Shown piece after piece: positions 1-64,000 of a stretch of DNA of 64,000 nucleotides (position 1 is the first letter of the stretch; each line of letters begins with the position of its first letter). Under the pieces are notes generated by a model. The model saw only the letters and a program-made list of their open reading frames with translations. It ran no database searches and was not told the DNA's origin. The translations under genes and the position numbers were made by a program. Source of the DNA: Candidatus Multivoradales bacterium (GTDB taxonomy: Bacteria; Acidobacteriota; Thermoanaerobaculia; Multivoradales; JAHEKO01); assembly GCA_965223855.1 (NCBI GenBank), contig CBDCXM010000009.1, forward strand, positions 1,536,001-1,600,000. The letters are read 5' to 3'.

Positions 1-346
1 ACATTGCCCAGGCGGTGACGATGATGCCCGGGGTGCATGCGCCGCACTGCACGCCGCCGGTGGCCACGAAGCGCTCGAGGAACGCGCGCGCCCTTCCCGC
101 AGCAGGTCCCGAAGCGACCCCCTCGACGGTGGTGATCGTCCGCCCCTCGCACTGCATCAGCGGCACCAGGCAGGAAAGCACCGGCTGCCCGTCGAGGATC
201 ACCGTGCAGGCGCCGCACTCGCCCTCGCCGCAACCCTCCTTGGTACCGATGAGGTCGAACTGGCGGCGCACGACATCGAGCAGCCGCTCCATCGGGTGCC
301 CCTCGGCGCTGACGGCCTCGCCGTTGAGCTCGAAGCCGACCTTCAT
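1..346 (-). CDS. (2Fe-2S)-binding small subunit of xanthine dehydrogenase/CoxS family (runs off the window edge)
   Basis: Not in the ORF track. Manual translation from ATG 346 gives MKVGFELNGEAV...GTKEGCGEGECGACTV...SCL...QCGACTPG. ATGA overlap with the large-subunit stop. Confidence 0.92.
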   Translation of the reverse strand, partial: MKVGFELNGEAVSAEGHPMERLLDVVRRQFDLIGTKEGCGEGECGACTVILDGQPVLSCLVPLMQCEGRTITTVEGVASGPAAGRARAFLERFVATGGVQCGACTPGIIVTAWAM

Positions 347-2652
347 CGCGAACCCTCACGGGCGGCGAGGATCCGCTCCGGCGTCGCCGGGATCTCGTCG
401 AGATGGACTCCGAGGGCGTTGTCGATCGCCGCCAGCGCCGCCGGGGCGCCGCCGTCCATCGGCAGCTCGCCGACCCCCTTGGCGCCGAACGGGCCGCCCT
501 CCCAGGGGCGCTCGAGAAGCTCGACCTCGAGCTTCGGCGCGTCCTTGAAAGTGGGGATGATGTAGGTCGCGAGGCGGTCGTTGAGGTAGCGCCCGTCCTC
601 GACCTTGATCTCCTCCATCAGCCCCCAGGCGACCGCCTGGAGCACCCCGCCCTCGATCTGGCCGGTGCACAGCGTCGGATGGATCGCCTTGCCGACCTCA
701 CACACCGCCGTCACCTTGTCGGCCCGGACCTCCAGCGTGTCGGGATCGACCTCGATCTCGACGACGTTGGCGCCCCAGGCGTAGGTCGGGTAGGCGCTGC
801 CGCGGTAGTCCGTCTCGTCGAAGTCCTGATCGGCGGGTGGTTCGTGCCGATGAGTGACCTCGAGGGGGCCGTGCTCGGCGAAGACCTGGCGGGCGATCTC
901 CTTGAAGGCAACTTCGTCACCGCCAGGCAGCTGAACCTTGCCTTCGGAGACCACCCGGTTCCCGTTCCCCACGTGTCCGTCGGACCCCGACCAGCGCGAG
1001 AGCACGAGATCCCGCAGCTTCCGGCTAGCCTCGACGAGCGCGCCGCCGACCACCATCGTGGTGCGCGAGGCGACCGTCGGCCCGGAGTCCGGGACCTCCG
1101 CCGTATCCGGCAGGGCGAAGTCGAGATCTTCGTTCGTGAGCCCTGTGGCCTCCTGTGCCATCTGCGGGAAGATCGCCGCGCACCCCTGGCCCATGTCGGT
1201 CATCGCCGTCTGCAGCTGGAGGCGGCCGTCTTCGAGCAGCCGGGCGCGGACCGGCGAGCGCATCCTCCGCTCGCCGTTGCCGGTGAAGCCGGCGCCGTGG
1301 AAGTAGAGCGCGAGGCCAAGGCCGGGTCGAGGGGCGCCTTCTGGCAGCTCGGCCCGCACGGTCTCGATCTCGCGCCAGCGGCGGCGGTAGTCGGAGCGCT
1401 CGACGGCTCGTTCGAGACAGGCCCGCGCCGAGGTCGTCTCGTCGAGCACCTGACCGGTCGGCAGGGTGTCGCCAGCTTCGAGGGCGTTGCGCAGCCGGAG
1501 CTCCAACGGGTCGAGGCCGAGGGTGCGGGCGATGCGGTCCATGTGCCGCTCCACCGCGAACATCGTCTGCGGCGCGCCGAAGCCGCGGAAGGCGCCGTTG
1601 GTGGCGGTGTGGGTGCGCAGCGCCCGGCCGGCGATCCGGACCTTCCGGCAACGGTAGGCGCCGGCGGCGTGGAGCAGGGCGCGCGACAGGACGACCGACG
1701 ACAGCGTCGGGTAGGCGCCGCCGTCCATCGTCACATCGATGTCCATCGCCACGAGCGTCCCGTCGTCAGCAACCGCCGTGCGATGCCGCACCACCGCCGG
1801 ATGGCGCTTGGTGGTGCCGACGATGTCCTCGTGCCGGTCGTAGGCCATCCGCACCGGCCGCCCGGTGGCCTGGGCGAGGATCGCGGCGTGGAGCGCGATC
1901 ATGCTCGGATAGTCCTCCTTGCCGCCGAAGCCGCCGCCGACCGCCGACGCCCGCACTCGCACGCGGTCTTCCGGAAGCCCGAAGGCGTGGGTCAGCGACT
2001 TGTGGACGTAGTAGGGGCACTGCATGGTGCCGACGACGTTCAGCGTCTCCCCCTCGAACCACGCCGTCACCGCCTGGCACTCGATGTAGATGTGCTCCTG
2101 GAGGCCGGTGCGGTAGGTGCCCTCGACGACCCGCTCTGCCGCGGCCAACGCCTGCTCGACCGTCTCGTCCCCGAACTCGAGGGCGCACAGAGGAGGGTGG
2201 TCGGCCGCCTCAGTGACGTCGAGGACCGGTTCGAGCGGCGTGTAGTCGACCTCTACCCGACGCCGGGCCCGCAGCGCCTCCAGCGGCGTGGCGCCGCTGA
2301 CGAGAGCCACCGGTTCACCGACGTGGCAGGTCTCCTTCTCGGCGAGGATCGGCCAGTCGTCGGTGATCAGTTTCACGCCGTTCGAGCACGGCAGATCGGC
2401 GGCGGTGACGAAGGCGCTGCCGTCTCCTGCACCCGAGCGGTCGATGCGCACCCCGTCGATCCGCGCGTGCGCGTGCGGGCTGCGCACGGTCGCCCCGAAG
2501 AGCATCCCGGGCATCGTGAAGTCGTCCGCGTAGCGGACCGCGCCACTCACCTTGCCCATCCCGTCGGGCCGTGGCGGGCTCTGCCCGATACGACCGGGCG
2601 CCGCACCGCTGGGTCGCTGGCCACTCATTGAGTGCGAAGCAGTGTGCAGCAT
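343..2652 (-). CDS. Xanthine dehydrogenase family molybdopterin-binding subunit
   Basis: Motifs GGGFGGKE, AFRGFGAPQ, GQIEGG, GAKGVGE. True start may be the ATG at 2628. Confidence 0.93.
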   Translation of the reverse strand: MLHTASHSMSGQRPSGAAPGRIGQSPPRPDGMGKVSGAVRYADDFTMPGMLFGATVRSPHAHARIDGVRIDRSGAGDGSAFVTAADLPCSNGVKLITDDWPILAEKETCHVGEPVALVSGATPLEALRARRRVEVDYTPLEPVLDVTEAADHPPLCALEFGDETVEQALAAAERVVEGTYRTGLQEHIYIECQAVTAWFEGETLNVVGTMQCPYYVHKSLTHAFGLPEDRVRVRASAVGGGFGGKEDYPSMIALHAAILAQATGRPVRMAYDRHEDIVGTTKRHPAVVRHRTAVADDGTLVAMDIDVTMDGGAYPTLSSVVLSRALLHAAGAYRCRKVRIAGRALRTHTATNGAFRGFGAPQTMFAVERHMDRIARTLGLDPLELRLRNALEAGDTLPTGQVLDETTSARACLERAVERSDYRRRWREIETVRAELPEGAPRPGLGLALYFHGAGFTGNGERRMRSPVRARLLEDGRLQLQTAMTDMGQGCAAIFPQMAQEATGLTNEDLDFALPDTAEVPDSGPTVASRTTMVVGGALVEASRKLRDLVLSRWSGSDGHVGNGNRVVSEGKVQLPGGDEVAFKEIARQVFAEHGPLEVTHRHEPPADQDFDETDYRGSAYPTYAWGANVVEIEVDPDTLEVRADKVTAVCEVGKAIHPTLCTGQIEGGVLQAVAWGLMEEIKVEDGRYLNDRLATYIIPTFKDAPKLEVELLERPWEGGPFGAKGVGELPMDGGAPAALAAIDNALGVHLDEIPATPERILAAREGSR

Positions 2653-2784
2653 GGGCTGGCGCGGCGCAAGCTCGACCGCGAGCGCAGCGCCCGGATACGC
2701 AGTAGATTCAGTGACATACGGTCTTCCTGAGTAGTCCGTTGAACGGTGCAGCGGCGTGAGAAGTTCGGGCTAGACTGGCGACCG

Positions 2785-3594
2785 ATGGACTTCGACTTCC
2801 GGGAATGGCTCCATCTCCTGACGCGCTGGTTCCACGTCGTCGTCGGGATCATGTGGATCGGCCAGACGTACCTCTTCGGTTGGATGGACAGCAACCTCGA
2901 AGAGGCCGAGGAAGACGACGAGATCGAAGGCCGCCTGTGGATGATCCACAGCGGCGGCTTCTACCGTGTCGAGAAGCAGAAGCTGGCGCCCCGTAAGCTG
3001 CCCGCGGTGCTGCATTGGTTCAAGTGGGAGGCGGGGCTCACGTGGCTCAGCGGCTTCCTGCTGCTGTGGGTCGTCTACTACACCGGCGGCGCGCTTCTCG
3101 AGTACGGCTCGGAGATGAGTGTCGCCGCAGGCACCGCGATCGGCATCGGCGTCCTCGTCTTCGGCTGGCTCGCCTACGATCTGCTGTGGATGTCACCGCT
3201 GGGTCGCAAGGGTGTCGGCGTGCCGATCTGCTTCGCCGCCGTCGTCGCCCTCGCCTGGGCCCTCACCCAGGTGCTGAGCGGAAGAGCCGCCTTCATCCAC
3301 ATCGGCGCCCTCTTCGGCACCATCATGGCGGCCAACGTCTTCATGCGCATCCTGCCCGGCCAGCGCCAGCTCGTCGCCGCCGCCGAGGCCGGCACCCCTC
3401 CGGATGCGACGCTGGCCGAGCGTGCCAAGCAGCGCTCCACCCACAACACCTACATGTCGGTGCCGCTGATCTTCATCATGATCAGCAGCCATTTCCCGAC
3501 CAGCTCCTACGGGAGCAAGTACAACTGGGTGATGCTGGGGGTGTTCGTGCTGCTGGGGTGGGCGGGGCGGAAGGTGATGACGCTTCTGCGGTAG
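2785..3594 (+). CDS. puuD: Urate hydroxylase PuuD-like membrane protein (Urate_ox_N domain only)
   Basis: EWLHLLTRWFHVVVGIMWIG, LWMIHSGGFY, LHWFKWEA, GTIMAANV, RSTHNTY, MISSHFP are PuuD motifs. Divergent from xdh. No CxxCH. Confidence 0.85.
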   Translation: MDFDFREWLHLLTRWFHVVVGIMWIGQTYLFGWMDSNLEEAEEDDEIEGRLWMIHSGGFYRVEKQKLAPRKLPAVLHWFKWEAGLTWLSGFLLLWVVYYTGGALLEYGSEMSVAAGTAIGIGVLVFGWLAYDLLWMSPLGRKGVGVPICFAAVVALAWALTQVLSGRAAFIHIGALFGTIMAANVFMRILPGQRQLVAAAEAGTPPDATLAERAKQRSTHNTYMSVPLIFIMISSHFPTSSYGSKYNWVMLGVFVLLGWAGRKVMTLLR

Positions 3595-3688
3595 AGGCCT
3601 CGCTGGAGGACTCCCCCCTCAAACTCTCCAACTCTCCGCCTCAAACTCTGTCGTCGACGAGGGTCGTCGACAGTGTCCATTGCGAGAC

Positions 3689-4558
3689 TCAGGAGGATGC
3701 GGGCCGGTGAAGAGCGCGTGTCCAGGACGGACCCAACAACGGATGTTCGGGCGGGAGCTGCTGCAACAGTCGAACGTACTCCGTCTTCGCATGGTCGCCG
3801 AGGTGTGTGCGCGAGGAGCTGGGACGCCAGGTGTTTCGCCAGTCGCCGAGCTGTCGCCTCCAGAATCCGGGGTTCTCGACGAGAGTCTCTCTGGTGTCGA
3901 ACCATATCCGCCGCCCGGCGTGGTGCCACATGGGGGCCTTCAGCAGCCTGGGGATGAAGTCGGCCTTGTTCTGGAAGAGGAGAGTGCGATTGCCGTGGAT
4001 CTCGTTGTAGGCGGCCGAGAACTTCCCGTTTCCGACTGCCGGAGCGCCGAAGGTACAGACGCTGGCGATCCGAGAAGCCGGCTGCATCGAAGCCCACAGC
4101 ACCGCCAGAGCTCCTCCCAGGCTATGCCCCGTTGCGTACACGGGAGTGTCGCGGTCTCCGAGGGCTGTTTCGATGTCTTCCACCAGAGGCTCCAGAGCTC
4201 CAAGGAAGCCGACGTGGATTCGTCGTCCGTCCTCCGTCCGCCGGGTAGCGATCCTGGCGTCCGTGAGGATGTCCTCCAGAACCCCGGGTTCCGTCCCGCG
4301 GAAGGCAAGAAAGCTGTGCGCTTCACTTCGGATCACGAGAGCTTGAGTGCCCTGCTTGTCCAGGAAGGTGAAGGCGCCCTCAGGAGCCCCCATGCGCGCC
4401 TTCTCTTCGTCCTCGTAGGCGAGGGTCGAGAGTTGCGCGAGCAGTACCGCCTGAGAGGGCAAGGGACTCTTCACGGTCAGGATGTTACCCCTTGCGTTCG
4501 TCGCTGGTATTTGTTCGTTGTGAGCGACAGGTGAGTGCGCTGTCTCAGCCGAGGTCAT
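3689..4558 (-). CDS. Lipase class 3 family alpha/beta hydrolase
   Basis: AFRGT, VHxGF-like IHVGF, TGHSLGGA, TFGAPAVG. Start approximate. Confidence 0.85.
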   Translation of the reverse strand: MTSAETAHSPVAHNEQIPATNARGNILTVKSPLPSQAVLLAQLSTLAYEDEEKARMGAPEGAFTFLDKQGTQALVIRSEAHSFLAFRGTEPGVLEDILTDARIATRRTEDGRRIHVGFLGALEPLVEDIETALGDRDTPVYATGHSLGGALAVLWASMQPASRIASVCTFGAPAVGNGKFSAAYNEIHGNRTLLFQNKADFIPRLLKAPMWHHAGRRIWFDTRETLVENPGFWRRQLGDWRNTWRPSSSRTHLGDHAKTEYVRLLQQLPPEHPLLGPSWTRALHRPASS

Positions 4559-4643
4559 CGTCAGGACCTGTCTTCGGGTGCTGACCATCTTCGGGTGCCG
4601 GCCCCTTCTCCGGATCTCCTTCGAGTGTGGGAACACCGGAAAC

Positions 4644-4672
4644 TTGACACGGGGGTCTCCTATCCGCATACT
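4644..4672 (+). promoter_or_regulatory. Sigma70-type promoter
   Basis: TTGACA (4644-4649), 17-nt spacer, CATACT (4667-4672). Confidence 0.75.
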
Positions 4673-4701
4673 GCGCGGCCCTCGTGACGAGGAGTCAAGA
4701 A

Positions 4702-4827
4702 ATGCGCGTGTCCATCAGGCAACGAAACACTTACACCCCGGCCTCGACGGCCGGGCATGGCCTTTTGGCGTTCGATTCAGCGAATCGGTACACGCCGATC
4801 GCGCCCTTGAAGAGGGAAACCAGCTAG
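4702..4827 (+). CDS. Putative 41-aa leader peptide (MRVSIRQRNTYTPASTAGHGLLAFDSANRYTPIAPLKRETS)
   Basis: GAGGAG SD at 4689-4694, ATG 4702, TAG 4825-4827. Lies between the promoter and an intrinsic terminator. Below the ORF-track size cutoff. Confidence 0.55.
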   Translation: MRVSIRQRNTYTPASTAGHGLLAFDSANRYTPIAPLKRETS

Positions 4828-4859
4828 AACCGACACTCGCAGATCCAAAGACTGAGTCG

Positions 4860-4891
4860 AGCCTTCTGGGACCTCCCAGAAGGCTTTTTTT
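4860..4891 (+). terminator. Intrinsic terminator / putative attenuator
   Basis: AGCCTTCTGGGA / TCCCAGAAGGCT stem followed by a T7 run. Confidence 0.85.
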
Positions 4892-5029
4892 GTGCTGAGG
4901 ATCGAAGTGAATGAGAGAAGTGAAACCGACAAACTGATACCACCGGGCCGGCGGTGTGCGAACCTCACGTGATCGTGATCGGTGCCGCACATTCCGTGCA
5001 ACGGGTTCTGACGAAGGTGGGTCGGGCCT

Positions 5030-5093
5030 GGAGGCGTGGCATAGGTAGCCAGACCCCTCGAGGGTCGTGCGGGTTCGAGTCCCGCCGTCTCCC
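5030..5093 (+). ncRNA. tRNA-like element 1 (shortened cloverleaf)
   Basis: Acceptor GGAGGCG/CGTCTCC; arm TGGC-ATAGGTA-GCCA; arm GACCC-CTCGA-GGGTC (5-nt loop); T arm GCGGG-TTCGAGT-CCCGC. Confidence 0.7.
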
Positions 5094-5096
5094 AAG

Positions 5097-5170
5097 AACT
5101 GGCTAGCTCAGACTGGTAGAGCACCGAGCCGTAACTCGGGTGTCGGGGGTTCGAATCCCCCGCCAGGACC
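5097..5170 (+). ncRNA. tRNA-like element 2 (6-nt anticodon loop, 5-bp acceptor)
   Basis: CTGGC-TA-GCTC-AGACTGGTA-GAGC-A-CCGAG-CCGTAA-CTCGG-GTGTC-GGGGG-TTCGAAT-CCCCC-GCCAG. Confidence 0.75.
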
Positions 5171-5194
5171 TCTGTCAAGGGTCTCTTCAGTGCC

Positions 5195-5594
5195 GACCGA
5201 GCCGGGAGCCTGCTGCGGAACCGCTGCCGAAGCCGGACGCGTCGAGCGCTTGCCCCTTCCACTGGGGCGTTTGCCCGGCGAGCCGGCGGAGGAGCGCGCA
5301 ACGGCGCCTTGCAGTGCCGCGAGCAGCCCGAGGCGACGCCTCTGTTCCGCCCTACGTTCGACCGGCCGCCCATCGGGCGGCCACCGGGCGGTGGGCCGAA
5401 AGGGGTCTCCCTCGGGCTCGGGCGGCACTCCGCTACCGGGCGCGTGGCGGTAGCCGCGGGTGGGCTCCCGGCGAGGTCATTTCTCGCCGCGTTCGCCCAG
5501 CAGTCCGAGCCGGTGTTCATGTTGAACGTTTGACGTCGCCGCAGAGGCGGTGGCGTTCGCCCGGCGAGCGAGGGAGCTGACGTCGCCCTCGGTC
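5195..5594 (+). ncRNA. Candidate large structured RNA / structured 5' leader
   Basis: Nested perfect helices 5201-5210/5463-5472, 5313-5320/5422-5429, 5325-5333/5410-5418, 5364-5371/5375-5382. Closing helix 5195-5201/5588-5594. No credible CDS. Confidence 0.5.
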
Positions 5595-5655
5595 TCGGGC
5601 CCGTAGTGAAGCAGCAGTAGCAAGTGTCAGTGCAGTAAGAGAGGAGGTAACAACC

Positions 5656-6756
5656 ATGTTCCGTTGGATCAAGATTCGTGAGTACGAGCGCGGTCTCCTG
5701 TACCGAGACCGGGTGTTCCGGGAGTGCCTGAAGCCGGGGCGCCACTGGATCTTCGATCCGTTCCTGAAGGCGCGGGTCGAGCGGGTTTCGGTGCGCGACG
5801 TCTTCCTCGAGTCGAGCGACCTGGACGTGATCGTCCGCAGTGGGTCGCTCGGCGAAGAGGCGGTCGTGCTCGATCTCGAGGACCACGAGCGCGCGCTGGT
5901 CTGGGTGAACGGTCGTTTCTCGACTGTCCTGCGCCGTGGCCTGTGGGCGGTCTGGACCGTCTTCCACGAGGTCCGTACCGAGGTGATCGACGCCCGCAAG
6001 GTGCGTTTCGACCACCCGGCGCTCGCCGCCGTGCTGGCCGAGGAGAGCTCGCTGCGTCATCTGGACCCGGTGCAGGTCGAGTCGGGCTCGGTGGGCCTGG
6101 TGATGGTGAACGGCCGTCACGAGGCGACGCTCGAGCCGGGCCGCTATGCCCTGTGGAAGGACGTCGCGCGAGTGGGTGTCACGCACGTGAGTCTGCGAGA
6201 GCAGGCGATCGACGTCGCCGGTCAGGAGATCATGACCGCCGACAAGGTCACCCTGCGGCTCAACGCCGTCGTCGTCTTCCGGGTCGTCGATCCGGTGCAG
6301 GCGGTGACGTCGGTCGAGTCGTACGAGCAGGCTCTCTACCGTGAGGCTCAGCTGGCGCTGCGTCGAGTGATCGGCGCTCGCGAGCTCGACGAGCTCCTGT
6401 CCGAGAAGGACGAGGTGGCCGGCGAGCTCGAGGAGCTGGTCCGGCGCCGTGCCGGTGAGCTGGGCCTCCAGGTCGGCTCGCTCGGCATTCGCGACGTCAT
6501 CCTGCCGGGTGACATGAAGGCGATCCTCAACCGGGTGACCGAGGCTCAGAAGGCTGCCGAGGCCGACCTCATCACCCGTCGCGAGGAGACCGCCTCCATG
6601 CGTTCGCAGGCCAACACCGCCCGAATCTTCGACTCGAACCCCGCGCTGATGCGTCTGCGTGAACTCGAGGTTCTCGAGAAGGTGGCGGACAAGGCCGATC
6701 TCACGGTGGTGCTGGGCGAGGGTGGCCTCGCCGAGAGAGTCACCAAGCTGCTGTGA
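5656..6756 (+). CDS. Slipin family protein (SPFH/band 7 with N-terminal repeats)
   Basis: Strong SD GAGGAGG; repeated ExGLL...PGxxW units; QEIMTADKVTLRLN, RDVILPGDMK, RREETASMRSQANTA, LMRLRELEVLE. Confidence 0.9.
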   Translation: MFRWIKIREYERGLLYRDRVFRECLKPGRHWIFDPFLKARVERVSVRDVFLESSDLDVIVRSGSLGEEAVVLDLEDHERALVWVNGRFSTVLRRGLWAVWTVFHEVRTEVIDARKVRFDHPALAAVLAEESSLRHLDPVQVESGSVGLVMVNGRHEATLEPGRYALWKDVARVGVTHVSLREQAIDVAGQEIMTADKVTLRLNAVVVFRVVDPVQAVTSVESYEQALYREAQLALRRVIGARELDELLSEKDEVAGELEELVRRRAGELGLQVGSLGIRDVILPGDMKAILNRVTEAQKAAEADLITRREETASMRSQANTARIFDSNPALMRLRELEVLEKVADKADLTVVLGEGGLAERVTKLL

Positions 6757-6763
6757 GGTTTCA

Positions 6764-6796
6764 CGGGCCGTCCCTTCGGGGGCGGCCCGATTTTCT
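6764..6796 (+). terminator. Hairpin terminator after slipin
   Basis: CGGGCCGTCCC-TTCG-GGGGCGGCCCG followed by ATTTTCT. Confidence 0.65.
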
Positions 6797-6969
6797 GATG
6801 CCGCGCATCGGTGGTCGAGCGTCGATGCGATCCCTCGACGGGCCGCCTCTCCTGACCCCCGAATTCCCCGATTCGCCGACTTGGTTGCCTGGGAGTCTAG
6901 AAAGCGTGGAATCTACTGTGACGGGTAGGGGTGGGCATCAAGCGCGGCTGGGCGGGTAGTATCAGTTTC

Positions 6970-8310
6970 ATGTATCGCCGGATCCTCCTGCGACGCCCTC
7001 TTGCCGTGGTCTCGGTGCTGGGGATGTATCTGGCCCCGCCTGCCGTCGCGGGAGCTGGTACCGTGGCAAGGCCGGTGGGCCCGGAGTTCCAGGTGAATTC
7101 GTACACGACTGGAAGCCAGAGAGACGTAGATATCGGCTCAGATGGAGCTGGAGGGCTGGTGGTAGTTTGGGCAAGTGACGGCTCAGCCGGATCAGATAGC
7201 GACTGGCTGAGTATCCAGGCGCGGCGCTACGACGCTGACGGCTTTCCCGTCGGCGACCAGTTCCAGGTGAACACCTACACCACGTCCGCTCAGACCGCAC
7301 CCTCTGTGAGCGCCAACGGTGGGGGTGGTTTCGTAGTCGTTTGGGATGACCTGGCCGGAGTCAAAGCTCGGGTCTACGACTCGAGCGGATCTCCTCTGGG
7401 AGACGAGTTCGTGGTGAATACCTATGCCGGGGGAAGCCTTCTCACCAGGGCGACTGTGGGCCCGTACATGGGAGGGTTCGTCGTGGCGTGGGAGGGGATC
7501 GGATCACCAGGGACCGATACCGACTTCTTCAGTATTCAGGCCAGAAACTTCCTCCCCGACGGCTCCCCGATCGGAGATCAGTTTCAGGTCAACACCTACA
7601 CGACCGGTGGCCAGGCCTTCGCGAACGTCTTTCTTGACGATGGTGGCTATTGGTTGACCTGGTCGAGCGAAGGGTCGTTCGGGTCGGACTCGAGCGGCCA
7701 TAGCGTCCAGGGGCAGCGCTTTGGTTCGAACGGGAGTCCGATCGGGAACCAGTTCCAGGTGAACGCGTATACCGTGGGCGATCAGAGGAACTCGTCGCTA
7801 TCACGGCTGGGTGAGAACGTCGTGGTCGTGTGGCGAGGACTGGGCGGTGCTGGGGACGACACCGAGGACTGGAGCGCCCAGGGGCGGGTGCTGGACTCTG
7901 AGGGAGTTCCCGTAGGTCAGGAGTTCCAAGTCAACAGTTACACGACATCTTGGCAGGGCTACCCGGTCGCTGCTGAGGCAAGAGGCGGCGTAGCCGTGGT
8001 CTGGACCAGCGTCGGCTCCTGGGGCAGCGACTCAGATCTCTGGAGCATTCAGGGGCAGCTCTACCGTCAAGACGGAGTGCCGAGCGGAAATCAGTTTCAG
8101 GTCAACACCTCCACCCTGGGGACTCAAACACATCCGGCTCTGGCAACCTTGGCCGACGATGGTTTCTTGGTCGTCTGGGCAAGCGAGAGTTCGGGCGCGG
8201 ACGACACCGACTCGTGGAGTATCCAGGGTCAGCGCTTCGAAGGGGTCGGAATCTTCGCCGATGGCTTTGAGACGGGCGACTCCTCATCGTGGTCGACCTC
8301 AGTGCCCTGA
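6970..8310 (+). CDS. Secreted repeat protein (FQVNxYT repeats, probable beta-propeller) with C-terminal IFADGFE motif
   Basis: Signal-like N-terminus; ~7 EF/QFQVNTYT repeats; ends IFADGFETGDSSSWSTSVP. Confidence 0.8.
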   Translation: MYRRILLRRPLAVVSVLGMYLAPPAVAGAGTVARPVGPEFQVNSYTTGSQRDVDIGSDGAGGLVVVWASDGSAGSDSDWLSIQARRYDADGFPVGDQFQVNTYTTSAQTAPSVSANGGGGFVVVWDDLAGVKARVYDSSGSPLGDEFVVNTYAGGSLLTRATVGPYMGGFVVAWEGIGSPGTDTDFFSIQARNFLPDGSPIGDQFQVNTYTTGGQAFANVFLDDGGYWLTWSSEGSFGSDSSGHSVQGQRFGSNGSPIGNQFQVNAYTVGDQRNSSLSRLGENVVVVWRGLGGAGDDTEDWSAQGRVLDSEGVPVGQEFQVNSYTTSWQGYPVAAEARGGVAVVWTSVGSWGSDSDLWSIQGQLYRQDGVPSGNQFQVNTSTLGTQTHPALATLADDGFLVVWASESSGADDTDSWSIQGQRFEGVGIFADGFETGDSSSWSTSVP

Positions 8311-8321
8311 GAACGCCGGCC

Positions 8322-9236
8322 TCACACCCCCGCCAACGTCCCCCTCGACCACATCCAGTGGAGGCTCGCCAGCGCGGCCAGGTTCCAGAAGACGAACGCC
8401 GCCTTGATGAGCCACTGCGGATAGGACCGCTCGCGGTAGACGAACATCGCATCGATCGCGAAACCGGCGGCGGCCGCGAGCAGGAAGAGCGAGATGTACG
8501 GGTCCCGGTAGACCTGCCAGACGATGCCGGCCTCCGTGAGCAGCAGGCCGCAGAGCAGCGCCTTGCTCGGCAGCACCCCGATCGCCACCGCCGTGGTGAT
8601 CCTGCCGGCCGAGCGGTCGGGCTCGACGTCCATGATCTGCCCGAAGAGGTGGGAGTGCATGGCGAAGAGCGCCGAGAAGAGGAGGGTGGCGGCGGGGAGT
8701 GACGGCGCGTCGTTGATCCACGAGCTGAAGAGGAAGACCAGCAGGTAGCCGGCCTGCATCAGCAGGTCGAATCCCGGCTTCGCCTTGAGCGCGAGGCCCG
8801 GGGCGTTGTAGAGGGCGTTGACGCCGACCGCGAGAGCGAGCCAGATCGCCATCCGCGCGCCGCCGAACCAGAACACCGGCCCGAGAGCGACGAGCTGGAT
8901 GCCGACGATCCACGCCGGTAGCGAGGCGAGCTGCGCCGGCCGGCCGCGGGCACCGAAGAGGAGACCGCCCTTGCGCGGATTGCGACGGTCGGTCTCGGCG
9001 TCCCCGAGGTCGTTCCAGGCGTAGAGCAGGTGGCCGAGCGGTAGCGTCACGTAGGCGAGCCCGACCCAGAAGCTCGGTCGCGAGAAGTAGTCCTCCCGCG
9101 CGAGCGGCAGGGCGTAGAACCAGACGTGGGTCGTCCAGAAGCCCGGACGGGAAGACAGCAGCTGGAAGTAGAGCGCTCCCGACGGGCGATCGGTGGCTGG
9201 TGGCGCCTTCTCGCGCGCGACTGTCTCCGGGGGCAT
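8322..9236 (-). CDS. UbiA prenyltransferase family membrane protein
   Basis: NDLGDAETDRRNPRK and DVEPDRSAGRITTAV Asp-rich motifs; multiple TM helices. Confidence 0.85.
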   Translation of the reverse strand: MPPETVAREKAPPATDRPSGALYFQLLSSRPGFWTTHVWFYALPLAREDYFSRPSFWVGLAYVTLPLGHLLYAWNDLGDAETDRRNPRKGGLLFGARGRPAQLASLPAWIVGIQLVALGPVFWFGGARMAIWLALAVGVNALYNAPGLALKAKPGFDLLMQAGYLLVFLFSSWINDAPSLPAATLLFSALFAMHSHLFGQIMDVEPDRSAGRITTAVAIGVLPSKALLCGLLLTEAGIVWQVYRDPYISLFLLAAAAGFAIDAMFVYRERSYPQWLIKAAFVFWNLAALASLHWMWSRGTLAGV

Positions 9237-9415
9237 GTCCCGTCACTCTAAGCGAGGGGAGCCGGCTGCCAGACCCTACGGAGGAAAGTCCTTCAGTCCT
9301 TTCGCGCAGGCCACGCAGCTTACGATCAGGAAAGTTCCCCCGCGGCCCTCTTTCTCCGCCGGTCCCGTTCTACCTGTCAGGTGGGTACTACGCGCAACGC
9401 CGAAAGGAGGCCGTC

Positions 9416-10165
9416 ATGAAGCGAACACTCGTGTGGCAGCGAAGGGCAGCAGGGATCCTCTACCGGGCAGGTCTGTGGATGGTCACCGTCGTGGGTCTAA
9501 CGGCTATGCCGGCATCGGCGTCGTGTCCGGGAGCGGGCGTCTACGAGATCTTCAGAGTCGACCGCACCCTGGAGAACACACATCTGGTTCTCGACGCGTT
9601 CGAAAGCAAGAACGGCCGGGCGGTGGTCCTGAGAAGCCGCCAGCACGACGACACTCAGCTCTGGATCCTGAAGTTTACGAACTACCTCCTATACGTGGAC
9701 GACAAGGGCGCCACGACCGGCCGTGGACCCGGGTGGGGGTGCACGCTTCGACAGAAGAGTCGAGTCGTCCACGAGAGAGAGGACGGCTACCTCGACAGCG
9801 TCCGCAGGTTCCCCCTGCCGGCCGGCTATGCGCGGACGAGGCTCGTCACCCGGCAACGCGATCGGAGATGGCCGGGTCGAGCGAATGGGTCCGGGTCCGG
9901 CGACCCCGACACGTTCGAGAAACTCTGGGTGGACTCGAGCCAGGTGTGGGACTTCACGCCGGTCATGGTCGATGGAAAGCTAGAGTTCCTCTACATCGAC
10001 GGCTGCCTCGCCGTCGTCTACACGATCCGGCAACGAAGAGACTACGGGTACCTGGATGTCGCCGGCGATGGGGACAGCCAGGAGAAGCTTCTCGAGGGGC
10101 AGGTCATCACGCGACCGTTCGACCTTGGAGGTCGATGGGCGATGAAGCGCGAGGATTGCAAGTAG
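9416..10165 (+). CDS. Hypothetical secreted protein
   Basis: AGGAGG SD before ATG 9416; signal-like segment ending PASA. Confidence 0.6.
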   Translation: MKRTLVWQRRAAGILYRAGLWMVTVVGLTAMPASASCPGAGVYEIFRVDRTLENTHLVLDAFESKNGRAVVLRSRQHDDTQLWILKFTNYLLYVDDKGATTGRGPGWGCTLRQKSRVVHEREDGYLDSVRRFPLPAGYARTRLVTRQRDRRWPGRANGSGSGDPDTFEKLWVDSSQVWDFTPVMVDGKLEFLYIDGCLAVVYTIRQRRDYGYLDVAGDGDSQEKLLEGQVITRPFDLGGRWAMKREDCK

Positions 10166-10266
10166 AGCCCCGAGGGGACTTTCGCTCACGGCTGAGCCGC
10201 CAGGGAAGCACGCCGCGGCGGCGGCGGTTGAAGAGGTCGAGACCTCGACCACCAGGGAGCCTGCCG

Positions 10267-10809
10267 ATGAGAACCGCCACCCGCCCTGCCCTCGCCCTTG
10301 CCTTCGTTGCTGTTGCGGCCCCACTGCTCCTGGGCGCGGAAAGCAGCCCCGCCATCGACTTCGACGGCTTCCTCGACGACTCGCAAGCCGCGCGCGAGCT
10401 GCGGGACCGGAGGATCGTCGATCTCGACCGCTTCAAGGCGCTCGCCGCCGAAGGAGCCGTCATCCTCGACACCAGGAGCCGTGCCGCCTTCGAGCGCCGC
10501 CACCTTTCCGGCGCCGCACACCTGAACTTCTCCGACATCACGGCCGACACCCTGCGGCGGATCATCGGATCTCGCGACCAGACCGTGCTGATCTACTGCA
10601 ACAACAACTTCGAGCTCGACGAAGAGGCGTTCCCCCGGAAGATCGAAGAGGCCGCACTCAACATTCCGACCTTCATTGCCCTCTACAGCTACGGATACCG
10701 CAACGTCTACGAGTTGGGTGGCCTGTTTCGGGTGGATGACCCGAGACTGGAGTTCGGCGGTAGTCGCGATGGAAGTTCAGAGGACCGCCCCTCGGCACCC
10801 TCTGGCTAG
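10267..10809 (+). CDS. Secreted rhodanese-like domain protein
   Basis: ILDTRS...HLSGA, VLIYCNNNF, YGYRNVYEL; signal peptide. Confidence 0.8.
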   Translation: MRTATRPALALAFVAVAAPLLLGAESSPAIDFDGFLDDSQAARELRDRRIVDLDRFKALAAEGAVILDTRSRAAFERRHLSGAAHLNFSDITADTLRRIIGSRDQTVLIYCNNNFELDEEAFPRKIEEAALNIPTFIALYSYGYRNVYELGGLFRVDDPRLEFGGSRDGSSEDRPSAPSG

Positions 10810-10877
10810 GGCCGGCTCAGGCCTTCGCGGTGTCGAGCCGGATCAGCGCTTCGGGTGCGAGATCCGGGACCCCGCGA

Positions 10878-12101
10878 TCAGCCCGGCGGCAGCAGCTCGA
10901 GCACCTCCGCCCGCAGCGCCTCGAACATGTCCTCCATCACTCCCGAGTGGTAGCGCGCCAGCGTGCCGTCGGGAGCGATGACGACGGTGCTCGGCAGGCC
11001 GGGGGAGTGCAGCGCCCGAAAGAACGAGCCGTCGACGTCGAGCGCCACTGGGATCTCGAGCTCTCGGCCGGCGAGGAACTTCGTGACCGCAGCGCTCTGC
11101 TCCTCCATGCCATCGAAGGTCTCGAGAGTGCTGACTGCGTAGACTTCGATCGGGTGGCCGCTCGTCTCGACCCAGGCAGCGAGCTGCTCGATCTCCTCGA
11201 GAGCCGACCAGCAAGGCACGCACCAGGTGGCCCAGAAGTCGAGCACCACGACCGAGCCGCGCAGGTCGGCGAGCTCGACGGCCTCACCGCCGAGGGTGGC
11301 GACTCGGGCTTCCGGGGCGCTGGTACCCAGCGGGTAGGCGCTCGCTTCGAGGGCGGCGAAGTCGGCGACCGCGGTTCGATCGCCGGGGTCGAACGACAGC
11401 CTGGCGGCCAGGTTGGCGGGATCACCTTGCTCGAACACGCCGCTGCCGCTCACCTGATGGCCTTCGGCGCCGACGGTGAGAGCGAAGGCGAGCAGTTCGT
11501 GAGTCTCGGTGTCGAAGGACACGCGAAGGCTGCCGTTGTCGGCCGTCAGCGTGACGGCTCGCGCGACGCGGCCGTCGAGGCTGTCTTCCTCGACCGCCGT
11601 CGGCTCGAGCGGTCCCAGAATGCCGAAACCGAGAGCATCGACGAACGCCTCGCGGCTGCCGGTGACCGCTGCGGCAAGGGGCGGTGCCGGCTTGAGCCCG
11701 ACCTGATCGGCGCCGATCGCCACCAACCCGCTCGCGAAGTCACCTGTCAGCGGAGCCGACACGTAGGAACGCGCCACGTTGAACTGTGTCGCGTACATGC
11801 GACCGCCGGTGGCGACGACGCGCATCAGCGCGGTGCCGGAAGCATCGACCATCGCCATGTACGCGTCGGCGCCGTCGCGACCGTACTCGATCGCCTTCTT
11901 CTCGGTCCGCCCGTCGGGCAGGGTCACCTCGAAGCGCATGGTGCCGGCGAAACGCTGCGCCGTGGAGTACGCCGCGACCGCGTCGGCGAGGACTGTTTCC
12001 GCGTCGGGCGCCCCGGCGCCGTCGGCGCGGACACTGTCGATCGTCAGGACGGCTCCCGCCAGCCCGAGCGAGAGGGCGAGCACTGCCTTCGTGCGTCTCA
12101 T
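10878..12101 (-). CDS. TlpA-family thiol-disulfide oxidoreductase with N-terminal LolA-like region
   Basis: VVLDFWATWCVPC, GLPSTVVI; signal peptide. Confidence 0.85.
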   Translation of the reverse strand: MRRTKAVLALSLGLAGAVLTIDSVRADGAGAPDAETVLADAVAAYSTAQRFAGTMRFEVTLPDGRTEKKAIEYGRDGADAYMAMVDASGTALMRVVATGGRMYATQFNVARSYVSAPLTGDFASGLVAIGADQVGLKPAPPLAAAVTGSREAFVDALGFGILGPLEPTAVEEDSLDGRVARAVTLTADNGSLRVSFDTETHELLAFALTVGAEGHQVSGSGVFEQGDPANLAARLSFDPGDRTAVADFAALEASAYPLGTSAPEARVATLGGEAVELADLRGSVVVLDFWATWCVPCWSALEEIEQLAAWVETSGHPIEVYAVSTLETFDGMEEQSAAVTKFLAGRELEIPVALDVDGSFFRALHSPGLPSTVVIAPDGTLARYHSGVMEDMFEALRAEVLELLPPG

Positions 12102-12182
12102 ACCTATCGAGACGCACCTGTGGCGAGAAGGTTCCCTGTCCGCGCTTCAGTTGGCCTGCCGGCTCTCGAGTTTCGTCGACAC

Positions 12183-14588
12183 CTAGCGTCTGCGGCTCTT
12201 GAGGGCGCTGCACGCCGGTCGGCTCCCTCCGTCGCACGCCTTGCGAAACCATCTGCGTGCCTCGGAAGGGCTCTTGCCGACGCCGCCTTCGCCCTTCTCG
12301 TACATCTTGCCGAGCCAGTAGCAGCCGTGGGGCGAGCCGCCGTTGCAGCCGCGTCGGAACAACTGCAAGGCCCTGGCGGGGTCCTTTCTCACCCCATCGC
12401 CGTTGCGGTAGGCGCCTCCCAGATTCGCGCAGCCCGTGGCGTGGCCCTTGGTGCACCCTTGCTGGAAGAGGCTCGCGGCCTGGCTTCGACTCTCGGGCAC
12501 CCCCTCTCCTTTGTGGTAGTGAATACCGAGCCAGGTGCAGCCGCGGCCGTCTCCTCCATTGCAGCCGCGACGATAGAGTTCCGCCGCTCTCTCGTAGCTC
12601 TTTCGGACGCCGGTACCGTTGCGGTACATCAGTGCCAGGTCCGTACAGCTCTCCGGGGCGCCAGCCTCGCAGCCCTGCCGGTGTCGGTCGAGGTCTCTCG
12701 AGATGCGCTCCGCGTTGGCCAGCTCTCTGCAGCCGCGAGCGTCGCCTCCGTCGCAGGCCTGCCGAAGGAAGTCCACCGACCGCTCGTGGCTCCAGGTCAC
12801 GCCATCGCCCTCGCGGTACCGGAGCCCGAGGCTCGTGCAGGCGTCGGGCTTCCCTTCCGCGCACTCCTCTCGCTGCCTCGCGGCCTCCTGCATGGCGGCC
12901 AGCTTTGCGCAGCCGTCGTCGTATCCTCCGTCGCAGACCCGCCGGTAGAGCTCTTTCGCCGCTGCCTCGCTCGGTTCTACGCCGCGGCCCTGCTCGTATC
13001 GGTTTCCGAGGTTGAGGCAGGCCAGGGGGTCTCCCCGATCGCACGCCTGGCGGAACAGATCGAGCGCCTTCGAGTCGCTCTGCGCCACGCCCTCGCCCGC
13101 CTCGTACAGGGCCGCCAGGTGGGAACAGGCCGGCGAGCTGCCTGCCTCGCAGGCCGACTGAAAGAGTTCCGCTGCCTTCACATCGTCCTCCGGCACGCCC
13201 CTGCCCTGCTCGTGCAGCATTCCCAGGTGGGTGCACCCGAGGGGGTCTCCGCCGTCGCAGCCGCGTTTCAGCATCGCCGCAGCCTTGGACAGGTTGCGGC
13301 TGTGCAGCTCGGCGAGATCGATTCCGATCCTCGAGCAACCCTCTGCGTCGCCGCCCTCGCACCCCCTCCCATAGAACTCGGTCGCCTTCGACCGATCCTG
13401 CAATACGCCCTGGCCCTCCTCGTGCAGGACACCGAGCTTCGTGCAGCCGAGGCCGCTGCCTCCGTCGCACGCTCTTCGGTAAGACTCTGCCGCTCGCGCG
13501 TAGCTCTGCGCCAGACCCACTCCCCCCTCGTAACGAAGCCCGACTTCGGAGCACGCGAGGGGGGCGCCGCCGTCGCAGGCGTCCACAAGCTGCGCGGCCT
13601 CTTCCGCTTCGCCGGCGACGTCCGCCATGCCGGGACTCGCCATGGGGAGTTCGGGAGACGTCGGCATCGCCGCCTTCGGCGAGTCGTACGCCGGTGCGAG
13701 GACCGGCACCTCCGGTTTCGGCGGGAGCCGGAAGACGAAGTCGCCTTCGTCGAGGTCCGGATCCCGGATCGTGCCTCTCTGCGGCGTTTGTCCGACCTCG
13801 TAGTCCACGACCTCGTCGTGAAGATAGGAGCCCAGCTCGGTTCCCGTGACGAAGCCGTCCTCGTTGTAGTCGGCTGCCCCCTCGAGGCCGCGGACGAAGA
13901 GCGGGGTGAAGACGCTCTTGGCCGGAACCGTCTCGTCGTCGCGGCCGGCAGTGATGAACTGCCGTACGGGTAGGAGAGTCTTGGCGGTAATGTGTCGCGG
14001 TTCCTGGTCGCCCTTGACCTTGAAGAGGGTGCCGGCGAAACAACTGTCGAAGACGAACAGCACGTGTTTCGACTCGATCTCGGCGGCGAGCTTCATGACG
14101 GATTCCATGCTGACCGCCATCCTCTTGAACTTTCTCCTCTCGACGGCCGGCAGTGGTGCGTCGGCCGGCACGATGTAGCCGCGCTTGCCGCGTCGCCCGA
14201 GGTTCTCGGAGTGACCGTGACCGGAGTAGAAGATCAGAAGCTGGTGATCGGGAGCGTCGTAGCCGTAGTCATCGACGAAGCCCTCGAGCGCGGCGCTGAG
14301 CTCCCGGCTGTCGGGATTGCGGATGCGGCGTACTTCGAAGCCCAGCTCGGTGAGAGTCGCCTCGACCTGGTCGAGCTCGCTCTGCACCGTTGAGAGCGGG
14401 TCCCAACCCGACGTGTAGTCGCCGACGCCGATGACCAGCGCATACTTCCCGGTGTAGAGCGGAGCCGGAGCCGGCACGGCCTCGACCAGCATCGAGCCCT
14501 TCTCCTGAGCGAGGGCCTGTGAGCAGACACACGCCGCCAACAGGGCGCCCGCAAGCAATGACGCGCCATTCGATCGTCGTTCGAACAT
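12183..14588 (-). CDS. Caspase-family (peptidase C14) protein with Sel1-like repeats
   Basis: YALVIG, FYSGHG, VFDSCF dyad motifs; many ACDGG...C..LG..Y..GxGV repeats; signal peptide. Confidence 0.9.
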   Translation of the reverse strand: MFERRSNGASLLAGALLAACVCSQALAQEKGSMLVEAVPAPAPLYTGKYALVIGVGDYTSGWDPLSTVQSELDQVEATLTELGFEVRRIRNPDSRELSAALEGFVDDYGYDAPDHQLLIFYSGHGHSENLGRRGKRGYIVPADAPLPAVERRKFKRMAVSMESVMKLAAEIESKHVLFVFDSCFAGTLFKVKGDQEPRHITAKTLLPVRQFITAGRDDETVPAKSVFTPLFVRGLEGAADYNEDGFVTGTELGSYLHDEVVDYEVGQTPQRGTIRDPDLDEGDFVFRLPPKPEVPVLAPAYDSPKAAMPTSPELPMASPGMADVAGEAEEAAQLVDACDGGAPLACSEVGLRYEGGVGLAQSYARAAESYRRACDGGSGLGCTKLGVLHEEGQGVLQDRSKATEFYGRGCEGGDAEGCSRIGIDLAELHSRNLSKAAAMLKRGCDGGDPLGCTHLGMLHEQGRGVPEDDVKAAELFQSACEAGSSPACSHLAALYEAGEGVAQSDSKALDLFRQACDRGDPLACLNLGNRYEQGRGVEPSEAAAKELYRRVCDGGYDDGCAKLAAMQEAARQREECAEGKPDACTSLGLRYREGDGVTWSHERSVDFLRQACDGGDARGCRELANAERISRDLDRHRQGCEAGAPESCTDLALMYRNGTGVRKSYERAAELYRRGCNGGDGRGCTWLGIHYHKGEGVPESRSQAASLFQQGCTKGHATGCANLGGAYRNGDGVRKDPARALQLFRRGCNGGSPHGCYWLGKMYEKGEGGVGKSPSEARRWFRKACDGGSRPACSALKSRRR

Positions 14589-14840
14589 CGGTGGCCTCCA
14601 GCAGACTGAACGGAAGCACGATTCGTCGCGGGCCATCACCCGCGGCGCTCTGAAGAGGGGTTGGACCGCCATTGTAAGGCGGTCCAACCCGAGCCGGCTA
14701 TGCGAGCCGGCCATGCGAGAGCCTCGAACTGCGTCGTGGAACTCTCCGACCCGGCAGTAGCCGCAGCTGAGCCGGCGGACGGGTAGAGCGGGTCGGTGAC
14801 TCCCGAAGAGGAGCGTCCGGCCGGAAGGGCTTCTCGGGAG

Positions 14841-15236
14841 TCAGCCGGTTCGGCTGTCGCCGGCGAGAACACCGGAGAACGACTTGCGGTAGACCCGCGC
14901 CAGGTAGATCCCCAGGACCAGCGACACGATCGGCAGCAGCAAGCCGTCGGGCGTCGGCGCGAGAAAGACATGGAACAGGAAGATGTTCAAGACCACGGGA
15001 GCGAGAACGACGAGCGCGAGCGGCACCCAGCGGCCGATCAGGAGGAGCACGCCGCAGACCACCTCTGTCGCCTTGATCAGCGGCAGCATGTAGCCGGTCG
15101 CGGCCAGAGCGCCCATGAAGGAACCCGCAGCCTCCGGCATCGGCGGCACCGGGATGAAATTGAAGAAGCCGTTGAGGCCGAAGACGGTGAAGATGAGGCC
15201 GAGCAGCACTCGGGCGATCAGGGGAGCCTTGTTCAC
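14841..15236 (-). CDS. DoxX family membrane protein
   Basis: ARVLLGLIFTVFGLNGF, LAPVVLNIFLFH. Confidence 0.85.
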   Translation of the reverse strand: MNKAPLIARVLLGLIFTVFGLNGFFNFIPVPPMPEAAGSFMGALAATGYMLPLIKATEVVCGVLLLIGRWVPLALVVLAPVVLNIFLFHVFLAPTPDGLLLPIVSLVLGIYLARVYRKSFSGVLAGDSRTG

Positions 15237-15271
15237 GAGGGAGTTCTCCTTCTTGTTGGCTGGTTCGACCT

Positions 15272-16600
15272 TCAGTTCGTGTCGGGCGTCCCGGCACCGA
15301 TGGCGTAGAGCGCCTCGTTCGTCCGCAGGTAGATCGTTCCGTTTGAGATCGCCGGTGACGCGGCCGTGTATTCGCCGAGGTCGTTCTGCGCGAGGATCTC
15401 GAAGTTCTCGCCCGGAGCGAGGACGGACACCCTGCCGTCGGTGCCGGTGACGTAGAGCTTGCCGTCGGCGAGAACCGGCGAGGCCCGGTGCGGCTTGCCG
15501 TGCACGCGCTCCTGGTAGAGGACCGTGCCGTCCTCGGCTCGCGCGACGGTCAGGGCGCCGCGCTCGTCGTTGAGGTAGACGATCCCCTCGTGGAGGATCG
15601 GCGACGGGACGTCGGGAGTGGCGCTGTCGAGCTTCCAGAGAACCCGCTCGGAGTCAGGCCCGATCCTTCCCTCGGCGCCCTCCGTGCGAAGCCCGAACAC
15701 CGGGCCGCGCTTCGCCGTCGTGACGATCACTAGATCGCCATCGGTCACCGGGGTCGCGACCAGGCGGAAGTAGGGGTTGTAGTTGTCGGCGGGGTTGAGG
15801 GTGCCGAAGCGCCACTGCTCGGCGCCGTCGGCGAGTGAGTGCGCGCTCACGTAGTCGGAGCCGTGGATCAGCACATGATCGCCGAACGGGACCGGGGAGG
15901 CGTACGAATGCAGGCATTCGCCCTTCGCGTCGGTCGGACGCTCGGTCTTCCAAACCTCCTCGCCGCTCCCCTTGTCGAGCGCCACGACGAGCTGCCGGTC
16001 GGCGTGAAGAAGCTGCAGGATCAGCCGGTCGCCGTGAAGAAGCGGCGACATCGAAAGGCCGAAGAAGAGACTCGGCTTGCCGTAGCGCTCTCCGAGGTCG
16101 GTCTCCCAGACCAGCTCGCCGTCGAGGTCGAAGCAGGCGAGCTTGCCGGTGCCGAACAGTACCCAGAGGTGCTCCCCGTCGGTCGCCGGCGACGGCGACG
16201 CCGCCGTCGTCTCGTGCTCGAACCCGGAGAACACCTTGACTTCACCGTGATCGACCAGCCGCTCCCAGAGGACCTCCCCCTCGCGGCTGACGGCGAGAAG
16301 AAGGAGCTCGTCGCTGCCCTCGCGCGTCGAAGTCAGGAAGATCCGATCGCCCCAGACCACGGGCGTCGAAGCCGCACGTCCGGGAAGCTCGAGCCGCCAC
16401 CGCACGCCCCGCTCACGACTCCACTGTGTCGGGAGGTTCGTCTCGAGGCTCGTCCCGTCCAGCCGGGGGCCACGCCACTGCGGCCAGTTCTCGCCGCAGG
16501 CGGCATCGACAAGAAGGAGGGGGGTGAAACAGGACAGAGCCAACGCGACCGCGCGCGTAAGAGTTCGTGATCGAGGCAAGCTCGTTCCTCCTTCGGTCAT
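15272..16600 (-). CDS. PQQ-binding-like beta-propeller protein
   Basis: NWPQWRGP, repeated G++VW, SP repeats, ASPAISNGTIYLRT. Confidence 0.88.
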   Translation of the reverse strand: MTEGGTSLPRSRTLTRAVALALSCFTPLLLVDAACGENWPQWRGPRLDGTSLETNLPTQWSRERGVRWRLELPGRAASTPVVWGDRIFLTSTREGSDELLLLAVSREGEVLWERLVDHGEVKVFSGFEHETTAASPSPATDGEHLWVLFGTGKLACFDLDGELVWETDLGERYGKPSLFFGLSMSPLLHGDRLILQLLHADRQLVVALDKGSGEEVWKTERPTDAKGECLHSYASPVPFGDHVLIHGSDYVSAHSLADGAEQWRFGTLNPADNYNPYFRLVATPVTDGDLVIVTTAKRGPVFGLRTEGAEGRIGPDSERVLWKLDSATPDVPSPILHEGIVYLNDERGALTVARAEDGTVLYQERVHGKPHRASPVLADGKLYVTGTDGRVSVLAPGENFEILAQNDLGEYTAASPAISNGTIYLRTNEALYAIGAGTPDTN

Positions 16601-16774
16601 CGGTAGGGATCGGGCGGTGGGAGCCTATCAACGCGAGCTGCGGCTCGGGCCACAGGGTCCGGGTGCTACTGTTTGCCAAACAGACAACAATCGAAACGAG
16701 CCTGGGTGGGCCGGGCGTGGAAGAGGTGCCCGGCTCGTGGTCCAGGGCTCGTGGTCCAGGACGGGGAGTCAGCC

Positions 16775-19267
16775 ATGTCGAGAGCGATGTTCAGGCCATT
16801 TCTGACGGGTTTCGCGATGCTTCTGGTAGCGGGTCTGGCGATGGGTGCGACCCTCACGGTCGACAGCGATACCGATGACGGAACCGGGTGCACGCTGCGG
16901 GAGGCGGTGGCGTCGGCGAACGGAGACTCCGCCGTGGGAGGGTGCGCGGCAGGAAGCGGCTCCGACACGATCGTCTTCGACGGCTCCCTGGCCGGCTCGA
17001 CGATCACGCTGACCTCGAACGACGACACGTCCTTCGGCCCGTCCGCTCTCGAGGTCTCGAGCAACGTGACGATCGAAGGCCCCGACGATGGCCCGGGCAT
17101 CACGATCACCAGGAGTGGGCCGGGGCGGCTGATCTATGTCACCGGTGGTGGAGATCTGACGGTGCGCGATCTCACCCTGACCGGCGGCACCGCGACCGGC
17201 TTCGACGGCGGCCCTCGCTCCCGCGGTGGCGGCGGTGGCGGCGGCGCCGGGATGGGTGGTGCGATCTTCAACGAAGGTGAGGTCCACCTCGTGCGCTCGA
17301 CTCTGAGCGGCAACACGGCGGTGGGGGGCGAGGGGGGTGCGGAACGCGAGTTCAACCAGCCGCCGGACGGCAGCTTCGGCGGTGGTGGTGCCGGAGTGGC
17401 GGGAGATGGCGCCTTCGGCGGCGACTCGCCGGGCGCGGGCGGCGCGGGTGGCGGTGGTACGGGCGGCAGCGGTGGTGAGGACTGCACCGACGGCTTCGGC
17501 GGTTCGTTCGGCTCCGGTGGTGGCGGCGGCGGCGCTGACACCAATGGCGACCCGGGCTGCGACGGCGGCACCGGCGGACTCGGCGGCGGTGGTGGTGGCG
17601 GCGGCTCCGGCGCGCTCGGCAAGGGCTCGGGTGGCGGCGGCGGCTTCGGTGGCGGGGCCGGAGGCGATGGAGGCGTGGAGTCCATCATCCCCGGCGGCGC
17701 GGGCGGCGGCGGTGCCGGCCTCGGGGGAGCGATCTTCAATCACGACGGCCTGGTCACCGTGACCAACAGCACCCTCTCGGGCAATTCCGCCGTGGGCGGT
17801 CCCGGCGGCACAGCCGTGATCGGCTCCGGCGGCGGTGAGGACGGCCAGGGGCTCGGCGCGGCGATCTTCAACTACAGCGGGATGCTGTTCATCCTCAACT
17901 CGACGCTCTACGACAACGACGTGGACGGCTCCCCGGGCAGCGAGGGAGCGGTGGTCAGCCGCGGCGACGGTGGGGCGGCCAACGATCTGATCGACAACTC
18001 CATCCTCGCCGGCACCCGGGACGGCGGTGCGGTGGTCGCCGACTACGTCTCCAGCACCAACGCCGGCTTCGGCGGCACGAACAACTACATCGAGACCACT
18101 TCGGCCGGATTCCCGAACCCGGTGACACCGGCGACGGAGGGGATCGGCGGCCTGGCCGACAACGGAGGCCCGACTTTCACCCACGAGTTGACGGCGGCCA
18201 GCGACCTGATCGACCAGGGCGACGTTGCGGTGGCCGGCGGGTTGACGACCGACCAGCGCGGCTACATCCCGCGGGACACGGGCGGCATTCCGGACGTCGG
18301 CGCCTACGAGTTCGGCGCCAGCCCGCCCAACTCACCGCCGGTCGCGGACGCCGGGCCCGACCAGACGGTCGAGTGCTCGGCGCCGATGGGCGGCACCGAG
18401 GTCACCCTCGACGGGAGCGGCTCGAGCGACCCCGACGACGATCCGTTGACCTACACCTGGACGGGGCCGTTCCCACAGGGCGGCGGCACGGTGACCGGCG
18501 TGATGCCCGTGGTGACGCTGCCGCTGGGCGTCCACGTCATCACGCTCGAGGTCGACGACGGCAACGGCGAGCAGGACACCGACACGGTACAGATCACCGT
18601 GGAGGACACCACGCCGCCGGACATCACTCTCAACGGCGACAACCCGATGGTGCTCGAGTGCGCTATCGACAGCTATGACGAGCCGGGGGCGGTGGTCACC
18701 GACATCTGCGACGACGACCCGATGCTCGACATCACCGGCACGGTCGACACGGCGACGCCGGGCACCTACCCGATCACCTACACGGCGACCGACGCCAGCA
18801 GCAACATGGCACAGGAGATCCGCGACGTCTTCGTGGTCGACACCACGCCGCCGGTGATCACCGTGCTGCCGAGCCCCATCGTGCTCTGGCCGCCAAATCA
18901 CAAGTACGTCGGCGTCAGTGTGGCGGACATCGTCACCTCGGTCGTCGATCTGTGTGACACCGGGGTCGGCATCGGCGACGTGGTCGTCACTTCGGTGTCG
19001 AGCGACGAGGTGGAGAACGGCAAGGGCGACGGCAACACGCTCAACGACATCGTGATCGCCGACGACTGCCGCTCAGTCAATCTTCGCTCGGAGCGGAGCG
19101 GCAGATCCAACGGACGGGTCTACACCATCCACCTCGCGGCCACAGACGCCGACGGCAACACGGGGACGGCTTCGTTCCAGGTGCAGGTCCCGCACAGCCT
19201 GGGGAGTGGCCCGGCGGTGGATGACGGGCCGGTCTACACGGAAGTGAGTGCCTGCGGGGGCGCGTAG
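16775..19267 (+). CDS. Large secreted glycine-rich protein (CSLREA-like N-terminus, choice-of-anchor Q-like, PKD and Ig-like domains)
   Basis: GCTLREA, GGAIFN repeats, LADNGGPTFTH, DVGAYE, PVADAGPDQ...LDGSGSSDPD, DTTPP repeats, LWPPNHK. Confidence 0.85.
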   Translation: MSRAMFRPFLTGFAMLLVAGLAMGATLTVDSDTDDGTGCTLREAVASANGDSAVGGCAAGSGSDTIVFDGSLAGSTITLTSNDDTSFGPSALEVSSNVTIEGPDDGPGITITRSGPGRLIYVTGGGDLTVRDLTLTGGTATGFDGGPRSRGGGGGGGAGMGGAIFNEGEVHLVRSTLSGNTAVGGEGGAEREFNQPPDGSFGGGGAGVAGDGAFGGDSPGAGGAGGGGTGGSGGEDCTDGFGGSFGSGGGGGGADTNGDPGCDGGTGGLGGGGGGGGSGALGKGSGGGGGFGGGAGGDGGVESIIPGGAGGGGAGLGGAIFNHDGLVTVTNSTLSGNSAVGGPGGTAVIGSGGGEDGQGLGAAIFNYSGMLFILNSTLYDNDVDGSPGSEGAVVSRGDGGAANDLIDNSILAGTRDGGAVVADYVSSTNAGFGGTNNYIETTSAGFPNPVTPATEGIGGLADNGGPTFTHELTAASDLIDQGDVAVAGGLTTDQRGYIPRDTGGIPDVGAYEFGASPPNSPPVADAGPDQTVECSAPMGGTEVTLDGSGSSDPDDDPLTYTWTGPFPQGGGTVTGVMPVVTLPLGVHVITLEVDDGNGEQDTDTVQITVEDTTPPDITLNGDNPMVLECAIDSYDEPGAVVTDICDDDPMLDITGTVDTATPGTYPITYTATDASSNMAQEIRDVFVVDTTPPVITVLPSPIVLWPPNHKYVGVSVADIVTSVVDLCDTGVGIGDVVVTSVSSDEVENGKGDGNTLNDIVIADDCRSVNLRSERSGRSNGRVYTIHLAATDADGNTGTASFQVQVPHSLGSGPAVDDGPVYTEVSACGGA

Positions 19268-19410
19268 CGGAGACTTCGGGCTCGGTCCGGAAGCTTTTCG
19301 TCGAGGGGGAGTTCTTGGCCGTCAGCCGCTCAGGGCCAGGAGCCTGCACCCTTCCCGCAACCGAATCGAGTGCAGTATCCAACCGACGCATACCGGAAGA
19401 GGAGAGAGCG

Positions 19411-20226
19411 ATGAGGAACTTTGTCTGGGGGACGATGTTCGTGACGGTGGCTGCCCTGGCAGCCCAGCCGGTGGAAGCAGCCCAGCCCGGCGATCTGATC
19501 GATGAGGGCACAGTGGACCTGCTGCGTGCCGCGCGAGAGGAGTTCAGGGGCACGGCTGGTGAGGCTGCAGTCACCGAGGATCAGGTGGGAGACGCCGACT
19601 CGTTCGGTCGCGACAAGATCTATCTGGGCGTCTCGCAGACCACGCCGGTGGTCGTTCAGGCGGACTGCACCGGCTCTCCCCCGGAGGAGGTTTGCATCGA
19701 ACACCTTCCTGCGCCGGCCACGACCTCCGTGGACGAGTTCGACCTGGGCATGATCGAGCTTCCCGACCGCGCCTCCAACTCCCTGCTTTGCTTTACGTTC
19801 ACCCAGTTCTCCACCTGGCTCTGGGGCAACACCACCGGCTCCACGCAGACGGGAAGCATGGGCCTTCTTCTCACCGTGCAGATCGAGAACGACGTGCTGA
19901 ACGGGCTGACCAACTCCGACGGCTTCCCGTTCAACGGATCTCTGTTCCTGGACAACACCGGCGCGCCCTTCCCCGAGGGGATCCTGGTGTCCACCCGCCA
20001 GAACACCCTGCCCGACGGTGCCTTCGAGATTCAGCGTGAGCGAACGACCAGGAGCTGCACCGGCGGCCTCGTCAGCGCTAGGTCGCTTCGCGCCGAGGGC
20101 CTGACCGACGCGCAGATCAAGGATTTCTTCAAGGAGCCGATGACCGTGAGGTTCGGCGTGCGGGGTACGGTGAGGATGACCGAAGTGGCGATCTTCTTCG
20201 GTGGCATCCGCATCTACGGCGACTGA
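19411..20226 (+). CDS. Hypothetical secreted protein
   Basis: GAGGAG SD, signal peptide ending VEA, host-like codon usage. Confidence 0.75.
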   Translation: MRNFVWGTMFVTVAALAAQPVEAAQPGDLIDEGTVDLLRAAREEFRGTAGEAAVTEDQVGDADSFGRDKIYLGVSQTTPVVVQADCTGSPPEEVCIEHLPAPATTSVDEFDLGMIELPDRASNSLLCFTFTQFSTWLWGNTTGSTQTGSMGLLLTVQIENDVLNGLTNSDGFPFNGSLFLDNTGAPFPEGILVSTRQNTLPDGAFEIQRERTTRSCTGGLVSARSLRAEGLTDAQIKDFFKEPMTVRFGVRGTVRMTEVAIFFGGIRIYGD

Positions 20227-20287
20227 CGCGGGCTGAGGGCCGGACCGCGAGCGGGGGCCGCTCGGGCCCGGCACCGTCCGGCGGGCG

Positions 20288-20518
20288 CTACCGTTCGACC
20301 CTGCTCTCAGGAGGGTCGTGGTCGTTGGGATCGAAGTCCCGCGTGTTGGGCCGCTCGGCGGCCGTGCTGGTCGGCCCGCCGCGTTCCTCGCGCTCGACCA
20401 GCTCTTCGATCGGCGTCTCGAAGTCCGGATCGTCCGGCTGCAGGGTCGGATCGACATGCTTGACGAGGATTCGGTGGGGCCCTTGGGGCTCGATCGCCTG
20501 GCTTGTTTCGATGATCAT
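20288..20518 (-). CDS. Small acidic hypothetical protein
   Basis: AGGAG SD before ATG; C/G third-position bias. Confidence 0.5.
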   Translation of the reverse strand: MIIETSQAIEPQGPHRILVKHVDPTLQPDDPDFETPIEELVEREERGGPTSTAAERPNTRDFDPNDHDPPESRVER

Positions 20519-20725
20519 GCTCGGCTCCTGGTCGCTGGAGTGAGTCTTCGGCGCGGACTTCGCGCCGAAGAACAGGCACTTCCAAGTTTATAGATAGTGA
20601 AAGAAAAGAGTATCAGAAGGGCCGCGGCGGCTGATCAGCGGCAGGAGGCCGGTCAGAGCCGGTGTGGGTTGGTAGGCTGAAAACGTCGCGTACGGTCCAA
20701 CACTCACCGGCGGAGCTCCGAACGG

Positions 20726-21094
20726 ATGGCCACGACCACTCCCGAACACGACGAACGAATCGCGAAGATGAAGTTCTCCTCCGTCTACCCGCACTATGTG
20801 ACGAAGGTCGAGAAGAAGGGCAGGAGCAGGGAGGAGCTGCACCAGGTCATCCACTGGCTCACCGGGTTCGACGACGGCAGGCTGCAGCAGCTCATCGACG
20901 CCAACGTCACCTTCGAAGAGTTCTTCGACCAGGCGACGCTCCACCCGAACGCGCACCTGATCAAGGGCGTCATCTGCGGCTACCGGGTCGAAGACATCGA
21001 GAACCCGCTCACGCAGAAGGTCCGGTACCTCGACAAGCTCGTGGACGAGCTCGCCAGGGGGAAGAAGATGGAGAGCATTCTCCGGGCCGGATAG
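20726..21094 (+). CDS. DUF2200 family protein
   Basis: [47 protein letters not shown]. Confidence 0.9.
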
Positions 21095-21127
21095 GGAAGG
21101 TCAGGCCAGCGTGGGGCTGACGCAGTC

Positions 21128-21600
21128 CTACGCCGACCCAACAGCCTCGGCCAGCAATCCCTCCAGATCCAACCGACGCGTGAACATCGCGAGCCCTCCC
21201 TCCGTGTCCCGAGGCCACTCGCTCTCCGGGCGGTCCCAGTAGAGCTCGAGGCCGTTGCCGTCGGGGTCGCGCAGGTAGAGCGCCTCGCTCACGCCGTGGT
21301 CGGCGGCGCCGTCGAGCTCGATTCCGGCCTCGAGGAGCCGGTGCAGAGCCGTGGCCAACGCATGCCGGGTCGGGTAGAGGAACGCGACATGAAAGAGGCC
21401 CGTGGTTCCCGGAGCGGGTGGCGAGCCGCCCCCCTGCTCTCCCAGGTGTTGAGGCCGACGTGCCAGTGGTGGTAGCCGCCAGGATTGGTGTGGGCGCTCA
21501 GGAACGCGTGCTAGCCTGGTCCGCCCATCCTCTGGGTCAGCACTCGAAGCCCAGAACATCGCGGTAGAAGGCGACAGCACGCTCGAGGTCTGCGACCGGA
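21128..21600 (-). pseudogene. VOC/glyoxalase (CatE-like) gene with frameshifted 5' half
   Basis: VADLERAVAFYRDVLGFE and GGYHHWHVGLNTWES lie in different frames from the intact GLFHVAFLYP...DHGVSEALYLRDPDGNGLELYWD. Confidence 0.8.
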
Positions 21601-22451
21601 TGGAGAAGAAGCGCCGAAGGATGCGAACGGCAATCCTCTGCCAGTCAGGCTAAAGACGATCGTCAGAGCGGATTCTTGGTCTCGTTCACTTGGTGATGTG
21701 TGCGCGTTGCCGACCAGATCCCGGGACGTTCAGAGATCCGTCGTGACGCAGTTTGAAGAACAGCCAGCCGACGCGAACGAACAGAGACGGAATCGTCCTT
21801 AAGATTTTTTTCGATGAATGTGACCGACTCGAGCCTGCGGGTCGATGGGTGGCTGGGTCGTCACGTTGGCCGGGCGTCGGGGGGGCGTTCCAGAAGCCCG
21901 GCCACTCTAACTCGCGGGCCGTTTCTCGATCGCCCCATCCACCGTCTGGCCCCCATCGGAGCGATTTCGCGTTCTCTCCAACATGAGCCGCCGGAGAAGA
22001 TGAGTCGAAGCGTTGCGCTATGCTGAGAGGCAAGCACATAAATCTTCGATCCGCACCGGCAGCCACCCGACAGCAACTCTGCAAGGAGTTCCGCATGACC
22101 GATCCCGAACCCATCGAAGACGTCGAGTACCTCTCGAAACTGCATGTCGTGTCCCGTGAGGCTGAGGAGGCAGGTCGTGAACGAAGCTCGCTTCTCATTC
22201 GTCACCTTTCGCCGCTCGCCATCTCGTCGGTCAGACCGACCAAGCGGTGTCGTGGATGGCCTCTCCATCCGACCCGTCCTATGCTCGTCGACGCCGCGGT
22301 CGCCGCAGCGTGTCAAGCCCCTCAGACCGAAGACCCGTCCTTCGTCGAGTCCAAGCCCCCGAAGAAGAGTCCTAGGACTCTTTCGTACTCGCGAGCCTTT
22401 CACCGGCCCGATCACGCCCCAACAGCCCGGAACGGGCAAGGAGACCAACCC

Positions 22452-22724
22452 ATGGCATTCCCCACCTCAGTCAACAGTCAGATCACCGATGCGGTCACCC
22501 AGGCCAACCTCAAGGTGCTCGGGGACGCCCCCGCGGTGGCGATCGGCAACCTCTATCAGGCGACCGCCCAGGCGCTGAGCAACGCCGCCCACAACGCGAC
22601 CATGGCGCAGCAGCAGACCAACATCACCGCTCAGGCCGCCACCACCCAGGGTGTCGCGACGTTGCTGGCGCTCGACACCGCAGCCACCAGCGTCGCCGTC
22701 GCCGAGGAGGTGGAGTCCGGATGA
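22452..22724 (+). CDS. rebB: RebB family R-body protein
   Basis: MAFPTSVNSQITDAVTQANLKVLGDAPAVAIGNLYQATAQAL...NA..QQQ...QAATTQGV is the canonical Reb sequence; AAGGAG SD. Confidence 0.93.
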   Translation: MAFPTSVNSQITDAVTQANLKVLGDAPAVAIGNLYQATAQALSNAAHNATMAQQQTNITAQAATTQGVATLLALDTAATSVAVAEEVESG

Positions 22725-23041
22725 GCGGCAGGGGCTCGACCTCGGTCAACGATCAGATCGTCGACGCGGTTCGCGAGACCAACGCCGTCAACATCGGTAC
22801 CGCGGAGGCCGGTTCGAAGGCGCTGCTCGACATCGTGATGGCGCAGACCGTCGGTATGTCGATGCACAATGCCGTCACCGCGCAGCACAACGACCGCATG
22901 GTTGCCGAGGCGGCTGTGGCCGCCACCTGCGCCCGCCTGCTGGCGGCGCACCGGCTCCCGCAACCGGTATCGCCAAAGCGTGGCGGTCCGACGACGAACG
23001 AGAAGCCGGCCAAAGGGAAGTCGCCGACGCCCGGCAAGTAG
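22721..23041 (+). CDS. Reb-like protein 2
   Basis: SVNDQIVDAV...MAQTVGMSMHNAVTAQHN...AAVAATCARLL; ATGA overlap with rebB. Confidence 0.85.
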   Translation: MSGRGSTSVNDQIVDAVRETNAVNIGTAEAGSKALLDIVMAQTVGMSMHNAVTAQHNDRMVAEAAVAATCARLLAAHRLPQPVSPKRGGPTTNEKPAKGKSPTPGK

Positions 23042-23059
23042 GCCGGGAAGGACAGAACG

Positions 23060-23428
23060 ATGGCAGAGAACCACAGCTCAGCAACCTCGAGTCCGGAGCT
23101 CGACGACCTCATCGCGGAGGTCACGCAGGCCGATGCTGCCGGCAAGGCCTACCACGCCGTAGCCCAGGCGACGGCGATGGCCGTTCAGGACGCCGTGGAC
23201 CACTTGCGAAACGTCAGCACCGTGGCAGGGACCGCGATCGGCGTAGCGCTGGCCGAGTTTCTGGAGACCGGCGAGCAGAACGCGTTCGACACTGCGGTCG
23301 AGGCCGCTACCAGTACGGTCAGGGCCGCGACGAACACCTTCTCGGAGGTCGGCACCGCAGCGGCAGCGGTGCTCAACGGCTTTCCCTCGGGAGACGAGGG
23401 GAGTGGCCCGACGGACTCTCAGGCCTAG
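23060..23428 (+). CDS. Reb-like / Reb-associated protein 3
   Basis: GKAYHAVAQATAMAVQDAVDHLRNVST, Ala/Thr-rich, same operon. Confidence 0.75.
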   Translation: MAENHSSATSSPELDDLIAEVTQADAAGKAYHAVAQATAMAVQDAVDHLRNVSTVAGTAIGVALAEFLETGEQNAFDTAVEAATSTVRAATNTFSEVGTAAAAVLNGFPSGDEGSGPTDSQA

Positions 23429-23443
23429 GGAAGAAGGTCCGAG

Positions 23444-24610
23444 ATGACCGTTCAGATCGCAGGCCACCTCATCACCTCCCCCGAGCAGTTGTCCGAACCC
23501 GCCCGTGCCGTCGTCGGCCTGATCGTCGACGGCGAGGACTGGCTCCGCAGCGCTATCGGGGATGCCGGTCACCACTACCACTTCCCGAGCGAAGGGGCAC
23601 TCGTCAGCGGAGTCCAGAACGGGCTCCACGGCAGCGAGCTTCTGCTGGTCCCGGGCCTCGGCCTCCAGGTGAGCGCCGAGAGGCTGTTTCAGGTGCCGCC
23701 GGAACTTCTGAGAGCGGTCGAAGAGGCGGCCGCCGCCGGCAGCTACGAGCCGACGGTGACGACGCGCAGACTGCTGGCTCAGTCGAAGCTGTGGACCGCC
23801 GATGAACTGGCGGGTGGCCAGATCGCCCTCACGCAATTCGGCCTTCGCGACGACCCGCTCTTCCAATCTCTCACCCTCGGGGACGCGATCGTTTTGTTCG
23901 ATCTGTTCGACTCGACGTACGACTCGACGAACCACTCGAAGGCCGCGGCCTCGTTCGCGGCGGACCGGGCGGTGACCCCTCGAGAGTTTGCGGACTACTA
24001 CCGCTTCTACGTGACCGTCGCAGAGGCTTCCCGAAGCGAGGGTGGCGCAGACGAGAGAGTCGCGACGGCGCTCGAGCTGCTGCGCCCCGTCGTCTGGCCG
24101 CGACTGCGGTGCCCGCACGTCGCCTACGATCCGTCGCCTGAGACGGTCGGAGCTCTGGTGCGCTCCTGGCTGGCGGAAGGCGAGCCCGCGGTCGGCTTCG
24201 CCACCGCAAGTCGCGCAGTCGCCGAACTCGCTGAGGTGGCGGGCGGGACGATCTCGGTCGCCGAGGACGCCGAGGCCGCGGCCGAAACGTTCATCGAAAC
24301 CTCGACCGCCGTCCTGTCCTCCCAAGACCCGCGGGAGGGCGAGCTGTCCCAGGACGGTGCCGTCCAGCTCTTCAGCGTCGAGGCGCCGGACGGTGCCCGG
24401 GTCCTGCTCGTCCACGATCGGACTCACGGCGCGCTGGCGGTCCACTCGCTCGAGATGGCCCCCGGCATGACCGAGTCGTCCGGCACGACTACCCGCAAGA
24501 CCCCGAAGAAGGCGGCGAAGAAGGCCGCCAGGAAGACGGCAAAGAAGGCGGCGAAGAAGGCGAAGCCAGGCATGGCGAAGAAGAGCGCCGGGGCGACTGC
24601 AAAACAGTAG
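23444..24610 (+). CDS. Reb-cluster hypothetical protein with Lys/Ala-rich tail
   Basis: 15 nt downstream of reb-like 3; host-like codon usage; C-terminal KKAAKK repeats. Confidence 0.75.
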   Translation: MTVQIAGHLITSPEQLSEPARAVVGLIVDGEDWLRSAIGDAGHHYHFPSEGALVSGVQNGLHGSELLLVPGLGLQVSAERLFQVPPELLRAVEEAAAAGSYEPTVTTRRLLAQSKLWTADELAGGQIALTQFGLRDDPLFQSLTLGDAIVLFDLFDSTYDSTNHSKAAASFAADRAVTPREFADYYRFYVTVAEASRSEGGADERVATALELLRPVVWPRLRCPHVAYDPSPETVGALVRSWLAEGEPAVGFATASRAVAELAEVAGGTISVAEDAEAAAETFIETSTAVLSSQDPREGELSQDGAVQLFSVEAPDGARVLLVHDRTHGALAVHSLEMAPGMTESSGTTTRKTPKKAAKKAARKTAKKAAKKAKPGMAKKSAGATAKQ

Positions 24611-24691
24611 GGTCCAGCGACTCCTGTGCCATAGTCGCGCGAAGTCGATGGCTTCCCCGGCACAGGCACTCACCGTTCCGCAGGCGATGGA

Positions 24692-25825
24692 GTGAACCCT
24701 CTTTCGACCGGCTGCGGGTACCCCGCGGCTCAGCGTCCAGCGGTCCGCCTGATCTGCCTGGGGCTGGTCCTCGGCCTGCTCGCGCCGCTCCCGGCGCCGG
24801 CGCGCTCGAAGACGCGGCCGATCAATGCCGAGACGGCGGAAGAGGTGGCTCTCTTCTTCGCCCTGGAGTCGATGCGGCGACTCCGCGTGCCGCTGGTGCT
24901 GCGATTGGTCTTTCCGGACGGTTCGAGTCGCGAGGAGGAGCTCGAGAGGATCCGCCAGAGCCCGCCGAGGCTCAACGCCAGCAACGTCGTCTATCCCTTC
25001 GGCGACAAGAACGCCCTGTCGATGGTGCTTCACGAGGGCCGGGGTGTCCTGTCGTGCCGCTACTCGTTGTCCGAGAAGCGGGGCACGGTCGGCGGCTGGG
25101 GCCTGACCGGGCCGGAGATGGCCGCCGTCCTCAACGAGCATTCGACGGCTCGCGAGCGGGGCGGCGCCGAGTGGTCCTACGACCCGATTCGCGACTCCGT
25201 CGGGCTGCAGCGCGACTTCAGCTCGCTGCCGGCCGATGACGACAAGCTCTATCGCGAACTCAACCAGTTCATGAAGACCGGCAACTGGTGGTTCAACGAG
25301 CGCTTCGTCAAGCGCCTCGTGCCCCTGGTCGAGGCCCGCCAGCCGCCCGCGTCAGCCAGCGCCGAAGAGGAGGGGTTCGGCGCCACTCTCGTCCTGCGCC
25401 ACTTCTCGCAGCAGAACCACGAGATGGGGGCACACTTCGCCGGAAGGTACCTGCGGGGTTGGGATCGGAAGTGGGGGCATCGGGCGCCGCGCGTGGTCTC
25501 CGATCGCGCGCTCGACATCGACCAGTTGATGTACATCTGGGTGCACTTCGAGGGGGCAGGAACCGGCGAGCCTCTCGCCGAGGCGGCGGTCTACGCCAAG
25601 GTCCGGATCGTACGGCCCGACGGCAGCCTGGCGGTCGACGAGATCACGCTCCCGCTGTGGCGCGGCGAAGCGCCGCCCGGCGGCCATCTGCAGATCGGCA
25701 TGAACAACGTCTCGTTCTCGCTCGACGCCGACGAACCCAGAGGCGACTGGACGATCGAAGCGCGAGTGTGCGAAGACGGGCGCGACCGCTGTGTCGACCT
25801 GCGCCACGACTTCGTCGTGCGCTAG
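24692..25825 (+). CDS. Hypothetical exported protein
   Basis: Hydrophobic N-terminal segment, coherent codon usage. Confidence 0.65.
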   Translation: MNPLSTGCGYPAAQRPAVRLICLGLVLGLLAPLPAPARSKTRPINAETAEEVALFFALESMRRLRVPLVLRLVFPDGSSREEELERIRQSPPRLNASNVVYPFGDKNALSMVLHEGRGVLSCRYSLSEKRGTVGGWGLTGPEMAAVLNEHSTARERGGAEWSYDPIRDSVGLQRDFSSLPADDDKLYRELNQFMKTGNWWFNERFVKRLVPLVEARQPPASASAEEEGFGATLVLRHFSQQNHEMGAHFAGRYLRGWDRKWGHRAPRVVSDRALDIDQLMYIWVHFEGAGTGEPLAEAAVYAKVRIVRPDGSLAVDEITLPLWRGEAPPGGHLQIGMNNVSFSLDADEPRGDWTIEARVCEDGRDRCVDLRHDFVVR

Positions 25826-25832
25826 GCCGACG

Positions 25833-26537
25833 CTAGTCGCGAGACAGGAAGAGCCGCAACACGTACCAGAACATCAGCGCCACCGAGGCGAAGAGCTCGA
25901 GCGCCGCGCCGACGTAGCGATCCTGGGGGAAGTCGCGAAGGATCGTCGAGGTGTCGTAGAGAATCGCGGCGCCTGCGAGGCCGATCATGGCTACCGAAAA
26001 GTAGGTCCCCAGGTCGAAGCCGAAGGCGACGCCGCCGACGATCAGGGCCAGCGCGACGACTCCGCCCCACTTGAGGAGGCTTCCCAGGAACGAGAAGTCC
26101 TTGCGCGTGAACCAGACGATCGCGGTCAGCCCGGTAAAGGCGAAGAGAGTCACGGCGGCCGCGCTCCGCAGGACTCCCGGAGCCGCGTACTGAGCCATGT
26201 AGAGCATCGGGACGAAGATGATCGCCTCCGCCAGCACGAAGCCGCCGAGGGCGAGGTACTGGGTCTGGAGACTCTTCGCCCGGTGGGCGGCGCGAGAGGC
26301 GATCCAGCTGACCACGACGAAGCCGCCGAGGACGAAGAGCCAGTTCACCCCGAGAAGAGCGTTCGCGATCGACGCGGCCAGGCCCGTCTTGAAGAGCACC
26401 ACCTCGACGAGAACGAACGCGAGCATCGCGCCGAACAGATGCGTGTAGGTGCGCCGGACGAACTCCGTGCGTTCTCCGAAGTCCAGGGCGGATTCGGGTT
26501 GCAGCGGCTCTGCCGAGTATTCGCGCTGATGGTCCAC
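25833..26537 (-). CDS. Bax inhibitor-1/YccA family membrane protein
   Basis: FVRRTYTHL, KDFSFLG, ILYDTS, AALELFASVAL; GAGGAG SD before GTG 26537. Confidence 0.9.
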   Translation of the reverse strand: MDHQREYSAEPLQPESALDFGERTEFVRRTYTHLFGAMLAFVLVEVVLFKTGLAASIANALLGVNWLFVLGGFVVVSWIASRAAHRAKSLQTQYLALGGFVLAEAIIFVPMLYMAQYAAPGVLRSAAAVTLFAFTGLTAIVWFTRKDFSFLGSLLKWGGVVALALIVGGVAFGFDLGTYFSVAMIGLAGAAILYDTSTILRDFPQDRYVGAALELFASVALMFWYVLRLFLSRD

Positions 26538-26587
26538 GGCTGCTCCTCTCTGGGAAGTGTTTCGCCAAACTAACACGTGAGCACGGT

Positions 26588-26656
<69 letters not shown>

Positions 26657-26779
26657 TTCGGGGCCTTCAAGGGGAGAGCTGAGGGAGTGGCGGACGACCG
26701 GAGATTCCTAGGAGCCTTCTCGGGCTTCGCTCGGTACCTCTACCAGCGCACTCCGTCGGATGGGGGAGAATGGAGCCGA

Positions 26780-28441
26780 GTGACAAGGAAACGAGTCGTG
26801 AAGAGGTCGAGGAAACGCCTGGCAAGCCTGTTCCTCGCTGCGGGTACCCTGCTCCTCGGCGTTGCCGCCGGAGCTCAGCCGGTCGAGGGCGACCTCGTCT
26901 TCGAGAGCCTCGACGTGCGGGTGGTCAACGTGGAGGTCTTCGTCTCCGACAGGAAGGGGCGCGCCCTCCTCGACCTGGCCCGCGACGACTTCAGAGTCTT
27001 CGTCGACGACCGGGAAGTGGAGCTCAGCCACTTCGCGAGTCCCGGCGGCCGAACCGCGGGGAGCACGGAGGACGCCGACGCCTCGACTGCTGCGGCCGAA
27101 GTGAGGCCGGGCGAGACGGCGCCGTTGCTGGTCGTCCTCTACATCGACAACTCGACCCTGCTCGAGGCCCGGCGCGAGATCCTCGTACAGCATCTGCGCC
27201 GGCTGGCCGCCGCGAGCGACCCGGGAGAGCTGCGCTTCGCGTTGGTGACGTTCGACAGCAAGCTGCAGTGGCGTACCGGCTTTCTGACCGAGCTCGGGTC
27301 CCTCGACGAGGCGCTGGAGCAGCTCGCCGGCGAGCCGTCGGCTGGAGTGGACCTCGTGCTCGGCTATCGGCGCTCCGTCAGCGACATCCGGGGCATCGTG
27401 GAGGGCTTCGCGCAGACCGACTGCGATCCCTGCGACTGCGGGTGGGACGCGATGACGGGGGCATGGGAGCAGTACGCCTCCCGGACCGCGGAGAAAGTGG
27501 GGGCAACCTCAGTGGGCCTGCTCCAGCTCGTGCGCTCATTGTCTGGCCTGCCGGGCCGCAAGGCGGTGGTGTACCTGAGCCCGGGCCTCGAGCAACGCCC
27601 CGGCCTGTCGCTGGCGGCCTATCTGGCCGATCTCTGTCCGGCTGCGGAGAACATTCTCGAGTTCCAGACCGACCGGCAGGTGCGCTACGACGAGACCGAA
27701 ACGCTCGCGGCGCTCTCCGCCGAGGCCAACGCGGGGCGGATCAGTCTCTATCCGCTTCAGGTCGGGTCGATGGATCGGGATTCCGGCTTGCCGGGTTTCG
27801 CCCGCCTCGACCGCGAGGGCAACCTCCGGGACGGCCTGAGATTCCTGGCCGGTGAGACCGGCGGCGAGCTCCTCTTCGACGCCGGCCGGCTGTTCGAGAC
27901 GCTCGACTCCGACGTCTCGGAAGGCTACGAGCTAGCGTTTACCCCCGAGCATCCGGCCGACGGGCGCACCCATCGGATCCGGGTCGAGCTCCGCTCGCCG
28001 AAGAGGGGAGTGGAGCTCAGGTACCGCCAGTCCTACCGCGACAAGCCGCCGGCGGAGAGGTTGGTCGATCGGGCGCACGCGGTGCTGAATCTGGGAGACG
28101 GTGCCGGTCTCGAAAACCCGCTCGGCGTCGAGGCGCAGATCCGCACGGCTCCGACTCCGGAGCTCGAGCTGACTCTCCCGGTCGCACTTCTGACGCAGCT
28201 GCCGTCGGCCGAAGCGCCGTCGCCGCCGGCCCGGGTGCGCCTTTTCCTGTTGATCCGAAACTCCTCCGCGGGGGTGCTGCCGGTTCTTCAGAAGGCGATC
28301 GAAGTTCCCGTCGGGGCCGAGCCGAACCACCGCATCGTGGTGGGCCTCAACCTGCCTCCGGGCCCCAGCGAAGTGGTCGTCGGAGTGCGAGACGAAGTCG
28401 GCGGTGTGACTTCGTTCGTCAAGCTGCTCGCCGAGCCCTGA
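26780..28441 (+). CDS. VWFA-related acidobacterial-type domain protein
   Basis: FESLDVRVVNVEVFVSDRKG...DL.RDDF, LPGRKAVVYLSPG, LAGETGG, YELAF, LRYRQSY. Start approximate. Confidence 0.8.
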   Translation: MTRKRVVKRSRKRLASLFLAAGTLLLGVAAGAQPVEGDLVFESLDVRVVNVEVFVSDRKGRALLDLARDDFRVFVDDREVELSHFASPGGRTAGSTEDADASTAAAEVRPGETAPLLVVLYIDNSTLLEARREILVQHLRRLAAASDPGELRFALVTFDSKLQWRTGFLTELGSLDEALEQLAGEPSAGVDLVLGYRRSVSDIRGIVEGFAQTDCDPCDCGWDAMTGAWEQYASRTAEKVGATSVGLLQLVRSLSGLPGRKAVVYLSPGLEQRPGLSLAAYLADLCPAAENILEFQTDRQVRYDETETLAALSAEANAGRISLYPLQVGSMDRDSGLPGFARLDREGNLRDGLRFLAGETGGELLFDAGRLFETLDSDVSEGYELAFTPEHPADGRTHRIRVELRSPKRGVELRYRQSYRDKPPAERLVDRAHAVLNLGDGAGLENPLGVEAQIRTAPTPELELTLPVALLTQLPSAEAPSPPARVRLFLLIRNSSAGVLPVLQKAIEVPVGAEPNHRIVVGLNLPPGPSEVVVGVRDEVGGVTSFVKLLAEP

Positions 28442-28535
28442 GCCGGCGGCTCTGCCGGGGTCTGGGGTATCGCGGGTCGAGGCCGCCGCGTGCTGCGGGC
28501 TTCTTCTCACAGCGCAGCGAACGGGTGCACCGCTT

Positions 28536-30113
28536 CTACGGCACGGTGCTCGACCACGCCGAAGTGTCGCCGGACTCGAACCCGTCCTCGAAGATCCCCC
28601 GGCTGTAGAGCACGACGGTCACTCCCGTTCGGATGTCTCCATCGACGTCGCGAAAGGGCACGCCGATCGCCAGATCCGCTCCGCCGCCGGTGCCGTCGAA
28701 CCGCCCCGTCGCCAGCGCCCGGCCGAAACGGTCGCCGTCCTCGAGGGTGTCGATCAGGAACATGTTCGCCAGCTGCGCCCCGGCGACCGTCAGCCCGGCG
28801 TCGCTGCCGTAGAGGATGCTGACCTCGCCCGCGTTGTCGGCACCCAGAGAGTCGTCCTGCGGGGCGCCGATCGCCAGGTCGTCGGCGAGGTCGTCGTCGA
28901 AGTCGCCGGCCGCGAGGACCTCACCGAAGCGATCGTGCTCCTGAACGTCGCCGTCGAAGAGGCCCTCGAAGAAGAACTGGTCGTCGAGGTCGTCGAGGCC
29001 GATGCCGGCGCGGCCGTAGATCACCTGTACGGCACCCGAGCCGTTGGTGCCGAACTCCTCTTCGCCCGGCACCCCGACGGCCAGGTCGACGACGCCGTTA
29101 CCGTCGAAGTCGGCCGCCGCCAGCGCGCTGCCGAACGCGTCGTCGTCCGACGCGATGCCGAGGATCCCGGGCGTGTCCTGGAACCAGAGGGGCTCGGTCG
29201 AGTCGAGGTCGATGCCACCTGCCGAGCCACGGAAGATCCGCACCCCACCGAACCCGTCGTCGCCACCGACGACGAAGTCGCCCATGCCGGGGATGCCGAC
29301 CGCCAGGTCGGCCCAGGCGTCGCCGGTGAACTCGCCGATCGCCAGCGCCGCGCCGAAGAGGTCGTCCTCCCCTGCGGTGCCGTCGACGCCGGCGACCTGA
29401 TGGTGCAGCAGCTGATTGCCGGCGGCCGTCAGACCCACCCCTTCGACACCGTAGACGACGTTGACCGCACCCGCCTGATCGACCGCGCTGCCGCCGACCA
29501 CCAGATCCTCACCCGTGACCCCGATCGCCAGATCGTCGATGCCGTCGCCGGAGAGATCGCCCGCGACCAGTGTCGAGCCGAAGCGGTCTCCTTCTTCGAT
29601 CGCACCCGCCAGCGGGCCCTGGGTGAGGAACTGGCCGGTGCCGGTGAGGATCGTCTCGTCGCCGGTGCCGTGGAGGATCGCCACCGATCCTGCCGCGATC
29701 TGCCCGGAAAGGTCCGCGCCGGGAATCCCGACCGCGAGATCGTCGAGTCCGTCGCCGTTGAAGTCTCCGGTCGCCAGCGTGCGCCCGAACCCCGCGAACG
29801 CCTGGTCGGCACCGCTCGGCAGGTCGTCCGCCGTGAAGACCCGGATCAGGACCACTCCGCCGCTCGATCCCGGTATTACCCGAATGGCGCCCGCCTCCGG
29901 CAGCCCGGATGCCGCGTACCCCGGGGCGCCCATCACGAGGTCGTCGATGCCGTCGCCGGTGAAGTCCCCGAAAGCGATCGCGTATCCGGTCACCGAATCC
30001 GTGTCCAGGCCGTCGAAGACCGAGAGGCCCCCCAGGCCGAGCTGGCCGCGTGCCGACCCTGCAAACAAGGCTGAGGCTAGAAGGACGAAGACGACGGGGC
30101 GGGAAGGTCTCAT
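28536..30113 (-). CDS. FG-GAP (integrin alpha-like) repeat secreted protein with C-terminal IFEDGFE motif
   Basis: Seven FG..LA.GDF.GDG.DDLA.G.P repeats; ends IFEDGFESGDTSAWSSTVP. Confidence 0.9.
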   Translation of the reverse strand: MRPSRPVVFVLLASALFAGSARGQLGLGGLSVFDGLDTDSVTGYAIAFGDFTGDGIDDLVMGAPGYAASGLPEAGAIRVIPGSSGGVVLIRVFTADDLPSGADQAFAGFGRTLATGDFNGDGLDDLAVGIPGADLSGQIAAGSVAILHGTGDETILTGTGQFLTQGPLAGAIEEGDRFGSTLVAGDLSGDGIDDLAIGVTGEDLVVGGSAVDQAGAVNVVYGVEGVGLTAAGNQLLHHQVAGVDGTAGEDDLFGAALAIGEFTGDAWADLAVGIPGMGDFVVGGDDGFGGVRIFRGSAGGIDLDSTEPLWFQDTPGILGIASDDDAFGSALAAADFDGNGVVDLAVGVPGEEEFGTNGSGAVQVIYGRAGIGLDDLDDQFFFEGLFDGDVQEHDRFGEVLAAGDFDDDLADDLAIGAPQDDSLGADNAGEVSILYGSDAGLTVAGAQLANMFLIDTLEDGDRFGRALATGRFDGTGGGADLAIGVPFRDVDGDIRTGVTVVLYSRGIFEDGFESGDTSAWSSTVP

Positions 30114-30337
30114 GGCAGGGATCTCCAGGAGTGGGCCGGTGGACGGCCCGGGCCATCCCAACCATGCCTCCCGCCGGCCCCCGGGTCGTGAGGCCCGGGC
30201 GAGGGTCTCCTTAGGATGTCGTTAGGACCGGCTCGGGGAGTCGCCCCGAGAGCGAGGCCGGTAACGAGTGCCTCGTTCCGCCCGCCTGTTCTTCCTGAGT
30301 ACCAAGTCGCCGATCGATCGACCCCAGGAGGTTCGCC

Positions 30338-30940
30338 ATGCGCCGCATGCTGCAGTTACGCCGCCTCTCGAGACGCCTGTTCCTCGTCCTCGTGCTCTTT
30401 CCGACCCTCGTCTTCCCGGATGGTCGGTCCGACGTGGCGAAGAGCGGTGACTTTCGCGATCAGAACGACATCGAGGAGTTCATCGTCGAGGAGGAGATCC
30501 CCGACCCTGATTGCAGCGGTCAGGATCACGAGTGCATTCTCGTCGTCACTCGAGTTCGTTGGCCGGATTACGGGACCAGCGGCTGGATCGGTGACGTGCG
30601 AGACGCCGCCGGCGCCATTCACGAGACCTTCGACCAGGCCTTCACACCCAAGTGCGGAGTCCCCTTCGTTCTCGAGCAGGCGGAGAGCGTGCGTGTCAGG
30701 TCCTGCGCAACCGCGGCGCCGAACTACACCCAGATGTGCGGCCGGCTCGTCCCGCAGTTGAGGCCGCGCTGCAAGGCGCAGTGCGCGAAGCTCCCCGAAT
30801 GCTCGAACTGGCAACTACAGCCCTGGTACTACAAAGAGTGGGGCTGCCTCGGGGGCGGAGCGGCTCCAGGCCCGACGGCGGTTCCCCATGCCTTGTGCAG
30901 AGAGTACTGGGGATGTGTCTGCACGCCTGAGGAGGGTTAG
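30338..30940 (+). CDS. Cysteine-rich exported hypothetical protein
   Basis: AGGAGG SD; signal-like N-terminus; ~12 Cys. Confidence 0.6.
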   Translation: MRRMLQLRRLSRRLFLVLVLFPTLVFPDGRSDVAKSGDFRDQNDIEEFIVEEEIPDPDCSGQDHECILVVTRVRWPDYGTSGWIGDVRDAAGAIHETFDQAFTPKCGVPFVLEQAESVRVRSCATAAPNYTQMCGRLVPQLRPRCKAQCAKLPECSNWQLQPWYYKEWGCLGGGAAPGPTAVPHALCREYWGCVCTPEEG

Positions 30941-30970
30941 CGGGCCCGGTGTGACGCGCGGCTCGACGCA

Positions 30971-31267
30971 CTACCACTTCCGGAAGGTGTCCCATGGTGA
31001 GGCGGAACTTTCACCGCGACGGGTACGCCATTTGGAACGACGCCTCCCGCGTGGCCCGTTCCATTGAAGAAGGGTCACTGTGAGCCCAAGGACACCGAGG
31101 CCGATGGCGATCCAACCTCCGACGTAACCACCGAAGTAGTTGCGGTAGCCGGGTTCGCCGCTCATGCGAGTCGCCAGGCCCCCGGTGAGCAGGAGGAGCG
31201 AAACCAACAAACCGGCCAAACGATCGACCCACCTGCGGTTCCTTCGGATCCACTTTGGCAGGCTCAC
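30971..31267 (-). CDS. Small two-TM membrane protein
   Basis: Two hydrophobic segments; directly downstream of the SPFH gene. Confidence 0.5.
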   Translation of the reverse strand: MSLPKWIRRNRRWVDRLAGLLVSLLLLTGGLATRMSGEPGYRNYFGGYVGGWIAIGLGVLGLTVTLLQWNGPRGRRRSKWRTRRGESSASPWDTFRKW

Positions 31268-31324
31268 CTGCTCAACCTCGCATCCTGCACTCCCAGAACC
31301 CGAGAGGAACCCTGCGCAGGGGCG

Positions 31325-32311
31325 CTACCCCTGAGAGCCGCTGTAGCCCCCCGAGGTTGTGCCCCGCGGCCCGGCCTGCGCCGAGCCCGCCGCGGCGGAA
31401 GCGATGCCCGTCTCCATCGCGTCGTCCCTGCCCCCCATCCCGTAGACGACGATCTGGCTCCCCTCCTCGCGCCCGAGGCGCTCCAGCACGTTGAGGCGGT
31501 ACATCTCCATCGCTCGCGGAGTGAGGGTCTCGGACGCTTCCTTGAGCTTCTCCGCGATCTGCTTCTCCGCTTCGGCCTCGGCGATCTTCGCCTGAGCCGC
31601 CCGTCTCGACTGCGCCAGGACGCTCAACTCCTGGATCAGATCGTTCGGCACATGGACGTCGGTGATCTCGACCGACGTGACATCGACACCGAAGGAGGAG
31701 GCGGCACCGTCGATGATGTTCTTGAGCTTGTCCGAGACCGTCTGCCGATCCCCGAGCAGGTCGCTCAGCTCCATCGTGCCGACCGTGTCCTTGAGAGCGC
31801 TGTTGGCCGCCTGGAAGACCGCCTCCTGGTAGTCGGCGACCCGAAGGGCGGCTCGCTCGGGGTCCTCGACGCGCAGGAAGACCACAGCCTCCGTGCCGAC
31901 CGGCACGTTGTCCGCGGTCAATGTCTCCGCCGCCTTGATCACCCGCGTCTGCACCCGGATGTCGAGAATCGCCGCCACCGAGCGGAAGAACGGCGGATAC
32001 GGGATCACCCAGAAAAGACCCGGCCCCTTGACCCCGACGAACTTGCCGAGCCGCAGAAGCACGACCCGCTCGAACTCCGGGATGACATAAAGGGTGCGAC
32101 AGACGACCAGCGCCAGGATCAGGGAAACCAGCCCCCCGACCGCCAGCGTGGCGGGGAACAAGAAGTCCGCGAAGGCGGCCAGGAGCCCGGCCACCAGCAT
32201 CGTCAAGCCGAAGAACACCGCCAGTGAAACGAGGAAGATCACCAGCCTGAGGAAGGTCTGGACGGTGTTCAGTCCGCGCGTCGAACGCACTGCACTTGGA
32301 GTCGTGGCCAC
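31325..32311 (-). CDS. SPFH/band 7 (stomatin-like) membrane protein
   Basis: EFERVVLLRLGK...GPGLFWVIP, ETLTADNV, FGVDVTSVEITDV; GGAGGT SD before GTG 32311. Confidence 0.9.
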   Translation of the reverse strand: MATTPSAVRSTRGLNTVQTFLRLVIFLVSLAVFFGLTMLVAGLLAAFADFLFPATLAVGGLVSLILALVVCRTLYVIPEFERVVLLRLGKFVGVKGPGLFWVIPYPPFFRSVAAILDIRVQTRVIKAAETLTADNVPVGTEAVVFLRVEDPERAALRVADYQEAVFQAANSALKDTVGTMELSDLLGDRQTVSDKLKNIIDGAASSFGVDVTSVEITDVHVPNDLIQELSVLAQSRRAAQAKIAEAEAEKQIAEKLKEASETLTPRAMEMYRLNVLERLGREEGSQIVVYGMGGRDDAMETGIASAAAGSAQAGPRGTTSGGYSGSQG

Positions 32312-32575
32312 GATTCCACCTCCGATTGTTGGTGTTGAAGGTAGGTACGCTAGCACGCACGCCGGGATTCCCTGGGTGGGGGCGAGGTGCCGAGGGACGA
32401 AGCGCCGAGGGACGAAGTGCACCGGCGGTGAAGTGGCTCACGAACCGGTGGGAGCTCCGTCCGGCTCACACGATCTCGCACTTTCGGGCACGACGAGTGC
32501 CGTCCTCGAGAGGCCACCCTTCTTGCGAAGATGGCCACCTCGAGGACGGGCGGTGCGCCAGTTGCTGCTCCGAGC

Positions 32576-33577
32576 CTAGGGGGTGAGCCTCCACCAGGTG
32601 GCGAAACCGTCGTCACAGTCTCGGATGACCGCATGTTCCTGCGCGCTCATGCTCAGGCACTTGGCCGGAGTTCCGGCCGGTTGGGCGGTCGGGTGAATGC
32701 GTCTGGTGCTGGGATCGAAGCGCCACGTGTTCTGTCCGGGGAAGTCGCTGCCGGGAGGGTTGATGTCTTCGTCGCAGGGGCGAGCTACCAGCAGGTGCTT
32801 CCCGCCTCGGTGCCAGATCTCCTGAGTGTGCTCGGTGTCCTTGGCCCACGGAACCGTCACGCACTCGTCGCCGAAGACGATTCGACCGGGGCTGCGGAAC
32901 GTCGGCAGCCGCGGCTCTTCGCACGGCCGAAGCTCGAATCCGCTCGGTGTCCTGGTGAGGCAGCGATCGTCGAGTCTGTCGTGCTCGCTGACCGGTCGGA
33001 TGAGTACTCCGTTCGTGGCCGGCACGACTTGAACCGGCTGCCCGCCAAGGTTGACGGTCCAGGCGGCGAGCCTGCGGTTCCCGCCGGGGAGTCTCTCGCT
33101 GTGGAGACTGGCCCAACTGAGTTCCCGGAAGCGTCCGTCGATCTCGGCGCGGACGAAGCTCCGGCCGTCCTCCGTGACGATCTCGATCGGCTGATTGCCG
33201 AGGTTGACCGTCCAGGCGGCGAGCCGTCGATCACCGGAAAGGCGATCCTTGTCGAGGCTCGCCCAGTTGAGTTCGCGCGTCTTGCCGTCGATCTCCGCTC
33301 TCAGGTACTGCTTCCCGTCCGGATCCCGGACGACGGAGACCCGCTGCATGCCGGTGTTGGTCGTGAAGGCGGCGAGCCTGCGGTCACCGGAGAGCTTGTC
33401 CCGGTCGAGACTGGCCCAGTTGAGCTCGCGCTCCGGTCCATCGTGCACCCGCAGGTAGACCTCAGATGCCGACACCGCCGTCGGCAGGAGAAGAAGTAGG
33501 ACGATTGCCCAGCGCAGGAGCCTCCGAGGTTCGGCGGCGGGCAGGGCGGCTGTGGTGTGGATGTCGGGCTTGGTCAC
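32576..33577 (-). CDS. Secreted protein with three ~50-aa repeats and a ricin-B-like C-terminal region
   Basis: 3x RELxWASLxxxxLxGxRRLAA(W/F)T; C-terminal CL...C...QxTW-like pattern; GAGGAG SD. Confidence 0.7.
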   Translation of the reverse strand: MTKPDIHTTAALPAAEPRRLLRWAIVLLLLLPTAVSASEVYLRVHDGPERELNWASLDRDKLSGDRRLAAFTTNTGMQRVSVVRDPDGKQYLRAEIDGKTRELNWASLDKDRLSGDRRLAAWTVNLGNQPIEIVTEDGRSFVRAEIDGRFRELSWASLHSERLPGGNRRLAAWTVNLGGQPVQVVPATNGVLIRPVSEHDRLDDRCLTRTPSGFELRPCEEPRLPTFRSPGRIVFGDECVTVPWAKDTEHTQEIWHRGGKHLLVARPCDEDINPPGSDFPGQNTWRFDPSTRRIHPTAQPAGTPAKCLSMSAQEHAVIRDCDDGFATWWRLTP

Positions 33578-33693
33578 GTCGTATCTCCTCTCGCGGGCCA
33601 ACGAGGCCGGAATTGGCCTTCTAGCTGCCCTAACGCAAGTCGGAGCGAGACGGGGCCGTGCCCTGATCTGGTGAGAGAGGTCGCTTCGTGGAT

Positions 33694-33800
33694 TGAAGTG
33701 CCGAACGCCTCGTGAGAACTGAGTGCAGCTCTCCGGCCGGTGGGGCTCGAGATGCAACGTTACCTGCCTTCAGGAATCGCAGGCACGCTTGTGCGGGGCC
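33694..33800 (+). mobile_element. Degenerate left end and 5' remnant of the RAYT-like element
   Basis: TGAAGTGCC...CGTGAGAACT..GTGC.GCTCTCC matches 56381-56422; MGLEMQRYLPS..GIAGTLVRG resembles MGRKLRYLPS..IIVGTLARG. Confidence 0.6.
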
Positions 33801-34025
33801 TTCTTGCCTTGCTGCGCCAGAGGACCTGTCAGCCGGACCTCCCGGTCTCTGATCACGGAATCGGAGAGGAGTTCTGCCGTCTCCGCAGCCGCTCAGTCCG
33901 GGTGCGGGCGGTAGTTCTCGACTGGGCCTCGCCCTGCTCCGGTGCAGCGGCTTCGATGCTCACTGTCCTGGAGTCGGGGCGGGTCCGTTCACTTCCAGCA
34001 TTGACTTGCGAACTTGGAGGAAACG

Positions 34026-34481
34026 ATGTTCGAACAGCGACCCGAGTTGTACCTGATTCTCTTGACTGTGACATTGGCGATGGTGATCTCGTGCGCCGAA
34101 GATCCAAGGCCTACCCGGTCGAACCTGGACGCGGCCGACATTCGGCTTGCGCATCTCCCGACAGCCAGAGGTGTCGAGCGCTACCGATGGAATCTCGACA
34201 GCGCGCTACCTGCCGACTCGATGACAATCCGCGACCTCCAGATTGGTGAGCGGTACACAAAGGCGATCGAGCGCGACGAAGGCGGGGGTACCTGGGAGTG
34301 CTACGACTGCCCTGCGCAAAGCAGCGGGTGCACATGGATCGGGTACTGCACCGAGATCGACGAGTACGAGTCGTGGTGCACCTTCTATCCGGAGGTGGCC
34401 CTCCTCTCACCGTCGGTGACGAACTCGTCGCTTCAGACCAGTAACGGTGAAGCTACATCTTCTATGACGGTGAGAGTCTAG
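34026..34481 (+). CDS. Putative lipoprotein
   Basis: GGAGG SD; hydrophobic stretch ending VISC. Confidence 0.55.
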   Translation: MFEQRPELYLILLTVTLAMVISCAEDPRPTRSNLDAADIRLAHLPTARGVERYRWNLDSALPADSMTIRDLQIGERYTKAIERDEGGGTWECYDCPAQSSGCTWIGYCTEIDEYESWCTFYPEVALLSPSVTNSSLQTSNGEATSSMTVRV

Positions 34482-34890
34482 CCCCGACGATCCAGAAGAC
34501 AGGATGGCTCTCCGAGCTGAAGAAGTCGAGCGACCATTCCGCAATCTGGGCTGAGCTCGACACCACGGTGAGACCGTGAAGAACTCTCCAGGAGTTGCGG
34601 TCGCCTAACGGTGGCCTTCGAGTTGCTTTGCGGGGAGTCACTCTTGATGCTTGTGCCTGTTCGAGGTCCCAGAGACGACTGTCCTCGCCCTTTGTTGAGG
34701 CAGCAACGTTGCCGATCTGGACGGCCTCAGCTCATCCCTCAACAGAGTCTCAACCTTCCGGCCCAGGCGTGCCTTCCCCAACATAGGGAACCGCCGGAGT
34801 CGAAGCAGGCTCCAGGAGGCCAAAGGACGCTCGAAGGCGAGGATGCCGGACCTAGGAGTCCCGCACGGATCCCGGGCCGGCCCGAGGGAA

Positions 34891-35142
34891 CTACCGAATC
34901 AGCTTGCGTCTAGCAGGCTTCTCCACGAACTCGACAGCAGAGTCGTCGCCCAGGGCCTTCAGGAGTTGCTTCTCAATGGACTCGTCGGAGGCCTCCACCA
35001 CATACAGTGCCGCAAGTTCCGGGTCGGTCACGTCGGCGAAGAGGCGGCGCGCTGTCAGAGCTCCACCCTCTGAGAGCTTCGTGAGCAAGTCCTCTCGAAC
35101 TTCAGGAGGTGTTTCGCTGAGGAACTTGAAGTGAACCGCCAT
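34891..35142 (-). CDS. Small protein resembling a subtilisin propeptide / I9 inhibitor
   Basis: ATG abuts the S8 stop; ends LGDDSAVEFVEKPARRKL, like propeptide V(E)Y/F.E motifs. Confidence 0.6.
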   Translation of the reverse strand: MAVHFKFLSETPPEVREDLLTKLSEGGALTARRLFADVTDPELAALYVVEASDESIEKQLLKALGDDSAVEFVEKPARRKLIR

Positions 35143-36477
35143 CTACTCGACGAGGCTAGCCAACGACGCCTCCAGATTCAACAGGCCATGACCGTAGCCC
35201 TCAGTCCAGGCGCCTCCCATTCCCCTCAGACGTGTGCAGGTCTCCACAAGTTGCCGCTTGACGCCGGCAGGGTCAAGGCTGGCGAACTTTGACATGACGA
35301 GGCTCGCGGCCGCCGCTACGTAGGGGGTCGCCATGGATGTGCCGCTCCATGCAGCGTAATTTGTCTCTCGCCGGTTCGCAATTCGCGACGCATAGCTGGG
35401 CAAAGTCGACAGGATGTTGGACCCTGGGGCGACCAGGTCGATGTGTTTGCCGGTGTTGGAAAAGCTCGAGCGCTGCATGGTCTCATCGATTGAGCCCACG
35501 GCGAGAACGCCATCATAGGCGGCAGGGTACTCGGTTGGGTTCCCTTCGTGGTACTCGTTTCCCATTGCTGCAACAGCGAGGATTCCCTCCTCTTCGAGCC
35601 TGCGGAAGAGCATCGCTTCTACCTGCGAATGGGATGTTCCACCGATGCTCAGGTTGACGACTCCAACATCCGCCGTTCGAGTCTCATGCAGGGCGGCGAA
35701 GTAGCGCTCAGCATCGACGTAGAACTGGCCGGACGGGTCCGGCTCGTCCTCGAAGATCTTCCAAGCTTTGATCTCGCAGCGCGCGGCACCTGAGATGCCC
35801 ACTGCATTGTTCACGTCTGCGGCCAGAATGCCTGCGACGTGGGTGCCGTGACCGATCAGATCCTCTGACCTCAGGCCTCGGTGGTGGTGCTCAGTCAGGC
35901 TCGAGAGCTCGGGGTGCTCGTCGTCGACTCCAGTATCGAGGACTGCAACGGCGCGACCTGGAGTGGCCTCCGCCTCGAAGAAGCGAATGGCTCGCAGACC
36001 CCACTGCAGATTCCGAAAGGGTTCGGGGCGAGCCCCTTGTCGAGCGCTCAGCCACCGCACGGGCAGTCTCTCGGCGAACTCGAAGGCATCGGAGCCTCTG
36101 AGCGCAGCCAGTGCTTCATCGGTGTCGGTGGCCGGATCGAGTTGGGCCACGCTGATTCCGGAAAGAGACTCGCTGTCCGAGTCGACCACGCTGGAAAGGA
36201 GATTCACGGTCTGCTCGGTGGCGTCAGCGGCTTGGAAGCGCCTTAGCCCAATCCTGCGTGCTGAGAATGGGGCGCTCATCTTGGAGAGGCCAGCGTTGGT
36301 TCTGAGATAGCGCAAGGGCTGCGCAACCTGCGCCGGCAGGCTCGCGGGCTTGATCGAGGAGAAGACCAGCGGCTTTCCGGTGAGGGCGGGCGCCACGGCA
36401 TCCGCCTTCACCTTCAAGACGATCTTTCCTCTCGAGGACTGCGGGCGGGTGCCTCTCGGTTGGGAGAAAGTCGGCAT
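35143..36477 (-). CDS. S8 family subtilisin-like serine peptidase
   Basis: VAVLDTG, HGTHVAG, AAMGN, GTSMATP catalytic motifs. Confidence 0.93.
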   Translation of the reverse strand: MPTFSQPRGTRPQSSRGKIVLKVKADAVAPALTGKPLVFSSIKPASLPAQVAQPLRYLRTNAGLSKMSAPFSARRIGLRRFQAADATEQTVNLLSSVVDSDSESLSGISVAQLDPATDTDEALAALRGSDAFEFAERLPVRWLSARQGARPEPFRNLQWGLRAIRFFEAEATPGRAVAVLDTGVDDEHPELSSLTEHHHRGLRSEDLIGHGTHVAGILAADVNNAVGISGAARCEIKAWKIFEDEPDPSGQFYVDAERYFAALHETRTADVGVVNLSIGGTSHSQVEAMLFRRLEEEGILAVAAMGNEYHEGNPTEYPAAYDGVLAVGSIDETMQRSSFSNTGKHIDLVAPGSNILSTLPSYASRIANRRETNYAAWSGTSMATPYVAAAASLVMSKFASLDPAGVKRQLVETCTRLRGMGGAWTEGYGHGLLNLEASLASLVE

Positions 36478-36513
36478 TTAGAACTCCTGCGAAAATGGTT
36501 GGTCGTCCGTTCT

Positions 36514-37293
36514 CTACAGAGCTCGGGCGATGCGGATCCTGTTCCTGAGATCATCAAGTTCCAGGGATGCGTCCTTGGCGGCGGGAGCTTCCGACCCGAC
36601 ACCGGTGTGGCCGTCGTTCTGAATCGAGCCGATCACTTGTTCGACGGCGCCTAGTTGCTCGTCTTTGGACTTCTTGCGTTCCTCGTAGTCCTTCTTGATG
36701 CCGAGCGCGCCGGTGTATCCAGTCCAACCAGCACCCACGATGATGGCTTGGAGAAGGTCTCTTGCGAGAGCAGAAGCAAAGAAGGCGCCCAGAACCGCAT
36801 AGAAGAACGCGGCGACAGTGAACAAGCGCCAGCGCTCTCGATTGAGACTCTTTTCTAGCCTCGCCACCGCGGTGTTGAGCGCCTCGACCTCATCGGCGGC
36901 CGCTCCTGGCTTCGCCACAGCGAGCAGGCGCTGGTAGAGCAACTCGAGCCGCGCCCCACCGGCGTCGAGCCGAGCCTGTGCCGCGATGCCGGGAACGTTG
37001 CCGCCTATCAGCGAGAAGAGGGTGATCAGAGCACCCACCAATCCCAGTGCGGCATAGAAGCCCCCCTCGTGCCAACGAATCTCGTCGCCCTCGATCCAGT
37101 GAAAGAGAACGGTTCGGTTCTCAGAAGAGTCGGCCTTGTTGTCGTCGCTGAGTTGTTTCTCTTCCTCCGGTTCTTGCTGGGTAGTCACCAGAGGGGAGGC
37201 CTCCGGCGACGCTTCCGTCTGTGCAGTGACTTGTCCGGTTTGGGTGGCCACGAGGAAGACAACGGCCGCCAGGCATCGATACATGTTTGTCAT
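36514..37293 (-). CDS. Hypothetical membrane protein (signal peptide plus ~3 TM)
   Basis: AAGGAG SD; hydrophobic segments; within the protease operon. Confidence 0.7.
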   Translation of the reverse strand: MTNMYRCLAAVVFLVATQTGQVTAQTEASPEASPLVTTQQEPEEEKQLSDDNKADSSENRTVLFHWIEGDEIRWHEGGFYAALGLVGALITLFSLIGGNVPGIAAQARLDAGGARLELLYQRLLAVAKPGAAADEVEALNTAVARLEKSLNRERWRLFTVAAFFYAVLGAFFASALARDLLQAIIVGAGWTGYTGALGIKKDYEERKKSKDEQLGAVEQVIGSIQNDGHTGVGSEAPAAKDASLELDDLRNRIRIARAL

Positions 37294-37319
37294 CTCTCAA
37301 TCTCCTTCTTGGGGCCTGC

Positions 37320-38201
37320 CTATGGTTGGCTCGCGGCGGTGTTCCATGACTTGAGGTTCGACACGACGCGATTGTTGATGCGGACCGCTTGGTTCAAACC
37401 GCCGAGGCCCCCGGCGTGGATACCGACGACCTGCCTAGAGTTGCCGTCCTTTCTCCACAGAGGCCCGCCGCTTTGCCCCTTGTTCGTGTCCAAGGTGTAG
37501 CCCAGAGAGTTCGGCCGCAGGGTGGAGATGCGCCTCGCGTGCCACCACAACGTCCACTCGGGCTTGTCGTGGGGGTAGCCAGCCAGGTTGACGGAAGCTG
37601 ACTGGAGCTGAGCATCGGTGACTGTGCCGAACCCGAACCAGCCCAAAGAATGTCCGGGGGCCGACCCACCTGTGATGAGGATCGCTCCGTAGTCGAGTTC
37701 CGGATCTCGGTCACGCGTCCAACCCGCAACGCTTCTGAAGGTCCGTGCAGTGAGAGTCTCTTGAGCTTGACGATCTCCGCTCCGACCGGGCATGACGGCG
37801 ATACTTCTGGCCCACCCGCCATCGCGATGCGAGTAGACGCAGTGGCCAGCGGTCACGACCAGGCGTGGCCCGGCCAGCCAACCGGTGCCGATCTGGGTGG
37901 GGCCGGTCGGAAAGTCGATCTCCAGCGCGCAGATTGCTCGCCAAGGGTAGGCGCTGGTCGAACGGATCTCCTGTCGATCATCGCGGCCGAACACGGTCTT
38001 TGGCGTGATTGCTCGCGTTGAGTGGGCCAGCCGAACCCCGGCATCCAGCGCTCGACCGAGAAACTGCCGGAACTGGTCGGCCGGGCGATCGAACTCGATC
38101 ACGCTGCGATCGGCGGGCTCAATCTCGAGTCCGTTGGGTCCTGTGCTCGTATGGAGGTCTCGGCCTTGGCCGCTACTTCCGAGCCGGTAGCTGTGTTTCA
38201 C
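37320..38201 (-). CDS. V8-like / glutamyl endopeptidase (trypsin-like S1) protease
   Basis: VFGRDDR, YPWRAIC, VTAGHC, DYG, GYP, GQSGGP. Confidence 0.9.
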   Translation of the reverse strand: MKHSYRLGSSGQGRDLHTSTGPNGLEIEPADRSVIEFDRPADQFRQFLGRALDAGVRLAHSTRAITPKTVFGRDDRQEIRSTSAYPWRAICALEIDFPTGPTQIGTGWLAGPRLVVTAGHCVYSHRDGGWARSIAVMPGRSGDRQAQETLTARTFRSVAGWTRDRDPELDYGAILITGGSAPGHSLGWFGFGTVTDAQLQSASVNLAGYPHDKPEWTLWWHARRISTLRPNSLGYTLDTNKGQSGGPLWRKDGNSRQVVGIHAGGLGGLNQAVRINNRVVSNLKSWNTAASQP

Positions 38202-39403
38202 GAGGTGCTGCCCACGCTCGGGTCCTCGCAGCCGGCCTTTCCGCTCGAAGCGTCGTCGCAGGGTGACGGCTCGGTGGCAGCATCTTCGGCCTCCTCAGAG
38301 TCTTGACCGGTACTACCTTCGTTTCCTGCCTCAGAACCCTCCGTGTCGCCGTTCCCCGAGTCTGATCCGATCGTCTCGTTCTTGTCGGCAGAAGTGGATG
38401 AGGTTGAGGCCGTAGTGACCTCGGCCTTCTTGAACGGGTTGCTCGAGAAGCGGAACCCGATTCCTACAATGGCGTTGAGAGCGAAGGTCTCGTCGACGAG
38501 CTGGTCTGGAGTCAAGCTCTCCATCAGAGCCTGGCCCTCTTCGTAGATCCCCTTGAGCCGGGTCTGCTCGTGCCCGGCGGCACCCACGAAGAGGCTGACG
38601 TTGTCGCCGACGATCCACGAGAGGCCGGCGAATACGAGCCTCTTGTCGAGGTCTGCCCCGAGTCCGGCCGTGAAGTGCGGTCGCCCGGTTCGCTCGTTGA
38701 GATCTGCTGCCGAGGGAATGTAGCTGAACGCGATAGTCGGCTCGAAGTCGGCCCCTCCGCGATCCGCCTGTCGCGCGATCGTCAGGCCAGTGTCCTCGCT
38801 GCCCTTGGTGAAGTACCGCTCGTCTTCATCGGGAAGAAAGGAGAAGCCGTAGTGACTGAGCCACAGCCTGCTCTGTCCGCTCGAGAAGACGTACGTCCAG
38901 CTTCGCCCCTCCAGACCGAGACGCCGGATCTCGAGCTCGACTCGTTGCCCTTGCTCGAGACGGACCGATCCATCGAGCGCGACCTCGGTTCGAGACTTGA
39001 AGGAGTTGATCCGGGTGGTACAGCTCTCGTTCGGGCTCTGAGTGAGAGCCGTTGTCAACGCCGCACGCATCGCAGACTCTGAGTTGCCGCTGCCTGCCTT
39101 GGCAAGTGCGTCGAGAATGGACTTGCAGGCGGCGTCCAGCGTCTTGCTCTTCTTCAGTGCTGCGGTCTCGCGCTCGAAGGAGTCGAGAGAGAGCGGCCGC
39201 AAGAGACCGAACTTCTTCAGATCGAACTCGTACCGTCCGCCAGGCAGCCGGTTGGTGATCTTGAAAGTCAGTTCGCTCCCGCTGTCGACGAGGAAGGTGC
39301 GGCTGCCGTCGGCGAGATCTAGAACGTACTCCGTGGCAGCTCCCGGCGAAGCCAGTGCGGCTCCCAACACCAGGACTGCCAATCCCAATCGCTTCGTTGC
39401 CAT
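38198..39403 (-). CDS. Hypothetical secreted protein (possible beta-barrel C-terminal half)
   Basis: GGAGG SD, signal peptide, alternating aromatic strands, acidic tail; GTGA overlap with the V8 gene. Confidence 0.7.
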   Translation of the reverse strand: MATKRLGLAVLVLGAALASPGAATEYVLDLADGSRTFLVDSGSELTFKITNRLPGGRYEFDLKKFGLLRPLSLDSFERETAALKKSKTLDAACKSILDALAKAGSGNSESAMRAALTTALTQSPNESCTTRINSFKSRTEVALDGSVRLEQGQRVELEIRRLGLEGRSWTYVFSSGQSRLWLSHYGFSFLPDEDERYFTKGSEDTGLTIARQADRGGADFEPTIAFSYIPSAADLNERTGRPHFTAGLGADLDKRLVFAGLSWIVGDNVSLFVGAAGHEQTRLKGIYEEGQALMESLTPDQLVDETFALNAIVGIGFRFSSNPFKKAEVTTASTSSTSADKNETIGSDSGNGDTEGSEAGNEGSTGQDSEEAEDAATEPSPCDDASSGKAGCEDPSVGSTS

Positions 39404-39502
39404 CTCCAGGTACCTCCGTAAGTTCCGGGCCCGCTTGGGCCCTGGGTTCGGAGGTACTGACGGACCCGGAGTGGCGCTCTACGAAGGTAGGCGCAGAATC
39501 GA

Positions 39503-40354
39503 CTAGTGGCGGTTGATCAGTTGATCAGTGGCGACGGGAGCCTCGTCATCGCTCTCGAGCGCCTCCAGAAGAACTACGAGTTCCTCAGAGTCCGTGCCGG
39601 AAAGGTCGAGAGTACTGAGGAGCTGCCGCCCAGACTTCGCAAGTCCTCTTCGTCGGCCATGGTCGGTGGAGTTGGAGAGCCGCACCGCCTCCGCCCATTT
39701 TCCGAGCGCGTAACTCCCAGGATCGAGAGTCTCTGCCATCTCGATGTCAGCGGCGACTGCGAGCTCCTGGGCCCGCGCGAGGGAGGGGTTCTCTTCGAGA
39801 CTACGACCGATCTCTCCGTACATGAGGACGAGGGCCTGCGATAGCTCAATGCCTCGCAGCATCCTCGTGATCTGGTCGAGGGTCCGCTCGGCCTCATCGA
39901 TCGCTCGGCTCTGCAGTGCCACCTCCAGGTCGAGAACCCTCACTCCTAGACGGAAGGAGAGATCCTGGAACGACCGGTTGGAGATCGAGCCCATGTTCTC
40001 CGACCAGCCCTGGTCGCTCCACTCCGGATCGGCATCCGGGGCCACTTGAATGCCCTCAGCCAGAAACGAAGCAGCGGTGGTCGGCGATGCCTTGAGCACG
40101 AGCAGCCACGCCCCGGTCGCGGCCAGCGCGGCCAGGGCAGCGGCAGCGAGCCACCTTCCTGCCGAGGACCAACCGTTCTGGCGTGCGCCCCTCGGCTCCT
40201 CCTGAAGCGATGCCATTGCTTCCACAAGAGCTTCGTATGCGGAGGGGTCGGACTCGAGCTGCTCGACGATTCGCGCACGCTCTTCCGCATCGCCGGCTCC
40301 CTCAGCGAAAGCTGCGATGTCCTGCGGGGTCAGGCCACTTGGAAAGCTGCTCAT
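39503..40354 (-). CDS. Putative anti-sigma factor (degenerate zf-HC2-like N-terminus plus TM)
   Basis: LTPQDIAAFAEG...ERARIVEQL, then WLAAAA TM; downstream of the ECF sigma. Confidence 0.7.
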   Translation of the reverse strand: MSSFPSGLTPQDIAAFAEGAGDAEERARIVEQLESDPSAYEALVEAMASLQEEPRGARQNGWSSAGRWLAAAALAALAATGAWLLVLKASPTTAASFLAEGIQVAPDADPEWSDQGWSENMGSISNRSFQDLSFRLGVRVLDLEVALQSRAIDEAERTLDQITRMLRGIELSQALVLMYGEIGRSLEENPSLARAQELAVAADIEMAETLDPGSYALGKWAEAVRLSNSTDHGRRRGLAKSGRQLLSTLDLSGTDSEELVVLLEALESDDEAPVATDQLINRH

Positions 40355-40415
40355 GGGGAAGGCTCCAGCCTGGCGGCTAGTGAGTTGACAGCCCTGTGCA
40401 CTCGATAGACGGACA

Positions 40416-41219
40416 CTATCCGGGAGTCTCCGGCGTGGGTGAGAAGAAGTCCAGCCCGGTCGTGTCGTTGTTCTCGAGAAACTCGCGGAGTTGGACCGTG
40501 CCGAGCCCCGAGGCTTCGAGCTTTCGCCGGAGCACCCGCTTGAGACGGTCCACCAGCGTGTAGACACTCCGCTGCTCGACACCGAGCATCTGGGCGATCT
40601 GCACGAGGCTGATGCCTTCCTCAAAGTGCAGCCGAAGCACCAACCTCTCCTGAGCTTGGAGCTCTGCCATCGCTTCCTGCACGGGGTTCTGGAGGCCTGA
40701 GGTGACGGCTGCCCGCCGGACTCGCTCGTCCGTCTGTGTGGGGGCGGGAACGGACTTGAGAGAGGCCTCTCCTTCCAGAACTGTTCTGGGTCTTCGAGGG
40801 AGCTCTGCCGCGAGAGCCTCCAGCTCGGCCGGACCGACCTGAGGGCACTCTCGCTTCGCGATCTCGATCGCTTCCGGCCAGGTCAGCCCGTCCCTGTTGA
40901 CGAGGCGCTCCATGACAACGGCGGCACTGCCTCGTCTGCGCGCCCTGGCAGAAGGACGCCACTTTCCCCATTTCTGGGTCCGGTAGTCCTGGAACTCCCT
41001 GTGGAAGACCACAGCGAGGAACGTGCGGAGGCTGCTCCGCTCCTCGAACTTCTCCAGGATCGCGTAGCCACTCTCCACGAGGCGAAGCATCAGCCAGGAA
41101 CGGAAGTCTTCGGCCTCGTCTTCGAGAACCCCCTTTCGCCGGCTCGTGAAGTCGATCACCTCCTGGATGAGCTCGAGGTTCTCGAGGAACATCGCCTCGA
41201 GCTTTGGGTTCGGTGCCAA
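40416..41219 (-). CDS. ECF-type RNA polymerase sigma factor
   Basis: EAEDF, FEERSSLRTFL, GKWRPS, ERLVLRLHF.EG.SL.QIAQML region 4 HTH. Confidence 0.88.
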   Translation of the reverse strand: MAPNPKLEAMFLENLELIQEVIDFTSRRKGVLEDEAEDFRSWLMLRLVESGYAILEKFEERSSLRTFLAVVFHREFQDYRTQKWGKWRPSARARRRGSAAVVMERLVNRDGLTWPEAIEIAKRECPQVGPAELEALAAELPRRPRTVLEGEASLKSVPAPTQTDERVRRAAVTSGLQNPVQEAMAELQAQERLVLRLHFEEGISLVQIAQMLGVEQRSVYTLVDRLKRVLRRKLEASGLGTVQLREFLENNDTTGLDFFSPTPETPG

Positions 41220-41330
41220 GTTGCCTCGTAGAAGTCCGGTCAGGGTCCGTCAATGGACACAGAGTGAGAAGGGCAATCGATTCGAGAGTTGCGGAATGTG
41301 CCTGAGGTCGATTTTTCCAAATAGACTACC

Positions 41331-44300
41331 GTGAAGGTGAAGGGCCTAGTAGTTGGACATGCGAGAGGCTCCAGACTCGTATCTGTACGAGTGCTGGCGG
41401 TGGCGGTTGCACTGCTTGTCTCGATGGCATCGTGCTCGCGGACTTCGCGCGACAGCGGTCTCCCGCCCGAGCTCGAAGACCTGTTGGCTGAGTACCGACC
41501 CTTCTCAGTAAGGCTTTCGCATTCGCCTTTCGTTGAGTGTCTTGGGCGGCACGATCCCATCTGCGCCGGCGGCGCTCCAGAGAGGGCGTTGCCTTCTCTG
41601 TTGCGCGCGCGGAAGGCAGTTCTCCAAACCGAGGGCGCAGCCGGCCTGTACCAACGCGCCCTTTGGGCGCTGCTGGCCTCTCGGGGACAAGAACTGGACG
41701 AAGCAGTCCAGCTCTTCCGCTCGGCCCTTCGTGGCCATCGCACTGCAGACAGGCTGACGGACCTTGCCGCTGCGATCTTCGTCAGGGCCAAGCTCAACGA
41801 GAGGCCGCACGAGCTACTCCTGGCGCTTGACTACTTGGACGAGGCTTTGGAGTTGGATCCGAGTCTCCGGGCAGCGCGACACAACCGAGTTCTGGTGCTC
41901 GACAGCCTGCGCCTGGCAACCTGGACGGGAGAAGAACGAGATCGCTACTTCGAGGTCGAAACGTCGGACGGCTGGAGAGCGGAGGTGGCGGCTCTTGATG
42001 TAGGAGTTCCGTCCGGTTACCCGCCAAGAGGTGGTCGCTTGGAGCTCGAGCGAAGAATCGGCGAATGGGCAGTTGGGGCGCGCGACGCCGGTCGAAGCGA
42101 GCTGGGCGGCGAGTTCGGGAGGCTTCTTGAGGCCGCAAGAGACCTCTATCAGGAACTCGGCGACCGGCTCTACCTCGATAGTCTTGGCGTTCTCTCTGGC
42201 GCACGGCAGGAGGAGCGAGATCGACTCGTACGGGCGCACGCGGCGTTGTTTGAGGCGCGCGGCGGTAGGGAGTACTCGAGCTGCGACCAATCGCTCGACA
42301 AGGCACGGGCCCTCTTCGCCGGAACCGGTTCTCCCTACATCTCTTGGACTGGGATCGACCTGGCGATCTGCGCGTTCTTCCGCCGAGATTTCCAGGCGGC
42401 TAGAGAAGAACTGGATCGGGTTGCGAACCTTGTTGGAGATGAGCCGCATCTTGCGTTGAAAGGACGATCGCTTTGGATCAAGGGCCTAGTTGAGACACAG
42501 GAGGGACGCTTCCACCAGTGTCGGCGCGACTACGAGCGAGCCAAGCTGGCCTTTGGGGCGCTGGGGGAGGTCGGGAGGGTCTCCTATCTAAGCTCGCTCG
42601 AAGCCGAGTGCTTGGATCTTGCCGGCGAGACTGAGAAGGCCTGGATAGCCAGGCTCAGGGCCCTTGGCGGCCTCGACGCGATCTCTAGTGCGGAGCGCAG
42701 GTTCACGGTCATCGAAGAGGCTGTAGAGGCGATGGAGCTCCAGGGAAGAAACGAGGTCGCACTGGGGTATCTCGAAGACCAGATTGCGGTAGTCGAGCAA
42801 TCTCCTCACGGGGCTCCCAGAGACCCACTGGTCTTCTCGCGCCTGGACGAAGGTCGCATCCACTGGATGGAGGGGCGCAGACTTGCAGCGCAGCGAGCCT
42901 GGCAGAAGGCCAGGGCTGCCTGGAAAGAGCTAGCCCAGACCAACGAGAACCGAAAGCGACTTGGGCTTGATCTAGCAGTGACCGAAGCGGTCCTGGGGCG
43001 TGATGCCAGCCAGTCACAGCTCTCGCCGGCGTTGGAGTTCCTCATTAAAGGCAGCAGCGATTCGGGCGATCTCGTAGAAGCCACTCGGTATCGACTTCTC
43101 TTCTCTCAAGCGAGGCTCGCCGAAGCCAACTTCGCGGAGGCTACAGTGGTCCTCTCTGCAGCGGAACAGAACCTCCGCAACAGCATTGTTGCGCCGGAGT
43201 CTGGTTCTTTCGAACTGGGAAAGCAGTACTTGGAGGTGGTTGAGCTGCTCGCTCTGGCTCATCGGTCAAGGGGCGACCTTCAACAGGCCTACTTCTGGGT
43301 GGACAGAGCCGCTAGCGTCCGCGCCGGAGATAGCGGGCCATGGAAGAGCGCTGACCATCTCTACCGAGAGTTGGCAGCGCTAGATCGAGTTTCGGTACTG
43401 CACTATGTGCAGGCGGGCACTTCAATCCAGAGGTGGCTCATTGAGACTTCAGGGACGATATCAGTGGAAACGCTCAGCCAGACCTATGGGCAGGTTGCCT
43501 CCCTGGCGGACGAACTCAGGCAAGCTGCGGCCGGCCGGGAGCGTCAACTGACTGACCTGGGGCACGTGCTCTTGCCGCGAGAGGGATGGGAAGGGAGCGA
43601 CCGAGTGCTCATTGTCGCAACCGGTCCTCTCAAGACTGTGAACTTCGGAGAGTTGCCCGCGTTTGGAGGGGATCTGCCTCTAAGCCCTACGAGTGGCTAT
43701 TCCGTCATTTCCAGTCTAAGCATCGCCCTAAGGGCGCGCCTCGCGTACCGAGATCGTCCTCAGGCGGGCGGGGATATGGTCGTTCTCGCGCCGACTGGGA
43801 CCGGTCGCCTCTTTCCTTCGCTCCCTGCTTTGACGTCGTCGTCGAACGCAGTAGAAGCCCTAATCGCATCGCTGCCGCGAGGACAAGTCCTCACTGGTCG
43901 ACGGGCGTCCAAGGAGTCAGTACTTGACGCGTTCTCTAAAGCCACTCTTGCGCATCTAGCGGTCCACACAGTTCCAGGCGGAGAGGGCAGGAGCGGAACC
44001 GCTTTGTTGCTCTCAGGCGATAGTCATGCGACCGCCCTTCTGGATGAACAGGCGCTTGGCGGCCTGGAGAAGCTGCCTGAGACTCTCGTGCTGGCCGGCT
44101 GTTCGACAGGGGCGCCCCTCGCCGAGAGCAGCAACAGCGTGGGTCTCGCGCTGGCCTTTCTCGGCGCGGGGGTACCAGAGGTGATCGCGAGCTTGGGAGA
44201 TGTGACCGAGCGCCAAAGCCACTGGTTCTTCGCGGAGGTCTTCGCGGGCCGCGGTCACGACGGAAGCCTGTTTCGAGCCTTCGGAAGGGCAGTGGCAAGA

Positions 44301-44378
44301 AGCAGGCGCGGTCCGTCGCTACTGGAGGCTGCTGCGAGCTATCAGTTCTATGGCATCCCGCGGGATTGGGTGCTGTGA
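41331..44378 (+). CDS. CHAT domain (caspase-HetF) protein with TPR-like repeats
   Basis: N-terminal lipoprotein-like signal; helical repeats; AHLAVH and LVLAGCST motifs; LAFLGAGV..VIASL..V. Confidence 0.85.
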   Translation: MKVKGLVVGHARGSRLVSVRVLAVAVALLVSMASCSRTSRDSGLPPELEDLLAEYRPFSVRLSHSPFVECLGRHDPICAGGAPERALPSLLRARKAVLQTEGAAGLYQRALWALLASRGQELDEAVQLFRSALRGHRTADRLTDLAAAIFVRAKLNERPHELLLALDYLDEALELDPSLRAARHNRVLVLDSLRLATWTGEERDRYFEVETSDGWRAEVAALDVGVPSGYPPRGGRLELERRIGEWAVGARDAGRSELGGEFGRLLEAARDLYQELGDRLYLDSLGVLSGARQEERDRLVRAHAALFEARGGREYSSCDQSLDKARALFAGTGSPYISWTGIDLAICAFFRRDFQAAREELDRVANLVGDEPHLALKGRSLWIKGLVETQEGRFHQCRRDYERAKLAFGALGEVGRVSYLSSLEAECLDLAGETEKAWIARLRALGGLDAISSAERRFTVIEEAVEAMELQGRNEVALGYLEDQIAVVEQSPHGAPRDPLVFSRLDEGRIHWMEGRRLAAQRAWQKARAAWKELAQTNENRKRLGLDLAVTEAVLGRDASQSQLSPALEFLIKGSSDSGDLVEATRYRLLFSQARLAEANFAEATVVLSAAEQNLRNSIVAPESGSFELGKQYLEVVELLALAHRSRGDLQQAYFWVDRAASVRAGDSGPWKSADHLYRELAALDRVSVLHYVQAGTSIQRWLIETSGTISVETLSQTYGQVASLADELRQAAAGRERQLTDLGHVLLPREGWEGSDRVLIVATGPLKTVNFGELPAFGGDLPLSPTSGYSVISSLSIALRARLAYRDRPQAGGDMVVLAPTGTGRLFPSLPALTSSSNAVEALIASLPRGQVLTGRRASKESVLDAFSKATLAHLAVHTVPGGEGRSGTALLLSGDSHATALLDEQALGGLEKLPETLVLAGCSTGAPLAESSNSVGLALAFLGAGVPEVIASLGDVTERQSHWFFAEVFAGRGHDGSLFRAFGRAVARSRRGPSLLEAAASYQFYGIPRDWVL

Positions 44379-44458
44379 TGGGTGCAATCGGTAAGTGCAG
44401 GCTGCTCGGGTCTCTGCAGGCACGGTCAACAATAGATGAAGTTAGAAGCTAGAAAGGA

Positions 44459-45463
44459 GTGGTAATGCGGGCGTTGCTAACAGCTCTACTAGTCGCTTTT
44501 CTCGGGCACGAGGTGGCCTTCTCTCAGACGCCGAAGGCCGCTACGGGTGTCTTTGACATCAGTCTGTCTGGGCTGATGGCATTCGTTCAGAACAACCGGA
44601 CCGCGACAAGCTCGGTTTGGGCCCTGCTCCCTAGGGCAGACCCCTCCGCCGAGTTGCCACCGGTTTACTTTCCGCCAGCTAGCGAGTACCCAATCCACTA
44701 CCCGGTCATTCGTGTAGAGAACGCTCTGGTGAACGGTAAGCAGAAGGTCGACAGCCTGATAATACCGATTGGGGGTATGGACGTGAGCTTCTCTGCCGAT
44801 TCTTCAAAAAAGGGCGACGTAGAGATACCGAAGAAGCCTAGGTTGCTGAGCGATGAGGTTTTCAGGGATCTCAGGCCCGACCCGTCACCGACCGTCGAAG
44901 GCAAGTATTCCGAGTATGCACGTGCCGTATCCTACAGAACGCATAGCTCGCAGTTCGAAGTCGACGAAGGCCTTCTTGGTGTGCTGCCTTTGGCAAGTGC
45001 TAAGCGACTCGTTGCGCGAGTCCTAATGGACAGCGGGAGTTTGAGCTTCTCGCAATCGGGTGCGCCGATGTATGCATACGTAAAAGGTGACAAGACAGGG
45101 GCTGTCACTGAGAGAGAGCACCTCGCTGACCTGGCGAGCCTGAAACTCAAGGGGAGCGTACTCACGATTACACTTACCTCTTTGGTGGAGGCTTCGCCAA
45201 GAACATGGGAGTTCACCGTTGAGGCGATCCCCAATCAGCCCGCGCCTGGCATCGAGCTTCTTCATCAGGTGGGGCCAGGGCTCACCAAGGTCCTAAAGCC
45301 TAGACCAGCCAGGGAGCACTTCAGGGACCTTCTCTGGGCTTACTGGCTGTCGCACGACGCGGATTCCAGCAAACCGAACTGGCATATCTACAACGTGTAC
45401 GCGTCCGACGGTACAACTGGTGGCAGCCGGTGCCCATTCCTGAGGTTTCAGGATCTGAACTAG
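44459..45463 (+). CDS. Hypothetical secreted protein downstream of CHAT
   Basis: AAGGAG SD; signal peptide; SGLMAFV, HYP, C-terminal GSRCP. Confidence 0.7.
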   Translation: MVMRALLTALLVAFLGHEVAFSQTPKAATGVFDISLSGLMAFVQNNRTATSSVWALLPRADPSAELPPVYFPPASEYPIHYPVIRVENALVNGKQKVDSLIIPIGGMDVSFSADSSKKGDVEIPKKPRLLSDEVFRDLRPDPSPTVEGKYSEYARAVSYRTHSSQFEVDEGLLGVLPLASAKRLVARVLMDSGSLSFSQSGAPMYAYVKGDKTGAVTEREHLADLASLKLKGSVLTITLTSLVEASPRTWEFTVEAIPNQPAPGIELLHQVGPGLTKVLKPRPAREHFRDLLWAYWLSHDADSSKPNWHIYNVYASDGTTGGSRCPFLRFQDLN

Positions 45464-47202
45464 TGAGGAAGCTCCTCGCGCCCCTTGTGGCCCTGAGTGC
45501 TCTCCTAGCGGGAGCTCTATGGTTCTCCGGGTGGACAAGCCGGTCGGTTTCGGTAGCACTCTCAACTGATGGCGTACCGCCACATGGGGAGCACCGTGAG
45601 ACTCTCCGGAGGCGGATGGGCTCCACGTTCCTTAGCCGGGACCTTCCAGATGATCTGCGAGTCGTTCGGGGAAGGAGAATCGATCTTCATCTGCCGCACG
45701 TAGGGCTTTGGGATGCCCGAGAGTACTTTCGTCAGGGTGGGGCTGAAGGAGAGAGGGATGCTGTGGAGATTCGCGGTGTCGAGAACTACTCGGTGCTGGT
45801 TCATGTGGCGCACGGTTTGGCGGGCGAGAGCCCAGGTGAGGAAGAACTCTACGCGAGGAGAGAACTCCCGGTCGGTCTGAGTGAGGTATCCCTAGGCGAC
45901 TTCTCGACTCGATATGCCTTTCTGCTGGCATGTGAGGTCCTAGCTCACGGCCCGGATGAAAACAGCCGCTCACCTCCAGCGAGCTACTCACGGCCCGGGG
46001 GCTTCTGCGCTGGGGCACAGTGTTCGGGCCACCGGAGCGCTTTCGACACTTGGCTCCGGTCAGGGCAAGGTGGGTTTCGCAGCTTTGGCCCCCACCTGCG
46101 ACTGGTGTGCGGAGGTTCGTCAAAGATCGCTGTTACCGAGGCCAAGGTGATGGAATTCGCTGACGCTATCTCTAGCGCACGCCGGACCATGGCAGATGCG
46201 TTTATTCTGGCATTCTCAGAGCGAGGAGGGAACCTACCGTTGGTACCAGCGTGTCTTGCTTTCGGAGGGGCATCAGTACGGGGTAGCGCTCTCTTTGATG
46301 TCGTTCCCCGGTTGGGGCGGCGCCGTATTGAGCCGGCCTCAAGGCGAGCTGCCTACTTGGAGTACCCGGTCTTCGTGGGAGGGGAGGAAGTAAACAGTTG
46401 TTCGCCTGTGGGGGGGTATCCGGTTCTAGAAGTAGGCGCAGCTCGACCCGCAGCCGGCCTTGTCGATGAGATGCCGCAACGTCTCCAACGGAGACTCAGA
46501 AAGCCCGTCGCCGGAGTTCTTGACGAGGTGGCGGAAGGGCTGCGACTGGAGTTTGAGAGTAGGACTGGGTTCGTTCGATTGAGTTCAGATCGGTGGAGTC
46601 CCAATGGCACTGGCGCCAGTCAGGCAAGTGCCGGACCTTCTGATTGGCATTTTCTTGACTCAGTTGAGATTCCGGGCCGATCGTCAAAGAACGAAGGAAG
46701 AACGGAGCTTTGGATCCAAGCTGCCTCGATTGGCGCGCATGGAGAAGTTGAGAGCGTAAGTCATTGGAGAAAGGGTTCTAGGTTCGAGAGGCGCTTCTTC
46801 GTGGAGGTACCCGGAGAAGATTGCTTGGTGCCAGTGATAGGGCCAGGTGGCAAGGCCGAGTTGTTCGCGAGAGAGTCCGGGGGGCTGTTCGACTATCAGC
46901 TTGTCGCACGAGAGGTGAAGGGGGAACTGGATGAGACTGTGGTGCTTAGTGCCCCGCCCCTGGTTGCTGCCCAAGAGGAGCTTCGCAGGCGAGGTAAAGC
47001 AGCGGCTGTTCACCACGAGTCTGAGTGGGGGTACTACGAGTTCGGGGCCGGTTGCGACCAGAGCGAGATGAGAATTGGGTATCGGTTCAAGTTCTGGCTT
47101 GAAGACCCAGGCGCTCCAGTAGAGATAGTAGATCTAGTCTGTAGGTCAGACGGCGACGTGGGAGCGGGCGCAATATGCGAGCCGCCTACATGCGAAGAGT
47201 GA
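45463..47202 (+). CDS. Hypothetical membrane-anchored protein
   Basis: Long ORF; GTG overlapping the previous stop; N-terminal TM. Confidence 0.6.
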   Translation: MRKLLAPLVALSALLAGALWFSGWTSRSVSVALSTDGVPPHGEHRETLRRRMGSTFLSRDLPDDLRVVRGRRIDLHLPHVGLWDAREYFRQGGAEGERDAVEIRGVENYSVLVHVAHGLAGESPGEEELYARRELPVGLSEVSLGDFSTRYAFLLACEVLAHGPDENSRSPPASYSRPGGFCAGAQCSGHRSAFDTWLRSGQGGFRSFGPHLRLVCGGSSKIAVTEAKVMEFADAISSARRTMADAFILAFSERGGNLPLVPACLAFGGASVRGSALFDVVPRLGRRRIEPASRRAAYLEYPVFVGGEEVNSCSPVGGYPVLEVGAARPAAGLVDEMPQRLQRRLRKPVAGVLDEVAEGLRLEFESRTGFVRLSSDRWSPNGTGASQASAGPSDWHFLDSVEIPGRSSKNEGRTELWIQAASIGAHGEVESVSHWRKGSRFERRFFVEVPGEDCLVPVIGPGGKAELFARESGGLFDYQLVAREVKGELDETVVLSAPPLVAAQEELRRRGKAAAVHHESEWGYYEFGAGCDQSEMRIGYRFKFWLEDPGAPVEIVDLVCRSDGDVGAGAICEPPTCEE

Positions 47203-47277
47203 GCCCTCCTTTCTTGGGGTGTCACCTGTGTCGAAGGGTCCTCTTCCGTCTCTCTGTCAAGAGAGGTGTGGGCTGAG

Positions 47278-47440
47278 ATGTCCGACTGCTATGACGAAGA
47301 AGAGCTGGAACGGAGAGTTCAACAGGAGGTCGACGCCTTGACGGACGCTGAGATCCGGACGTTCCGTGCTAGTCGGAACAGCATGGAGCACTGGATGTAT
47401 CGAACCTCGGGAGCGATTGGAAGAGTAATCTCGCCCCACA
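47278..47440 (+). pseudogene. Small ORF apparently interrupted by an element end motif
   Basis: GAGAGG SD; MSDCYDEEELERRVQQEVDALTDAEIR... runs into the TGAAGTGCCACACGAATCC motif at 47441. Confidence 0.35.
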
Positions 47441-47853
47441 TGAAGTGCCACACGAATCCGTGCGGAATCCCAATGGTTGTCTGCAGGCGACTGCCGCGCC
47501 TTCTTCGGGATCGCGTTGGTCGACTGACTGCGCGGGATGAAGTGGGATGAAGTGCCCGCCGGATGAAGTGCGCCCGGATGAAGCGGGGGAGGGTCGCTGA
47601 GTTCCCCGCGGGGTGCGTCCGGCCCGGACTGGGCTTCGTGCCGCTCAGGGCCTAGGAACAGTCGACTCTGCGACTCAAGGCGCCGGCGAGAGCCGGTCGG
47701 AGTCGCTGCGCCCGTTTCTCGCCAGGATCGCCCTGGCCGGCCGGAACTGCTCTCAGGAGGTACCCAAGGAGCCCCTGAACGAGCTTCGGGTGGCGCGTCT
47801 CAGCGAGGAGTCACCAAAGCGCTCGCTGCCTCCGGAAGTGCCACACGAATCCG
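47441..47853 (+). mobile_element. Non-autonomous derivative of the RAYT-like element
   Basis: 22-bp identity to 56381-56402; 47588-47656 nearly identical to the transposase 3' end (57268-57338); downstream flank similar to 57340-57510; second end motif at 47835-47853. Confidence 0.8.
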
Positions 47854-47947
47854 CGAGCCAATCCGCGAGCCCACTCGGCCAGCACACCTCCATCCCGTGA
47901 CATCGCGGGATTCATCTACGCCCCATGATCCCTGGGGACGAGACAGG

Positions 47948-49957
47948 CTACGACCCAGTCAGCGCTGTAGCCGCGGCGGCTGCCAGCAAACCGAGCAGGG
48001 GCAGCCAGAAGGCCACTTGATGCAGGCTCATCCGGCCTGGTTTGCGCTGATTGAAGAGGGTGTCCGTTTCGCGTTTCGTCCATGTGGCCCACACGGCCAG
48101 CAGGGCGAGGTAGGTCAGCCACGTCGACAAGAGGATCACTGCGACGGCGACCGCGGCCGAGGCGCCCGCCAGGTCGCGGGCGCGGTCCGTAGTCTCGATT
48201 CCGGGGAGAGCTGAGACGCTCGCGATCGCAACGTCCAGGAGCCAGAGTCCCGGGGTGACGGTCCACTGCAGGGAGTCTCGTACTGCCGCGGAAGAGAAGG
48301 TCGCCCAGGAGGCAAGGCCGGCGAACACGAGGAGCAGCAGGCGAGCGAGCCTCAGCTGGGACACTCTTCGCGCCCGCTTCTCCACGGCGACTTCCACGCG
48401 GCTTCTGTCGTCGGCCGAGATCTCGACCCCGGCTGCCGTCGCGAGTTCGTGGACGACTAGCCCGACGAATCCGTCCAGGTTGTCCCAGTAGCTCGTGTGG
48501 TCGTTCAGGAGGCTGCCTCGATTGTGCACGACTCTCGAGGCAACACCGACCTCCTGGTAAGGCTCGTCCCCGGTCGGTTCCTGGACGGGCTTGCCATCCG
48601 ACTTGCCGGAACTCCGGTACTGGCGCACCCACTCCCGACGGCGAGACCAGGTTTCAGCGGTGAGAAGGTCTCCGTTCGATACGGGATCCTCGGGAGTGTA
48701 GAAGTCGACCCACCGCACGGGGCGATCGAGTCTCAGGTCCTCGATGCGAGGTCTCAGTCGGCCCGTACTCGCCTTTGCGCCCAGCGAGACGAGGGCGACT
48801 CCGAGGAATGCCATGTACAGGCCCACCACGTGTCCCCACTCCCTCCAGCCGATCCAGGTCATGTAGGACAACGTCAGCAAACCGACACCTGCCAGTGCCG
48901 TCAGTGGTGCAAGCTTCTCGACCAAGGAGTCGCTGCCGCCACCGGGCCTTCGACGACCGGCCTGACTCAGGCGCCTGACTTGAGCGAGCTTGCCCAGACC
49001 AGAGCCCAGGGTCAGGAACCGGTGGAGATTCTCTGGAACATCCTCCCGCAGCACCTCGTGAGCGATTGCCGCGCCCTGCGAGTGCGCTACGACGACGACG
49101 CGCTGACAGCGCGTGGCCAGCCAGTCGAGGTCCCGGCGGAACTTCGCGAGGATCGACGCCCGTTGAATCCTGCTGCTGAGGAGCACGAAGCTGTCACCGA
49201 TGGAGGCTGCCAGCACTCGCTGGCTCCACGTAACGAACGACCGAATCTTCGGAACCGGGAGCATCCTCAGCGCCAGCAAGACGATCATGGCGAGCATCGT
49301 CAGTGGGACAAGCGCGACGCCGAGAATCATCACGAGGACGCTCCAGACTCTCTTGGCCGTGAGGTCGACCCGTCCAAGAAGCATCAGGCCCGCCTTCAAC
49401 CTCTCGACCAGGCGACGGGGTGAGAGTGCGTCCGAGAGTTCAGTGGGAGGCGGTAGGCCTTCCTTCTTCCGGCCGGGCGCTACGGTGCTCAGCACCTTCT
49501 TCAGCTCGAGGTATCTCTTGCCGAAGTGGGAGACGATCGTCCAGGGCAGGATGAGCAGGGTCCACCGAGCCAGGTCGCTGAACCGAGGCTGAAGGAAGGC
49601 GTTGCTCCACCAGGACTCGGCGAGGAGCCACTGACTCTTCCGCGAGGCGCTTGCGACAGGAGGGAGCTCGAGGTCGAGGAGAACATGCCTCGGCGAATCG
49701 TCCTCCTGTGCACTGCCTTGGGCACTTCCATACGAAAGGCGCAGAGGCTCCTCAGCCCCTGCCTGCCGGTTGGGCGCACCGCCGGCCCATCGGTCGAGCC
49801 ACTCGCAGACGGGATCCCCGAAGTGCGCCAGAGTCTCGCCTTCGGACTGTGATCCGATCCCGTGAACGAAGAGAACCCCCAGCCTGGGGGCGGCCTGAGA
49901 AGACGTCGCCGAGCGTTCTCGTGTCTGGCCGGTCTCCTGCGACTCTTCTGCAGTCAA
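47948..49957 (-). CDS. Membrane-associated alpha/beta hydrolase-like protein
   Basis: VLFVHGIG, VVAHSQG, FLTLGS, DPV, HTSYW; several TM segments. Confidence 0.75.
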   Translation of the reverse strand: MTAEESQETGQTRERSATSSQAAPRLGVLFVHGIGSQSEGETLAHFGDPVCEWLDRWAGGAPNRQAGAEEPLRLSYGSAQGSAQEDDSPRHVLLDLELPPVASASRKSQWLLAESWWSNAFLQPRFSDLARWTLLILPWTIVSHFGKRYLELKKVLSTVAPGRKKEGLPPPTELSDALSPRRLVERLKAGLMLLGRVDLTAKRVWSVLVMILGVALVPLTMLAMIVLLALRMLPVPKIRSFVTWSQRVLAASIGDSFVLLSSRIQRASILAKFRRDLDWLATRCQRVVVVAHSQGAAIAHEVLREDVPENLHRFLTLGSGLGKLAQVRRLSQAGRRRPGGGSDSLVEKLAPLTALAGVGLLTLSYMTWIGWREWGHVVGLYMAFLGVALVSLGAKASTGRLRPRIEDLRLDRPVRWVDFYTPEDPVSNGDLLTAETWSRRREWVRQYRSSGKSDGKPVQEPTGDEPYQEVGVASRVVHNRGSLLNDHTSYWDNLDGFVGLVVHELATAAGVEISADDRSRVEVAVEKRARRVSQLRLARLLLLVFAGLASWATFSSAAVRDSLQWTVTPGLWLLDVAIASVSALPGIETTDRARDLAGASAAVAVAVILLSTWLTYLALLAVWATWTKRETDTLFNQRKPGRMSLHQVAFWLPLLGLLAAAAATALTGS

Positions 49958-49981
49958 GCACCCTCCCGGCCAAGGGTGCCC

Positions 49982-50884
49982 TCAGGCACCCTGCTGGTCG
50001 CTCCCCTCGAGTGCCCGGTGGGTGGTCCAATCGAGCGAGGACGGTGTTTTGCAAAGCCCGTTCAGCAACTCGAGTTTCGGCGGGTGCAGGACGGAGCGAA
50101 ACTTCATCTGAAGGTCCGTGTGCTCACGGCTCTCGAGCCGATACCAGCGCGGGCGCGACTCACAGTAGTCCTTCACCGGCGTCTTCATCACGACATTTCT
50201 GGACACCTGGAAGACATCCTGGGCGGTGCGAGTTGCTTGCGAGGATGTGCTGCACAGTCTGTCCAGAAAGACCAGGTCCGGTGGGTCGGTCACAGCCGCG
50301 AACTGGGACTGGATGGTGTTGTGGGATTCGCTTTCCCACCTGTACCAGCGTGGACGAGAAGCACAGTAGTCTTCGATCGAAGTCCCCATCGCGGCAGCAC
50401 GAATCTTCAGGAGTCGCGAAGCGATGGCTTTCCACGTCCCCTTGTCTTCGAGCGACGTCTTCATCGCCTCGGTGCCGCAGTCGGGATCGCCGTCGTTGGC
50501 AAGGTGGTAGCCGGCAATGAACCCCCCGGCCACCACGACGGTGGAGATGACGAGGATGACGGTGCTGTCGTCGCCGCTGAACAGGAGCAAGAGGGGCGCC
50601 GGGAGGCCGTACAGGAGATTGCCTCTCGGCCGATACGGGTCGAGCTCGTAGTTCGGGTCGGCCTTCTCGACTCCTATCGAGTCGTGTTCCGAGGTGTAGG
50701 TATAGAGCTGAGGCCCACACATGGCCCGAAGGACGACATCGTTGCGAAAACCGAACTCGGGGACCGTGGTTTCTTCGAGAAACCGGTCGGCGGTGTGCGA
50801 GTCATTCCAGTCAGGCGACAAGAACCAGCCGAGTCCTGCCCCCGCGGCGAAGGTCAGGGCCAGGTAGAGAAGAACGTATCTCAC
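49982..50884 (-). CDS. Hypothetical membrane protein with an internal duplication
   Basis: TM segments; DYCASRPRWYR / DYCESRPRWYR repeat. Confidence 0.65.
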   Translation of the reverse strand: MRYVLLYLALTFAAGAGLGWFLSPDWNDSHTADRFLEETTVPEFGFRNDVVLRAMCGPQLYTYTSEHDSIGVEKADPNYELDPYRPRGNLLYGLPAPLLLLFSGDDSTVILVISTVVVAGGFIAGYHLANDGDPDCGTEAMKTSLEDKGTWKAIASRLLKIRAAAMGTSIEDYCASRPRWYRWESESHNTIQSQFAAVTDPPDLVFLDRLCSTSSQATRTAQDVFQVSRNVVMKTPVKDYCESRPRWYRLESREHTDLQMKFRSVLHPPKLELLNGLCKTPSSLDWTTHRALEGSDQQGA

Positions 50885-51258
50885 GCGATCTCACGGCGCA
50901 CAAAGAGGCGCCGCCTCGCTTTCCTGATCATGTGTTTCGAGTCTACCCGACAGCCAGCCAGGCTGACGCCCTCAACCTGAATCGGGTCGTCCCGGTGCGT
51001 TTCGGGCAGGCCCTTCGAACAGAACTATGAGATTCCGGACTCGGGTTGGACGAACCCTTCGCCCCCTCGATCGACGAGGTGAAGGCCAAGGTCCTGTGCT
51101 ACTGCAGGGGCTTGCTGGACAAGGCCGACGACTGGTCCGAGCTTGGCGGTGCTCCGAGGCCGAGGAAGGTGCCCTCCTGGTACTCGTGTGGGCTCCTCCA
51201 TGTGGGAAATCTGCGGCGCGAGTCCGTCTAGTGGATTGGCCCACGAAAGGAGAGTTCT

Positions 51259-51630
51259 ATGTCCGAAGAACAGACGATCGATTGCAACGAGACGGAACCC
51301 GTCCCCTGCGAAGACCACCAGACCCGTGGCTGGTACGCATGGAACAACCGGATGCCGGGAGGCCCCGGTGGATTCCACGTGGTCGGCGAAGTTGAGGTGG
51401 GCAATCCCGGAATCATCGCCATCCTCACGCCGAAGGTCCCACAGGGAATCAACCCCCAGATCCTGCTCCTCGACCTGCATCTCCGCCAGCGGCCCGGAGT
51501 CTGGCCGCGGGTCGTGACCTGGGCAGGGGCGCGATTCGACTCGGCCATTCCTCATCCGCCCTACACGCAGGTCGTCGTCTTCTGCGGCGACAAGGAGATC
51601 GCCCACATTCCGGTCGAAGACGTTCACTGA
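51259..51630 (+). CDS. Hypothetical protein
   Basis: AAGGAG SD; WYAWNNRMPG, VVGEV, PQGINPQILLLDL. Confidence 0.7.
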   Translation: MSEEQTIDCNETEPVPCEDHQTRGWYAWNNRMPGGPGGFHVVGEVEVGNPGIIAILTPKVPQGINPQILLLDLHLRQRPGVWPRVVTWAGARFDSAIPHPPYTQVVVFCGDKEIAHIPVEDVH

Positions 51631-52012
51631 GCTCGGATCGTGACGAGGCACTGGTGAGCCTGAGTCCCTGGAATGGGGCCCGGGAGCGCGGGCCTCTCTA
51701 GATCTCGGCTCGACTTTCGAGTCCACCGGCGGCTTGCCGCCGGTGAGCCTCGAGGGGCCTCTCGCCATCGGGGCCGGTCCGTTACTCCGGCAGGTCTCGT
51801 CGGACCAGCCTAAGGCTGGCGCCGGCCCTCGCAGGACGAGTTGCACCCCAAGGGAACCCAACCGCCTCAGGGGTTCCCCTGCCCGGAAGTCGCAGGGCGC
51901 CTCCATGCCTGGGAATCGCGCCTGGGAATCGCAGGTCACCTCCACGCGCCATCGGCCCCTGCGAACCCTCTGGTTGGACGGCTCCAGCCCTTGCCGTGTA
52001 GCGTTCAGGTCC

Positions 52013-53107
52013 ATGGAAGCTGAGACGCCCGGGTCGGGCGAACCTGCTGTCGTGGAGGAGGGAGAGTCCAACGGGCGACGCCATGTTGTTCTGCTACTCC
52101 ACGGGATCCGAACGACTGCGGCATGGCAGGAGCGGGTCCGTGCCGGTCTGGAGCACGAGGGCAACCTCGAGGTCCTGACGGTTCGTTACGGAGTGTTCGA
52201 TCTCGTTCGGTTCCTCGCGCCGGAGCTGCTGGGCCTCAGGAGGCAACCTGTCGAGCGGATGGCTCGAGAGCTCAGGGCAGCCAGGACGCAGTATCCGAAC
52301 GCGAGGCTCTCGGTGATCGCCCACAGCTTCGGAACCTGGATCATGGGGGAGGTCCTGGAGGACAACCCGGACATTCGACTGGACCGGCTCGTGCTCTGCG
52401 GCTCGGTCCTCGAGCGAGGGTATCGCTGGGACAAGCTGAGCGCTCAGCTCGCTCACACGGTCAGCAACGATGTGGGAACCCGTGACCCGTGGCCCCTCGT
52501 GGCCGAGAAACTGGGGTGGGGCTACGGCGCGACCGGTCTGACAGGTTTCGGTGCAGTGGGTGTGAGAGACCGCTTCCACCGGTTCGGGCACAGCGAGTTT
52601 CTGACGACGGAGTTTGCCCGGACCTACTGGCGCCCCTGGCTTGTCGACGGCGATTGGACCGCCTCCGCATGGGACGTGGAGCGGCCCGCGGCGCCCTGGT
52701 GGTTCAGCGCGATCGCGGCGGCCCCGATCAAGCTTCTGGCCGTGGCGTTGCTGGCGTTGGCGCTTCTCGTCGGAGTGAGAGAGACGTTCCTCGAGGCCGG
52801 CGCCAGGCCCGACACGAGGCCCGACACCAGGGGCGGTTTCGAACTCCCACCGGAGAAGCCGGCTGCTGAGCGGACCATCACGGGAGTCGTCACGGCACCC
52901 GCCGGCGTGGATCGATCGACTCTCACCGTCGAGATCAACTACGGCCAGCTCGTGGAGCGGGTGGGTGATGACGGTCGATTCGTGATCGAACTCGATGCGG
53001 GAATGGAGTCCTCAGTGACGGTCCGAGTTCTGGATGCGGACGGAAACGCTCTCTACGACAACTTCCACTCGACACGTCACGATGGCTGGGAGCTGGTTCT
53101 TCGGTGA
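52013..53107 (+). CDS. Alpha/beta hydrolase-like protein with TM and C-terminal beta domain
   Basis: LLHGIRT, VIAHSFG, LVLCGS, DPWP, GHSEF. Confidence 0.75.
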   Translation: MEAETPGSGEPAVVEEGESNGRRHVVLLLHGIRTTAAWQERVRAGLEHEGNLEVLTVRYGVFDLVRFLAPELLGLRRQPVERMARELRAARTQYPNARLSVIAHSFGTWIMGEVLEDNPDIRLDRLVLCGSVLERGYRWDKLSAQLAHTVSNDVGTRDPWPLVAEKLGWGYGATGLTGFGAVGVRDRFHRFGHSEFLTTEFARTYWRPWLVDGDWTASAWDVERPAAPWWFSAIAAAPIKLLAVALLALALLVGVRETFLEAGARPDTRPDTRGGFELPPEKPAAERTITGVVTAPAGVDRSTLTVEINYGQLVERVGDDGRFVIELDAGMESSVTVRVLDADGNALYDNFHSTRHDGWELVLR

Positions 53108-54175
53108 CTAGGTGCTGGGCGGCACTGGTGCAACAGCCGGAGCCGCGCCCCGCTCCAGAGCCTCGAGGAACTCGTCTACCTCCGTGCGAAGGCGTTGGCC
53201 CTCTCCAACCAAAGAGGCGTCGAGTTCTTCGGCTGTTCTCTCGATCGCCTCGCGTCTCGCCTTCCGCTCGGAGCGCTTGGGCGGCGAGAGGCACCAGTCT
53301 GCAAGGCTGTTCTTGAGCTCGTTGGCGCTCGCAGCTTCCGATTCCCCCAGCAGGTAGGGGTTGTGGAAGGCACGAACGGACGCTTTGAGTCCGAGGAGCG
53401 CTCCCTCGAGACTTGAGCCGTCGAGCCCCTTGAGCTCAGGAGCGATGGTGTCGGCGCTTGTCTCCCAGGAACCCAGCGCATCGTTGTAGTCGACGATCGG
53501 CTCTTCGAAGTTGGGCAGGTAGGCACAGTTCTCGAGGACCTTGGGTGCGTTGCGGCGAAACGCGACCTCCAGCTCCTTGACCGCAAACAGGTACTCGGAC
53601 AGGAGCGCGCGGAGCTCGCGATGGAACTCGAGCTGGGTCTGCCTCTCCTCGAAGATCTGTCGCAAGAGCTCTGCCTGTACGGCGCTGTCCCGGCCGTTCC
53701 TCAGCTCCTGGAGGAGAGTCGCGAGGAGCTCTCCTTGTTTGGCCGAGTCCTGTTCGAGCACGGCTCGAAGGACTCCGACCTCGTTGACCAGCTCCTCCGC
53801 AGTCAGTGCCTGGCGGGCCTGAGGGTTGCTCGCGGCCAGGACTATGTTCGTCGCGTCGGCCCGGGGGATCACCGCGCGGAGGTTGAGAGGCCAAGCCACG
53901 ACACAGCGGGCTTCGACACCCTGAACCTGCAGTCCGACCACCTCTCCCGGGTCGTATCGCTTCGGATCTTGTCCGGGGAGTGGCTCGAGCCTCAGAACGT
54001 ACTGACCGCCCTGCTTCGTCGAGGTCGTGTCCCCGCCGCCCGAGATGGTGAGTCCCGAGACACCGCAGCCGTCCTTGCTCAGTACCGTGCCGGTCAGGAC
54101 GGTCGCCGGGGCTGGAGCGAGGGCCGCCAAGCCGACCAAGCATGCGACTCCGAAGACTCTTCTGGTCTCCATCAA
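53108..54175 (-). CDS. Secreted protein with carboxypeptidase-regulatory-like N-terminus and coiled-coil region
   Basis: Signal peptide; LTGTV...G.GVSG.TI...GQYVL. Confidence 0.65.
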   Translation of the reverse strand: MMETRRVFGVACLVGLAALAPAPATVLTGTVLSKDGCGVSGLTISGGGDTTSTKQGGQYVLRLEPLPGQDPKRYDPGEVVGLQVQGVEARCVVAWPLNLRAVIPRADATNIVLAASNPQARQALTAEELVNEVGVLRAVLEQDSAKQGELLATLLQELRNGRDSAVQAELLRQIFEERQTQLEFHRELRALLSEYLFAVKELEVAFRRNAPKVLENCAYLPNFEEPIVDYNDALGSWETSADTIAPELKGLDGSSLEGALLGLKASVRAFHNPYLLGESEAASANELKNSLADWCLSPPKRSERKARREAIERTAEELDASLVGEGQRLRTEVDEFLEALERGAAPAVAPVPPST

Positions 54176-54180
54176 CTCAA

Positions 54181-54594
54181 CTACCCGTCGTCGCGGAGCA
54201 GCACCAGGCTCTCGGAAGTCGAAGTCGACTGCAGTTCGATTCGAGCCCGGTCCGGAAAGAAGATGCCCGTGTAGGTCTCGTCGCCGCCGGCCCTTTGGAC
54301 GGTCATCCGGATCTGGAGGTTGTTGACCGTACCGTCGACGGGTGATTCGGTTACGTTGCCGTTGCCGTCGTTGACGAATTCATTGCCGAAGATCGGGTAG
54401 GTCACGGCCGGACAATCGTCGCAAGCCAGGTCGAAGCCTCGCAGCGGATTCCCTTCGACCAACCAGCTGTTGTTGATGTCCGACGGAACCTGAGGTGGAG
54501 TCGTCGGTGTCGGGTTGGTGTCGTCGCAGTTGCCAGCATAGACAACCAGGAGCAGGGGGAGCACTACGAGACATCGTGTGAGCGGTCGAGTCAA
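54181..54594 (-). CDS. Putative lipoprotein
   Basis: GGAGG SD, TTG start, hydrophobic stretch then GNC. Confidence 0.55.
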   Translation of the reverse strand: MTRPLTRCLVVLPLLLVVYAGNCDDTNPTPTTPPQVPSDINNSWLVEGNPLRGFDLACDDCPAVTYPIFGNEFVNDGNGNVTESPVDGTVNNLQIRMTVQRAGGDETYTGIFFPDRARIELQSTSTSESLVLLRDDG

Positions 54595-54699
54595 GACAGC
54601 ACCTCCGTTGCGGGTAGATATTTGAAAACGCTAGCACATGGGTTCGGCGAGGGGGCTGGGGGCTTCCCTCCGGGAGCTCTGGACATCCAAGGGGCGCCT

Positions 54700-55188
54700 C
54701 CCCTTCACCCTCTCCGGAGCCCGAGAGCGAGTGGCGCTCGCACGTGCGACGGATGGGGGGGTCGTCGACGAGGCTCCGAAGGAGGTCCTCGCAAGGGGAG
54801 CCATCCTCCGGCAGCATTCCGGCGCGCCGGTAGAAGCCGGCTACGCTCCTCGTGATTGCCTACCACAAAGCTAGGGAGGATCTGAGGCGGGGGAGGGTAG
54901 CCGACTTCTCGGCGGGGTGCGTTGGGCCTGGGTTCGGGTTCGTGCTCCCAGAGGAACGGCGACTTCTGGAGTTCGGAGAATAGGTCTCCGGCACGGGCCG
55001 GACGGCGGAGCTCGTCCGGGACCGGGCAAGAGGACTGCCTTGCCTGAGAGGCAAAGTCCAGAGAGCCGCGGCGCCGGCCCCAAGATGGTACGGAGTGGGG
55101 GGCGGCCGCTGTCGAGGGAACTGGCAGGTCGCGAAGTACCGTCCTAGTCGCTGCTGGAGTGCCTTCTCAGGAACCCTGTGGCACTTCA
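54700..55188 (+). pseudogene. Degenerate 3' remnant of the RAYT-like transposase with right end
   Basis: EPESEWRSHVRRM and DEAPKEVLARGAILRQH match EPEGYWRSEVRRM and EEAPKNVLGREAILAQH; GAGGATCTGAGGCGGGG match; ends CTTCTCAGGAA...TGTGGCACTTCA as at 57541-57566. Confidence 0.75.
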
Positions 55189-55261
55189 ATGTGAGGGTCG
55201 TGCGGCAGTTCCAGGTGGGCCGCCGTGCGCCATGTATGGCCCATCCATAGGCTGCGCAAGT

Positions 55262-55549
55262 TCATGGCCCTGACGTCACGCCCTTGTAGCGAAGATAGCG
55301 TGAGCAAACGAGCAGAAGTGTGCCGATGAGATAGCTGAGACCCCTCACGATTGTCGTGAACTCTACTTGCGACTCGAGACTCTCCAAGCCGTCACCAGCC
55401 CACAGGCGTCTGCTGTTCGCGTCTCTGAAGGTCATTGCGGTCCCCGACCGATCGGGAGCTTCTCCTACTTGATCTTGGAGAGCTCCGATCTGAAGCCAAG
55501 CGTCGTCGAGCTTGGACTCTACGCGATAGAAGCCGTCCTTGAGTTGCAT
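55262..55549 (-). CDS. Small membrane protein, probably the 3' part of a frameshifted gene
   Basis: Frame continues upstream (LLLGAAGWQIFVEG); C-terminal TM. Confidence 0.4.
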   Translation of the reverse strand: MQLKDGFYRVESKLDDAWLQIGALQDQVGEAPDRSGTAMTFRDANSRRLWAGDGLESLESQVEFTTIVRGLSYLIGTLLLVCSRYLRYKGVTSGP

Positions 55550-56300
55550 ATCCCTCAGAGAGCCCTCGACAAAGATCTGCCAACCAGCCGCGCCAAGCAG
55601 AAGACTCGGTCCCGAGAAGCTCGAGCAGCAACCGGGTGCGCTCCTGGCGCTTGTCTTCCTCGAGCGGTGGCTGGGCGTCGCTTGCGATCGGGGGCGCCGC
55701 CTTATCGCGATAAGAGTCGCCTTTCTTCTTGAGGGCCACCCATCTGGAGCGAATGGCCCTTTCAGAGCTGAACCACCCTCGAAAGCCCATACCGCCTACG
55801 AGCACTAGGTAGATCACCCCGAGGGCAAGAACAGCGAGGACGCCGGGTAGCGGTTCTAGAACGAACGGGAAGACGAGCGGAAGCAAAAGGGGGATGGAGG
55901 TGGTGAATACTCCAAGTGCCAGGAACACGATGCTCTGAGGCTTGGTGTAGCCCATGTAGGGGGACGTTCGGTAACGACACCAGTCGCGCTCCCAGTTGGA
56001 CTTCTTGGTTACCTCCAGATAGGTCGTGAGAATCCTTAGCATTTTTGAGAGGTTGTGACCCAGAAGAAAGATGAGAAAGAGGGTCACTTGAAGAAGGGCT
56101 GTGAGTGACAGCCTGTATGCCCCTATTGGCGAACCTGAGGTCTTGACGTCGTTGACACTGGGTTCAGGGAGGGTCCATGCAACCATCACTCCGAAGATGG
56201 TGACTGCCAAAGTGGTGAGCAGGAACCTCTGGTTGACCAGCTGGTTGACTTCGAGGTGCAGCTTTGCCTTGTCGGCTTTGTTGGGTCCCTTGAGCTTCAT
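55392..56300 (-). CDS. Four-TM hypothetical membrane protein (C-terminal ~100 aa may be read-through into a decayed neighbour)
   Basis: GGAGG SD, ATG 56300, four hydrophobic helices. Confidence 0.6.
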   Translation of the reverse strand: MKLKGPNKADKAKLHLEVNQLVNQRFLLTTLAVTIFGVMVAWTLPEPSVNDVKTSGSPIGAYRLSLTALLQVTLFLIFLLGHNLSKMLRILTTYLEVTKKSNWERDWCRYRTSPYMGYTKPQSIVFLALGVFTTSIPLLLPLVFPFVLEPLPGVLAVLALGVIYLVLVGGMGFRGWFSSERAIRSRWVALKKKGDSYRDKAAPPIASDAQPPLEEDKRQERTRLLLELLGTESSAWRGWLADLCRGLSEGYATQGRLLSRRVQARRRLASDRSSPRSSRRSSRSVGDRNDLQRREQQTPVGW

Positions 56301-56380
56301 TGGCACCTCCATGTCCGGAGTCGTGAGGCCCCTCATTGTGTCGCATCCCCACGATCACTCAAGCTGCTCCGAGGACTTCC

Positions 56381-57654
56381 TGAAGTGCCACACGAATCCG
56401 TGAGAACTCCGTGCGGCTCTCCGTCTAGGAGGGCATGGGACGCAAGCTTCGCTACCTGCCCTCGCAAGCCCTCGTAGAAGTCACCTGCCGCGTGATCCAG
56501 CGGCGCTTTCTGCTCCGGCCGTCTCCGGTACTCAACGAGATCATCGTCGGCACCCTGGCCCGCGGGCAGAGGCGCTACGGGATGAGGCTGTGCGGGTTCG
56601 TCTACCTGTCGAACCATTGTCACCTGCTGCTCTATCCAACGGACGCCAAGCAGCTCTCCGACTTCATGCGCTACATCAACTCCAAGATCGCGCGCGAGGT
56701 CGGGCGGCTCCACGACTGGAGAGAGAAGGTCTGGGGGCGGCGCTACGTGGACATTGAAGTCTCCCAGGAACCCGAGGCCCAGATCCGCCGTCTTCGCTAT
56801 CTCCTTCGACAGGGCGTCAAGGAAGGCCTCGTCGCGTCGCCGAAGCACTGGCCGGGAGCCTCTTCGACCAAGGCGCTGCTCCAGGGTGAAGAGCTAGAAG
56901 GCGTTTGGATCGACCGCACGGAGCAGTTCAAGGCCTATGAGCGAGGAGAAGCGAATCCGGATGCGCTCTTCACTTCTCGAGAACGAGTCAGGCTGTCCCC
57001 GTTGCCTTGCTGGGAGCACGAACCCGAGGGCTACTGGCGTTCGGAAGTCCGACGCATGGTGAAGGAGATCGAGGAAGAGGCTCCCAAGAACGTTCTCGGC
57101 AGGGAGGCCATCCTTGCCCAACACCCGCACGATCGGCCCAGCACGCCCGCGAACCGCAGCCCAGCGCCACGCTTCCACGCGATCGAAGGAAGCGTGCGCC
57201 GGGCGCTAGAGGTGGGCTATGCCCTCATCGTCCTCGCCTACCGGCAGGCGAGCGAGGATCAGAGGCGGGGGAGGGCCGCTGAGTTCCCCGCGGGGTGCTT
57301 CCGGCCCGGACTGGGCTTCGTGCCGCTCAGGGCCTAGGCGCGGCTGAAATCCGGACCCGGGTTGTCGGCGAGAGCCGGATGGCGAAGCTGTGCCCGGCGG
57401 TCTCCAGAATGACTCCGGCCGGCGGAAACTGCGCTCAGAAGGTCCCTGAGGACTGTCTGAACGCGCCCCTGCCGGCGCTTCTCAGGGGGGAACTACCAAA
57501 TCGCTCCCAGCGAGCGCCTCTCTTGGGCTGTCGTTAGAACCCTTCTCAGGAAGCGTGTGGCACCTCCATGCGGGGGGTCTCCATGCGGGCCGGGGGGGGG
57601 CGGCGACCGATTCATCTCATCTGGCGCTTCTCATGAGGATTCGTGTGGCACCTC
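56381..57654 (+). mobile_element. RAYT-like element bounded by inverted GTGCCACACGAATCC motifs
   Basis: 56385-56399 is the exact reverse complement of 57637-57651; partial copy at 57554-57563. Confidence 0.75.
56435..57337 (+). CDS. REP-associated tyrosine transposase (RAYT)/IS200-like HUH transposase
   Basis: EVTCR, SNHCHLLL (HUH), LSDFMR, VWGRRY, RYLLRQGVKEGLV..P..WPG.SS; AGGAGG SD. Confidence 0.85.
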   Translation: MGRKLRYLPSQALVEVTCRVIQRRFLLRPSPVLNEIIVGTLARGQRRYGMRLCGFVYLSNHCHLLLYPTDAKQLSDFMRYINSKIAREVGRLHDWREKVWGRRYVDIEVSQEPEAQIRRLRYLLRQGVKEGLVASPKHWPGASSTKALLQGEELEGVWIDRTEQFKAYERGEANPDALFTSRERVRLSPLPCWEHEPEGYWRSEVRRMVKEIEEEAPKNVLGREAILAQHPHDRPSTPANRSPAPRFHAIEGSVRRALEVGYALIVLAYRQASEDQRRGRAAEFPAGCFRPGLGFVPLRA

Positions 57655-57762
57655 CTGTCTGGGGGCACCGCAGCCTAACAACGCGACGCCTGTTCCTATC
57701 CCCGACACTGCTAGCATCCGGTCTGGTTCAAACTGGGAAGGCCAGAGGGGATGAGTGAGCGG

Positions 57763-58643
57763 TCAGTGGGTGATCTTGAAGCAGTCTAGGACGCGATGCC
57801 CTGAGGAGGTCCAGATTGACTCGAATCGAGTTTGCGTAGGTGGGCTGTGAACGAGCGTCTGGCGAGGGGGGCGCAACCCTGTATCGACTGGGAAGACCAA
57901 GAAACTCGACTCGCCTTTGAACTCGGGAGGCACGCAGAAGCGATCAACTTGGATCCGGCGTTCATCGACGGCAAGGTTCCTTCGCGGAGTCCTTGGCGAT
58001 TGAGGGCCTGGGCGGCGTGGATGTGGATGAAAGCCAAGAGTGACGAGCTCTTGCCGCAGGCACCAGACTGTCAGGTCGAGGTAGGGGCTGTGAGAGTAAT
58101 CGGGGGCATTCGCCTGCTCACAATGCCTTTGATGCTGGCTTACCGTCCTGGATGGACCTCGTGTTGTATTCGACACGCAAGTCCTTCGAACGATCCGGAA
58201 GAGTTGTGGGCAAGAACTGGCAGAACAGCGTTCAACTACGTGGTGGGCACTGAGGCTGCGACGGCAACAAGAAAGTGTATCCATACGCACTTCCTGATCG
58301 GTTTGTCGTTGCAGATGGTATTCCTGAAGTCCAGCCTGCCAGCTCGGAGGATCAAGCAGTCTCGAGATCTCGTTTGCGCACGTTAGAGAGACTGTGGTCT
58401 TCAGGTCGCAAGGACGTGCTCGAGCCAAGCGCATTTGGCGGAAGCAATCTCACTCGTGGTTTGGGATCCCGACCACGATGCGTTGGTAGCCCGGAGCTTC
58501 GCTGCATCCAATGAGTTCACGGACTGAGAATCGAAGGGTCCACTCCAGACTGAGGCTTTTCTCCACACTAGGTCGAACGATACAAGGGGCTACCACCTCA
58601 CGATTCGAGTAGGCTCCGGCTGCCTGCAGGCGTTAGCTGGCAT
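57763..58643 (-). pseudogene. Decayed gene downstream of the methyltransferase (possible restriction endonuclease)
   Basis: Positional inference only; fragmented frames, low GC, ATG next to the methyltransferase end. Confidence 0.25.
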
Positions 58644-58646
58644 AGT

Positions 58647-60470
58647 TCAGCGGTCGGCGAAGTTCGCCGGCCGCGAGCCAGCCGACTGAGATATCGTCCG
58701 GTGCTGAGCGCCGCCAAATCGATCGTGGAGTGCAGCCACCGGACAAGCTCAGGTTGACTTCGCCAGGACCTTCTGACTCGACTAGGTCCAGAGCGCCCTA
58801 AGGTCGCCTTCGTCGATTTCAGCCCGGTCTACGGCATCGACAGGTACCGCTACCATTGAGTCGTCGAAGGCGGATCAGTTTCCGGAAGTGCACGGGAGAG
58901 CGCTTGGCCTTCCTCGAGTAGTCTGGCTCAGAGCTCGAGCATCGCTCAGCCCCGTAGCTGACTTCCTCATGACCTCGGAGAACGCTGGAAGGTCGCGGAG
59001 TTGAGAATTGCCGCGGCTGAGGACTCTTGCCCGACGTCCCGTCACCATACGGGCCCGGTGAATGGTGTCACGTCGAGGTTGCGTTCGTGGAGTTGGCTAT
59101 CAAGCGTGGGTGGTCGTAGATCTCGCCGCGGAGCAAGGAAGCCGTCATGCGGGGGACGAGGTGAACTTCCAAACCGTGACGTAGGCCGACTTCCCACCAC
59201 TTTCTGCGGATAGCTGCCAGAGCACTTGTATCCCTGATGGACGCCTCGTCTTCCCCCAACTTGATGTAGGCTGAGAGGCCAATCGGCGAGAGGCGTCGTG
59301 CTGTCGGAAAACGATCTTGAGACAGGGTGTAGCCGCACACCGTGCGTTGGCGCTAGCTGCAAAGCCGCCAGGTCTTCCTGGCCAAAGTCGATACCAGTCA
59401 GCTGGGCAGACCGTCCTTGACTAGCGGACGGCTTGACGTGTTGGAGCTCGCGACCTTATGCCGCTGGCCACCGAGTCCGTCTTCAGGGGTGAGCCCGAAG
59501 AACTGGTTCACGATTTCCGGGCGACGATGCCGTCATCGATCTCTGCCAGCGTCCTTCAGCTTCGGAGAGTCGGCAGGCGCTCGCGAGAATCTCACGAAGT
59601 GCTTCGATGTCGGACTGTCGTCAAGAAGATACTTGGTCCGACTTCTCGGAATCATGCCTTAGAGCTGGTAAAGCGTGGGGCATACGAGACAATCCGTAGC
59701 CCTCAGGTGCTGGAAGCTCCGCTACATCCTCGACCTCAGCGATGCCATCTGGGCTGGATCATTCTCCAGCAGTCCGCTCGCACTCCCAAGAGTACGATCA
59801 CTTCGCTGGAGCGAACTCACCGTCGAACTCAAGCTTCTTGAGGCAGAGACCGTAGATCTCGCTAAAGTTGTCCACCAAGCGTTCCGAACTCTGACTTCGA
59901 TTGCGGCGTAGGCGACCTGAGGAGTTCAGCGGGATTGCTCAGGATCCTGGGGCACTAGCGGCCGAGTCCTGCCGTTCTCTCGCAGTGCCAAAGTGCTGGC
60001 GACTCCAAGAACTGGTCACCCAAGCGTTGGTGAGCTTGGTTCTGGACGTGCAGGCCGTGGTGTCGCATCAGCTCGAGAGCAAGGTCTCGTAGGCTCGAGA
60101 TTGCTCGTCGCTGCCGAATCGAATGAAGCTTGGTGGATTCCCAGCGACGCCCGACCAATGTCCGATCTGCCCGTCGTCGAACCACTCAATGAAGTCATCC
60201 ACGTCTTCACGATGGCCGACGAGGACCAGGCGCGCTGAGCTTTAGTGGCTTCGGCCGCATCGAACTCGACCCCTAGGACCTTGCTTGACTCTTGGGCGAG
60301 CGGCCGGAGAATCGCTAAGTAGCCATCGTGTCGCAACTTTGGCTCAAGTAAGGTGGCGACCCGCTTCACCAACCCAATTTGCGATGAACTCGGCGAGGCT
60401 CGGGATGGGGTGTAGAAACCGCCTCTGGAGTGGCTTCTGTGAGTTCCGCTAGACCCCAGCTCCGACGAGG
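58647..60470 (-). pseudogene. N6-adenine DNA methyltransferase (Eco57I/TaqI-like class) pseudogene
   Basis: Motifs in order across shifting frames: RGGFYTP, LAEFIANW, LLEP, VLGVEFDAAEA, DDFIEW, GVAGNPP, KLTNAW, PAELL. Confidence 0.75.
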
Positions 60471-60860
60471 CGGTGATCAGCTTGGACCTCGGGGAGCTGC
60501 TGGCTATCCGCTGCTCACGGTTGGAGTACAGCTCCTCCTTCTTCGGTTGCCAAGGCTTGAGGGGCACTATCTCTGATCGCTGCAAGACCTCTCAAGGAGC
60601 TCGTCATTCTGCGATCTCGGTGATGACTAGGCTCGACGTCGAATCAGGTGCCCGACCAGCTCTTGAGCGTTCACGCCCAGCTCTCGCCTTGGTACTCCAA
60701 GCAGGAATCGAGCTCGCGATTCAGAGTTGAGTTCTGGATCGAAGCTCGACTCGACTCGACCGCTGGCATCCCCTACGCCATGTGCCGATGTTCACATCAC
60801 ATGGAGCGTTGTGGCCTACCGCTACTGGAAGGGCCCGAGGTCGAGGCTCGTGCCCGGTAC

Positions 60861-61856
60861 TCAATCCCACGACAACGAAGCCCCCACCTGATACTCCGTA
60901 ACCCGAGTCTCAAAGAAGTTCTTCTCCTTGGCCAGATCCGTAGCCTGACTCATCCAAGGAAACGGATTCTCCCGCCCATAGATCTTGGGCAAGTCCAACC
61001 TCGCCAACCGCCGATCCGCCACATACTCCACATACTGAGAAAACTGCTCAGCATTAATCCCCAACAACCCCTCCGGACAAGCATCCCGCGCATACTCCTG
61101 CTCATGCCCCACCGCCACCCGCACCATCTCCACGATCTCGTCCTGGAACTCCTCCGTCCAGATCTGCGGATTCTCCGTCCGGATCGTCTTGATGAGATCG
61201 CACCCGAACGCCAGATGTAGCGACTCGTCGCGCATGATGTATTCGAACTGCTCGCCGATGCCGATCATCTTCCCCTGGCGCTTGAGAGCCAGCATCATCG
61301 CGAAGCCGGCGTAGAAGAAGATCCCCTCCATGATCACGTAGTAGCCGACGAGGTCGTGGACGAACTTCCGGATGTTCTCGTCGCCCTCGGTGGTGAAGGT
61401 GGGGTCGAAGACGGACTTGGTGAGCTCGACGACGTAGTTGTCCTTGGCCTCGATCGACGGGATGGTGAGGTACATGTTGTAGATCTCGTCCGGGTCGAGG
61501 CCGAGGGTGTCGCAGCAGTAGATGAAGGTGTCGGTGTGGATCGCCTCTTCGTAGGCCTGGCGCAGCAGGTACTGGCGCGCCTCGGGGTTGGTGATGTGCT
61601 GGTAGACGGCCAGCACGATGTTGTTGGCGGTGAGGCTCTCGGCGGTGGAGAAGAAGCCGAGGTTCCAGAGGATGAGGCGGCGCTCGGTCTCCGAGAGGTC
61701 GGTCTTGGACTTCCAGTTCTCGACGTCTTTCTGCATCGAGACTTCTTCGGGGGTCCAGTTGTTGGCGACGCCGGCCTTGTAGTACTCCCGCGCCCAGTTG
61801 TAGGTCATGGGGAGGATCTTGTTGGGGTCGGTCTTGGAGGAGTTGATGATCGGCAT
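60861..61856 (-). CDS. nrdB: Ribonucleotide reductase beta subunit (class Ic-like R2c)
   Basis: NNWTPEEV, STAESL, EEAIH, MEGIFFYAGF, RDESLH, EKNFFETRVTEY. Confidence 0.95.
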   Translation of the reverse strand: MPIINSSKTDPNKILPMTYNWAREYYKAGVANNWTPEEVSMQKDVENWKSKTDLSETERRLILWNLGFFSTAESLTANNIVLAVYQHITNPEARQYLLRQAYEEAIHTDTFIYCCDTLGLDPDEIYNMYLTIPSIEAKDNYVVELTKSVFDPTFTTEGDENIRKFVHDLVGYYVIMEGIFFYAGFAMMLALKRQGKMIGIGEQFEYIMRDESLHLAFGCDLIKTIRTENPQIWTEEFQDEIVEMVRVAVGHEQEYARDACPEGLLGINAEQFSQYVEYVADRRLARLDLPKIYGRENPFPWMSQATDLAKEKNFFETRVTEYQVGASLSWD

Positions 61857-61904
61857 GGGGAGTCCTCGGGGAGGGGGGAAGGAGAGGGCAGCCAGGCGAG
61901 ACCC

Positions 61905-64000
61905 TTACTGGCAGCTCTCGCAGTCGGGGTCGTCGATGCGGCAGAGGCCTTCGGGGACGGCGGTGGCCGGGGGTTCTGTCGCGGCCTCCGGCACGGGGGC
62001 GGCGGAGGCTTCGCCGCCGTTGCCCTCGGCCACCGTGCCCACGGCCGCCACCGCGGGCTCGTTCTCCCGCTTCTGGGTGTAGCCGTACTTCGACGCCTCG
62101 ACGGTCGACTTCTCGATCTGGGAGACGGCGAGGCTCCGGAGGTAGTAGGTGGTCTTCAACCCCTTCTTCCACGCGGTGGTGTAGATCTCGTGGAGCAGCT
62201 TGCCGCTCGAGCCCTTGAGGAAGACGTTGTGGCTCTGCGACTGGTCGATCCACTTGGCGCGGGCTGCGGTCAGCTCCAGGCACCAGAGCGGATCGATGTC
62301 GAACGCCTCGCGGTACTTCTTCTTGAGGGAAAGCGGGATCTCCTCGATCCGGTCGAGGCTGCCGTCGTAGGCCTTGAGGCTCTCGAGCATCTCGGGGCTC
62401 CACAGGCCGAGCTTCTTCAGGTCCTCGATCAGGTAGGCGTTGGTGACGGTGAACTCACCGCTGATGTTCGCCTTGACGTAGAGGTTCTTGTAGATCGGCT
62501 CGATGCACGGGAAGGCGCCGGCGATGTTGCCGATGGTGGCGGTGGGAGCGATCGCCATGGTGTTGGAGTTGCGCATCCCGTGCTCGGCGATGTGCTCTCG
62601 CAGCTCATCCCAGTCGAGCCGCGACTTGCGCGAGACTTCCACCGGCACGCCGCGCTGGCTTTCGAGCAGATCCAGCGTGTCGAGCGGCAGGAGGCCGCGG
62701 TCCCATTTGGAACCCTCGAAACTCGGGTAGGCGCCGCGCTCGGCGGCGAGCTCGGAGGAGGCCTGGATCGCGTGGTAGGCGATCCACTCCATCGTCGCGT
62801 CGACGAACTCGAGCGTCTCCGGCGATTCGAAGGTGTAGTTCTGGAGGAAGAGCGCGTCCTGGAGGCCCATCAGCCCGAGGCCGATCGGGCGGTGCTGGAG
62901 GTTCGAGTTCTTCGCCTCGTCGGTGGGGTAGAAGTTGAGGTCGATGACGTTGTCGAGCATGCGGATCGCGGTCGTGACCGAGGCCGCCAGCCGCTCGCCG
63001 TCGAGCTGGTAGCGGCCTTCCTCGACCTCCACCATGTGGCGGGCGAGGTTGACGGAGCCGAGGTTGCACACCGCGGTCTCGTCTGCCGAGGTGTTGAGCG
63101 TGATCTCGGTGCACAGGTTCGAGCTGTGGACGACGCCGACGTGATCCTGCGGTGAGCGGATGTTGCAGGCGTCCTTGAAGGTGATCCACGGGTGGCCGGT
63201 CTCGAACAGCATGGTGAGCATCTTGCGCCAGAGTTGCACCGCCGGGATCTTCTTGAACAGGCGCACCTCGCCGCGCTCGGCCATCCGCTCGTACTCCTCG
63301 TAGCGCTCCTCGAAGGCGCGGCCGTAGAGGTCGTGGAGGTCGGGCGTCTCATCCGAAGAGAACAGCGTCCACTCCTCTTCGGCGAGCACCCGCTTCATGA
63401 ACAGGTCCGGAATCCAGTTCGCGGTGTTCATGTCGTGGGTGCGGCGGCGCTCGTCGCCGGTGTTGCGGCGCAAGTCGAGGAAGTCCTCGATGTCGTAGTG
63501 CCAGGTCTCCAGGTAAGCACAGGTCGCGCCGCGGCGCTTGCCGCTCCTGTTGATCGCCATCGTCACGTCGTTGGCGATCTTCAGGAACGGGATCACCCCC
63601 TGGCTGTCGACCTGGGTCGACTCGATCCGCGAACCGGTGCCGCGGATGTTGGTCCAGTCGTTGCCGATGCCGCCCGACCACTTCGAGAGCTGGGCGTTGT
63701 CGCCGAGGCACTTGAAGATGTGGGAGAGGTCGTCGTCGACCGTGGTCAGGTAGCACGACGAGAGCTGCGGGTGCCCGGTGCCGGCGTGGAAGAGGGTCGG
63801 CGTCGACGGGATGAAACGCAGCTGGCTGATGAGGTCGTAGAACTCGAGCGCCCGCGCCTCGCGGTTTTCTTCCTCCTCGCCCAGGGCCAGGCCCATCGCC
63901 ACGCGCATCCAGAAGAACTGCGGCAACTCGAGCGGCACGTCTTCGCCGGCGTCGTTCTGGGTGCGCAGGAAGTAGCGGTCATAGAGCGTCTGGATGCCGA
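61905..64000 (-). CDS. nrdA: Ribonucleotide reductase alpha subunit (5' end outside the window)
   Basis: PSTPTLF, QLSSC, SNLCTEI, VCNLGS, AIAPT, KTTYY, C-terminal CESCQ. Confidence 0.96.

Follow-up and report, generated by a model that had tools for sequence, protein, structure and literature searches.

A Band-7/b7a-tRNA-type operon with a proposed leader-peptide attenuator and a proposed RNA partner for its soluble slipin

Burroughs and Aravind (Nucleic Acids Res 2016) reportedly predicted a Band-7/b7a-tRNA module computationally and are said to have placed it among bacterial RNA-repair systems. The rtc operons of proteobacteria are typically under RtcR/sigma-54 control. In leader peptides of the TnaC type, ribosome stalling takes place at a C-terminal proline just ahead of the stop. 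In its available part, bioRxiv 10.1101/312249 credits Burroughs and Aravind 2016 with predicting an SPFH/Band-7 protein with a cognate tRNA-like RNA, 'b7a-tRNA'. The locus described here had been put forward in an initial annotation as the best candidate for an undescribed system, a label withdrawn in view of that earlier prediction of the pairing. No bench test of the Band-7/tRNA-like pairing was found in the literature searched. Supernumerary tRNA arrays are the subject of PMC8421152 (2021), the available portion of which notes an HNH endonuclease neighbour and ascribes regulation to promoter repeats; the terms band 7, stomatin, slipin, SPFH, leader and terminator have 0 occurrences each in that paper.

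The window, the whole 64,000-nt stretch of DNA that was analysed, contains at positions 4644-6796 one operon composed of a promoter, a leader ORF, a terminator, a tRNA-containing structured RNA, a soluble slipin and a second terminator. The features of the unit and its flanks are as follows.

3689-4669, - strand: flanking class-3 lipase ORF (Pfam)
4644..4672, + strand: sigma-70-like promoter TTGACA-17-CATACT, 10/12 matches
4702..4827, + strand: leader ORF of 41 codons plus TAG (ATG 4702 to TAG 4825-4827), with AGGAG at 4690-4694, 7 nt upstream
4859..4893, + strand: attenuator intrinsic terminator (stem 4859-4886), 12-bp stem and T-run, fold z = -4.98 vs shuffles
4926..5031, + strand: 5' rod domain, a long irregular hairpin closed by an outer stem, covariance model R1, 84.7 bits
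5030..5092, + strand: extra tRNA-like element, cloverleaf fold, z = -2.68
5097..5170, + strand: conserved Band-7-associated tRNA-like element (ARAGORN, Rfam tRNA), 6-nt anticodon loop, 5-bp acceptor stem
~5206..5481, + strand: 3' domain, a rod formed by long-range pairing (closing helix 5208-5217 with 5461-5470) and bearing a side hairpin
5482..5655, + strand: variable linker, with the ribosome-binding site of slipin (GAGGAGG, ~5641-5648) at its end
5656..6756, + strand: soluble slipin/SPFH gene, 366 aa, Band_7 PF01145 E = 4.9e-35 over residues 140-311
6764..6796, + strand: intrinsic terminator closing the unit (stem 6764-6789), 11-bp stem with 10 G-C pairs, then a T-run
6931-8310: flanking ORF without a Pfam family (Pfam search)

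The promoter, leader ORF, terminators, non-coding RNA and slipin listed by the initial annotation are all present at or near the positions it gave. Its view of them as one unit also holds: leader ORF, terminator, structured RNA with tRNA mimics and slipin form one conserved unit. Since it recurs across phyla, the arrangement is far beyond chance. A search found 433 relatives, and the locus counts given here refer to 80 homologous loci. The promoter is the sole + strand promoter-like site in 4300-7000 in a scan for sigma-70-type sites only, where 0.2 would be expected from shuffles, and TTGAC with a GATAAT-type -10 box is aligned in the window and in three relatives (L003, L005, L006). The non-coding stretch 4890-5655 (~760 nt) lacks the codon-position GC periodicity of the slipin gene (GC3 0.8-0.93), and part of it reaches a GC content of 0.76-0.78 against 0.647 for the whole window. 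At its end, GGAGG before the slipin ATG is conserved in a 51-sequence alignment.

The leader ORF sits inside the listed open reading frame 4684..4827 and ends ...KRETS-TAG, thus Ser-TAG and not Pro-TAG, 33 nt ahead of the GCCTTC core of the terminator. The terminator is conserved in 25 units (24 loci and the window); its stem sequence is kept across phyla, with compensatory changes seen by eye. Positionally equivalent leader ORFs of 26-65 aa are present in 23 of the 24 other terminator-bearing loci. Among the 25 units, 20 leaders have CCC (Pro) before the stop, 21 use TAG and 17 do both, compared with a background of 54 Pro-TAG endings among 1757 long ORFs in the window genome. A strict terminator pattern matched 22 sources, on the + strand, and in 18 of these the leader stop lies 25-34 nt ahead of the GCCTTC core. 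A Shine-Dalgarno-like GGAGG precedes the leader Pro-UAG in most relatives. As expected of an attenuator, a short translatable ORF thus lies directly before an intrinsic terminator and is kept in relatives. Two relatives (L016, L074) carry the same attenuator ahead of multi-kb tRNA arrays leading to the rod and slipin.

Folding eight leaders by minimum free energy, either free or with a ribosome footprint masked at the stop codon, revealed no conserved antiterminator, and the terminator was retained in every fold; antiterminator candidates of 6-7 bp are visible by eye in some loci. The slipin locus holds the genome's single match to the terminator pattern and to each of three profiles (leader, rod and 3' domain). 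An attenuator shared with the genome's own rtcB was considered and rejected, as each profile or pattern matches the slipin locus alone. No earlier description of this Pro-stop attenuator was found in the literature searched. The suggestion that the unit is induced by translation stress survives in part: a link to translation stress is plausible, given a leader peptide whose Pro-stop end keeps a fixed spacing to a conserved terminator; induction itself we infer.

The non-coding part is a three-domain RNA consisting of a 5' rod, a tRNA-like element and a 3' rod-like domain. Covariance model R1 of the 5' rod matches 75 of the 80 homologous loci and the window, and every match is on the strand of slipin. 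Of the five loci lacking a match, four have less than 350 nt of upstream sequence. In an alignment of 77 sequences, which are inter-related and were fitted to the model, the paired fraction of cells is 96.0%, double changes occur in 13 of 18 pairs and the double-change cells number 202; none of 500 shuffles reaches this, and sliding the partners leaves 27-41% paired. For the 3' domain, whose alignment is likewise one of inter-related sequences fitted to the model, 85.1% of the cells of 52 pairs are canonical, compared with 38-46% when partners are slid and 72% in shuffles; its double-change cells number 373, whereas the highest count among 200 shuffles is 158. The 3' domain profile HMM matches 74 of the 80 loci and the window, including 25 loci outside its training set; this 51-sequence version replaced a first nhmmer profile built from five close relatives, which reached only three further loci.

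Conservation and covariation upstream of slipin homologs and an Rfam scan had been named in advance as checks on the unit. Both rods recur and covary strongly, and neither has an Rfam family: cmscan with Rfam 15 left 4932-5024 and 5171-5640 without a + strand match at E <= 10, and across the window and the 16 loci scanned no family but tRNA reaches its gathering score. An RNA copy in L077 was considered as a stand-alone copy and rejected; it is followed by a truncated slipin start and is therefore a tandem duplication.

ARAGORN labels the conserved tRNA-like element at 5097-5170 'tRNA-???', assigning it a 2-nt anticodon; with the Rfam tRNA model it reaches 38.2 bits, where the gathering score is 29. 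It is aligned in all 51 sequences. Scores of 38-54 bits were obtained for the slipin-adjacent element in the window and in 11 non-array loci (L003-L006, L010, L019, L022, L034, L037, L056, L067). At least one ARAGORN tRNA or tRNA-like gene lies within 1.5 kb upstream of slipin in 64 of the 80 homologous loci, with none on the opposite strand. In the extra element at 5030-5092 the 7-bp acceptor stem runs directly into the D stem and the anticodon loop has 5 nt; its blastn matches elsewhere in the genome are of T-arm length only. Both elements depart from a canonical tRNA, which has a 7-nt anticodon loop and a 7-bp acceptor stem with standard linkers. The two tRNA-like elements had been taken together as a defining feature, which does not extend to 5030-5092, as it is absent from the four closest relatives (L003, L004, L005, L006).

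The slipin is modelled with beta repeats at residues 2-45, 69-112 and 136-179, followed by the SPFH core and a long helix at 285-347. Its N-terminus holds two additional copies of the SPFH beta subdomain, giving a triplicated beta subdomain. The SPFH core matches known structures at Z = 15-17, and the top-ranked structure matches are mostly oligomeric SPFH assemblies (stomatin, HflK/C, prohibitin, erlin, flotillin, vault). NCBIfam gives sub-threshold HflK/HflC/FloT matches only. The protein had been proposed to be membrane-tethered, but it has no transmembrane segment (highest Kyte-Doolittle 19-aa window 1.35), and the beta strands of the model begin at residue 2 with no N-terminal hydrophobic anchor. 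No NfeD gene adjoins the slipin, the neighbours being the class-3 lipase and the Pfam-less ORF, and no PADLOC defence-system model matches the slipin or these two neighbours.

Over the whole chain, slipin residues 3-350 match residues 322-711 of MVP with Z = 10.4-11.7 and an rmsd of 7-9 A. Taken alone, the N-terminal repeats are most similar to the first beta subdomain in HflK, erlin and prohibitin, with Z = 5.2-6.0 over 44 residues. Specific homology of these repeats to the MVP repeats was considered and set aside as weak, the N-terminal 135 residues alone matching MVP R1-R7 at Z = 3.5. A Foldseek search with the N-terminal fragment gave no match at E <= 0.001.

The same element order, with compensatory changes, is found in Acidobacteriota, Planctomycetota, Hydrogenedentota, Desulfobacterota and Victivallales. 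Within the phylum, 151 sampled genomes include five with the rod, six with a slipin ortholog and four with both, and neither of two same-family genomes carries the module. The rod is 543 nt upstream of slipin in genome G005 and 344 nt upstream in G083. The RNA domains track this slipin subfamily. In Planctomycetota relatives the unit also contains tRNAs of ordinary appearance, in long arrays. There the slipin RNA unit ends long supernumerary tRNA arrays, with ~27 of 74 tRNA matches in one 7.7-Mb genome. HNH endonuclease genes occur near 17 loci.

The unit had been noted as having no RtcB or Ro60 nearby, which is borne out by the genome: its RtcB lies at C9:1019037-1020110, ~517 kb from the window, and TROVE (PF05731) has no match anywhere in the assembly, which is 92.47% complete. 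An RtcB-family gene is found within 4 kb at four of the 80 loci (L067, L056, L014, L037), and RtcA is found as well in two, L067 and L056, where the order is RNA, slipin, RtcA, RtcB. As RtcB is so close in only this minority of loci, the link to RNA repair rests on them and on the literature.

The anatomy of the unit, its conservation, the RNA structures, the missing membrane anchor and the occasional fusion to rtcA-rtcB or to a spare-tRNA array are directly established. Beyond these, we lean modestly towards reading the operon as a single-copy, accessory unit of the Band-7/b7a-tRNA type with a proposed attenuator and a proposed RNA partner of slipin. In such a unit the sigma-70 promoter would drive a short leader ORF with a strong terminator behind it, and ribosome performance at the leader end would set the amount of transcriptional read-through. 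Read-through would yield an RNA of ~450-550 nt (5' rod, tRNA-like element or elements, 3' rod) together with the mRNA of the soluble SPFH protein. By analogy with Ro60 and its Y RNA and with vaults, the RNA may be the cognate partner of slipin, which would form a ring or cage as expected from other SPFH proteins. The resulting RNA-protein particle may act in response to damaged or stalled translation machinery, with RtcB and RtcA working in trans here and in cis in a few relatives. We infer RNA-protein binding, cage formation and the cellular role. A bolder version, offered tentatively, would make the operon a vault/Ro counterpart: an SPFH cage with its own ~500-nt RNA and a leader that senses Pro-UAG termination, serving as an RtcB-independent emergency kit for a damaged translation apparatus, with dozens of spare tRNAs co-transcribed in some phyla.

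The ~760-nt stretch might instead be a cis-acting 5' leader only, controlling slipin, for example as a tRNA-shaped sensor or processing signal with no separate RNA partner. This would fit the constant placement of the RNA directly upstream of slipin on the same strand, with a linker of 25-256 nt and no consistent terminator between them, the duplicated copy in L077 that again precedes a slipin start, and the strong slipin ribosome-binding site right after the RNA. However, three separately covarying domains totalling ~450 nt are far above the needs of known leaders, and the upstream attenuator already supplies regulation of the slipin unit. The linker to the ribosome-binding site also varies among loci in both length and sequence, so conserved occlusion of that site is unlikely. 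We consider a purely cis-acting role unlikely overall.

A second group of explanations concerns the tRNA-like elements themselves. That they are decoys or spare substrates for tRNA-targeting toxins (anticodon nucleases), with slipin an unrelated passenger, had been suggested earlier in part, and would agree with the kept tRNA shape (38-54 bits in the window and the 11 non-array loci) and with the Planctomycetota relatives, whose unit includes long arrays of tRNAs that look ordinary. The anticodon loop, however, is the least conserved part of the conserved element: among 51 sequences, 40 loops of 7 nt carry 21 different triplets, and the other 11 comprise eight of 6 nt and three of other lengths. 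With anticodon loops shortened to 5 and 6 nt, the window mimics resemble any target of an anticodon nuclease poorly, and conservation of the rods and slipin is as tight as that of the tRNA-like part, which makes the decoy proposal improbable and argues against the earlier suggestion. Less credible still, to the point of being hardly worth entertaining, is a reading of the elements as remnants, whether decayed tRNA genes or integration-site scars, with non-functional spacer for the remainder. The aberrant anticodon loops and the patchy module (5-6 of 151 phylum genomes, neither of the two same-family genomes) would suit decay, yet element order and compensatory changes recur across the five groups from Acidobacteriota to Victivallales, no integrase or repeat signature is found among conserved neighbours, and the covariation already contradicts it.

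Relative to the 2016 prediction, the locus and its 80 relatives add that the RNA partner, if it is one, is a large, strongly covarying three-domain RNA without an Rfam family, that the protein is soluble with a triplicated beta subdomain, and that in most cases the unit is a stand-alone one, placed after a conserved Pro-stop leader attenuator. At ~2.2 kb, it is a compact, clonable system that bears on the roles of soluble SPFH proteins, on why bacteria keep tRNA mimics and on how cells sense failing translation termination.

Comparison with TnaC, by description only, shows a shared short Pro-stop ORF upstream of a transcription termination signal, whereas termination here is intrinsic and the window copy ends Ser-TAG. 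Planctomycetota relatives have long supernumerary tRNA arrays like those of PMC8421152, with the slipin RNA unit at the array end, and the HNH neighbour noted in that paper also occurs near 17 of the loci here; the window has no array. Like the vault (MVP with vault RNA), the system has a dedicated small RNA and a soluble protein in which stacked beta repeats are combined with a long helix and an alpha/beta domain of SPFH type. The slipin repeats alone fit HflK, erlin and prohibitin subdomains better than MVP repeats, however, and the cage is only predicted here; as the repeats match SPFH subdomains best, the resemblance is therefore an architectural parallel, not demonstrated homology.

The Ro60 (Rsr)/Y RNA/YrlA system, rsr-yrlBA-rtcBA (10.1101/312249 and PMC7790460, in their available parts), shares a modular RNA that joins a presumed protein-binding helical rod to a tRNA-like domain; its gene adjoins that of the protein thought to be its partner and, in some genomes, is connected with RtcB. 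The window genome differs in having no TROVE protein, and its tRNA-like unit lies beside rods instead of being nested in a terminal stem. Against the YrlA model (RF02553) the window scores 26.3 bits, where the gathering score is 69, over model positions 30-81 and parts of two neighbouring elements. The closest likeness is to the Band-7/b7a-tRNA module, which the locus matches: an SPFH protein has a same-strand tRNA-like RNA upstream, and rtcA-rtcB follows in two of 80 relatives. The window differs from it in having no adjoining RtcB, RtcA or RtcR and in its sigma-70-like promoter followed by a leader-peptide attenuator, parts that the 2016 account may include. Its RNA is also far larger than a tRNA, with rods on both sides that the 2016 account may cover.

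The slipin gene lies at the end of a unit whose parts are all on the forward strand. The source assembly, in which the window is G000:C9:1536001-1600000, spans 4.5 Mb and is 92.47% complete, and the closest protein matches are to Thermoanaerobaculia (Acidobacteriota). The initial annotation described a promoter, a leader ORF, a terminator, non-coding RNA with two tRNA-like elements, a slipin gene and a second terminator. Each of these parts was located, and the observation is confirmed since all are present in order across 4644-6796:

4644-4672, +, sigma-70-like promoter, the sole such site in the area
4702 (ATG) to 4827 (TAG), +, leader ORF of 41 codons with AGGAG 7 nt 5' of the start
4859-4893, +, terminator with a 12-bp stem and T-run, fold z = -4.98 against shuffles
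5030-5092, +, second cloverleaf with a 5-nt anticodon loop, from folding
5097-5170, +, aberrant tRNA detected by both ARAGORN and Rfam
5656-6756, +, Band_7 protein of 366 aa (PF01145, E = 4.9e-35) behind a strong ribosome-binding site
6764-6789, +, second terminator

Codon-position GC periodicity is absent over the ~760 nt separating the first terminator from the slipin gene, where local GC reaches 0.76-0.78 compared with 0.647 window-wide. Downstream of the unit, ORFs of 459 and 1047 aa (6931-8310 and 10830-13973, +) have no Pfam family; the former has a signal-peptide-like start as judged by eye.

Scanning one genome per species yielded 433 slipin-related stretches, of which the best 80 were studied. 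These share 56-75% identity and come from MAGs of Acidobacteriota, Planctomycetota, Hydrogenedentota, Desulfobacterota and Victivallales; because they are the best 80 of 433, all locus counts are valid for one slipin subfamily only. An alignment of the window and its four closest relatives revealed conservation of the promoter, leader ORF and terminator, together with a ~90-nt block, the 5097-5170 element and islands within the GC-rich stretch. The 5030-5092 element is an insertion unique to the window among these five sequences. Spacing and ARAGORN or Rfam calls indicate that two other loci, L016 and L032, likewise carry two tandem tRNA-shaped units 3' of the rod. Within 1.5 kb upstream, ARAGORN made 165 tRNA or tRNA-like calls across 65 of 81 sequences and none on the opposite strand; at least four of the 16 sequences lacking a call have <350 nt of upstream sequence.

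The non-coding RNA comprises three domains, a 5' rod, a tRNA-like element and a 3' domain. The 5' rod (4926-5031) was matched by nhmmer in 50/80 loci, and a covariance model trained on 50 sequences matches the window and 75/80 loci, on the slipin strand without exception. Copies occur once per locus, L077 excepted, at ~320-710 nt ahead of the slipin ATG; the unmatched loci are L012, L030, L068 and L069, each with <350 nt upstream, and L056. In a 77-sequence alignment, itself fitted to the covariance model, 96.0% of cells are paired (27-41% with slid partners) and double-sided changes occur at 13 of 18 pairs (202 cells), with 0/500 shuffles matching any measure. The 3' domain (about 5206-5481) consists of a long-range rod and a side hairpin, ending 25-256 nt before the slipin ATG across loci. 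Its profile matched the window and 74/80 loci, 25 of them outside the training set. Canonical pairing over the 52 predicted pairs is 85.1%, compared with 38-46% for slid partners and 72% in shuffles, and double-change cells number 373 versus 92-142 slid and at most 158 across 200 shuffles. When the window and 16 loci were scanned against Rfam, nothing but tRNA reached the gathering score, and neither rod was matched even at E <= 10.

In many Planctomycetota loci, a CCCGAGGG motif was noted by eye in the alignment close to each end of the 3' domain. The two CCCGAGGG copies could pair with each other via tandem G-A pairs, or pair between molecules. In L077 the whole RNA is tandemly duplicated (3028-3555 and 6259-6791; 542 nt at 90.6% identity), and just the initial 40 codons of a slipin gene follow the second copy.

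The conserved tRNA-like element (5097-5170) retains the D arm, T arm and anticodon stem. Its acceptor stem is only 5 bp in the window and, from aligned flanks read by eye, several relatives have one of 4-5 bp. Anticodon loop length is 7 nt in 40 of 51 sequences, 6 nt in eight (including the window) and of other lengths in three; the 40 seven-nucleotide loops hold 21 different triplets. The loop is free to vary, and the proposed role of these RNAs as decoys against anticodon nucleases is unlikely. Outside the window, the genome holds a second ARAGORN 'tRNA-???' call of 91 nt (G000:C9:2935044-2935134, minus strand).

With a leader-region profile, the terminator was located in the window and 24 further loci, its stem sequence kept across phyla with compensatory changes. 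In 24 of these 25 units the aligned upstream stop closes an ORF of 26-65 codons, the exception being L031, and a GGAGG-like run lies ~8-12 nt 5' of that stop. Read by eye, the leaders have CCC before the stop in 20/25, a TAG stop in 21/25 and both in 17/25. Under a strict terminator pattern (22 sources), CCC-TAG lies 28-34 nt upstream in 15, CCC-TGA in two and CCC-TAA in one. Across the genome, Pro-TAG terminates 54 of 1757 long high-GC3 ORFs, and TAG 512. A C-terminal proline slows translation termination. The window leader ends in KRETS-TAG, with no proline before the stop. Folding eight leaders did not reveal a conserved antiterminator; the terminator persisted even when the nucleotides that a ribosome would cover at the stop codon were masked. 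The same attenuator stands ahead of arrays of roughly 20-30 tRNA genes in L016 and L074, with the rod 3.2 and 2.3 kb downstream of it, which argues that it governs all downstream parts.

Slipin was modelled with AlphaFold2 from a 32-sequence alignment (mean pLDDT 85.1). The model comprises three five-stranded beta units (2-45, 69-112, 136-179), an SPFH alpha/beta core and a helix at 285-347. The protein had been taken to be membrane-tethered, which is wrong: it has no hydrophobic anchor, the maximum Kyte-Doolittle window being 1.35. Foldseek and VIA-align rank SPFH cores first (Z = 15-17), and the top matches are mostly oligomeric ring or cage entries, namely stomatin, HflK/C, prohibitin, erlin, flotillin and QmcA. 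Alignment over the full model is seen for major vault protein (MVP) chains only (residues 3-350 with MVP 322-711, Z = 10.4-11.7, rmsd 7-9 A). When the N-terminal 135 residues were modelled separately (pLDDT 91.0), the best matches were to the first beta subdomain in erlin, prohibitin, HflK and QmcA, with Z = 5.2-6.0 and rmsd 1.7-2.1 A over 44 residues, against only Z = 3.5 for MVP repeats. Because the SPFH matches are the better ones, the N-terminal extension is read as the SPFH beta subdomain repeated twice more. A weak internal BLASTP self-match (E = 0.004) is consistent with repeat copies. As modelled, the likeness to the vault is architectural only.

The genome does encode rtcB, 517 kb away and without this attenuator, and each RNA part is single-copy. 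This RtcB gene (465 aa) adjoins a divergent ORF with a Phd/YefM antitoxin domain (L001:2594-3169). An RtcB-family gene lies within 4 kb in 4/80 loci, and the order in L067 and L056 is RNA, slipin, RtcA, RtcB. Other neighbours are an HNH endonuclease gene (17/80 loci, e.g. L016:6369-7061), close to units with a tRNA array and slipin, a Ser/Thr protein kinase gene 3' of slipin (8/80), and a PF04308 RNaseH-like gene between attenuator and rod in five loci of one acidobacterial clade (L019:2865-3503, L020, L022 and L023 among them). In L061, from a 7.7-Mb Planctomycetaceae chromosome (G151), ~27 of 74 tRNA matches cluster in a single 4.7-kb same-strand array immediately 5' of rod and slipin (C1:6813399-6818144), scoring 33-65 bits, below most dispersed tRNAs. 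A frequent order in such arrays is Trp-Thr-Arg(CCG/TCG/GCG/CCT)-Cys.

Of 151 genomes sampled from the phylum, five carry the rod and six an ortholog of slipin at E <= 1e-60. Both occur together in four (G000, the window's genome, G005, G083 and G059) and are adjacent in G005 and G083. One genome has a weak rod match only, and in two whose slipins are more divergent (39-46% identity) the stricter filters left no rod match. Given these few carriers, and neither rod nor slipin ortholog in two same-family genomes, the module is accessory and patchy. The cross-phylum similarity suggests that it may have spread by lateral transfer.

We infer the mechanism and function of the unit, and the earlier proposal of one stress-linked RNA-protein unit stands in outline. 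Cyanobacterial L-arrays are tRNA arrays that translation stress induces, and their neighbours include HNH and RtcB genes (PMC8421152); the HNH neighbour is common to both, and that paper mentions neither SPFH nor a leader. An SPFH gene lies within a Pseudomonas rtc locus according to a 2026 paper (PMC13086221). Literature searches joining Band-7, SPFH or slipin with tRNA-like RNA, RtcB, tRNA arrays or RNA repair gave nothing further of relevance. Describing the system as undescribed was mistaken: bioRxiv 10.1101/312249 credits Burroughs and Aravind (2016) with the prediction that a Band-7 protein and a 'band 7-associated tRNA' occur beside RtcB, and describes this RNA as not validated experimentally. 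The unit is of this kind, and differs by its stand-alone arrangement, its control by an attenuator and a three-domain RNA without an Rfam family.
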